In this document: positions 1 to 4,332 of the stretch, one piece after another
Layout of the letters: each line of letters begins with the position of its first letter
Position numbering within the stretch: position 1 is the first letter of the stretch
DNA from: a virus
Lineage: Duplodnaviria; Heunggongvirae; Uroviricota; Caudoviricetes
Strand: one strand, 5' to 3'
Length of the DNA: 4,332 bases
Virus record (IMG/VR): IMGVR_UViG_2531839675_000018
The notes under the pieces: generated by a model
What the model saw: the letters and a program-made list of their open reading frames with translations, nothing else
Told to the model about the DNA's origin: nothing
Database searches by the model: none
Translations under genes and position numbers: made by a program

Positions 1-1
1 T

Positions 2-298
2 GTATCAAAAGCCGGTGAGCGTTATCGCCGGGCTGTGGCGCTTATTGTTCGCCAGCAGCGGCTGAAATTAAGCCTGTCCGGACGGCTGGCAATAAAAATT
101 ATTGCAGAACCACCGGATAAGCGCCGCCGTGACCTGGACAACATTCTGAAAGCACCGCTGGATGCGCTGACGCATGCGGAAGTGCTCATTGATGACGAGC
201 AGTTTGATGAAATCAATATTGTGCGCGGTCAGCCTGTGCCAGGTGGACGGCTGGGCGTGAAGATTTACGAAATCAGAGGTGGTAACGATGGCGCGTGA
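2..298 (+). CDS. rusA: Holliday junction resolvase RusA, C-terminal part (5' end lies upstream of the window)
   Basis: The reading frame is open from base 2 to the TGA at 296-298. The translation (…[30 protein letters not shown]…[11 protein letters not shown]…) aligns closely with E. coli RusA as I recall it (…[30 protein letters not shown]…GGRLELTITEM…). The ORF track starts it at an internal Met at 35, but the frame continues to the window edge. Confidence 0.88.
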
Positions 299-659
299 TA
301 TCCAGATGGTTCTTGAGCGATGGGGGGCATGGGCAGCAAATAATCATGAAGATGTAACATGGCCCTCGATAGCTGCTGGTTTTAAAGGATTAATCCCGAC
401 TAAAGTGAAATCACGTCCTAAGTGTTCTGATGATGACGCCATGATAATTTGTGGTTGTATGGCACGATTAAACAAGAATAATCAGTATTTGCACGATTTG
501 TTGGTGGATTATTACGTAGGTGGAATGACATTTATGGCTCTTGCACGTAAGCATAGATGTTCTGATGGGCTTATTGGTAAAAGGCTTTATAAAGCGGAAG
601 GTATTATTGAAGGAATGCTTATGGCTCTGAATGTCCGGTTAGATATGGATATGCGGTAG
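288..659 (+). CDS. Phage late-gene antiterminator Q (QuuD / Phage_antitermQ-like), 123 aa
   Basis: The ORF lies directly after rusA, as in DLP12 and other lambdoid prophages. The N-terminus [25 protein letters not shown] resembles QuuD-type Q proteins from memory, and the Cys-rich segment ([12 protein letters not shown]) fits the family. I prefer the ATG at 288 (GAGG at 275-278, about 8 nt upstream) to the GTG at 279 used by the ORF track. The start overlaps the rusA stop by 11 nt, suggesting translational coupling. Confidence 0.75.
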
Positions 660-750
660 GGATATATAGTGATGAGGGTTATGTTTTCTGTGTTTATAAT
701 TAACATGTTTATTTTTTGATGGTCATGTATTGTGGAAGGTAGATAAAATG

Positions 751-779
751 TTGCCTGGTGAATTGAAAATATTGATAAT
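751..779 (+). promoter_or_regulatory. Candidate sigma70 promoter (possibly the phage late promoter pR' region) upstream of the CPBP gene
   Basis: TTGCCT at 751-756, a 17-nt spacer, and GATAAT at 774-779. It sits in an AT-rich intergenic region about 90 bp after the Q stop, which is where lambdoid phages place pR'/qut. This is motif matching only. Confidence 0.3.
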
Positions 780-810
780 CAATCTTCATCATTAAATAAA
801 AGGAGTGCTT

Positions 811-1629
811 ATGTGGATTGTGTTAGTACTGTCACTGTCAACTCTCAGTTGGCATAAGGTAGTGGCTTTTTCATTGTTGACGGTGTCTGTTGTCCTGGCT
901 GTGCTTAATGATATTATTGATTGGTCGGTGTTATTTTTTGTTGCTACAATCGTTTTTTTTATTATTTTGAAGTTCAACTGGAAATATAACGCCTGGGCTA
1001 AATCTATATATGAAGTTGGCATAGTTTTATCAGCCATAGCATTATTTTTCCATCTATGGCCAGGGTTTCACAATCCTGTAGTGCTAAATTCTGTTACTGT
1101 TGGCCCTCAAAGTACTCCCTATACAATGTATTTTAATTTTGATAAAGCGCTGGTGCCATTTTTGTTAGTCCTGTGTACATCTTCTTTGTTTAAAAAAGAA
1201 GTAAAATCAGAAGTGTCTTTGTGGAAGTGGGGGGCTCTGTCGCTCTCTGTTCCTCTTATCCTGTTTTTGGCTGTTTTTTTTGGTGGATTAAAGCCAGAGA
1301 TTCATTTTCCTGAGTGGTTGCCAGAGTTTATATTGGCTAATTTGTTTTTTGTGTCTCTGGCAGAGGAATCATTATTTAGAGGGTATATTCAATCACGGCT
1401 ATCAGAAGTAACGTCTCCATTGGTTGCATTAATTGTGGCGGCTTTGTTGTTTGGTTTTTATCACTATTCAGGTGGTGCTTTACTTGTATTATTTGCCACG
1501 TTATCTGGTGTTGTGTATGGATTGTCATGGATGTGGAGTGGGCGTTTGTGGGTTGCCACCCTTTTCCATTTTGGTTTGAATCTGTGTCACTTGTTATTCT
1601 TTACCTATCCATTTTTAAAACATAATTGA
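811..1629 (+). CDS. CPBP family intramembrane metalloprotease (CAAX protease / Abi, PF02517-like), polytopic membrane protein, 272 aa
   Basis: The protein is highly hydrophobic with several predicted TM helices. It carries the three CPBP signature motifs in the canonical order: EExxxR (EESLFRGY), FxxxH (FGFYH) and HxxxN (HFGLN). AGGAG at 801-805 lies 5 nt before the ATG at 811, so I prefer this start to the track's GTG at 805, which overlaps the SD. The gene is AT-rich with ATA and CTA codons. Confidence 0.8.
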   Translation: MWIVLVLSLSTLSWHKVVAFSLLTVSVVLAVLNDIIDWSVLFFVATIVFFIILKFNWKYNAWAKSIYEVGIVLSAIALFFHLWPGFHNPVVLNSVTVGPQSTPYTMYFNFDKALVPFLLVLCTSSLFKKEVKSEVSLWKWGALSLSVPLILFLAVFFGGLKPEIHFPEWLPEFILANLFFVSLAEESLFRGYIQSRLSEVTSPLVALIVAALLFGFYHYSGGALLVLFATLSGVVYGLSWMWSGRLWVATLFHFGLNLCHLLFFTYPFLKHN

Positions 1630-1770
1630 TTTTTTCTATGGTTTTAAATTTATAAGACTGAAAAATAGCAGGACGTGACATTTGCATGAAAAATATGCAC
1701 GGCAAAGCATTTACGTACGTAAAAAATCAGGTATGCTGTTAAGAGTGGTTATTTCGCCGCATAGCTTGAC

Positions 1771-1792
1771 CCCGCCTCTGAGCGGGTTTTTT
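1771..1792 (+). terminator. Rho-independent terminator candidate
   Basis: CCCGC (1771-1775), loop CTCTGA, GCGGG (1782-1786), followed by TTTTTT (1787-1792). The middle GCGGG can alternatively pair with CCCGC at 1796-1800. The stem is short (5 bp). Confidence 0.5.
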
Positions 1793-1915
1793 GTGCCCGC
1801 AAAGTAGCGCAGTGCGTTAAATGTGCTGGTAGTTATTAATACAGGTCTTTCAGCTTGCTGGCTTTTTCGACAAGAGTTATTGGTGTGTCACGTTAACCGG
1901 AAAGGGTAAAAAGAC

Positions 1916-2155
1916 ATGCTGAAACAGCAGGATATGACAGAAACCGCCAGAGTTGTGTTTGATGAATTAAGCGTCACCGAACCGGCGACGGTCGGGGAGA
2001 TTGCGCAGAATACGTACCTTTCACGCGAGCGCTGCCAGTTAATACTGACCCAGCTGGTTATGCGGGTCTGGCAGACTATCAGTTCGGTTGTTACAGACGC
2101 CTTCAGTCCTGAAGGCTTTTTTATTTGTGGTAAATGGGCGGCTGGTGGGTGTTAG
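1916..2155 (+). CDS. Small hypothetical protein (79 aa), possible winged-helix DNA-binding protein (PapI/FaeA-like pattern)
   Basis: An SD-like AAGGG lies about 9 nt before the ATG at 1916. The segment VVFDELSVTEPATVGEIAQNTYLSRERCQLILTQLV has the helix / xxTxxEIA / recognition-helix pattern of small winged-helix regulators such as PapI or FaeA. The similarity is by eye only. It sits 94 bp upstream of, and co-oriented with, the AraC-family gene. Confidence 0.45.
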   Translation: MLKQQDMTETARVVFDELSVTEPATVGEIAQNTYLSRERCQLILTQLVMRVWQTISSVVTDAFSPEGFFICGKWAAGGC

Positions 2156-2183
2156 CGGCACCTGTCAGTCCTTTGCTTATGTG

Positions 2184-2214
2184 TTGATGATAATTTACCT
2201 TTTGGGGCTATAAT
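2184..2214 (+). promoter_or_regulatory. Candidate sigma70 promoter for the AraC-family gene
   Basis: TTGATG at 2184-2189 and a perfect TATAAT at 2209-2214. The spacer is 19 nt, which is longer than optimal. It lies in an AT-rich region 36 bp upstream of the start codon. Confidence 0.3.
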
Positions 2215-2249
2215 TGAACTAACCAATTGCTAATGAAAGTAAAATTATA

Positions 2250-2963
2250 ATGGTTGTTGTCTGTTCAGTTATCATGGTTTGCTCCCCAATTAATATTTTT
2301 CTTGAAAAGGATACGTTGTCACTTAAGCCCGGCTCAGTCGTTCTGGCCACCAAATGCATCAGGGCGCTTTTCCTTATGCATTATGGCAAAGTTAAAATTT
2401 TCGATATAAACCATTCCATAGTAAGTCAATATCTGGAAATTCAGCATAAGCTGACAAGAACTCATCTGACTGACGTTCCGCTTTATCTGTCACTGGAACC
2501 CAACAACCCTGCGTTGGCTGAGGCTTTAATTACCAGCCAGAGATTTTCCGGAGATACCACGGATATGTTTCTTATGATGGCATGCCTGTCGCTGTTTGAA
2601 TCAGATGAACGGATATTATTATTTTTAAGTGGATGTTTATCCAGTATAAGTGCCAAAGTCAGGGCGATAATTCAGACAGATATATCAGCAAGCTGGACGC
2701 TTGGTGCGATTGCGTTACGCCTGCATATGAGTGAGAGTTTGTTAAAGATAAAACTGAAAAATGAAGGGCACATGTTCAGTCGCTTGTTGCTGGAAGAGCG
2801 GATGCGTGTTGCTGTCAATATGTTATGTTCCCGGCATGGATATGGACAGGCTGTAGCAGAAAAATGCGGTTATTCAAGCTGGTCCTACTTTATTTCTGTA
2901 TTTCACCGCTATTATGGCTTCCCGCCAGACAGATATGTATCCAGGCAAGGGCTTGATTATTGA
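2250..2963 (+). CDS. AraC/XylS-family transcriptional regulator, YdeO/GadX-like (prophage-encoded Psr/PatE-type regulator candidate), 237 aa
   Basis: The C-terminal region has the AraC-type HTH (…WTLGAIALRLHMSESLLKIKLK…AEKCGYSSWSYFISVFHRYYGFPPDRY). The N-terminus MVVVCSVI… and blocks such as ISESLLKxKLK and AExCGYxSxSYFI match E. coli YdeO as I recall it. By my hand translation the gene has about 7 ATA, 3 AGA, 3 AGG and 3 CGG codons in 237 codons, and it is AT-rich. Confidence 0.85.
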   Translation: MVVVCSVIMVCSPINIFLEKDTLSLKPGSVVLATKCIRALFLMHYGKVKIFDINHSIVSQYLEIQHKLTRTHLTDVPLYLSLEPNNPALAEALITSQRFSGDTTDMFLMMACLSLFESDERILLFLSGCLSSISAKVRAIIQTDISASWTLGAIALRLHMSESLLKIKLKNEGHMFSRLLLEERMRVAVNMLCSRHGYGQAVAEKCGYSSWSYFISVFHRYYGFPPDRYVSRQGLDY

Positions 2964-2991
2964 TTTTCATCTGATTATTATTTTTTGACCC

Positions 2992-3067
2992 AGCCCTTTA
3001 GCTCAGTGGTGAGAGCGAGCGACTCATAATCGCCAGGTCGCTGGTTCAAATCCAGCAAGGGCCACCA
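2992..3067 (+). tRNA. tRNA with anticodon CAU, closest to tRNA-Ile2 (ileX-like, lysidine-dependent AUA reader); ileZ-like phage tRNA
   Basis: Hand-folded cloverleaf: D-stem GCTC/GAGC, anticodon loop CT-CAT-AA, T-arm GCTGG-TTCAAAT-CCAGC, and an encoded 3' ACCA. Overall it is close to E. coli ileX as recalled. It has A:C mismatches at positions 1:72 and 27:43. A Met identity cannot be excluded from sequence alone. Confidence 0.75.
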
Positions 3068-3074
3068 TCACATA

Positions 3075-3151
3075 CCGCCATTAGCTCATCAGGAAAGAGC
3101 GCCAGCTTTCGAAGCTGGTTGCGCGGAGTTCGGGTCCCCGAAGGCGGTCCA
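3075..3151 (+). tRNA. tRNA-Arg (anticodon UCG), atypical
   Basis: Hand-folded cloverleaf: D-stem GCTC/GAGC with GG in the D-loop, a perfect anticodon stem CCAGC/GCTGG with loop TT-TCG-AA, and an encoded CCA at 3149-3151. It is atypical: C1-G72, a mismatch at 6:67, a mismatch in the T-stem, and T-loop TTCGGGT with G where A58 is expected. It could be a functional phage tRNA or a degenerate copy. Confidence 0.55.
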
Positions 3152-3164
3152 TTATCTGTATCCT

Positions 3165-3241
3165 GCGTTGTTAGCTCAGCCGGACAGAGCAATTGCCTTC
3201 TAAGCAATCGGTCACTGGTTCGAATCCAGTACAACGCGCCA
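3165..3241 (+). tRNA. tRNA-Arg (anticodon UCU; reads AGA)
   Basis: Clean cloverleaf: acceptor GCGTTGT/ACAACGC, D-stem GCTC/GAGC, perfect anticodon stem ATTGC/GCAAT with loop CT-TCT-AA, T-arm ACTGG-TTCGAAT-CCAGT, discriminator G and an encoded CCA. Confidence 0.85.
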
Positions 3242-3255
3242 CACTTATTTTCCCT

Positions 3256-3281
3256 GGCTCGCTTTTGCGGGCCTTTTTTTT
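3256..3281 (+). terminator. Rho-independent terminator immediately downstream of the tRNA cluster
   Basis: GGCTCGC (3256-3262), loop TTTT, GCGGGCC (3267-3273) giving a 7-bp stem with one G-U pair, followed by eight T residues (3274-3281). Confidence 0.7.
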
Positions 3282-3478
3282 AAATGTCTCACAATTCAGG
3301 CGGTTGACTGTTGTCTGGTTTGCGGGGAGTTTGTTAAAAGAAACTGGCATGGTGAATCCCCCTGTGCGGAGGGGCAATCAGCGAGTAGGTATATGGGATA
3401 ATCGCGGATTCAGGTGCTGGTACTGAATTCACCGGGAGGCACCCGGCACCATGCAATGGCACATAGCGCCACTCTCCA

Positions 3479-3502
3479 GCCCCTCTCCGGAGGGGCTTTC
3501 TT
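3479..3502 (+). terminator. Hairpin with weak U-tract (terminator candidate, + strand)
   Basis: GCCCCTC (3479-3485), loop TCCG, GAGGGGC (3490-3496) form a perfect 7-bp stem, followed by TTTCTT. Confidence 0.35.
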
Positions 3503-3508
3503 ATGGAC

Positions 3509-3537
3509 AAAAAAAGCCCGCGCAGGGAGACGCGGGC
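3509..3537 (-). terminator. Rho-independent terminator on the minus strand (orphan: no convincing minus-strand gene upstream of it)
   Basis: GCCCGCG (3516-3522), loop CAGGGAGA, CGCGGGC (3531-3537) form a perfect 7-bp GC stem. On the + strand it is preceded by seven A residues (3509-3515), so on the minus strand the hairpin is followed by UUUUUUU. Confidence 0.55.
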
Positions 3538-3605
3538 GGCAAGGAATAAACAACAAAACGTGAAGTAATATTTCAGCTGGCGAATAATATCCGACAGTAA
3601 TCACT

Positions 3606-3628
3606 CTGCGCAATAGCGCGGCCTTTTT
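3606..3628 (+). terminator. Hairpin plus T-run (terminator or attenuator candidate) about 100 bp upstream of the esterase gene
   Basis: CTGCGC (3606-3611), loop AATA, GCGCGG (3616-3621) form a 6-bp stem with one G-U pair, then CC and TTTTT (3624-3628). Confidence 0.35.
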
Positions 3629-3730
3629 CGTATTGCGGGCTGTTGTCTCTCTTCTGCCATTGTCCTGTAACTTCCGGATTTCAGCCCGCTCATCATTTTA
3701 CTCACAATATTATCCCGGCCGGGAGGATTC

Positions 3731-4332
3731 ATGGCATTTAAACACTACGATGTGGTCAGGGCGGCATCGCCGTCAGACCTTGCTGATGCACTTGCGCAAA
3801 AAATTCGTGAAGGATGGCAACCATACGGTGGGCCGTTTTCTTCGTATACGGATGATGGCGCAGCACTTATTCAGGCGATTGTCGCAGAAGGTGATGTGAG
3901 CACACCTGTTGTGGTGAAGCTGACAGGTGGAGAAGGTGCAGTAATCAGCGCCACCAGCGACCCCGGGTATTACTTTGTTGTGGTTCTGGCAGGGCAGTCA
4001 AACGGCATGTCGTATGGTGAAGGTCTTCCGCTGCCGGAGACATATGACCGTCCGGACCCGCGCATTAAGCAGCTGGCGCGTCGCAGTACGGTGACACCGG
4101 GCGGTGTCGCCTGTAAATATAACGACATCATTCCGGCGGACCATTGTCTGCATGATGTGCAGGACATGAGCCGCCTTAACCATCCGAAAGCGGACCTGTC
4201 AAAGGGGCAGTACGGAACCGTGGGGCAGGGGCTGCATATCGCCAAAAAATTGCTGCCGTTTATACCGGCGAATGCGGGCATTCTGCTGGTTCCGTGCTGT
4301 CGTGGTGGTTCAGCGTTCACCACCGGAGCCGA
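3731..4332 (+). CDS. DUF1737-domain / sialate O-acetylesterase (NanS-p-like, SGNH/SASA family), N-terminal part (3' end lies beyond the window)
   Basis: The frame is open from the ATG at 3731 to the window end; it is missing from the ORF track because it has no in-window stop. GGGAGG at 3721-3726 lies 4 nt before the ATG. The translation MAFKHYDVVRAASPSDLADALAQKIREGWQPYGG…YYFVVVLAGQSNGMSYGEG… contains a GQSN block typical of SASA/SGNH esterases. A gene of this type follows the tRNA/stx region in Stx phages (established knowledge). The segment is GC-rich relative to the cargo. Confidence 0.8.
   Translation, partial: MAFKHYDVVRAASPSDLADALAQKIREGWQPYGGPFSSYTDDGAALIQAIVAEGDVSTPVVVKLTGGEGAVISATSDPGYYFVVVLAGQSNGMSYGEGLPLPETYDRPDPRIKQLARRSTVTPGGVACKYNDIIPADHCLHDVQDMSRLNHPKADLSKGQYGTVGQGLHIAKKLLPFIPANAGILLVPCCRGGSAFTTGA

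Follow-up and report, generated by a model that had tools for sequence, protein, structure and literature searches.

Organization of the locus

The region analysed, referred to below as the window, is a stretch of 4,332 nucleotides from a Caudoviricetes record of IMG/VR (IMGVR_UViG_2531839675_000018), positions 1-3786 of which are 99.8% identical to many O157:H7 chromosomes. It runs from a partial RusA gene, through a gene for an antiterminator of the Q21/Q933 family and a gene for a CPBP-family protein, to a homologue of the late promoter pR', an AraC-family gene, a tRNA cluster and the start of an esterase gene (Table 1). The window Q matches the Q21 structure 6p18 of the PDB at E 1e-7. As had been predicted originally, CPBP is the first ORF after the Q gene, and a scan of 660-810 for terminator-like hairpins returned none between the two genes.

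Several minor features were also recorded. A small hydrophobic ORF, MRVMFSVFIINMFIF (672-719), just 3' of the Q stop codon, may be meaningless; owing to an indel, it measures 22-28 aa in copies of the locus that are 95% and 87% identical. In phiP27, Stx2_EH2201 and strain R1 the TrmB-like ORF is unbroken (65 aa); in O157:H7 it is annotated as a pseudogene. The first tRNA (2992-3067) is called Met (anticodon CAT) by ARAGORN, as against tRNA-Ile (ileZ) in RefSeq and phage records, and a tRNA-Ile/Met followed by two tRNA-Arg is the trio typical of Stx phages. The match to the sRNA family STnc100 is situated between this tRNA cluster and the esterase gene.

Table 1. Features of the window, with positions counted from its first nucleotide
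Feature	Position	Strand	Basis or remark
RusA gene, partial	35-298		
Antiterminator Q gene, Q21/Q933 family	288-659	+	PF06530, 174.6 bits
Q-CPBP intergenic region, AT-rich	660-810	+	GC content, 28.5%
Candidate sigma-70 promoter of the CPBP gene, TTGCCT-17 bp-GATAAT	751-779	+	Predicted, consensus scan
CPBP ORF, 272 aa	811-1629	+	ATG at 811, six bases 3' of AGGAG
Extramembrane element between TM3 and TM4 (aa 80-136), with beta-hairpin	1048-1218	+	Family-specific and conserved; alignment and AF2 secondary structure
Motif 1, EESLFR (E185, E186, R190; aa 185-190)	1363-1380	+	Within helix 170-198
Motif 2, FGFYH (F214, H218; aa 214-218)	1450-1464	+	End of helix 203-217
Motif 3, HFGLN (H253, N257; aa 253-257)	1567-1581	+	Within helix 246-263
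Late promoter pR' homologue, TTTACG (1710-1715)-16 bp-TATGCT (1732-1737)	1710-1737	+	Aligns with 933W pR', NC_000924 20666-20693
Conserved initial transcribed region, including TAAGAGTGGTTA (1740-1751)	1738-1770	+	
Position equivalent to the 933W 'qut' annotation	1751-1758	+	Alignment
First terminator-like hairpin after pR', CCCGCC..GGCGGG and T run	1771-1795	+	Scan; aligns with 933W 'possible rho-independent terminator'
Small TrmB-like winged-helix ORF, frameshifted	1916-2155		First ORF after pR'
AraC-family gene	2250-2963		
Three tRNAs	2992-3241		
Match to sRNA family STnc100	3318-3508	+	Rfam, 138 bits (gathering score 47)
DUF1737/SASA (nanS-p-like) esterase gene, start	3731 onward		

Family, catalytic motifs and predicted structure of the CPBP protein

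The gene had been assigned in the original prediction to the CPBP/Abi family of intramembrane proteases, and this assignment holds, since an HMM search matched its product to PF02517 (Rce1-like) with 70.6 bits (E 1.4e-19) over 90 of the 93 profile positions, the curated cut-off of the family being 22.4 bits. The three catalytic motifs, which had been described as intact and correctly ordered, are so (Table 1), and conform to the CPBP patterns EExxxR, FxxxH and HxxxN/D. In an alignment of 77 homologues, E185, E186, R190, F214, H218 and H253 are invariant, and N257 is conserved in at least 90%.

The AlphaFold (AF2) model of the protein has a pLDDT of 95.4 and describes an eight-helix integral membrane protein without a soluble domain. 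Fold comparison matched this model above noise to the two solved CPBP structures and to nothing else, and it was the sole route to a structural relative, a sequence search of the PDB with the protein having given no match and a fold search of BFVD only weak CAAX-like ones, with TM-scores of 0.47 at most. The model places the motifs within membrane-spanning helices of a multi-pass protein that has the Rce1 fold. Of the outcomes named beforehand as speaking against the assignment, neither the absence of a significant PF02517 match nor a location of the motifs outside predicted transmembrane helices was observed. The conserved block between TM3 and TM4 contains the invariant residues G85, N88, N109, D111, K112, A113, P116 and F117, and the N-terminal 168 residues alone retrieve 387 cluster representatives at E <= 1e-3, most of them of 270-300 aa. 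A positive-inside charge analysis of the 77 homologues did not resolve the membrane face on which the active site opens.

Comparison of the window gene with five prophage copies, 55-96% identical to it, gave dN/dS values of 0.12-0.26, by which the gene is judged to be under purifying selection. The invariance of the catalytic set, together with this selection, indicates that the product is probably an active intramembrane protease and not a decayed one, which agrees with what had been proposed from the motifs.

The gene contains two T8 homopolymer tracts (953-960 and 1274-1281), and contraction of the first one to T7 splits the ORF, giving rise to a cluster of 220-aa proteins (P0004). Phase variation by this T8/T7 switch was considered and rejected, T7 being present in only 4 of 35 loci, three of which have neighbouring IMG genome ids; sequencing error is at least as likely an origin of these variants as real variation.

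Position of the CPBP gene with respect to the late promoter

Window positions 1710-1792 are homologous to 20666-20747 of 933W, whose GenBank record shows, at 20666-20748, a putative pR' (TTTACG-16-TATCAT), a qut site and a possible terminator. The pR' assignment in the window thus means homology to 933W features that are themselves labelled 'putative' and, the window Q being 79% identical to that of 933W, the same kind of site should be used. By this alignment the CPBP gene is placed upstream of pR', in an AT-rich insert of about 1.05 kb after the Q stop codon, and not downstream of pR' and its terminator, as a Q-dependent late gene would be; owing to this position it falls outside the Q-antiterminated late transcript. 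The placement in the prophage late region given in the original prediction is not supported, since the homologue of the 933W pR'-qut-terminator cassette, at 1710-1795, comes after the CPBP gene.

In Stx phages, a distance of 258 nt separates the functional tR' from PR' (PMC7547250), for which reason the hairpin that follows pR' in the window may not be the effective terminator. Scanning also revealed a stronger terminator-like site at 2099-2116. Processing of the pR'-tR' transcript yields the regulatory sRNA StxS in Stx phages (PMC7547250). A search of Rfam found no family for the pR'-proximal RNA of the window (1744-1797), the predicted fold of which is only marginally better than that of shuffled sequences (z -2.0).

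Related phages show what else this slot can hold. In Stx2_EH2201 about 38 bp separate the Q stop codon from the start of the pR' cassette, and in phiP27 (L002 1250-2479) the space between Q and the pR' cassette is filled by L22, an unrelated gene of 409 aa with a C-terminal T5orf172/MUG113 domain, which suggests that the Q-pR' gap is a hotspot for the insertion of cargo.

Conservation of the gene order

The order Q933-type Q, CPBP, TTTACGTACGTAAA was found at 41 of the 44 IMG/VR loci encoding a relative, and in these 41 and five further loci TTTACGTACGTAAA begins 78-103 bp 3' of the CPBP stop codon. The gap between Q and CPBP measures approximately 146-158 bp where the CPBP match is unbroken, full-length and at least 83% identical. 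The same order is present in the O157:H7 PA20 copy (L001) and in copies that are 96% (L005), 84% (L004), 62% (L012) and 59% (L014) identical, and the gene located 3' of pR' varies, being a PsrA-like regulator with tRNAs, stx1d, a methylase or TerB. Nevertheless, the placement with respect to pR' is not universal, since in two prophages with a lambda-type Q (PF03589; L018 and L061) a CPBP copy 55-58% identical follows Q with a promoter-plus-terminator cassette on its 5' side and a holin gene directly 3'; judging by this arrangement, CPBP would be a late gene in these two prophages.

Two of the loci deserve a separate description. In strain RM8082 (L004 6741-7967), an 87% identical Q-CPBP cassette is found in an stx1d prophage, its pR'-proximal region being partly replaced and overlapped by a minus-strand ORF. 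In O157:H7 PA20 (L001 17757-25362), the sequence 3' of the region corresponding to the window carries IS elements, an inverted lysis cassette and disrupted terminase genes, on account of which this CPBP-bearing prophage is probably defective.

Distribution and origin

The cassette (660-1720) is present in 572 of 5,426 complete E. coli genomes, O157:H7, O145, O111 and O121 among them, and 547 copies are at least 99% identical. The gene has already been annotated, under the PGAP product name "CPBP family intramembrane glutamic endopeptidase" (WP_000265265.1), its product matches PHROG 13291 (unknown function) over the full length, and it has already been studied, so that it is not new as a finding; the present analysis contributes its position ahead of pR' in a conserved Q-CPBP-pR' module, a structural model of high confidence, a chromosomal source family and grounds for looking again at the published phenotype. 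Neither a DNA search with 660-1900 nor tblastn found a CPBP copy in 50,697 deposited phage genomes, and all its occurrences came from prophages, IMG/VR prophage calls or chromosomes.

The GC content of the gene is 37.7% and that of the spacer on its 5' side is 28.5%, as compared with 54% for RusA and 56% for the nanS-p-like esterase gene. Prophage copies have 36-37% GC against flanks of 48%, and chromosomal homologues have the GC content native to their genomes. Homologues with about 50% identity stand alone on chromosomes, between modF and gpmA in Providencia and Photorhabdus and in different, unrelated surroundings in Dickeya, Enterobacter and a metagenomic contig, and the family extends to Vibrio, Aeromonas, Burkholderia and Xanthomonas. 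The chromosomal copy of P. aeruginosa, about 60% identical over 75% of the protein and encoded by a gene of 71% GC, lies in the order gpmI-CPBP-M23 peptidase-S41 protease. No direct or inverted repeats marking a mobile element were found flanking the insert. The enzyme was probably captured from this stand-alone chromosomal gene family of the Proteobacteria.

With regard to the P. aeruginosa locus (L015 6001-10367), the CPBP gene stands directly 5' of genes for an M23 peptidase, an S41 (CtpA-type) protease and a polysaccharide deacetylase, neighbours that make a cell-wall connection possible for the family. The gene concerned is presumably PA5132, and in one paper a promoter insertion reportedly suppressed the tpbA biofilm phenotype.

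Expression and published phenotype

In the 95% and 87% identical copies the candidate sigma-70 promoter retains both hexamers and their spacing, and a CPBP transcript has been reported in uninduced cultures (PMC2654852), although its detection by RT-PCR could reflect spontaneous induction. The conservation of this promoter-like site and the published transcript argue for expression in the lysogen, and the position upstream of pR' argues for expression independent of Q. Of the features by which a moron is recognized, an insert with respect to related phages and a deviant GC content are observed, a promoter of its own is predicted, and a transcript in uninduced cultures is reported.

The only published phenotype of the gene is the loss of STAT-1 inhibition upon its deletion, which was only partially complemented; the authors proposed that the protease is released from the bacterium, and no induction was observed with T84 cells (PMC2654852). 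The same laboratory later described the STAT-1 factor as a still unidentified secreted protein (PMC3256229). Release is implausible for an eight-helix integral membrane protein without a soluble domain, and the mechanism of 2009 is in this sense incompatible with the enzyme modelled here. Partial complementation may possibly be due to polar or cis effects, since the deletion is located directly 5' of pR' and of the PsrA-like regulator. In fact, deletion of the CPBP gene may disturb pR' or psrA, which is relevant to any re-testing of the STAT-1 phenotype; the gene adjoins the PsrA regulator and the late-promoter switch of prophage O-island 50, and persistence in an ovine colonisation model reportedly requires this prophage.

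Proposed role and alternative explanations

The reading that we favour, with a probability of roughly 55%, is that of a moron-type CPBP protease expressed in the lysogen independently of pR' and acting on a conserved envelope substrate. According to it, CPBP would be a cargo gene inserted between the stop codon of a Q933-type Q and pR', with a sigma-70-type promoter of its own (at approximately 751-779) that drives it in the lysogen. Upon induction, the delayed-early transcript from pR, reading through Q, would additionally cover the gene at its distal end, and the CPBP transcripts would then run into the pR'/terminator cassette. The protease would cleave a conserved bacterial membrane-associated protein or peptide, thereby remodelling the envelope or secretome of the lysogen, and the reported effect on host STAT-1 would be an indirect one. 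A conserved membrane-associated substrate is suggested by the high conservation of both the catalytic core and the family-specific extramembrane loop; moreover, the fact that enzyme and loop are conserved from Pseudomonas to the prophages, with no linked partner gene, points to an envelope substrate and not to a fast-evolving bacteriocin or phage protein.

A more specific form of this proposal, which we advance tentatively and regard as unlikely in itself, is that of a lysogenic-conversion enzyme cutting a particular envelope or secreted protein of E. coli, with exclusion or immunity as the outcome, or else the release or maturation of the secreted STAT-1-blocking factor. If true, it would be the first CPBP protease with a defined substrate in a phage of Gram-negative bacteria, and it would account for the fact that about 10% of complete E. 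coli genomes, mainly of STEC lineages, keep the gene intact.

Among the alternatives, immunity or exclusion has kept the most ground and is still an unlikely one. The target that the protease degrades or blocks to protect the lysogen would here be a bacteriocin or microcin that inserts into the membrane, or else some component of a superinfecting phage, in line with the bacteriocin self-immunity that is established for some CPBP/Abi proteins of lactic acid bacteria (LAB), with the frequently protective nature of prophage cargo expressed in lysogens, and with the cargo hotspot that the T5orf172/MUG113-domain protein of phiP27 suggests. However, the protein matched no PADLOC-DB v2 model at E <= 0.1, and in about ten contexts inspected, prophage and chromosomal, no bacteriocin, peptide-export or toxin gene adjoined it. 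Furthermore, the family evolves slowly, as seen from the identity of about 60% between the E. coli prophage and P. aeruginosa proteins and from the dN/dS values, unlike the genes of an arms race. The association with bacteriocin immunity and abortive infection offered by the original prediction thus found no support.

A role in the lytic cycle, for example through the processing of holin, antiholin or spanin or through control over a cell-wall hydrolase, is improbable. It would fit the constant location of CPBP between Q and the lysis cassette, and the lambda-Q-type prophages, where a pR'-like promoter-plus-terminator cassette precedes the gene and the holin gene follows it. SpdC, which partners the peptidoglycan hydrolase SagB, ranks first among the structural matches, and the P. 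aeruginosa homologue has the M23 peptidase and S41 (CtpA-type) protease beside it. In the Q933-type prophages, nevertheless, the gene is 5' of pR' and is parted from the lysis genes by the variable cargo described above (PsrA-like regulator, tRNAs, stx1d, methylase or TerB), most relatives are chromosomal and without phage context, and the transcript is present without induction. Like SpdC or Abx1, the protein could also be a non-catalytic membrane scaffold or regulator acting by protein-protein contacts, to which we give a still smaller chance, as the invariance or near-invariance of the residues of the three motifs in 77 homologues is hard to explain without catalysis. Finally, a secreted virulence protease that directly blocks host IFN-gamma/STAT-1 signalling, as proposed in 2009, is scarcely credible for an integral membrane protein of eight helices with no soluble part, the more so as complementation was partial, T84 cells gave no induction, and polar or cis effects may have arisen from a deletion adjoining pR' and the PsrA-like regulator on their 5' side.

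Comparison with known systems

The two solved structures that share the fold differ from the window protein in distinct ways. Rce1, the type II CAAX prenyl endopeptidase of M. maripaludis (4CAD), is approximately 16% identical to it, and the window protein has in addition the conserved loop of 57 residues between TM3 and TM4 (aa 80-136); to our knowledge, E. coli has no prenylated CAAX substrates. SpdC/LyrA of Staphylococcus aureus (6U0O), with 14% identity, is a partner of SagB and not a demonstrated protease, whereas the window protein retains every catalytic residue. With regard to the widespread proteobacterial subfamily to which it belongs, we know of no member with an established substrate, partner or activity.

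The Abi/CPBP self-immunity proteins of lactic acid bacteria, such as PlnI and SkkI, belong to the same Pfam family and are likewise small stand-alone membrane proteins, their function being dependent on the motifs; their genes, however, sit in bacteriocin loci, while the window gene and its homologues have no bacteriocin neighbour in the contexts inspected. As for its place in the phage genome, the CPBP gene occupies the same variable region next to Q as other lambdoid cargo found between Q and the lysis genes, such as stx and L22 of phiP27, the latter being in the exact Q-pR' slot. The stx genes are located 3' of pR'/tR' and depend on Q, whereas the CPBP gene is located 5' of pR'.

Follow-up and report, generated by a model that had tools for sequence, protein, structure and literature searches.

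Codon usage of the cargo genes upstream of the ileZ-argN-argO tRNA array in a lambdoid prophage of Escherichia coli O157:H7

tRNA genes downstream of Q in lambdoid phages

Genes for tRNAs are common downstream of the late antiterminator gene Q in lambdoid phages, where they have been read as compensating the codon bias of the phage; the same slot and the same logic were described for tRNA-Thr(UGU) and the codon ACA (PMC3636060). The slot is also found in phages SfI, Sf6, ST64T and P21. Codon compensation by phage tRNAs is treated in PMC7946995, which cites Bailly-Bechet 2007. According to the compensation model (Bailly-Bechet, Vergassola and Rocha 2007) the tRNAs match the codons that the phage over-uses in comparison with its host, and this holds for all five relevant codons in the backbone of the prophage studied here, Sp4.

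The closest described array is that of Stx phages (933W) and of the lambda-like prophages of strain Sakai, whose three anticodons and their order agree with those of Sp4, as does the position between Q and stx/nanS-p. In Sakai the Sp4 copy is named ileZ1-argN1-argO1, and Stx2 phages carry near-identical tRNAs. Such tRNAs, the 933W and Sakai genome papers are said to report, read codons that are rare in E. coli and frequent in phage and virulence genes; full-text literature searches on ileZ/argN/argO and on rare codons and the 933W tRNAs yielded nothing useful. Sp4 differs from the Stx-phage cluster in three respects: no stx genes follow the array, psrA takes the place of a DNA methylase gene upstream of it, and ileZ begins with A instead of G.

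The supply of a minor tRNA can limit genes rich in its codon, as with leuX and fimB in uropathogenic E. coli or bldA and UUA in Streptomyces. CodonPlus and Rosetta expression hosts supply argU, ileY and leuW, and in E. coli the classic examples of limiting codons are AGA/AGG and AUA. In contrast to systems of the leuX/bldA type, the three tRNAs of Sp4 (the trio) include no decoder of CUA, and their presence in many copies argues against a tight gate. An initial annotation of the locus had proposed that the codon usage of two cargo genes matches the tRNAs immediately downstream, that the cargo came from an AT-rich donor and that the phage tRNAs help its expression. It applied the compensation model to the two cargo genes and not to the whole phage, and of the pattern that the model describes the cargo shows the AT-driven part only.

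The late-regulatory region of Sp4

The stretch of DNA analysed (the window, 4,332 nucleotides) is the late-regulatory region of the lambdoid prophage Sp4 of E. coli O157:H7. Positions 1-3786 are 99.8% identical to Sp4 of O157, with annotations in agreement, and the sequence diverges from it at 3787-4332. All features lie on the + strand, in the order rusA, Q, CPBP/CAAX protease gene (ECs_1085), TrmB-like remnant, psrA (ECs_1087), ileZ(CAU)-argN(UCG)-argO(UCU) and nanS-p. The 3' part of rusA (1-298, an open frame for a Holliday-junction resolvase) is annotated as RusA family in O157 86-24 and as ECs_1083 in Sakai. It is followed by Q (288-659; ECs_1084, 123 amino acids), identified by its annotation and by Pfam PF06530 (Phage_antitermQ, E=8e-52). 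At the other end stands the 5' part of nanS-p (3731-4332), a late gene for a DUF1737/SASA sialate O-acetylesterase (Pfam DUF1737; SASA family carbohydrate esterase/ECs_1088). Between the tRNAs and nanS-p, where Stx phages carry the stx genes, the Sp4 window is empty of them.

The first cargo gene (811-1629) encodes a CPBP/CAAX-type intramembrane protease of the CPBP (CAAX protease and bacteriocin-processing) family. Its match to Pfam PF02517 (Rce1-like, E=1.4e-19) reached 70.6 bits (gathering score 22.4), and the translation carries EESLFR, FGFYH and HFGLN, corresponding to the three family motifs EExxxR, FxxxH and HxxxN. The gene has a GC content of 37.7% amid surroundings of about 50%. Among homologues in other genera the GC content of the gene, from 0.34 to 0.58, tracks that of the genome, so AT-richness is not intrinsic to the family, and an AT-rich origin of the Sp4 gene is a reasonable assumption. 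A donor search among species-representative genomes found no relative above 54% identity. In a set of 5426 genomes the gene occurred at 577 places in 572 genomes.

Homology to Stx2 phages begins near window position 1737. A consensus scan picked out a terminator-like hairpin with a T-run 3' of the protease gene (1771-1792, CCCGCCTCTGAGCGGG then TTTTTT), which may act as a terminator. Reading 1771-1786 as tR', with the protease gene between PR' and tR', was set aside, since Stx2 phages have the homologous stretch between Q and a methylase gene. The short ORF ECs_1086 (1916-2155, GC 51%) is hypothetical in Sakai and is annotated in 86-24 as 'TrmB family transcriptional regulator, frameshifted'; a Pfam search with it gave no match, and in Stx2 phages it is conserved on the 5' side of the slot.

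The second cargo gene, psrA (2250-2963, GC 42.3%), encodes a prophage regulator of the AraC/XylS family, with a C-terminal AraC-type helix-turn-helix recognized by PF12833 (HTH_18, 36.6 bits, cut-off 33.6) and PF00165 (HTH_AraC, 35.3 bits, cut-off 26.6). It is identical at the nucleotide level (100%) to the gene of O157 genomes, and its place corresponds to that of ECs_1087 in the Sp4 of Sakai. The Sakai annotation has a later start, at 2376. PMC13502914 equates psrA with ecs1087, and a review places it at Z1789/OI-50 in EDL933, which differs from the ECs_1087 naming; from these sources psrA is known to be expressed and to act in the host cell that harbours the prophage. In this C-terminal AraC helix-turn-helix it resembles the prophage AraC-like regulators PsrA, PsrB and PatE of EHEC, and it stands close to pchA in a prophage that carries effectors, the setting described for psr genes. 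At the sensitivity of the search used, homologues were confined to E. coli and Shigella, and for this reason no donor of psrA can be named.

The tRNA genes were detected by ARAGORN and Rfam in tandem: ileZ (2992-3067, anticodon CAU; Rfam tRNA 66 bits; annotated tRNA-Ile/ileZ1), argN (3075-3151, anticodon UCG for CGA/CGG; argN1 in Sakai) and argO (3165-3241, anticodon UCU for AGA/AGG; Rfam 70 bits; argO1 in Sakai). They occupy the interval between Q and nanS-p in the order seen in Stx2 phages, and to judge by the anticodons (CAT, TCG and TCT in the DNA) they should decode AUA, CGA/CGG and AGA, as had been annotated. The CAU tRNA is of the tRNA-Ile2 (ileX) type and not a tRNA-Met: it is identical to K-12 ileX at 67 of 76 positions, including the whole anticodon stem-loop, and is called tRNA-Ile in both the 86-24 RefSeq and the Sakai annotation. 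In tRNA-Ile2 the CAU anticodon reads AUA after lysidine modification. The Sp4 ileZ has A1 opposite C72, and position 1 is G in five other phage copies; with this mismatch, lysidine at position 34, charging with Ile and AUA decoding in vivo are not to be taken for granted in this particular copy.

The array appears to be a transcription unit of its own. A promoter-like site (TTGATT-17 nt-TATTAT, 2953-2981, consensus scan) stands just 5' of ileZ and overlaps the stop codon of psrA. Across four phages with differing upstream genes (psr or DNA methylase) its TTG and TTATTA columns do not vary, and PMC2858043 names a 'pS tRNA promoter'. The site may be an active promoter, and the tRNAs may be expressed in lysogens. 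At the 3' end of the unit a hairpin followed by T8 (3256-3281, GGCTCGCTTTTGCGGGCC then TTTTTTTT) is a candidate terminator. Further downstream (3318-3508) a full-length small RNA of the STnc100 family was found (Rfam RF02076, 138 bits, gathering score 47, E=1.7e-31). It belongs to the context of the locus and lies outside the question of codons and tRNAs; the Rfam scan of the window detected nothing beyond it and the tRNAs.

The complete trio was found in 2579 of the 5426 genomes. Trio-type matches, part of which cover the array incompletely, were spread over 3061 genomes at 7597 places; each of the O157 genomes listed had 7-10 trio places, and K-12 has no trio. Arrays vary: argN has the anticodon TCT in phage Stx2_95, and the array of A34 is without argN. 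In the slot upstream of the same tRNAs other phages carry a DNA methylase gene or nothing.

Codon usage of cargo, core, LEE and phage genes

Codon usage was compared with that of 93 annotated core genes of Sakai, 32,144 codons in total, a reference narrower than the whole genome. The counts in the initial annotation were exact: the protease gene has 4 ATA and 3 CTA ('at least 4' and 'several'), besides 1 AGA and 1 CGG, and psrA has 7 ATA, 3 AGA, 3 AGG and 3 CGG, with 0 CGA. With the three ORFs of the cargo pooled, the frequencies per 1000 codons were 20.5 against 2.7 in the core for ATA (7.7-fold, P=2e-7) and 13.7 against 2.1 for AGA+AGG (6.5-fold, P=6e-5). CGA+CGG (8.5 against 7.7, 1.1-fold, P=0.48) and CTA (5.1 against 4.3, 1.2-fold, P=0.46) were not raised in the pooled cargo. 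'Far above typical E. coli usage' is thus an apt description for ATA and AGA/AGG, chiefly through psrA, and does not apply to CGG and CTA. There is no excess in the cargo of CGA/CGG, which the middle tRNA reads, and CTA, with no decoder among the tRNAs of the window and no excess, was discarded as part of the match.

The two genes contribute unequally. In psrA, ATA is 11-fold (P=6e-6) and AGA+AGG 12-fold (P=2e-5) above the core, a rate reached by 0 of the 93 core genes. In the protease gene ATA is the only codon class raised (5.5-fold, P=0.007); its five-codon total, 22 against 12.5 per 1000 in the core (P=0.13), is matched or exceeded by 26 of the 93 core genes. An index of the CAI type, with core-gene weights, gave 0.530 for the protease gene and 0.533 for psrA, below all 93 core genes and mid-range among the genes of the LEE island. 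Could the excess be an artefact of small numbers? The total for the protease gene and the ordinary levels of CGG and CTA would fit this explanation, but the P values of psrA and of the pooled cargo refute it for ATA and AGA/AGG, and the excess recurs in four psr alleles and two paralogues (see below); we give it hardly any credence.

The LEE island, without any of the trio tRNAs in its neighbourhood, served as a control. Its 40 genes contain 22.4 ATA and 13.6 AGA+AGG per 1000 codons, indistinguishable from the 20.5 and 13.7 of the cargo (P about 0.9-1.0), and the three codons that rise most over the core are again ATA (8.4-fold), AGA (8.4-fold) and AGG (4.3-fold). Even the ATA+AGA+AGG rate of psrA is equalled or exceeded by 11 of the 40, and psrA does not differ from LEE genes (P=0.07-0.4). 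The same excess without such tRNAs in the vicinity speaks against a specific match between cargo and array.

Base composition was taken into account by a regression on GC3 trained on 133 core and LEE genes, few of which are of intermediate GC3. With this reservation, the cargo has 5 CGA+CGG where 4.1 are expected, the protease gene has 5 ATA+AGA+AGG where 8.8 are expected, and psrA has 13 ATA+AGA+AGG where 3.6 are expected (3.6 times, P=7e-5), which is in line with the excess in the Sp4 backbone. In the late genes of Sp4 (GC3 0.61) ATA+AGA+AGG are 4.4 times (P=2e-34) and CGA+CGG 2.4 times (P=6e-19) the expectation; in the early genes the ratios are 1.6 and 2.4. The codons most enriched over the core are AGA, AGG, ATA, ACA (2.3-fold), CGA and CGG in the early genes and AGA, AGG, CGG, GGA, GGG and ATA in the late genes, although the codons that are rarest in the core must come out with the largest ratios in any gene set under weak selection, and the match of the backbone is partly relaxed codon bias. 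Ranked by trio-read codons among 52 Sp4 genes, psrA is 8th and the protease gene 38th; the regulators Q, pchA and relE also stand at the top, Q being as rich as psrA (8 in 122 codons, 65.6 per 1000). The trio fits the phage backbone better than it fits the cargo.

Taken together, these comparisons make it probable that the trio is a widespread phage module fitting the genes of the phage, and that the cargo bears an ordinary AT-rich signature without specific adaptation. Promoter, ileZ-argN-argO and terminator would form a self-contained module, common among lambdoid prophages and located after Q, where tRNA genes usually stand, which would decode AUA, AGA/AGG and CGA/CGG, the codons that phage genes over-use most relative to the host core. 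The protease gene and psrA would be AT-rich accessory genes put in between Q and this module, and their richness in ATA, AGA and AGG the usual mark of AT-rich, horizontally acquired and weakly codon-selected DNA in E. coli. That the phage tRNAs aid translation of the cargo is physically plausible. Since tRNAs act in trans, the cargo would probably gain from the pooled output of the 7-10 trio copies of an O157 cell, as would any AT-rich island, and because of these copies the adjacent one would not be special. The cargo would then not be tuned to the neighbouring tRNAs, nor would the tRNAs be there for the cargo.

Linkage of psr genes to the tRNA array

Genes similar to psrA were found at 1324 places in 726 of the 5426 genomes. 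In all 727 records the gene is contiguous with the array and directly upstream of it, and at most about 23 of the 1324 places are unlinked. Alleles 85-94% identical in nucleotide sequence, which follow three distinct types of Q, show the adjacency as well. The literature passages on psr genes that were retrieved draw no link to the tRNA array, and the near-invariant adjacency of psr and ileZ may not have been stated before.

This linkage raises the alternative that psrA and the array are a co-inherited unit, in which a regulator rich in AUA, AGA and AGG needs the prophage tRNAs and the phage carries these so that PsrA works in any new host. Besides the linkage itself, the overlap of the psrA stop codon with the conserved promoter-like site, the excess of psrA over both the core genes and the GC3 expectation, and the persistence of 13-16 trio-read codons in four psr alleles despite positional turnover speak for it. 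However, codon use does not track the presence of the tRNAs. Two psr paralogues (63% and 58% identity), which lie at loci without a tRNA or 1.4 kb 3' of an array of two tRNAs that lacks the UCU tRNA, have 54 and 58 ATA+AGA+AGG per 1000 codons against 55 in psrA; the A34 allele keeps 4 CGG beside an array without the UCG tRNA; and the trio (2579 genomes) is far wider than psr (726) or the protease gene (572), about 72% of the full-trio genomes being without psr. The LEE genes that reach the load of psrA, the action of tRNAs in trans, with 7-10 trio places per listed O157 genome, and the A1-C72 mismatch of the adjacent ileZ also weigh against it, and the linkage is compatible with one insertion event at a fixed slot whose flanks are conserved. 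We therefore regard such coupling as unlikely. Its stronger form, a single unit in which the output of PsrA scales with the dose of prophage tRNAs, seems quite improbable; if it were true, the number of lambdoid prophages in a strain would tune acid resistance and the control of type III secretion.

The same codons could also act as a brake, holding PsrA low, with the tRNAs serving translation in the lytic phase only and having no effect on the cargo. A run of such codons at codons 133-145 of psrA, a CGG-ATA pair at codons 121-122, the load above GC3 expectation that persists across alleles, the high rank of the regulators Q, pchA and relE, and the match of backbone codon use to the trio are compatible with a brake. 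On these sequence data it is indistinguishable from neutral AT drift, and if the array is expressed in lysogens from its own promoter, 7-10 copies would weaken the brake in O157. We consider it very improbable.

Under the preferred reading, a phage module beside cargo of ordinary AT-rich composition, the feature is real but ordinary, and there is no sign of co-adaptation specific to the cargo. A gene that 'matches' nearby tRNAs is no evidence of co-adaptation without a composition-matched control, as any AT-rich island in this genome matches the trio. The better-supported statement, an established one, is that the trio fits the codon bias of the phage itself, including the GC-rich codon CGG. 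The abutment of psr on the tRNA promoter, if functional, would link the dosage of prophage tRNAs to acid resistance and LEE regulation in EHEC.

Gene order and the tRNA unit

Positions 1-3786 of the window are 99.8% identical to many E. coli O157:H7 chromosomes, and in strains 86-24 and Sakai the location is the lambda-like prophage Sp4. The region comprises rusA (to 298), antiterminator gene Q (288-659, PF06530), a gene for a CPBP/CAAX-type membrane protease (ECs_1085, 811-1629, PF02517), a short TrmB-like remnant (ECs_1086, 1916-2155), the AraC-family regulator gene ECs_1087 (2250-2963), the tRNA genes ileZ1 (CAU), argN1 (UCG) and argO1 (UCU) at 2992-3241, and the late gene nanS-p (from 3731). 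ECs_1085, ECs_1086 and ECs_1087 are referred to as the cargo and the tRNA genes as the trio. ECs_1087 is psrA, a prophage regulator acting on gadE and type III secretion (PMC13502914 and a review, PMC10877973); the name is attached to ecs1087 of Sakai Sp4 in the former and to Z1789 (OI-50 of EDL933) in the latter. The psrA start is placed at 2250 (237 aa) in the RefSeq annotation of 86-24 and at the ATG at window 2376 (195 aa) in the Sakai record; the codon conclusions were unchanged with either start.

In Stx phages the stx genes lie between the trio and nanS-p, and the corresponding site is empty in the window. An STnc100 small-RNA family (Rfam) match of full length is located between the tRNA terminator and nanS-p (3318-3508, + strand, 138 bits, gathering score 47, E=1.7e-31), and its end is a hairpin (3478-3497). 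Identity to O157 Sp4 stops at 3786, and 3787-4332, the 5' part of nanS-p, represents a different allele, so that, compared with the O157 reference prophage, the window is a mosaic. None of the genomes listed covered more than 90% of it.

A promoter-like site (TTGATT-17 nt-TATTAT, 2953-2981) spans the stop codon of psrA. The TTG and TTATTA columns of this site do not vary among four phages that otherwise have unrelated upstream sequences (psr or DNA methylase), and the site is probably the "pS tRNA promoter" named at this position for Stx2 phages (PMC2858043). A hairpin followed by T8 is found downstream of argO (3256-3281). With the conserved promoter-like site and this hairpin the array looks like an autonomous unit, which could be expressed in lysogens. 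The ileZ gene matches K-12 ileX at 67 of 76 positions and has the same anticodon stem-loop; E. coli is not known to have a native tRNA-Arg(UCG). Position 1 of Sp4 ileZ (window 2992) is A, as opposed to G in five other phage copies. This leaves the top pair of the acceptor stem mismatched (A1-C72), so a better ileZ copy than the one adjoining the cargo may exist in the cell. The gene is otherwise identical to the other phage copies, and the A is also present in Sakai Sp4.

Codon composition of the cargo

The initial annotation held that rare codons of the cargo match the adjacent tRNAs, with the implication that the cargo came from an AT-rich donor and that the phage tRNAs aid its expression. 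Its hand counts were exact on recount: 4 ATA and 3 CTA codons in the CPBP gene, and 7 ATA, 3 AGA, 3 AGG and 3 CGG codons in psrA. Usage was compared with 93 annotated Sakai core genes (32,144 codons), in which the rates per 1000 codons were 2.7 (ATA), 1.1 (AGA), 1.0 (AGG), 3.1 (CGA), 4.7 (CGG) and 4.3 (CTA). In the pooled cargo, ATA reached 20.5 per 1000 (7.7-fold, Fisher P=2e-7) and AGA+AGG (AGR) 13.7 per 1000 (6.5-fold, P=6e-5), but CGA+CGG (8.5 per 1000, 1.1-fold, P=0.48) and CTA (5.1 per 1000, 1.2-fold, P=0.46) stayed at the core level. Usage "far above" that of typical E. coli was thus borne out for ATA and AGR and not for CGG or CTA. Pure chance is excluded for ATA and AGR, and as a general explanation it is scarcely conceivable. 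Most of the signal came from psrA, whose rate was reached by none of the 93 core genes. In the CPBP gene only ATA was raised, and its total of trio-read codons (ATA, AGA, AGG, CGA and CGG; P=0.13) was equalled or exceeded by 26 of the 93 core genes. A CAI-like index with core-gene weights was 0.53 for both genes, lower than for every core gene.

The AT-rich island LEE of the same genome (40 genes, GC3 0.35), which has no trio-type tRNAs nearby, had 22.4 ATA and 13.6 AGA+AGG per 1000 codons, rates that could not be told apart from those of the cargo (P about 0.9-1.0). Its three largest rises over the core were in ATA (8.4-fold), AGA (8.4-fold) and AGG (4.3-fold). Since the rates are the same and the same codons rise most, a seeming match to the trio is to be expected from every AT-rich island of this genome. 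When ATA+AGR was predicted from GC3 by logistic regression fitted to core and LEE genes, the CPBP gene had 5 such codons against 8.8 expected, whereas psrA had 13 against 3.6 (P=7e-5); thus the load of psrA is above its composition. Its rate was equalled or exceeded by 11 of the 40 LEE genes, and its excess over GC3 is as large as that of the Sp4 backbone. That the rare codons serve to hold back a potent regulator is quite improbable, and on present data such a brake is inseparable from drift.

Chromosomal relatives of the CPBP gene, found across Enterobacterales and in two Helicobacter isolates, showed 44-61% identity in the best segment and at most 54% over the full length. In 17 relatives the GC content of the gene tracks that of its flanks (0.34 to 0.58); therefore the 37.7% GC of the E. 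coli copy points to a past stay in an AT-rich genome, although at no more than 54% full-length identity no donor was identifiable among the relatives found. The psrA homologue search, at its sensitivity, found relatives in E. coli and Shigella alone and yielded no donor. All three family motifs (EESLFR, FGFYH and HFGLN) are retained in the CPBP protein, which looks catalytically intact.

Linkage between psr genes and the tRNA array

Among 5426 complete E. coli genomes, trio-type arrays (any match) occurred at 7597 places in 3061 genomes, with 7-10 places per genome among the O157 genomes listed; the complete trio (at least 80% of the query) was present in 2579 genomes. A psr-like gene was found at 1324 places in 726 genomes, and the CPBP gene at 577 places in 572 genomes, almost always in the Sp4-like arrangement. 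A psrA+trio query was at least 80% covered in all 727 psr-holding records. The psr-like gene lay directly upstream of the array in 727/727 records. The total rose only from 7597 places for the trio to 7620 for the combined query, which leaves no more than about 23 of the 1324 psr places separate from an array. Contiguity extended to alleles that share 85-94% identity and follow Q genes of three types. That psr genes adjoin the tRNA promoter in almost every genome may not have been stated explicitly before, though the point is minor. Comparison of psr alleles (window 2250-2963 against loci L007, L010 and L011) showed lower conservation of protein than of DNA, e.g. 89.1% amino-acid and 91.7% nucleotide identity, which suggests fast or diversifying protein evolution.

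This near-invariant adjacency, together with the ATA+AGR excess of psrA over GC3, would fit a specific psr-tRNA coupling. A distant paralogue (63% identity) is, however, located in a locus without any tRNA, another (58%) follows, at a distance of 1.4 kb, a two-tRNA array without UCU, and both have 54-58 ATA+AGR per 1000 codons, against 55 in psrA. The psr allele of strain A34 keeps 4 CGG codons though the A34 array has no UCG tRNA. Therefore the codon load does not track the neighbouring tRNAs. Taking into account also that the tRNAs are multicopy and trans-acting, and that LEE has the same rates as the cargo, such a coupling is unlikely, and the claim of a specific match between cargo codons and adjacent tRNAs was not supported.

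Codon use of the phage backbone

In the Sp4 backbone (49 annotated genes), late genes have a high GC content (GC3 0.61), yet their ATA+AGR stands at 4.4 times (P=2e-34) and their CGA+CGG at 2.4 times (P=6e-19) the GC3 expectation; in the early genes the factors are 1.6 and 2.4, respectively. When the 61 sense codons were ranked by enrichment over the core, AGA, AGG, ATA, ACA, CGA and CGG came first in early genes and AGA, AGG, CGG, GGA, GGG and ATA in late genes. All five trio-read codons thus fall within the top six of the early-gene ranking (hypergeometric estimate about 1e-6), with the caveat that, in any weakly selected set, the top ratios are bound to fall on the codons that are rarest in the core. 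This situation is exactly what the phage-tRNA compensation model addresses, as presented in PMC7946995 (citing Bailly-Bechet 2007).

By trio-read codons psrA ranked 8th and the CPBP gene 38th among 52 Sp4 genes, and Q, rusA, int, relE and pchA had loads equal to or above that of psrA. The trio fits the phage's own genes better than the cargo. The highest load in the prophage is that of pchA (Sakai Sp4 locus L002, 33366-33680, ~4 kb downstream of the window), with 13 trio-read codons out of 103, including 9 CGA+CGG (87 per 1000; 0.7 expected; P=7e-8).

The array itself varies: it is Ile(CAU)-Arg(UCU)-Gly(UCC) in strain A34 (L011, 3741-3973), CAU-UCU-UCU in phage Stx2_95 (L008, 4627-4878) and CAU-UCG only in another prophage (L094, 1437-1598). 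The tRNA-Gly(UCC) of A34 reads GGA/GGG, the 4th and 5th most over-used late-gene codons. A tRNA-Thr(UGU), the decoder of ACA, occupies the corresponding slot of other lambdoid phages (PMC3636060). Immediately 5' of ileZ lies psr, a DNA methylase gene or a remnant, depending on the phage, and homology among these variants restarts only about 10 nt ahead of the tRNA.

The array corresponds to the ileZ-argN-argO cluster known from Stx phages and O157 prophages, the regulator is the already described PsrA, and the reasoning of the initial annotation is that of the compensation model, so the finding is a known arrangement combined with a known hypothesis, in which the specificity of the cargo-tRNA match is over-read. 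The trio likely constitutes a backbone module that would serve phage translation, and the cargo genes would be unremarkable AT-rich morons (accessory insertions in the prophage), which would share the benefit in trans, alongside every other AT-rich gene.

Follow-up and report, generated by a model that had tools for sequence, protein, structure and literature searches.

A frameshifted small winged-helix gene upstream of psrA in prophage Sp4 of Escherichia coli O157:H7, and a possible control unit for M.EcoGII-type methyltransferases

Among the described systems that come closest to the locus discussed here is the com-mom pair of phage Mu, in which the gene for a small translational activator precedes that for a toxic enzyme that modifies adenine. 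The activator, Com, has a Cys4 zinc finger, and com overlaps mom. The C proteins of restriction-modification (R-M) systems are Xre-type five-helix helix-turn-helix (HTH) dimers that occupy C-boxes and usually control the endonuclease gene. Small or related winged-helix proteins include the fimbrial co-regulators PapI and FaeA, of approximately 70–77 amino acids, the regulators of the TrmB family, which carry a C-terminal sugar-binding or effector domain, and the winged helix of DprA, which is not a classical operator binder. Two groups of prophage-encoded proteins are also of direct relevance. M.EcoGII methylates adenine non-specifically; the enzyme is reported to be silent in lysogens, and its expression is harmful (PMC5778455). 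Regulators of the Psr group are activators of gadE and repressors of type III secretion (PMC10877973). The gene ecs1087 was named psrA in a 2026 paper (PMC13502914), and its product is a working regulator according to both reports on the Psr proteins (PMC13502914; PMC10877973).

The DNA that was analysed is a stretch of 4,332 nucleotides from a virus of the Caudoviricetes (IMG/VR record IMGVR_UViG_2531839675_000018), which is referred to as the window. An earlier note, made from the sequence alone, had drawn attention to an open reading frame (ORF) at 1916–2155 and proposed that it encodes a PapI/FaeA-like winged-helix protein which, for example as a co-regulator or anti-repressor, forms a two-protein regulatory module with the AraC-type regulator encoded next to it. 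The ORF itself is ordinary and was already annotated as frameshifted; the interesting lead is the ancestral module of winged-helix protein, leader RNA and M.EcoGII-type methyltransferase, a unit of which no description was found in Rfam or in the papers that were searched.

Gene order in the late-regulatory region of Sp4

The window corresponds to prophage Sp4 of E. coli O157:H7 strain Sakai, with 100% identity over positions 1–3573 (the full extent of the locus compared), and covers the late-regulatory region of this lambdoid prophage. It begins with the 3' part of a RusA resolvase gene, followed by a Q antiterminator gene (279–659; PF06530, E=9e-52) and a plus-strand gene for a CPBP/Rce1-like intramembrane protease (805–1629; PF02517, E=1.4e-19; phrog_13291). 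The protease gene is accompanied by promoter-like sites at 720–792 and forms an insertion between the Q gene and the terminator region, at a spot where the cargo varies, with a GIY-YIG nuclease gene in phiP27 and two reverse-strand genes in Stx2a_1447. A tR'-like intrinsic terminator on the plus strand (1771–1792; CCCGC-CTCTGA-GCGGG followed by six T residues) is located approximately 145 nt 5' of the start of the ORF. The ORF as read (1916–2155, plus strand, 79 codons) is ECs_1086 of Sakai Sp4, annotated as 'hypothetical protein', and a literature search found no papers on ECs1086 or ECs_1086. It is followed by psrA (ecs1087, ECs_1087; 2250–2963, plus strand), the product of which matches the Pfam families HTH_18 and HTH_AraC and has YdeO and GadX as its nearest NCBIfam families, both under cut-off.

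Three tRNA genes lie 3' of psrA. The one at 2992–3067 (plus strand) is tRNA-Met (anticodon CAT) according to ARAGORN and tRNA-Ile (ileZ) in the RefSeq/Sakai annotation, which is the usual ambiguity for a lysidine-modified tRNA-Ile2. Between the third tRNA gene and the DUF1737/SASA esterase gene, of which only the start is present at the 3' end of the window, there is a full-length match to the small RNA STnc100 (RF02076; 3318–3508, plus strand; 138 bits, E=1.7e-31), at the position that is the stx slot in Shiga-toxin phages. Overlap with another small RNA, HnrS, was considered and rejected, since HnrS is encoded in Sp9, Sp10 and Sp12 and not in Sp4 (PMC13502914). As in moron cassettes such as the psr genes (PMC13502914; PMC10877973), the cargo (CPBP protease, psrA and tRNAs) is grouped around a terminator, each element with promoter-like sites.

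The frameshifted small gene and the psrA cassette

Several observations of the earlier note on the ORF were confirmed. It is present in the ORF listing as an ATG-started frame of 79 amino acids, is preceded by a Shine-Dalgarno-like sequence (AAGGG, 1902–1906, plus strand, read from the sequence) that lies 9 nt 5' of the ATG and is conserved in relatives, and is co-oriented with the AraC-type gene, ending 94 nt 5' of it. The length of the ORF is by itself uninformative, because the window holds many spurious ORFs of 60–117 amino acids. The gene is not intact: in comparison to a conserved family of 63–67 amino acid proteins one G is missing. Alignment with phiP27 L23 (65 amino acids) and phiSTEC1575-Stx2k places the deletion between 2062 and 2063, where ATGGCGGG has become ATGCGGG, and the extra G is the sole difference between the window and the commonest (nearest) intact haplotype among related loci. 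This puts residues 50–79 out of frame, and NCBI PGAP/RefSeq labels 1916–2112 of an identical O157 genome as 'TrmB family transcriptional regulator, frameshifted'.

The consequences for the protein are considerable. Codons 1–49 (1916–2062, plus strand) are still in frame, match phrog_331 (E=5.7e-32) and, according to the alignment and the model topology described below, encode helices H1–H3. The coding sequence of the ancestral C-terminal wing (GLADYQFGCYRRLQS and a stop codon; 2065–2112, plus strand), as delineated by the PGAP pseudogene and the alignment, is no longer read in its own frame. As the base was lost precisely where H3 ends, the product of the window does not retain the wing (b2-b3), and residues 50–63 are replaced by out-of-frame sequence. 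The winged-helix assignment thus stands for the intact family and for the N-terminal 49 residues (three helices), and fails for the window product, which lacks the wing. Whereas the ancestral protein ended in AGLADYQFGCYRRLQS, with its TGA stop codon (2110–2112) inside a terminator hairpin, the shifted frame crosses the T-run at 2117–2122 (translated as FFI), continues into a conserved RNA hairpin, of which it reads the 5' strand (CGKWAAGGC), and reaches a TAG stop codon at 2153–2155 in the hairpin loop. The C-terminus that had been noted as unusual is indeed odd (FFICGKWAAGGC), and it is explained as a translated terminator T-run and RNA hairpin. Any product of the ORF would keep H1–H3, lose the beta-hairpin wing and gain 30 residues encoded by terminator and leader; judged from the sequence, it is most likely non-functional. 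Rescue by programmed frameshifting or transcriptional slippage was rejected: although the frame would be restored by a -1 slip at ATG, reading of the sequence shows no slippery heptamer or long homopolymer at this position.

The frequency of the two alleles was determined with short queries. The 40-mer with the deletion occurs exactly in 347 and near-exactly in 358 of 5426 complete E. coli genomes, always as a single copy, and the carriers are mainly O157:H7 and one O55:H7 among the matches listed; with a longer query, the deletion allele was also detected in at least one O103 genome. The intact 41-mer occurs exactly in 1150 and near-exactly in 1324 E. coli genomes, in up to 4 copies per genome, and the exact 79 and 65 amino acid proteins are each encoded on at least 1000 contigs. 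Because the identity of the deletion allele in hundreds of genomes reflects clonal descent, it does not constitute evidence about selection in either direction. One may envisage that the frameshifted allele is a functional new variant, e.g. a dominant-negative or altered-specificity form of the intact copies elsewhere in the genome. This would agree with its stable inheritance in O157:H7, O55:H7 and some O103 genomes, with the intact start codon and Shine-Dalgarno sequence, and with the presence of intact paralogues in O157 strains as well. It is nevertheless very unlikely, since a tail encoded by a terminator and a leader hairpin has not been shaped as protein, the wing strands belong to the fold in the model, and independent frameshifted or fused variants elsewhere in the family (P0006, P0055, P0084, P0093 and P0110) point to the random decay that is expected for prophage genes. 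Action in trans by the intact copies that further prophages of this strain carry is conceivable.

The origin of the present gene order became clear from another prophage of the same O157 strain (L203; NZ_AP018488.1, 2013785–2020825), in which the small ORF, a 149-nt leader, the methyltransferase gene, the tRNAs and the esterase gene are all intact; this prophage has a DUF1133-family gene in place of a Q-family gene. Homology of the window to the L203 module extends from 1784 to 2186 and resumes at 2993. In between, an 806-bp psrA cassette (2187–2992, plus strand) occupies the slot of the 3' half of the leader and the M.EcoGII-type methyltransferase gene, which it replaced in Sakai Sp4. Of all sites in the window, the one that comes closest to a sigma-70 promoter (ATGATA-16-TATAAT, 10 of 12 positions; 2187–2214, plus strand) lies at the left edge of the cassette and, being a consensus match only, is probably the promoter of psrA. 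The same psr junction is present at 1291 places in 714 E. coli genomes and also in phage phiSTEC1575-Stx2k, and that all these places have a single junction in common indicates one replacement event with later spread. Most of the psr-linked copies have no frameshift (1291 junction places vs 358 deletion places), and in one locus (L079) the small ORF is intact although PsrA is identical. It follows that the frameshift arose after the replacement and is specific to the Sp4 lineage. By the same token, decay of the small gene is not a necessary outcome of methyltransferase loss, and the idea that this loss caused it was discarded.

These results bear directly on the proposed pairing of the small protein with PsrA. 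That the 79 amino acid protein is an intact winged-helix co-regulator or anti-repressor, co-transcribed with psrA as a functional pair, might be concluded from the adjacency and common orientation of the genes, which are 94 nt apart, from the recurrence of the same junction at so many places, and from the retained N-terminal HTH. The frame is broken with loss of the wing, while PsrA is reported to be a working regulator, and the two genes became neighbours when one cassette was replaced. Of the 115 sampled loci, only 4 have a Psr-type AraC gene 3' of the small gene, and two of these represent the same O157 locus. The small gene does not co-occur with an AraC-type gene across lineages; across genera, its partner is a methyltransferase gene (101 of 115 loci, and 75 of 75 in the reverse test described below). 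Furthermore, a conserved terminator-like element (2099–2122) and the promoter-like site at 2187–2214, both consensus matches only, separate the ORF from psrA. This makes a functional pair extremely unlikely, and from distribution and anatomy we infer that the ORF does not encode a partner of PsrA. Very probably, what is left of the small gene is a pseudogene, and psrA forms a separate cassette that brings a promoter-like site of its own and is set off from the ORF by a conserved terminator.

The intact winged-helix family, its partner gene and the leader

The intact small protein has 334 homologues, typically of 63–65 amino acids, in Escherichia, Salmonella, Klebsiella, Citrobacter and related genera, with divergent forms of 65–67 amino acids in Proteus, Providencia, Mangrovibacter, Mixta and Plesiomonas. 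It is a narrow family (83 clusters at 50% identity among 1.84 billion proteins) that matches phrog_331, for which the function is unknown. Pairwise comparison of 12 genus-level sequences gave a median dN/dS of 0.086 in the annotated frame, as compared to 1.3 and 2.1 in the other two frames, and this low in-frame value identifies the intact ORF as a real protein-coding gene. The structure prediction suggested in the earlier note supports its fold assignment for the intact protein: the AlphaFold2 model obtained with a diverse alignment, which was used since a shallow alignment gave a poor model, has a pLDDT of 92.9 and the topology H1-b1-H2-H3-b2-b3, with wing strands at 52–55 and 58–61, and resembles solved winged-helix HTH domains, the closest folds being MarR, ArsR and BlaI-type repressors. 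The Pfam matches across 40 members are all to winged-helix/HTH families, except two marginal ones that concern a single member each, and the best is the winged helix of DprA (DprA_WH; 25 of 40 members, best E=1.3e-8). A BFVD fold search returned generic winged-helix proteins only, giving no functional lead, and a profile search against PDB sequences gave weak matches only, the best (E=0.019) being to the N-terminal region of the methyltransferases DSYB and MTHB.

The TrmB label of the database annotation is not borne out by the family models. Sub-threshold or weak matches to TrmB (PF01978) were found in 24 of 40 members; the intact 65 amino acid E. coli protein scores 18.0 bits against a gathering score of 25.6, and the 79 amino acid form gave no TrmB match in the Pfam search. 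None of the Pfam matches of the E. coli proteins examined reaches its gathering score. With its single domain of 63–67 residues the protein also has no room for an effector domain, and it differs from TrmB, MarR and ArsR regulators in being a bare acidic domain without a dimerisation or ligand domain. The likeness to PapI/FaeA that had been proposed goes no further than that all are small single-domain winged-helix proteins: PF04703 gave no match at E≤10, nor in the 40 members at E≤0.05, where HMMER filters may hide very weak matches, and instead of a fimbrial operon with Lrp/Dam phase control the context is a lambdoid late region, between Q and tRNA genes. Within helix H3, residues R39, Q40, T44 and Q45 are invariant or nearly so, and the H3 motif RCQLILTQL is invariant in the family. 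Only two cysteines (C39 and C58) are conserved. The net charge is acidic to neutral, with a family median of -1 and a value of -5 in Proteus, and the acidity is also marked in Providencia.

The genomic partner of the family was established from 114 loci that were collected with the small protein as seed, from IMG/VR contigs and from a single genome of each species. In 101 of 115 loci, the gene that comes first on the downstream side encodes a beta-class DNA methyltransferase (approximately 350 amino acids, DPPY motif), and in the reverse test, which covered the methyltransferase-seeded loci with enough upstream sequence, the small ORF was present 140–160 nt upstream in all 75. Among 27 loci that were chosen as representatives and range from E. 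coli to Plesiomonas, the distance between the stop codon of the small gene and the ATG of the methyltransferase gene is 149–152 nt in 26, and in the single exception the methyltransferase start is disrupted. In the E. coli loci the enzyme is 87–95% identical to the published M.EcoGII sequence, and the prophage methyltransferases M.EcoGI and M.EcoGII (PMC5778455) belong to the same family as this ancestral partner, which is absent from the window. Since psrA replaces the methyltransferase gene, the window does not show a small ORF some 150 nt 5' of a DPPY methyltransferase and contains a remnant of the module only. The intact small ORF also persists in loci that have no methyltransferase gene. 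The word 'upstream' does not occur in the main text of PMC5778455, which thus apparently does not discuss an upstream gene or leader, and a limited literature search that combined EcoGII with antiterminator and late promoter found nothing on either.

The 150-nt spacer between the two genes is more conserved than the genes that flank it and displays compensatory changes, for example GGCTGGTGGGTG...CACCCGGCCAGCC as compared to GACTGTAAAAGTG...CACCTTTACAGTC in Proteus. A structure of six helices accounts for these patterns: in 46 distinct sequences, 92% of the cells are paired, against at most 49% with the partners slid, although the paired fraction is inflated because the structure was derived from the same sequences. 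Stronger evidence comes from the double changes, with both sides changed in 16 leader pairs as compared to 5–9 with slid partners and in 0 of 500 shuffles (same 46 sequences). Helix 1 is the intrinsic terminator at the end of the small gene, T0 (GCCTTCAG-TC-CTGAAGGC followed by six T residues; 2099–2122, plus strand, with the hairpin at 2099–2116), which overlaps the ancestral stop codon and shows compensatory changes in 4 of its 6 pairs across genera. The 3' strand of the leader (helix 4) pairs with the 12 nt directly 5' of the methyltransferase AUG, before which no Shine-Dalgarno sequence is apparent. Together, T0 and the upstream terminator make two tandem terminators ahead of the methyltransferase gene.

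In the window, only T0 and the 5' half of the leader are left (2085–2192, plus strand). With covariance model R1 this remnant scores 71 bits (positions 1–98, 77 deleted), whereas complete elements score 128–196 bits. It includes the leader hairpin P2/P3 (2134–2180, plus strand; ATGGGC GGCTGGTGGGTG ... CACCTGTCAGTC ... GCTTAT), with the TAG stop codon of the ORF in its loop. Leaders of approximately 150 nt are located at L002:2893–3042, L013:4193–4342, L203:3572–3720 and in about 100 other loci, the counterpart in the window being the remnant at 2123–2186. Rfam 15 gave no match under the ORF or the intact leader, even at permissive E-values. A leader peptide starting at the invariant ATG of AATGGGCG (MGGWWVL and stop in many genera) was considered and rejected, as neither its length (4 to more than 40 codons) nor its sequence is conserved and it has no Shine-Dalgarno sequence.

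On the upstream side of the small gene, 106 of 118 related loci have a hairpin with T-run 40–260 nt before the ORF, in most cases near -145, and its stems differ and compensate. The small gene starts approximately 215 nt after Q wherever Q is adjacent. The upstream terminator and the spacing to Q therefore place the small gene at the head of the Q-dependent late region, with an inferred promoter assignment. The arrangement resembles lambda PR'-tR' (6S RNA) and the short late transcripts of the StxS type in having a terminator after the Q gene region; in the window, the promoter is assigned from position and conservation only. Between the terminator and the ATG the only block that is conserved from E. 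coli to Proteus and Plesiomonas is CTTGCTG-N10/11-CAGAGTTAT, present in the window as CTTGCTG-N10-CAAGAGTTAT (1854–1880, plus strand; from the alignment). It has a promoter-like spacing and a poor sigma-70 match, was not flagged in the promoter scan, and could be a weak promoter or a protein-binding site. A hairpin within this block (CTTGCTG...CAGAG) was rejected, the pairing register being inconsistent between genera.

The earlier note had also suggested the dyads at 1683–1723 as a DNA target of the small protein. Phages in which the small protein is essentially identical have different dyads, which are therefore unlikely to be its binding site; it is more likely that they belong to a promoter region specific to the type of Q. 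The palindromes in the window, TGCATGAAAAATATGCA (1683–1699) and TTTACGTACGTAAA (1711–1724), lie just 5' of a -10-like TATGCT (1733–1738), and related phages have other palindromes at the same position (GCGTACGC, GCGGTCCGC and GGAATTCC). Their variability suggests elements that are specific to the antiterminator or promoter type.

Possible roles of the intact unit

In intact lambdoid prophages of the Enterobacterales, the small gene is thus positioned approximately 145 nt 3' of the tR'-like terminator, heading the late region governed by Q. It ends in its own terminator hairpin, followed by the constant spacer of about 150 nt and the M.EcoGII-type methyltransferase gene, and the spacer is a structured RNA leader of which the 3' strand pairs with the 12 nt before the AUG. 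In Sakai Sp4, the 806-bp psrA cassette, with a probable promoter of its own, took the slot of the 3' leader half and the methyltransferase gene, after which the 1-nt deletion shifted the frame of the small gene after codon 49.

What the intact protein does may be approached from its relation to the leader. The reciprocal linkage of the genes, the constant spacing, the invariant H3 and the invariant leader segments suggest a protein that acts together with the leader. The intact family may thus control expression of the toxic methyltransferase via the leader in the manner of Mu com-mom, by activation or by repression, a role that we put forward tentatively as the likeliest of those considered. 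As in Mu, a protein of approximately 62–67 amino acids is encoded directly 5' of a toxic DNA adenine-modification gene, the translation start of the enzyme lies within RNA secondary structure, and expression would be confined to late lytic growth. Unlike Com, the protein is a winged helix with two conserved cysteines, a leader of 150 nt precedes the enzyme gene and the small gene has its own terminator, while RNA binding is putative. Membership of the Com family by sequence was rejected, given the winged-helix fold and the presence of only two conserved cysteines (C39 and C58). Control via the leader is at odds with the acidic to neutral charge, which is atypical for nucleic acid binders, and with the retention of an intact ORF where the methyltransferase has been lost.

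Alternatively, the intact protein could be a sequence-specific DNA-binding transcription factor, comparable to the C protein of an R-M system or to a moron regulator that is expressed in the lysogen, the candidate targets being the block that is conserved 5' of the gene or palindromic DNA within the leader. The similarity of the fold to MarR, ArsR and BlaI-type repressors, the near invariance of R39, Q40, T44 and Q45 in H3, the conserved block 5' of the gene and the moron-like layout with its own terminator all fit a DNA binder. With R-M C proteins it shares a small HTH protein linked to a DNA methyltransferase and a presumed role in the timing of expression; it is unlike them in being a winged helix, in lacking an endonuclease, and in that no C-box was identified. 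The acidic to neutral proteins and the poor sigma-70 match of the upstream block argue against this explanation, and the combination of covarying hairpin arms with an invariant H3 fits an RNA helix better than a base-specific operator, so that a DNA-binding role is somewhat doubtful. The charge, above all in Proteus and Providencia, would be more easily understood if the protein were an accessory that binds other proteins, modulating the methyltransferase or countering host defences against m6A-rich DNA, and not a gene regulator. Tight reciprocal linkage to an anti-restriction-type methyltransferase and the DprA winged helix as the best Pfam match point in the same direction, but conservation of the leader RNA and the constant spacing would be left unexplained, and we regard such an accessory function as unlikely. 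If control through the leader is considered further, the intact small genes and the 150-nt leader may perhaps form a previously undescribed control unit for phage methyltransferases of the M.EcoGII family. Its layers would be the two tandem terminators, the leader that sequesters the translation start, and a small winged-helix protein dedicated to this control, with either the leader or the enzyme as its target.

For E. coli O157:H7, the practical consequence is that ECs1086 should be treated as a pseudogene and that models of PsrA action can do without a partner encoded in cis. The possible wider relevance lies in the intact unit. M.EcoGII is a widely used non-specific m6A methyltransferase, and a limited literature search found no account of its control by the phage; the invariant small gene, the second terminator and the leader that pairs with the start region provide testable handles on this control. 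If true, the control unit would explain how a toxic enzyme is kept silent in lysogens and switched on late in lytic growth. In Shiga-toxin phages, the unit sits just 5' of the tRNA and stx genes, and its leader is a candidate for a new family of cis-regulatory RNAs in prophages of the Enterobacterales, including these Shiga-toxin phages.

Follow-up and report, generated by a model that had tools for sequence, protein, structure and literature searches.

The window analysed here, a stretch of 4,332 nucleotides from a Caudoviricetes record (IMGVR_UViG_2531839675_000018), carries a gene whose sequence and setting identify it as psrA, an AraC-type regulator borne by EHEC prophages. The gene is loaded with ATA, AGA and AGG codons and lies directly upstream of tRNA genes that read them. 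The reading that we consider probable, with a good deal of confidence, is that psrA acts as a prophage regulator of secretion, that its codons are the signature of AT-rich cargo, and that its adjacency to the tRNA genes reflects a modular location without any dedicated coupling. Both the gene and its context are already known; the analysis identifies the gene cleanly, corrects its place in the family and adds a comparative argument on the tRNA adjacency.

Identity and prophage setting of the gene

The open reading frame of 237 codons occupies positions 2250-2963 on the + strand, from ATG to TGA. Its product matches Pfam HTH_18 at residues 155-230 (36.6 bits against a gathering cut-off of 33.6) as well as HTH_AraC (35.3 bits against 26.6), and so has the C-terminal DNA-binding domain of about 100 amino acids, with two helix-turn-helix (HTH) motifs, that marks the AraC/XylS regulators. 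By BLAST the protein is 100% identical to ECs_1087 of the Sakai prophage Sp4, over 237 of 237 residues when the long start is used; local BLAST likewise gives a 100% match to WP_000261909.1 in resequenced EDL933, and many O157:H7 genomes carry a gene that is identical to the open reading frame at the DNA level (100%). The Sakai annotation starts the gene at 2376, with a product of 195 amino acids. All Psr alleles and the paralogues conserve the first 42 residues, and the N-terminal motif shared with most relatives (see below) likewise supports 2250; the later start was therefore rejected, and the Sakai product is too short.

An exact-sequence look-up of the protein returns only generic names, none of which ties it to z1789 or psrA. 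The group that discovered the Psr family writes “psrA (ecs1087, Sp4)” (PMC13502914, 2026), and reviews equate psrA with z1789 and psrB with z2104 of OI-57, with 90% identity between both (PMC10877973, PMC8565820). The Sakai gene ECs_2191, on Sp11, shows 90.7% protein identity and 94% DNA identity to the window gene. Sp11 bears nleG5-2/6-2/2-3 and pchB and is therefore of the OI-57 type, so the 90.7% figure agrees with the published distance between PsrA and PsrB. Sakai Sp10 was also considered as the site of this second psr copy, which is absent there. Finally, the sRNA EvrS has been located with the regulator z1789 on one side and the esterase z1793 on the other (PMC11774850), a layout with which the window order of psrA, tRNA genes, an STnc100-family sRNA and an esterase gene agrees. 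Together, the identity to ECs_1087, the published naming, the z1789-EvrS-z1793 layout and the 90.7% match to PsrB identify the window gene as psrA itself, beyond a mere relative. In resequenced EDL933, psrA was sought in CP-933N/OI-50, the prophage to which the literature assigns it, and is not there; it sits in a yccA-adjacent, Sp4-like prophage.

The window covers the late-regulatory region of a lambdoid prophage, in the order rusA (3' part), Q, protease gene, small open reading frame, psrA, three tRNA genes and the start of an esterase gene, with Q and the features after it on the + strand. The antiterminator gene Q (288-659) is called by Pfam Phage_antitermQ (E = 8e-52) and by PGAP. It is followed by an AT-rich cargo gene for a CPBP/Rce1-like intramembrane protease (811-1629; Pfam Rce1-like, E = 1.4e-19), a terminator-like hairpin from the terminator scan (1771-1786), and an open reading frame of 79 amino acids (1916-2155) that PGAP takes as a frameshifted TrmB-family regulator. 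Downstream of the tRNA genes, a full-length match to the Rfam sRNA family STnc100 lies at 3318-3508 on the + strand (RF02076; 138 bits, above the gathering threshold of 47; E = 1.7e-31) and coincides in position with EvrS/Esr023, a published EHEC sRNA. The last gene, for an esterase of the DUF1737/SASA (NanS-p) type, runs off the window edge with only its 5' part inside (3731-4332; Pfam DUF1737; PGAP). Compared with O157 Sp4, this 5' region diverges after position 3786, so that the window derives from a recombinant variant of the strain or prophage.

In all psr loci examined, psr stands between Q and the esterase or lysis genes. The window gene, a member of the Psr (prophage-encoded secretion regulator) family known from attaching-and-effacing E. 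coli, is an AT-rich cargo gene, or “moron”, in that interval, in the same post-Q slot that stx occupies in Stx phages. In Sakai Sp4, ECs_1087 is followed by ileZ1-argN1-argO1 and, 4 kb further downstream, by pchA. Across Sp4 and Sp11, pchA and pchB lie within 4-7 kb of psr, and nleG genes are present on Sp11. An association of psr with pch and effector genes on lambdoid prophages therefore holds for this locus in Sakai, the pch gene itself falling outside the window; pch genes near psr loci are a published feature, with which the Sakai pchA position agrees.

What PsrA does is known from reviews and two recent papers, on which the functional statements here are based. It is an AraC/XylS-type activator that raises GadE and YhiF (DctR) (PMC10877973, PMC8565820, PMC13502914), an increase that turns on the glutamate-dependent acid-resistance island (PMC10877973, PMC8565820), and via GadE it represses LEE type III secretion (PMC10877973, PMC8565820, PMC13502914). 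Deletion of psrA raises secretion, unlike deletion of psrB, which has little effect; PsrB, the closest paralogue of PsrA, shows direct binding to the promoters of gadE and hdeA, and CP-933N/OI-50, as the papers call the prophage, contributes together with PsrA to persistence in sheep (PMC10877973, PMC8565820). Both psrA and gadE rise after HnrS, a prophage sRNA that represses hha, is expressed in a pulse (PMC13502914). A sequence-only reading of this DNA had proposed a prophage-borne AraC-type regulator linked to acid resistance (GAD) and LEE. The first part is borne out by the Pfam HTH domains, the lambdoid late region and membership of the subfamily that holds YdeO, GadW, AppY and PatE; the second is correct and already established, since the gene is psrA.

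Relatives of PsrA

That reading also called the protein YdeO-like, with resemblance at both the N-terminus and the HTH domain. The resemblance is real and extends over the full length: direct BLASTP aligns YdeO to PsrA at 31% identity over residues 1-233 (E = 6e-31), and an N-terminal M-x-x-V-C-S-V-I motif is common to Psr and the regulators compared, except GadX and EnvY. The K-12 paralogues had been taken from the annotated genome for this comparison, as a word-seeded homologue search had missed YdeO. The label holds at the level of the subfamily and fails for the nearest relative. The PatE candidate ECs_0287, an assignment based on its family and on where it lies, at the end of Sp1/OI-8, rather than on a locus-tag cross-reference, aligns over its full length at 37% identity (E = 1e-51), followed by GadW (35%, E = 1e-38) and AppY (29%, E = 2e-33). 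GadX and EnvY align only in their C-terminal part.

The same picture emerges from a neighbour-joining tree built with 200 bootstraps. The Psr sequences form a clade with 100% support, in line with the identities of the window protein to ECs_1087 (100%) and ECs_2191 (90.7%), and the sister of this clade is PatE (72%), then AppY with GadW (96%). YdeO branches outside Psr, PatE and AppY/GadW, with GadX and EnvY beyond it. The alignment and tree that had been proposed as a check, against YdeO, GadX, GadW, PatE and PsrA/B, thus put PsrA in the Psr clade with PatE as sister and within the same subfamily as YdeO and GadW. The possibility of a YdeO orthologue was rejected, YdeO being fourth among the relatives compared and the gene lying in a prophage late region, not in a safA-ydeO context. 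PsrA therefore belongs to the same subfamily as YdeO, yet is not its orthologue. In a search of a large database, the Psr family is almost confined to E. coli and Shigella, with alleles that range from 100% down to 56% identity.

These relatives share some features of psrA and lack others. PsrB (z2104, OI-57; ECs_2191, Sp11) is encoded in the same post-Q slot, directly upstream of ileZ and with a pch gene nearby, but on another prophage, beside a cassette without argN, and with 4 ATA and 5 AGR codons against 7 and 6 in psrA. PatE (z0321, OI-8) is also a prophage-borne AraC-like activator of acid-resistance genes of the gadE/hdeA type, and its gene is also rich in rare codons, but that gene sits at one end of a degraded prophage instead of following Q, and no tRNA genes adjoin it. 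The K-12 regulators YdeO, GadW, GadX and AppY have the subfamily architecture with the C-terminal dual HTH, and all have gadE and the acid fitness island as targets, although they are only 29-35% identical to PsrA; ydeO is a chromosomal gene that adjoins safA.

Rare codons and the tRNA cassette

The psrA gene holds 7 ATA, 3 AGA, 3 AGG, 3 CGG and no CGA codons, so the earlier hand count of about 7 ATA and 6 AGA/AGG was exact. ATA, AGA and AGG together make up 13 of the 237 codons, or 54.9 per 1000. How unusual is this load? The answer depends on the background, for which the gene sets are small (25 and 30 genes). Against 25 core genes beside Sp4 (4.7 per 1000) the load is about 12 times higher (p = 2e-10), against 30 other Sp4 genes (23.3 per 1000) it is about twice as high (p = 0.004), and against the Sp4 genes with GC below 0.46 (29.0 per 1000) the excess is again about twofold (p = 0.022). 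Enrichment over the composition-matched prophage background, at only about twofold, is marginal. The gene itself has a GC content of 0.42 and lies in a stretch of 40-43% GC, with flanks of 0.50-0.57.

Paralogues and effector genes place the load in a wider frame. Per 1000 codons, ATA, AGA and AGG together number 65 in the PatE gene, 96 in appY, 37 in gadX, 29 in gadW and 20 in ydeO, the last of these fewer than in psrA, and these genes have no tRNA neighbours. Among toxin and effector genes the values are 75 in stx2kA, 96 in nleG6-2, 78 in espN, 49 in espK and 42 in nleL, of which espN, espK and nleL lie on a prophage without any tRNA cassette. Set against the host core, then, the codon load of psrA stands far outside the norm; it mildly exceeds that of its own prophage, and among AT-rich EHEC cargo it is nothing unusual.

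Within the gene, rare codons cluster at codons 133-145 (ATA133, AGG138, ATA140 and ATA145). The cluster is largely kept in Psr alleles down to 58% identity and is absent in PatE, GadW, AppY, YdeO, GadX and EnvY. A comparison of six alleles gives no excess conservation of ATA: of nine isoleucine columns that are invariant, three are fixed as ATT and two as ATA. On this positional evidence the alignments give no sign of selection for rare codons.

The tRNA genes begin 28 nt after the psrA stop codon, close to the 30 bp that had been estimated, and the earlier statement that they read these codons is correct for ATA and for AGA/AGG. ARAGORN and Rfam call three genes on the + strand: ileZ at 2992-3067 (anticodon CAU; Rfam tRNA, 66 bits), argN at 3075-3151 (UCG; argN1 of Sakai) and argO at 3165-3241 (UCU; Rfam, 70 bits; argO1 of Sakai). 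The tRNA-Arg with anticodon UCU reads AGA and AGG, and that with UCG reads CGA and CGG. Position 1 of ileZ is an A opposite C72, unlike the G1 of ileX. ARAGORN labels the CAU tRNA as Met, a label that was rejected because the gene aligns with ileX and not with metT/metU: it follows K-12 ileX in the anticodon stem, the T-arm and the C3-C5 acceptor bases, differs widely from metT/metU, and so combines the CAU anticodon with a body that is not that of tRNA-Met. PGAP and the Sakai annotation likewise give tRNA-Ile/ileZ (ileZ1). It is therefore of the tRNA-Ile2 type, which would carry isoleucine and read AUA once TilS has converted C34 to lysidine.

Is this neighbourhood peculiar to psr? Close alleles suggest a fixed arrangement. 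All 726 psr-bearing genomes hold a place that covers at least 80% of a query made of psr and the tRNA genes, and Psr alleles at 80% and 78% protein identity have tRNA genes 27 nt downstream, although in one of the two a tRNA-Gly(UCC) replaces argN. In more distant alleles the arrangement breaks up. The allele of locus L013 (63% identity) has no tRNA gene within 4 kb on either side and still carries 54 rare codons per 1000, and that of L014 (58%) has ileZ-argN 1.4 kb upstream, beyond another open reading frame, with 58 per 1000. Psr alleles as a whole span 38-58 per 1000, whether tRNA genes are adjacent or not.

The cassette, in turn, is far more widespread than psr. Of 5426 complete E. coli genomes, 3061 match it (2579 at a coverage of at least 80%), whereas psr is found in 726, and the cassette recurs at up to 13 places per genome, with 7-9 among the O157:H7 records listed. 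Only one of the 289 phage records with the cassette also has psr; the other 288, mostly Stx2 phages, lack it. In Stx phages such as the 933W-type Stx2a phage, the same three tRNA genes, at 95% identity, follow Q and precede cargo such as stx2, nearly always without psr upstream, and Sakai Sp10 has a Q-ileZ-argO arrangement without psr. By its distribution, the ileZ-argN-argO cassette is a generic module of lambdoid late regions. The simplest reading would make psr one of several cargo genes that can be accommodated between Q and the cassette; under it, inheritance of one module from a common ancestor would explain why close alleles keep an invariant psr-ileZ junction.

Coupling or shared location

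Could psrA nonetheless depend on its neighbours? The sequence-only reading held that translation of psrA may be coupled to the supply of phage tRNA. In its fullest form, this would mean that synthesis of PsrA is limited in rate by the tRNA-Ile2 and tRNA-Arg(UCU) that come from a downstream, possibly co-transcribed cassette, and that the output of PsrA would follow the expression of prophage tRNA. The cognate decoders do lie directly downstream, and none of the 726 genomes with close alleles departs from the psr-ileZ junction; psrA stands twofold above the composition-matched Sp4 genes, and the codon cluster at 133-145 is partly conserved. However, the alleles of L013 and L014 carry the same codon load with no tRNA gene nearby or with the tRNA genes upstream, PatE, AppY and effector genes without tRNA neighbours are equally rich or richer, ATA is conserved no better than ATT, the 133-145 cluster is absent in the paralogues, and descent from one module can account for the junction. 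The host, moreover, has its own ileX/ileY, argU and argW. With these genes and some 7-9 cassette places per O157:H7 genome, it is unlikely that psrA depends on the copy beside it. The comparative data thus give the proposed coupling no support, and we regard a dedicated one as improbable; its absence is what the distribution of alleles, paralogues and cassettes would suggest.

Transcription signals leave some room for a physical link. Promoter and terminator calls here are consensus matches from pattern scans. The best sigma-70-like match of the region, ATGATA-16-TATAAT (10 of 12 positions; 2187-2214, + strand), ends 36 bp upstream of the psrA start and is a candidate for the promoter that would serve psrA in the lysogen. 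The terminator scan finds no convincing terminator in the 28-nt spacer between psrA and ileZ, and after argO it finds a strong intrinsic-terminator-like hairpin (3256-3273) with a run of eight T (3256-3281, + strand), which is likely to be the end of a transcript that comprises either psrA and the tRNA genes or the tRNA genes alone. With the terminators placed in this way, transcription may run on from psrA into the tRNA genes, and a psrA-tRNA operon is possible. This arrangement also speaks for the dedicated coupling discussed above.

The same signals could be read in the opposite direction, with the psrA promoter driving ileZ-argN-argO in the lysogen, so that conditions that induce psrA would yield more AUA/AGR decoders for virulence genes rich in rare codons. 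The best promoter-like site of the region does lie just upstream of psrA, with the unterminated spacer before ileZ and the terminator after argO, and in genomes without psr the homology of the cassette begins only 3-15 nt before ileZ, from which it follows that no conserved promoter comes with the cassette. But the support for this direction consists of pattern matches only, a second promoter-like site at 2953-2981, overlapping the 3' end of psrA, could drive the tRNA genes independently, and the many further cassette copies would dilute any effect. We therefore give this direction little credence.

A version that joins both directions has psrA and ileZ-argN-argO as one transcription unit in the lysogen, with the cluster at codons 133-145 making the synthesis of PsrA sensitive to the supply of AUA/AGR decoders. 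If true, a regulator that turns the type III secretion system off and the decoders of virulence genes rich in rare codons would come from one promoter, a feed-forward link from prophage transcription through decoding capacity to the GAD/LEE switch. We rate it a long shot.

The reading we prefer is a shared location without dedicated coupling. The high content of ATA, AGA and AGG would be the codon usage that is customary in EHEC genes acquired horizontally and rich in AT, and the place of psrA beside ileZ-argN-argO would reflect a shared modular location downstream of Q, since the cassette is a generic module of late regions. The cassette tRNAs probably help to decode the whole pool of prophage and virulence genes rich in rare codons, psrA included. 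The first descriptions of the 933W tRNA genes, in the late 1990s, reportedly raised the idea that prophage tRNAs boost the translation of phage and virulence genes rich in rare codons. A literature search on ileZ, argN, argO and rare codons in Stx phages found nothing relevant.

The adjacency of rare codons and tRNA genes would then belong to AT-rich prophage cargo in general and to the module downstream of Q, and not be a device specific to psrA; a specific dependence of psrA on these tRNAs, if shown, would add a modest new layer of regulation. The importance of the gene lies in its known role. Through PsrA, in work published from 2011 to 2015 and still being extended, cryptic prophages are tied to the switch between acid resistance and LEE and to the colonisation of ruminants by EHEC.

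The psr reading frame and its upstream neighbour

The reference annotation of the Sakai strain gives psrA and its close relative psrB as 195-aa products that begin at an internal methionine, which for psrA means a start at window position 2376 rather than 2250. The 42 codons 5' of the annotated start form an open frame that is conserved in every Psr allele and in the paralogues PatE, YdeO, GadW and AppY, and sequence conservation thus makes the 237-aa form, as used by PGAP, the likely product of both genes. The full-length Sakai ORFs lie at 43678-44391 of locus L005 and 39933-40646 of locus L012. Between the antiterminator gene Q and psr, most loci examined also have a small ORF that is intact and 65-73 aa long. 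It is immediately 5' of psr in L016-L018 and L021, is separated from psr by other genes at the diverged alleles L013 and L014, and is absent at L019. Its window counterpart is a 79-aa ORF (1916-2155, plus strand), annotated by PGAP as a frameshifted TrmB-family regulator, with a terminator-like hairpin (2099-2116) within its 3' end.

Prophage context

Where does psrA reside in EDL933? The literature assigns it (as z1789) to CP-933N/OI-50 (PMC10877973, PMC8565820), whereas the resequenced genome (CP008957) holds an identical psrA and its tRNAs in the yccA-adjacent, Sp4-like prophage (L007, 1245000-1294999; gene at L007 21009-21722). The potB-adjacent nleL/espN/espK prophage of the same genome (L006, 1630000-1679999) lacks both the AraC gene and the tRNAs, and runs Q - TerB - DUF3927 - esterase. 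The discrepancy stems either from near-identical prophage segments having been put together another way in the original assembly or from a difference between strains.

The entire window finds a single-piece match in none of the complete E. coli genomes of the collection. O157 genomes match at 99.8% over 1-3786 and diverge beyond, in the esterase 5' region (3787-4332), and O121:H19 genomes cover 1-4332 at 98.1% in three pieces. By sequence comparison, the prophage from which the window derives is a mosaic variant.

An sRNA downstream of the cassette

Between argO and the esterase gene, the window scan found a full-length match to Rfam STnc100 (RF02076; 3318-3508, plus strand; 138 bits, E = 1.7e-31). 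In position this agrees with the published EvrS/Esr023, mapped in EHEC between z1789 and z1793; EvrS is an oxygen-responsive 154 nt sRNA through which the LEE is repressed via z2269 (PMC11774850). Convergent with the STnc100 terminator is a strong minus-strand terminator-like hairpin (3516-3537; 8 pairs, 7 of them G-C, T7 tail), which may end an unannotated minus-strand transcript beginning near the esterase gene start.

psr alleles and their tRNA cassettes

Of the phage records that carry the tRNA cassette, 289 in all, one has psr as well: the complete Stx2k phage genome phiSTEC1575-Stx2k (OQ243220; L021 5001-7324). It matches the psrA-tRNA query at 92% nucleotide identity, its allele has 51 rare codons per 1000, and ileZ-argN-argO and stx2kAB lie directly downstream. 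In the window ileZ (2992-3067), A1 stands opposite C72, leaving the first acceptor position unpaired, unlike the G1-C72 pair of K-12 ileX. The Psr allele with 78% identity is followed by ileZ - argO - tRNA-Gly(UCC) (L019/L020, 4741-4973) in place of ileZ - argN - argO, and comparison of these gene orders shows that cassette turnover occurs downstream of psr.

Follow-up and report, generated by a model that had tools for sequence, protein, structure and literature searches.

Three tRNA genes stand side by side in the window analyzed here, a 4,332-nt stretch recorded in IMG/VR as DNA of a tailed phage, and two of them carry mismatched or unusual bases. The locus thus raises the question of whether the trio supplies three functional tRNAs for codons that are rare in Escherichia coli or whether some of the genes are degenerating copies. 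The features on which the answer depends are the following:

279-659: antiterminator Q gene; the trio lies downstream of it, in the late region
2250-2963: AraC-type HTH gene, the upstream neighbor of the trio
2953..2981, plus strand: sigma-70-like promoter candidate (TTGATT, 17 nt, TATTAT; hexamers matched at 9 of 12 positions), 10 nt short of tRNA 1
2992..3067, plus strand: tRNA 1, a tRNA-Ile2 gene, ileZ allele with A1 (anticodon CAU at 3025-3027; CCA encoded; ARAGORN, Rfam 66.3 bits)
3075..3151, plus strand: tRNA 2, a tRNA-Arg(UCG) gene, argN allele (anticodon at 3109-3111; CCA encoded; ARAGORN, Rfam 42.9 bits)
3165..3241, plus strand: tRNA 3, a tRNA-Arg(UCU) gene, argO (anticodon at 3199-3201; CCA encoded; ARAGORN, Rfam 70.1 bits)
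3256..3281, plus strand: intrinsic terminator (7-bp G+C-rich hairpin at 3256-3273, GGCTCGC TTTT GCGGGCC, then T8)

A known tRNA cassette in a defective prophage

ARAGORN and the Rfam tRNA model (RF00005, gathering score 29, matches over model positions 1-71, E-values from 2e-14 to 6e-7) gave the same ends and the same anticodons, CAU, UCG, and UCU, for the three genes. This agrees with the preliminary description of the locus, and ARAGORN and Infernal offered no other boundaries or anticodons. The mismatches listed in that description are likewise all present, the NC line of cmscan and a direct reading agreeing base for base. The genes are separated by spacers of 7 and 13 nt, and three adjacent tRNAs, each far over the Rfam threshold, are no chance pattern. 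A Plastid-ycf2 match on the minus strand over tRNA 1 (32 bits against a threshold of 65.7) was discarded as a mirror artefact.

Aligned to Stx2 phages, the window is homologous from position 2989, 3 nt before tRNA 1, to about 3282, the end of the T run, a conserved unit of ~295 bp. In this alignment the Ile2(CAU)-Arg(UCG)-Arg(UCU) trio is homologous to the annotated ileZ, argN, and argO genes, as had been anticipated. Because the ends of the homology match those of the trio plus terminator, the mobile unit consists of the three tRNAs and the terminator; because homology begins only at 2989, the promoter candidate lies outside the conserved cassette. This candidate overlaps the last codons of the AraC-type HTH gene, and we rejected it as a local promoter, since the two sites of this kind do not exceed chance (1.4 expected from shuffled sequence).

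Matches were obtained to 297 records of the phage collection, the majority of them Stx2-converting phages; several name ileZ, argN, and argO, and identity to the records that do so is 93-97%. Gene order and spacing are identical in ~100 IMG/VR loci among the matches listed. The IMG/VR samples used throughout were anchored on exact patterns, so that allele frequencies drawn from them are biased. Together, the order CAU-UCG-UCU on one strand, the short spacers, the high identity, and the position between Q and the lysis genes identify the region as an already known element, the ileZ-argN-argO cassette that lambdoid (Stx-type) prophages carry. A Met(CAT)-Arg-Arg tRNA set has been reported between q and stx in Stx2a, Stx2c, and Stx2d phages (PMC7366253). 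Our full-text literature search by the gene names ileZ, argN, and argO returned nothing usable. We take the cassette to have been described in the late 1990s (the gene names also stand in GenBank records); its annotation in Stx phages and O157:H7 genomes goes back decades. The locus thus has little value as a discovery, the cassette being known and this copy being identical to hundreds of sequenced genomes.

The trio and its flanks are 100% identical to E. coli O157:H7 chromosomes, in which PGAP annotates the trio as tRNA-Ile, tRNA-Arg, and tRNA-Arg. The gene order in PV15-279 is RusA, antiterminator Q, a CPBP protease gene, a frameshifted TrmB-like gene, the AraC-type HTH gene, and the trio, followed on the 3' side by nanS-p, a SASA esterase gene that extends past the end of the window, and then by a holin gene, a lysozyme gene that IS3 interrupts, and a terminase gene with a frameshift. 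Given this annotated neighborhood, the idea that the window comes from an Stx phage does not hold: its host element is the late region of an stx-less, defective lambdoid prophage of O157:H7, and the trio occupies the spot where Stx phages carry stx. Directly 3' of the terminator lies an STnc100-type sRNA, then nanS-p; no stx genes are found there. The trio matches 5-10 places per O157:H7 genome.

The ileZ and argO genes

tRNA 1 is an ileY-like tRNA-Ile2, joining the CAU anticodon to C4, C5, G68, and G69 and called tRNA-Ile by PGAP. TilS recognizes C4-G69 and C5-G68, where tRNA-Met has U4-A69 and A5-U68 (PMC2500205), and tRNA 1 also has the IleRS determinants A73, U12-A23, C29-G41, A37, and A38 (PMC9976931 Table 1). 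Since the TilS and IleRS determinants are all present, we see no loss of identity elements in tRNA 1. For ArgRS, the determinants are A20, C35, and G36 or U36, with discriminator A73 or G73 and, for bacteria, also U73 (PMC9976931 Table 1); tRNA 2 has A20, C35, G36, and U73, and tRNA 3 has A20, C35, U36, and G73. The concern that identity elements for TilS or ArgRS might be affected is thus unfounded for C4-G69, C5-G68, the IleRS set, and the ArgRS bases A20, C35, and G36.

Two pairs of tRNA 1 are non-standard by cmscan, 1:72 (A2992.C3063) and 27:43 (A3018.C3034). At a further position, 6:67, the preliminary description had noted an apparently compensated change relative to ileX; the change from C:G to U:A is real, but it is not a special compensation, U6:A67 being the ileY state. 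A27.C43 occurs in all ileZ copies recovered, an invariance that is partly by construction because the scans and the matching pattern fixed 27 and/or 43 (position 27 in both scans, position 43 in the main one); it is also found independently in an Stx2a phage and in a non-O157 strain. A.C and G.U wobble pairs have equal geometry, and G26.A44 together with A27.C43 appears to be a conserved, co-ordinated replacement of the host A26.U44 and G27.U43. TmcA, the tRNA-Met acetyltransferase that forms ac4C, needs C27-G43, C30-G40, and G44, and the G27.U43 of tRNA-Ile2 is an anti-determinant for it (Ikeuchi et al. 2008, PMC2500205). The TmcA determinants are absent from tRNA 1 (A27.C43, G30-C40, A44), and A27.C43 may serve to keep a non-Watson-Crick pair where C27-G43 would invite mis-acetylation. 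The phage copy would in this way keep the anti-TmcA and TilS discrimination logic of tRNA-Ile2 using other bases. By sequence comparison, A27.C43 and U6:A67 are conserved family or ileY states, not decay.

The mismatch at 1:72 has a different history. tRNA 1 equals the common ileZ except at position 1, where, among the matches listed, 141 of ~150 IMG/VR ileZ copies have G and 4-5 have A. The A1 copies all lie on the exact upstream sequence of the window, and G1 is found in at least 12 copies that share this upstream sequence over 300 nt; between the window and strain 2012C-4606, 1 of 341 bases differs, namely position 1 of ileZ. We estimate from row spacing in a spread sample that the exact A1 context occurs in ~300 complete genomes (the sampled rows being largely O157:H7) and its one-mismatch version in ~230. 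A1.C72 is a single G-to-A change that arose recently in the O157:H7 lineage. It costs 6 bits of Rfam score (66.3 instead of 72.5) and ~4 kcal/mol of cloverleaf stability; it probably weakens the acceptor end and may be tolerated because each genome has several other copies. For tRNA 1, the choice between functional variant and degenerating copy is thus settled differently for its parts, A27.C43 and U6:A67 being assigned to conserved states and A1.C72 to a recent point mutation. We also considered an initiator-like tRNA, A1.C72 being a formylation-type mismatch that stands here with G2-C71 and C3-G70, and rejected it because tRNA 1 keeps its TilS determinants and lacks the three G-C anticodon-stem pairs of an initiator (it has C29-G41, G30-C40, A31-U39).

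tRNA 3 is fully canonical: its 21 pairs are all standard, its T loop reads UUCGAAU, and it is base for base the argO of Stx2a_1447.

The local genes create a demand for the codons that the trio would serve. Counted over 2,021 codons in the prophage genes nearby, the frequencies per 1000 are 12.4 for AUA, 5.4 for AGA, 6.9 for AGG, 4.5 for CGA, and 9.4 for CGG, against K-12 averages of ~4-5, 2, 1-2, 3.5, and 5.5, respectively. Service to rare codons, as originally suggested, is consistent with these values, AUA, AGA, and AGG being used 2.5- to 5-fold above the K-12 averages. The excess is large for the ileZ and argO codons and small for the argN codons (in what is a small sample), a pattern that fits differing constraint on the three genes.

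Published AQRNA-seq data for strain EDL933 list Ile2-CAU-1, -3, -4, and -5 with base means of 5987, 647, 477, and 534, and Arg-UCU-1, -4, and -7 with base means of 4471, 3322, and 339 (PMC13185646 Data S5); these isodecoders were detected under non-inducing conditions (PMC13185646). Because the host sequences comprise only two Ile2 genes (ileX, ileY) and one argU, at least two of the Ile2-CAU and at least two of the Arg-UCU isodecoders in EDL933 are prophage-borne. The prophage Ile2-CAU isodecoders were detected as a group, with the A1 allele undistinguished among them. We conclude that tRNAs 1 and 3 most likely function in decoding rare codons.

Structure and alleles of argN

In a canonical tRNA elbow, the T loop carries T54-Psi55-C56 and A58, the reverse-Hoogsteen partner of T54, and all four stems are paired. 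tRNAs 1 and 3 have this elbow, whereas tRNA 2 has G58 and leaves 6:67 and 52:62 unpaired. Its T loop reads UUCGGGU, which puts the G at 3133 in position 58; the non-standard pairs reported by cmscan are A3080.A3142 (6:67) and A3127.C3137 (52:62); and it has C1-G72 and the discriminator U73 (3148).

To these features we compared other copies. Two IMG/VR pattern scans yielded, among the matches listed, 131 cassettes with a readable middle slot, with 45 different sequences. C1-G72, U73, and A20 are present in essentially all 131 copies and, being near-universal, are family traits. The oddities of tRNA 2 noted at the outset therefore fall into two groups, C1-G72 (and U73) belonging to the family and G58, A6.A67, and A52.C62 being, as far as the alleles tell, derived and uncompensated defects. 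The argN genes of VT2-Sakai and Stx2a_1447 are intact at the same sites (A6-U67, G52-C62, A58). The 131 copies, among the matches listed, divide into these classes:

All 21 pairs and A58: 34 of 131 copies
T-loop change only: 5 of 131
Stem mismatch only: 2 of 131
T-loop change plus stem mismatch, the class of the window: 59 of 131
Anticodon arm replaced or deleted: 31 of 131

Rfam scores for the individual alleles are as follows:

Intact alleles, including VT2-Sakai and Stx2a_1447: 58.4, 56, 55.9, and 54.8 bits
Allele with G58 only: 54 bits
Allele with G3.U70: 45.5 bits
Window allele: 42.9 bits
Window allele plus A50.C64: 37.5 bits
Rearranged alleles: below 29, not reported

Across 35 different argN alleles of 77 nt, aligned to one another, no two-sided change occurred at any stem pair. 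Stem variation is one-sided or pair-breaking, 6:67 being broken in 10 of the 35 alleles and 52:62 also in 10. Diversity per site, measured over 88 copies, places the three genes and their surroundings as follows:

ileZ, outside the anchored 27 nt: 0.005
argO: 0.032
argN: 0.088
Spacers: 0.11-0.12
Flanks: 0.19-0.27

The argN slot thus varies almost as fast as the spacers.

Folding predictions show the same alleles from another side. For intact argN alleles the minimum-energy fold is a perfect cloverleaf (-28 to -31 kcal/mol); the window allele does not fold so, its cloverleaf at -20.0 kcal/mol lying 9 kcal above the minimum free energy. Its best fold contains a competing hairpin of U54-G58 with C63-A67, which exists only through the derived G58 and A67. 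Nearest-neighbor folding ignores modifications and tertiary contacts, and we used it only for the relative loss of argN; we rejected minimum-energy folds as a decisive test of function, as the best predicted fold is not the cloverleaf for ileZ, ileX, and argO either. The ArgRS determinants being in place, the problem of tRNA 2 is likely to be one of folding, maturation, or stability and not of identity.

The exact window allele of argN is present in 560 of 5,426 complete E. coli genomes, in serotypes including O157:H7, O55:H7, and O111:H8, and VT2-Sakai-like intact alleles (≥95% identity) are present in ~900 complete genomes. Among 50,697 phage records the window allele was found in none and intact alleles in 216, an absence that is weak evidence because Stx phages dominate those records. 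Measured against what marks a pseudogene, tRNA 2 has lost conserved bases and pairs relative to intact homologues and is under relaxed constraint, and it is still identical in 560 genomes. The window argN also remains over the Rfam threshold and is called tRNA-Arg by PGAP.

The EDL933 table contains rows for Arg-ACG, Arg-CCG, and Arg-CCU and no row for Arg-UCG (PMC13185646 Data S5). The reference set, which the main text of that paper leaves unstated, or a count filter may have caused this absence, which would equally cover the intact argN of the EDL933 Stx2 phage; the missing row is thus no more than suggestive of a lack of mature product. The helper plasmid pRARE2 carries argN5, which is of O157:H7 origin, and in Rosetta2 only fragments mapped to it (10.1101/2025.08.20.671396).

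Function of the cassette and comparison with known systems

The established view of the cassette is that it supplements decoders that are scarce in E. coli, for the benefit of AT-rich prophage and virulence genes. We propose that a precursor would arise by read-through from upstream (Q-modified late transcription at induction) and/or from a local promoter in lysogens and would then be cut into three tRNAs with genome-encoded CCA ends. Host TilS would turn C34 of tRNA 1, in which the known determinants are present, into lysidine, IleRS would charge it, and AUA would be read; tRNA 3 would be charged by ArgRS and would read AGA and AGG. In this way tRNAs 1 and 3 would supplement the scarce decoders for AT-rich prophage and virulence genes. 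The window argN has lost the A58 partner of T54, one acceptor pair, and one T-stem pair, and its product is most likely poorly folded, poorly matured, or unstable; the decaying gene would persist because it is wedged between two selected genes, ileZ and argO. These conserved neighbors flank it within 300 bp, and it moves together with them. Overall, we consider it probable that this is the known cassette with tRNAs 1 and 3 working and argN a decaying passenger; as for the window argN by itself, we think that it is rather likely a hypomorphic or dead passenger.

The main alternative is that all three tRNAs function, G58 and the two mismatches of argN being tolerated or even adaptive, so that the gene reads CGA and CGG for prophage genes. 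An identical allele in 560 genomes of several serotypes agrees with this, and that persistence could reflect selection rather than linkage; the score of 42.9 bits against a gathering score of 29, the ArgRS determinants A20, C35, and G36, the encoded CCA, and the local CGG usage of 9.4 per 1000 codons point the same way. However, inducible Stx2 phages carry intact alleles, each of the three changes abolishes a pair or replaces a near-invariant base without compensation, and the same lineage reaches worse alleles (A50.C64, at 37.5 bits, and the rearranged alleles that go uncalled). The slot moreover evolves nearly at the spacer rate, the predicted cloverleaf is 8-11 kcal/mol poorer, no Arg-UCG is listed in EDL933, and fragments alone come from pRARE2. 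We therefore regard a functional argN in the window as unlikely. That the damaged gene is kept as a non-decoding, tRNA-like RNA, whether as a decoy for tRNA-Arg-cutting toxins or as a precursor of regulatory fragments, would suit the fragments alone seen for an O157 argN in tRNA-seq, the intact anticodon loop, and the unchanged presence in 560 genomes of an allele with three uncompensated defects. Against this proposal, the many different destructive changes in other copies form a pattern of neutral decay, and linkage to ileZ and argO within 300 bp accounts for the persistence; we hold it to be highly improbable.

Decay might also extend to the whole cassette, with none of the three genes under selection and A1.C72 as the first hit on ileZ. 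On this account a defective prophage, in a genome with several further trios, would be free of selection on these genes; the IS3-cut lysozyme gene, the frameshifted terminase and TrmB-like genes, the 5-10 trio-matching places per O157:H7 genome, and the cost of A1 (72.5 to 66.3 bits; 4 kcal/mol of cloverleaf stability) are all in keeping with it. Against it, argO matches its counterpart in an Stx2a phage at every base and ileZ at all but one, the variation of ileZ is 17-fold and that of argO 3-fold below that of argN, and at least two prophage-borne Ile2-CAU and at least two Arg-UCU isodecoders are detected in EDL933. We consider decay of all three genes very unlikely and retain the reading in which argN alone decays. 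The 300-bp cassette would then be a natural example of gene-by-gene selection, with ileZ almost frozen, argO conserved, and argN decaying in various ways. Annotation pipelines count the window argN as working; if it is defective, the capacity of EHEC to decode CGA and CGG is overestimated, and, should pRARE2 carry the window allele, so is the benefit to be had from argN on this and similar helper plasmids.

The argN5 of pRARE2 belongs to the same family as tRNA 2, and its allele is either of the window type or intact; the recovery of fragments alone by tRNA-seq (BL21/Rosetta2) is as expected of a badly folding allele. The plasmid collection gave two matches, both large E. coli replicons. A scan with one genome per species identified no donor lineage of argN; it found the cassette in Escherichia-type contigs only, the other matches being native tRNA-Arg(UCG) genes, unrelated except for a shared anticodon arm.

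Among host genes, K-12 ileY and ileX share with tRNA 1 the CUCAUAA anticodon loop, C4-G69, C5-G68, A73, U12-A23, C29-G41, and the same D and T arms. tRNA 1 differs from ileY at 7 positions and from ileX at 9. Where ileY has A26.U44 and G27.U43, tRNA 1 has G26.A44 and A27.C43, and it differs further from ileY by G at D-loop index 20, A59, and A1 for G1. K-12 argU and tRNA 3 share the CUUCUAA anticodon loop, A20, G73, the D arm, and the T loop, whereas their acceptor, anticodon, and T stems differ at many positions, at which the window copy keeps standard pairs; tRNA 3 is thus a phage-borne isodecoder distinct from argU.

The closest known systems are the Stx2 phages (VT2-Sakai, AP000363; Stx2a_1447, AP012536; and the 933W type), which have the same three genes, order, spacing, and terminator at the same late-region place between Q and the lysis genes. 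In these phages the cluster lies upstream of stx2, whereas the window is without stx genes; in Stx2a_1447 it stands between a DNA methylase gene and stx2A, whereas an AraC-type HTH gene is its upstream neighbor in the window. The terminator is conserved in the Stx2a phage as well, homology ceasing after its T run. Within the tRNAs, Stx2a_1447 and the window differ at 9 of the 77 bases of argN, at one base of ileZ (base 1), and at none of argO.

Variant tRNAs in trio-type cassettes

The middle slot of the cassette, occupied by argN between ileZ and argO, has been remoulded in other prophages, including the trio-type loci L133, L032, L147, L161 and L202. We place two of these alleles as follows.

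L133, 2136-2212, minus strand: middle-slot allele with an argN body and the anticodon UCU in place of UCG
L032, 12235-12311: remoulded middle-slot tRNA

One middle-slot allele, present in five copies, carries G3.U70, the pair that serves as the alanine identity pair. At least 13 loci hold a tRNA with the anticodon UUU on the acceptor and D-arm body of argN, followed by tRNA-Thr(UGU) and tRNA-Gly(UCC). A further group of argN slots, 80-81 nt long (25 copies; L119, L135, L156 and others), retains the T arm and both halves of the acceptor stem and has unrelated sequence (…GAAGAGCAGACGACACGATAACAGGGTTGTTGG…) in place of the anticodon arm; neither ARAGORN nor Rfam called a tRNA in these slots.

Two trios stand in tandem, 1.9 kb apart, on the same contig in L104.

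L104, 3579-3828: first trio, with window-type argN (G58, A6.A67 and A52.C62) and normal argO
L104, 5498-5749: second trio, with intact argN (A58, all pairs formed) and an argO whose T loop is altered

The T loop of this second argO reads TTAGACT, with loss of the conserved C56.

Variation also reaches the first gene of the trio. In phage ON470586.1 (vB_EcoS-611R1, match H4), the ileZ homologue is annotated as 'tRNA-Pseudo-TAT', and according to that annotation its anticodon has changed from CAT to TAT, a change that would permit reading of AUA without lysidine.

Cargo genes and defects of the prophage

About 2.3 kb of cargo at 38-42% G+C lies between the antiterminator gene Q and the tRNAs, and comprises genes for a CPBP intramembrane protease, a TrmB-like regulator (frameshifted) and an AraC-type HTH protein.

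Window, 805-2963: cargo genes
L001 (a trio locus), 9944-12281: cargo genes

Downstream of the tRNAs, an IS3 element interrupts the lysozyme gene and the terminase gene is frameshifted. Because of these two lesions, the prophage is defective.

Small-RNA positions downstream of the trio

Two features follow the trio terminator in the window.

3318-3508, plus strand: STnc100 sRNA (RF02076), Rfam match, 138 bits, E = 1.7e-31
3537-3516 (region 3505-3580), minus strand: terminator-like hairpin of 8 pairs followed by T7

In L104 and L137, the position matching this hairpin is occupied by AgvB, the anti-GcvB sRNA (RF02702, 96.5 bits). The sequence upstream of the window hairpin is unrelated to AgvB, and thus the hairpin may belong to a different small RNA.

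The strong STnc100 match lies immediately 3' of the trio terminator, an order that recurs in at least 10 further trio loci. Phage Stx2a_1447, of the Stx2a type, carries stx2AB between the trio terminator and STnc100; in the window STnc100 directly follows the terminator, which by this comparison gives the window the look of an 'empty site' lacking stx.

Follow-up and report, generated by a model that had tools for sequence, protein, structure and literature searches.

A convergent small RNA pair probably fills the interval between the tRNA cluster and the esterase gene in a lambdoid prophage cargo segment

The window analysed here (the whole stretch of 4,332 nucleotides) represents the cargo ("moron") part of the late region in a lambdoid prophage: rusA and the Q antiterminator gene are followed by a membrane protease gene, a small ORF, an AraC-like regulator gene, three tRNAs and an esterase gene of the nanS-p type (Table 1). 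With prophage Sp4 of E. coli O157:H7 Sakai (NC_002695.2, in which the coordinate equals the window position plus 1176427) it shares 100% identity over positions 73-3678, just two SNPs are found in 3679-3730, and the esterase gene then diverges from ECs_1088 of Sp4. Given that none of the complete E. coli genomes in our collection matches the full window at 100%, the window is a mosaic, in which Sp4-like DNA is joined to another esterase allele. The esterase 5' end follows ECs_2972 of Sakai Sp15, not ECs_1088, and the esterase leader region (3606-3783) has 93% identity in classical Stx2a phages (L003 and L009), with the esterase directly downstream. Among the remaining features, the tRNA at 2992-3067 is called Met (CAT) by ARAGORN and ileZ (tRNA-Ile, CAT) in the Sakai annotation, the latter implying lysidine modification. 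In the AT-rich DNA 3' of Q (660-800), three promoter-like sites overlap one another, and this stretch probably represents the PR' region. Terminator-like hairpins are present on the plus strand after the protease gene (1771-1786) and close to where the small ORF ends (2099-2116).

Table 1 Coordinates of the features of the window. Mean pairwise identity refers to eight aligned variants of the minus-strand module.
Feature	Position	Strand	Details	Mean pairwise identity
rusA	35-298
Q antiterminator	279-659
CPBP/CAAX-type membrane protease	805-1629
Small ORF	1916-2155		cargo: small HTH protein
AraC-like regulator	2250-2963
Three tRNAs	2992-3241		ileZ-argN-argO order
Hairpin after last tRNA	3256-3273 (terminator 3256-3281)	+	-13.8 kcal/mol, z -3.2, 7-bp stem, T8
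Candidate -10 TTAAAT, plus-strand sRNA	3280-3285	+	read from the alignment edge
Unoccupied stx2 cassette site AAATGTC	3282-3288		BLAST junctions and sequence read-out
STnc100 match (Rfam RF02076)	3318-3508	+
Hairpin, STnc100 terminator	3478-3497	+	-17.3 kcal/mol, z -2.9, 8 pairs, tail UUUCUUAU
Predicted short EcOnc08 form	3509-3579	-	~70 nt, predicted start
Hairpin, minus-strand terminator	3537-3516 (terminator 3509-3537)	-	-16.7 kcal/mol, z -3.6, tail U7
Block CUUCACGU		-		1.00
GU-rich segment (5-7 nt indels)		-		0.36
Block UUUAUUCCUUGCC		-		0.98
Sigma-70-type promoter	3585-3614	-
-10 hexamer TATTAT	3590-3585	-		0.96
18-nt spacer (length constant)		-		0.63
-35 hexamer TTGCGC/TTGCAA	3614-3609	-		0.86
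Longer minus transcript (EcOnc21; EcOnc42 in Sp15)	3589-3780	-	antisense to esterase leader and start codon; approximate 5' end
Weak hairpin	3606-3621 (element 3606-3628)	+	-9.1 kcal/mol, z -2.1, T5 run nearby
Esterase leader, conserved	3622-3730	+	SD GGGAGGA, then ATG 3731
nanS-p-type esterase gene	ATG at 3731	+

The subject of this analysis is the interval between the tRNA cluster and the esterase start codon (3282-3730), which an earlier note on this DNA had described as rich in hairpins and free of credible ORFs. Both descriptions hold: the three hairpins it listed (the STnc100 terminator, the minus-strand terminator and the weak hairpin of Table 1) are all present, while the hairpin directly after the last tRNA and a match to the STnc100 RNA family, covering about half of the interval, were missing from its list. 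A GC-rich hairpin followed by a U tract, the mark of an intrinsic terminator, is found on the minus strand at 3537-3516 and on the plus strand at 3478-3497. The former has an 8-bp stem (GCCCGCGU/GCGCGGGC) with 7 GC pairs, and none of 200 shuffles folded equally well. Terminator-like sites are concentrated in this part of the window, with 6 in 2900-3900 against 1.0 +/- 1.0 in shuffles; four terminators fall within 380 bp, the minus-strand one standing back to back with that of STnc100. The weak plus-strand hairpin, which overlaps the minus-strand -35, may be a plus-strand terminator or an insulator ahead of the esterase gene. It is degraded or absent in PhiR5_2, phi296, ACN002 and N64, where TTGC(G/A)(C/A) nevertheless persists.

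The ORFs of the interval are 32-77 aa long and start with TTG, GTG or an unsupported ATG, five of them (43-68 aa) gave no Pfam match at E<=1, and homologous copies differ within them by indels (1, 5 and 7 nt). PGAP makes a single call in the interval, a pseudogene described as 'partial, missing C-terminus' (3337-3462, minus strand) and antisense to STnc100. RefSeq/PGAP makes this call in several genomes (L001, 6096-6221; L002; L015, 276-407), and PHANOTATE places three small minus-strand ORFs on phage phi296; all of them look like spurious calls over sRNA genes. Some pipelines do annotate hypothetical proteins here, and footprints on some STnc100 copies are reported from Ribo-seq of EDL933, with 'tatgggata' in the Shine-Dalgarno column, as would be expected if the interval encoded small proteins such as a 49-aa GTG ORF (3414-3563) or a 58-aa minus-strand ORF (3334-3510). 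The 49-aa ORF, however, would cross both terminators, and the indels, the missing Pfam matches and the truncated state of the only PGAP call argue in the same direction, leaving a coding role the least credible of the explanations considered here.

A scan of all Rfam families identified STnc100 (RF02076) on the plus strand with 138 bits (gathering score 47, E 1.7e-31), the match spanning model positions 1-206 of 206. As the family is present at full length, the hairpin at 3478-3497 is the terminator of the STnc100 RNA. The window copy has the core, the terminator and the position of the family (after the cargo and directly upstream of a sialate esterase gene), and its central variable insert is in the short form (191 nt matched, compared with the 206-nt model). 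STnc100 also goes by the names EcOnc05, EcOnc27 and sRNA103. The plus-strand RNA is the EcOnc05 of Tree et al. 2014 (PMC4104026), related to PasD, which was detected on the plus strand of Sp4 as an Hfq-CRAC peak and by a northern blot at ~222 nt. The window STnc100 is the Sakai Sp4 copy in sequence, and window 3376-3410 is exactly the EcOnc05 northern probe in reverse complement. Published qPCR primers for STnc_100 (PMC12370729) match 3348-3367 and 3421-3440, RNA-seq of EDL933 has reads on 11 of 11 annotated STnc100 copies, and a 2026 preprint relates STnc100 to PasD1 and PasD2 of EPEC, which likewise lie directly upstream of an esterase gene.

Alignment of 12 STnc100 copies from different phages gave 34 consensus pairs, 5 of them with compensatory changes. 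The closing helix (GCAUGGUG/CACCAUGC) hardly varies, and the same is true of two inner hairpins; compensatory changes are found in the third hairpin and the terminator, and the central insert is variable. At the level of primary sequence, the core GCAUGGUGAAUCCCCCUG.GCGGAGGGGC ... CUCACCGGGAGGCACCCGGCACCAUGC is near-invariant, with free variation in the 5' end, the central insert and the 3' linker. Judged from the alignment, this pattern of conservation would be more like that of a structured protein- or ligand-binding RNA than that of a typical base-pairing sRNA. The upstream limit of the RNA can be approached in a similar manner: in 10 of 11 aligned loci the upstream DNA is unrelated and the copies become alignable from ~12 nt before TCACAATTCAG, and each of these 10 has a -10-like hexamer at the alignment edge (TTAAAT, TGTAAT or TGTTAAAT). 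This suggests a start near 3290-3292. Counted from ~3290 to a 3' end at ~3505, the RNA would measure ~215 nt, as against the published ~222 nt.

The earlier note had taken the minus-strand terminator as the mark of a leftward sRNA, and such transcripts have in fact been published. Table S2 of Tree et al. 2014 (PMC4104026) lists two minus-strand Hfq-CRAC peaks in Sakai Sp4, EcOnc08 (1179938-1180010) and EcOnc21 (1180016-1180101), which correspond to window 3511-3583 and 3589-3674 assuming a zero coordinate shift at Sp4. The assumption agrees with both northern probes, the one common to EcOnc08/21 (AATAATATCCGACAGTAATCACTCTGCGCAATAGC) being identical to the window plus strand at 3583-3617; at Sp5, published Sakai coordinates correspond to +142 in the current RefSeq. 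Any mapping of the EcOnc table onto current NC_002695.2 must thus allow for +142 at Sp5 and 0 at Sp4. The common probe revealed a band of ~271 nt (Tree et al. 2014, PMC4104026). Compared with EcOnc08/21/42, the window module is 100% identical to that of Sp4, matches the probe exactly, lies on the same strand and likewise has its terminator abutting STnc100. The minus-strand RNA is therefore EcOnc08/21, which probably ends at the 3537-3516 hairpin and its U7 tract, 1-3 nt from the 3' end of the other RNA. For Sakai Sp3, 4, 5, 9, 10, 11, 15 and 17, Tree et al. 2014 (PMC4104026) described this arrangement as "convergent sRNAs" located between the cargo and a phage ORF that is conserved, and a later review likewise puts the number of Sakai prophages with such dyads at eight or more. 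No Rfam family scored above threshold on the minus module; anti-hemB (22 bits) and OmrA-B (20.5 bits, cut-off 40) appeared as chance hits below threshold, and were rejected as homologues on these scores. Our literature search for a function of EcOnc08/21/42 found nothing.

The size of the published band raises the question of whether the minus-strand RNA acts chiefly in cis. An RNA of ~271 nt with its 3' end at ~3509 has its 5' end near 3780, within the esterase coding region, and the EcOnc21 peak spans the esterase leader. Such an antisense RNA would cover the ribosome-binding site and start codon and lower esterase or late-gene expression in the lysogen. However, a promoter scan found no promoter-like site near 3780-3830, where the long RNA would start, and the sole promoter-like site found for a long form (3737-3709) gives ~193 nt and not ~271 nt. 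The fold of the 272-nt RNA is as stable as that of shuffles (z -0.05), and ACN002, N64 and PhiR49_2 have no adjoining esterase gene and keep the promoter, body and terminator of the module in diverged form. We therefore regard a mainly cis-antisense role as rather unlikely.

Another comparison is offered by AsxR and AgvB, sRNAs with a tested trans function as sponges of core sRNAs (FnrS for AsxR and GcvB for AgvB). In Stx2 phage II (L003), the Rfam match to AsxR lies at 3421-3473 of the minus strand, directly after STnc100 (3214-3419), and in Shigella phage 75/02 Stx (L005) AgvB takes the same place and overlaps STnc100 by 5 nt. The minus-strand terminator of the window begins at 3509, one base after the STnc100 end, and thus occupies the AsxR/AgvB position. 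Neither the AsxR (RF02703) nor the AgvB (RF02702) model matched, be it across the full window (E<=1) or, in a permissive scan, across 3480-3740 (E<=10); L003 and L005 reach 88 and 56.6 bits, respectively, with these models. The window module and AsxR/AgvB are alike in being convergent with STnc100, abutting it, lying on the minus strand upstream of the esterase leader and binding Hfq. The predicted RNA of the module also follows their layout, in which a specificity region, short and single-stranded, comes before a conserved 3' part, the hairpin and the U tail. They differ in that body and terminator have no detectable sequence homology, that the conserved 3' block of ~42 nt in AsxR/AgvB (AGUAUCUCAUGC..GCCCGAACCCACUCGGGC) is absent from the window module, and that the latter is predicted to be ~70 nt long, as compared to 51-60 nt.

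This predicted length comes from the sigma-70-type promoter located upstream of the terminator. The RACE-mapped start of AsxR in L003 is preceded by the same -35 (TTGCGC) and the same 18-nt spacing, and this likeness, together with the conservation of the hexamers, leads us to predict a primary transcript from ~3579 to 3509, the extent of which agrees with the EcOnc08 CRAC peak. The -35 hexamer matches the consensus at 3 of 6 positions, and a generic promoter scan did not report the promoter. The predicted RNA folds into a single-stranded 5' part, made up of the conserved block CUUCACGU, a variable GU-rich segment and the conserved block UUUAUUCCUUGCC, followed by the terminator hairpin and U7. 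Across the eight aligned variants, which reach down to ~76% identity and of which three have no adjoining esterase gene, both blocks and both hexamers are better conserved than the spacer and the GU-rich segment (Table 1). In nine variants, 97% of the cells of the terminator stem are paired, with one compensatory pair. A separate set of 27 indel-free variants from IMG/VR shows variation at none of the -35 columns and at 1 of 6 columns in the -10, compared with 5 of 18 in the spacer and 5 of 10 in the upstream hairpin arm; the search pattern included both body blocks, so their invariance in this set is no evidence. In L112, a deletion removes one arm of the plus-strand hairpin and keeps TTGCGC.

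The ~70 nt form disagrees with the only size published for the minus-strand RNA, ~271 nt. The published probe lies upstream of the predicted start, so that an RNA of ~70 nt would be undetectable with it, and the two peaks that Tree et al. 2014 treat as one ~271 nt RNA may thus include EcOnc08 as a separate, shorter RNA as well. The plus strand at 3541-3563 (GGCAAGGAATAAACAACAAAACGTG) is C/A-rich, like a GcvB target site, and the minus-strand RNA accordingly has a GU-rich stretch that resembles the R1 seed of GcvB. Nowhere does the minus module vary more than in this segment. In silico, the predicted short RNA forms a duplex of -10.8 kcal/mol with the 5' region of AgvB (13 of 500 shuffles were equally good, which makes this a weak lead), and a search for pairing with AsxR or EcOnc03 found nothing. 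We tentatively propose, at somewhat less than even odds, that the minus-strand terminator belongs to a distinct class of ~70 nt sRNAs without an Rfam family, which would use the slot and promoter of AsxR/AgvB and have its own blocks CUUCACGU and UUUAUUCCUUGCC around a fast-changing, GcvB-seed-like segment, the 271-nt band being another, longer transcript. If so, the AsxR/AgvB slot would be a site where prophages exchange regulatory 'seeds'. What is new here is the conserved minus-strand promoter and the two conserved blocks, which together predict the ~70 nt RNA; that both RNAs bind Hfq in Sakai is already published.

The earlier note had also regarded the whole interval of 450 bp as an empty stx-type slot, possibly a scar left by exchanged cargo, and here the comparison with Shiga toxin phages led to a different picture. 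In four Stx2 phages (L003, L004, L006 and L009), window 3165-3282 and the DNA from 3285 onward align on either side of stx2AB. Homology covers the last tRNA and its terminator, which is thus kept upstream of stx2A, as far as the T-run at ~3281, and resumes at 3289 with TCACAATTCAG; the cassette between these edges is ~1.33 kb and consists of stx2A, stx2B and flanks. From these edges, the empty stx2 site measures ~7 bp and not ~450 bp. The remainder of the interval is found downstream of stxB in stx-positive phages, with 86% identity over 3285-3783 in L004 and 92% over 3347-3800 in Sakai Sp15 (stx1), and in L017 stx2a is followed by the same minus module. Window and Stx phages have a common order at the moron site, namely Q, cargo, the ileZ-argN-argO tRNAs, [stx], the sRNA dyad, nanS-p and lysis genes; in the window the stx position is empty, and the cargo upstream of the tRNAs consists of the CPBP-type protease, the small HTH protein and the AraC-like regulator.

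A deletion scar, in which the interval would be a non-functional spacer with terminators left over after the loss of stx or another moron, would account for the lack of stx where relatives have it and for the left stx2 junction at 3282, precisely where the interval of the earlier note begins. Yet the only junction is the 7-bp site at 3282-3288, no deletion scar or internal junction was found within the interval in alignments to stx-positive phages, and 3289-3730 is present there in the same order. In addition, the interval is conserved in more than 1000 genomes, and contains a full-length Rfam sRNA and published Hfq-bound transcripts. We consider a scar very improbable. Of the earlier reading as a whole, the leftward sRNA stands, as an RNA that had already been published, and the empty slot shrinks to the stx2 junction.

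The sRNA pair is widespread. Of 5426 complete E. coli genomes, 1109 contain the minus module (3509-3605), at 1694 sites in all, and 57 phage records, Stx1, Stx2a and Stx2d phages among them, contain it as well. The module is absent from the representative genomes of other enterobacterial species in our species-representative genome scan. Six matches of the scan in unrelated taxa (Hahella, Hymenobacter and others) were discarded as chance matches to a gapped pattern. Where other loci have an EcOnc08-type module, STnc100 ends 1-3 nt before it in seven out of eight.

Taken together, we consider it probable (roughly 0.88) that the interval is a 'convergent sRNA dyad' of lambdoid prophages in pathogenic E. 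coli, situated between moron cargo and the esterase and lysis genes. The sequence and the published data show that on the plus strand a structured STnc100-family RNA of ~215-220 nt ends at the 3478-3497 terminator, that on the minus strand EcOnc08/21 converges on it, and that related phages carry their Shiga toxin cassettes directly upstream of the two, at 3282-3288. In the lysogen, each RNA would have its own promoter and need no antitermination by Q, and the hairpin-plus-U tails of both could load them onto Hfq. By analogy with AsxR/AgvB, both may act in trans by base pairing, with the variable GU-rich stretch between the two invariant blocks as the presumed specificity region of the minus-strand RNA. 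The back-to-back terminators might, in addition, keep cargo and antisense transcription out of the neighbouring genes when Q is absent.

It is this last role that could also stand by itself, with the hairpins serving mainly as insulators, i.e., as a bidirectional terminator block in the absence of Q, and the RNAs being by-products without a role in trans. Four back-to-back terminators in so short a stretch would fit such a block, the review names no targets for EcOnc05/08/21/42, and StxS sets a precedent for terminated by-products in these phages. Against this stand the conservation of the single-stranded CUUCACGU and UUUAUUCCUUGCC, and of the promoter hexamers, amid diverging flanks, and an STnc100 core that is invariant beyond the terminator as well, with covariation. 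Moreover, both RNAs bind Hfq, and trans functions have been tested for AsxR and AgvB, their equivalents in position. We therefore find insulation as the main role quite unlikely, and retain the convergent sRNA dyad as the preferred reading.

These sRNA pairs adjoin the toxin genes of Shiga-toxin phages and are present in about one-fifth of complete E. coli genomes. AsxR and AgvB rewire core sRNA networks, AgvB conferring on EHEC a growth advantage in bovine rectal mucus, and SNPs in the stx2a-adjoining STnc100 copy ranked among the best predictors of severe disease in a machine-learning study (PMC12711010). For the window itself the value is mainly corrective: the annotation here should show two sRNA genes, and neither a spacer nor hypothetical proteins, the point of stx insertion is narrowed down to within 7 bp, and the conserved minus-strand promoter is a testable addition for EcOnc08.

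Two further loci show how the surroundings of the pair vary. In E. coli N64 (L012), a 'scabin-related ADP-ribosyltransferase' is encoded as cargo (1-392) immediately upstream of the diverged minus module, which places a toxin-like moron in the same slot; no STnc100 match reaches the gathering score in this locus, and no esterase gene is present. E. coli AH21I008 (L002) has two tandem STnc100 copies (2576-2766 and 3044-3253), ~470 bp apart, between the tRNAs and a truncated esterase gene, the first being window-like (99.7% over the matching stretch) and the second a different variant (~83% over its match).
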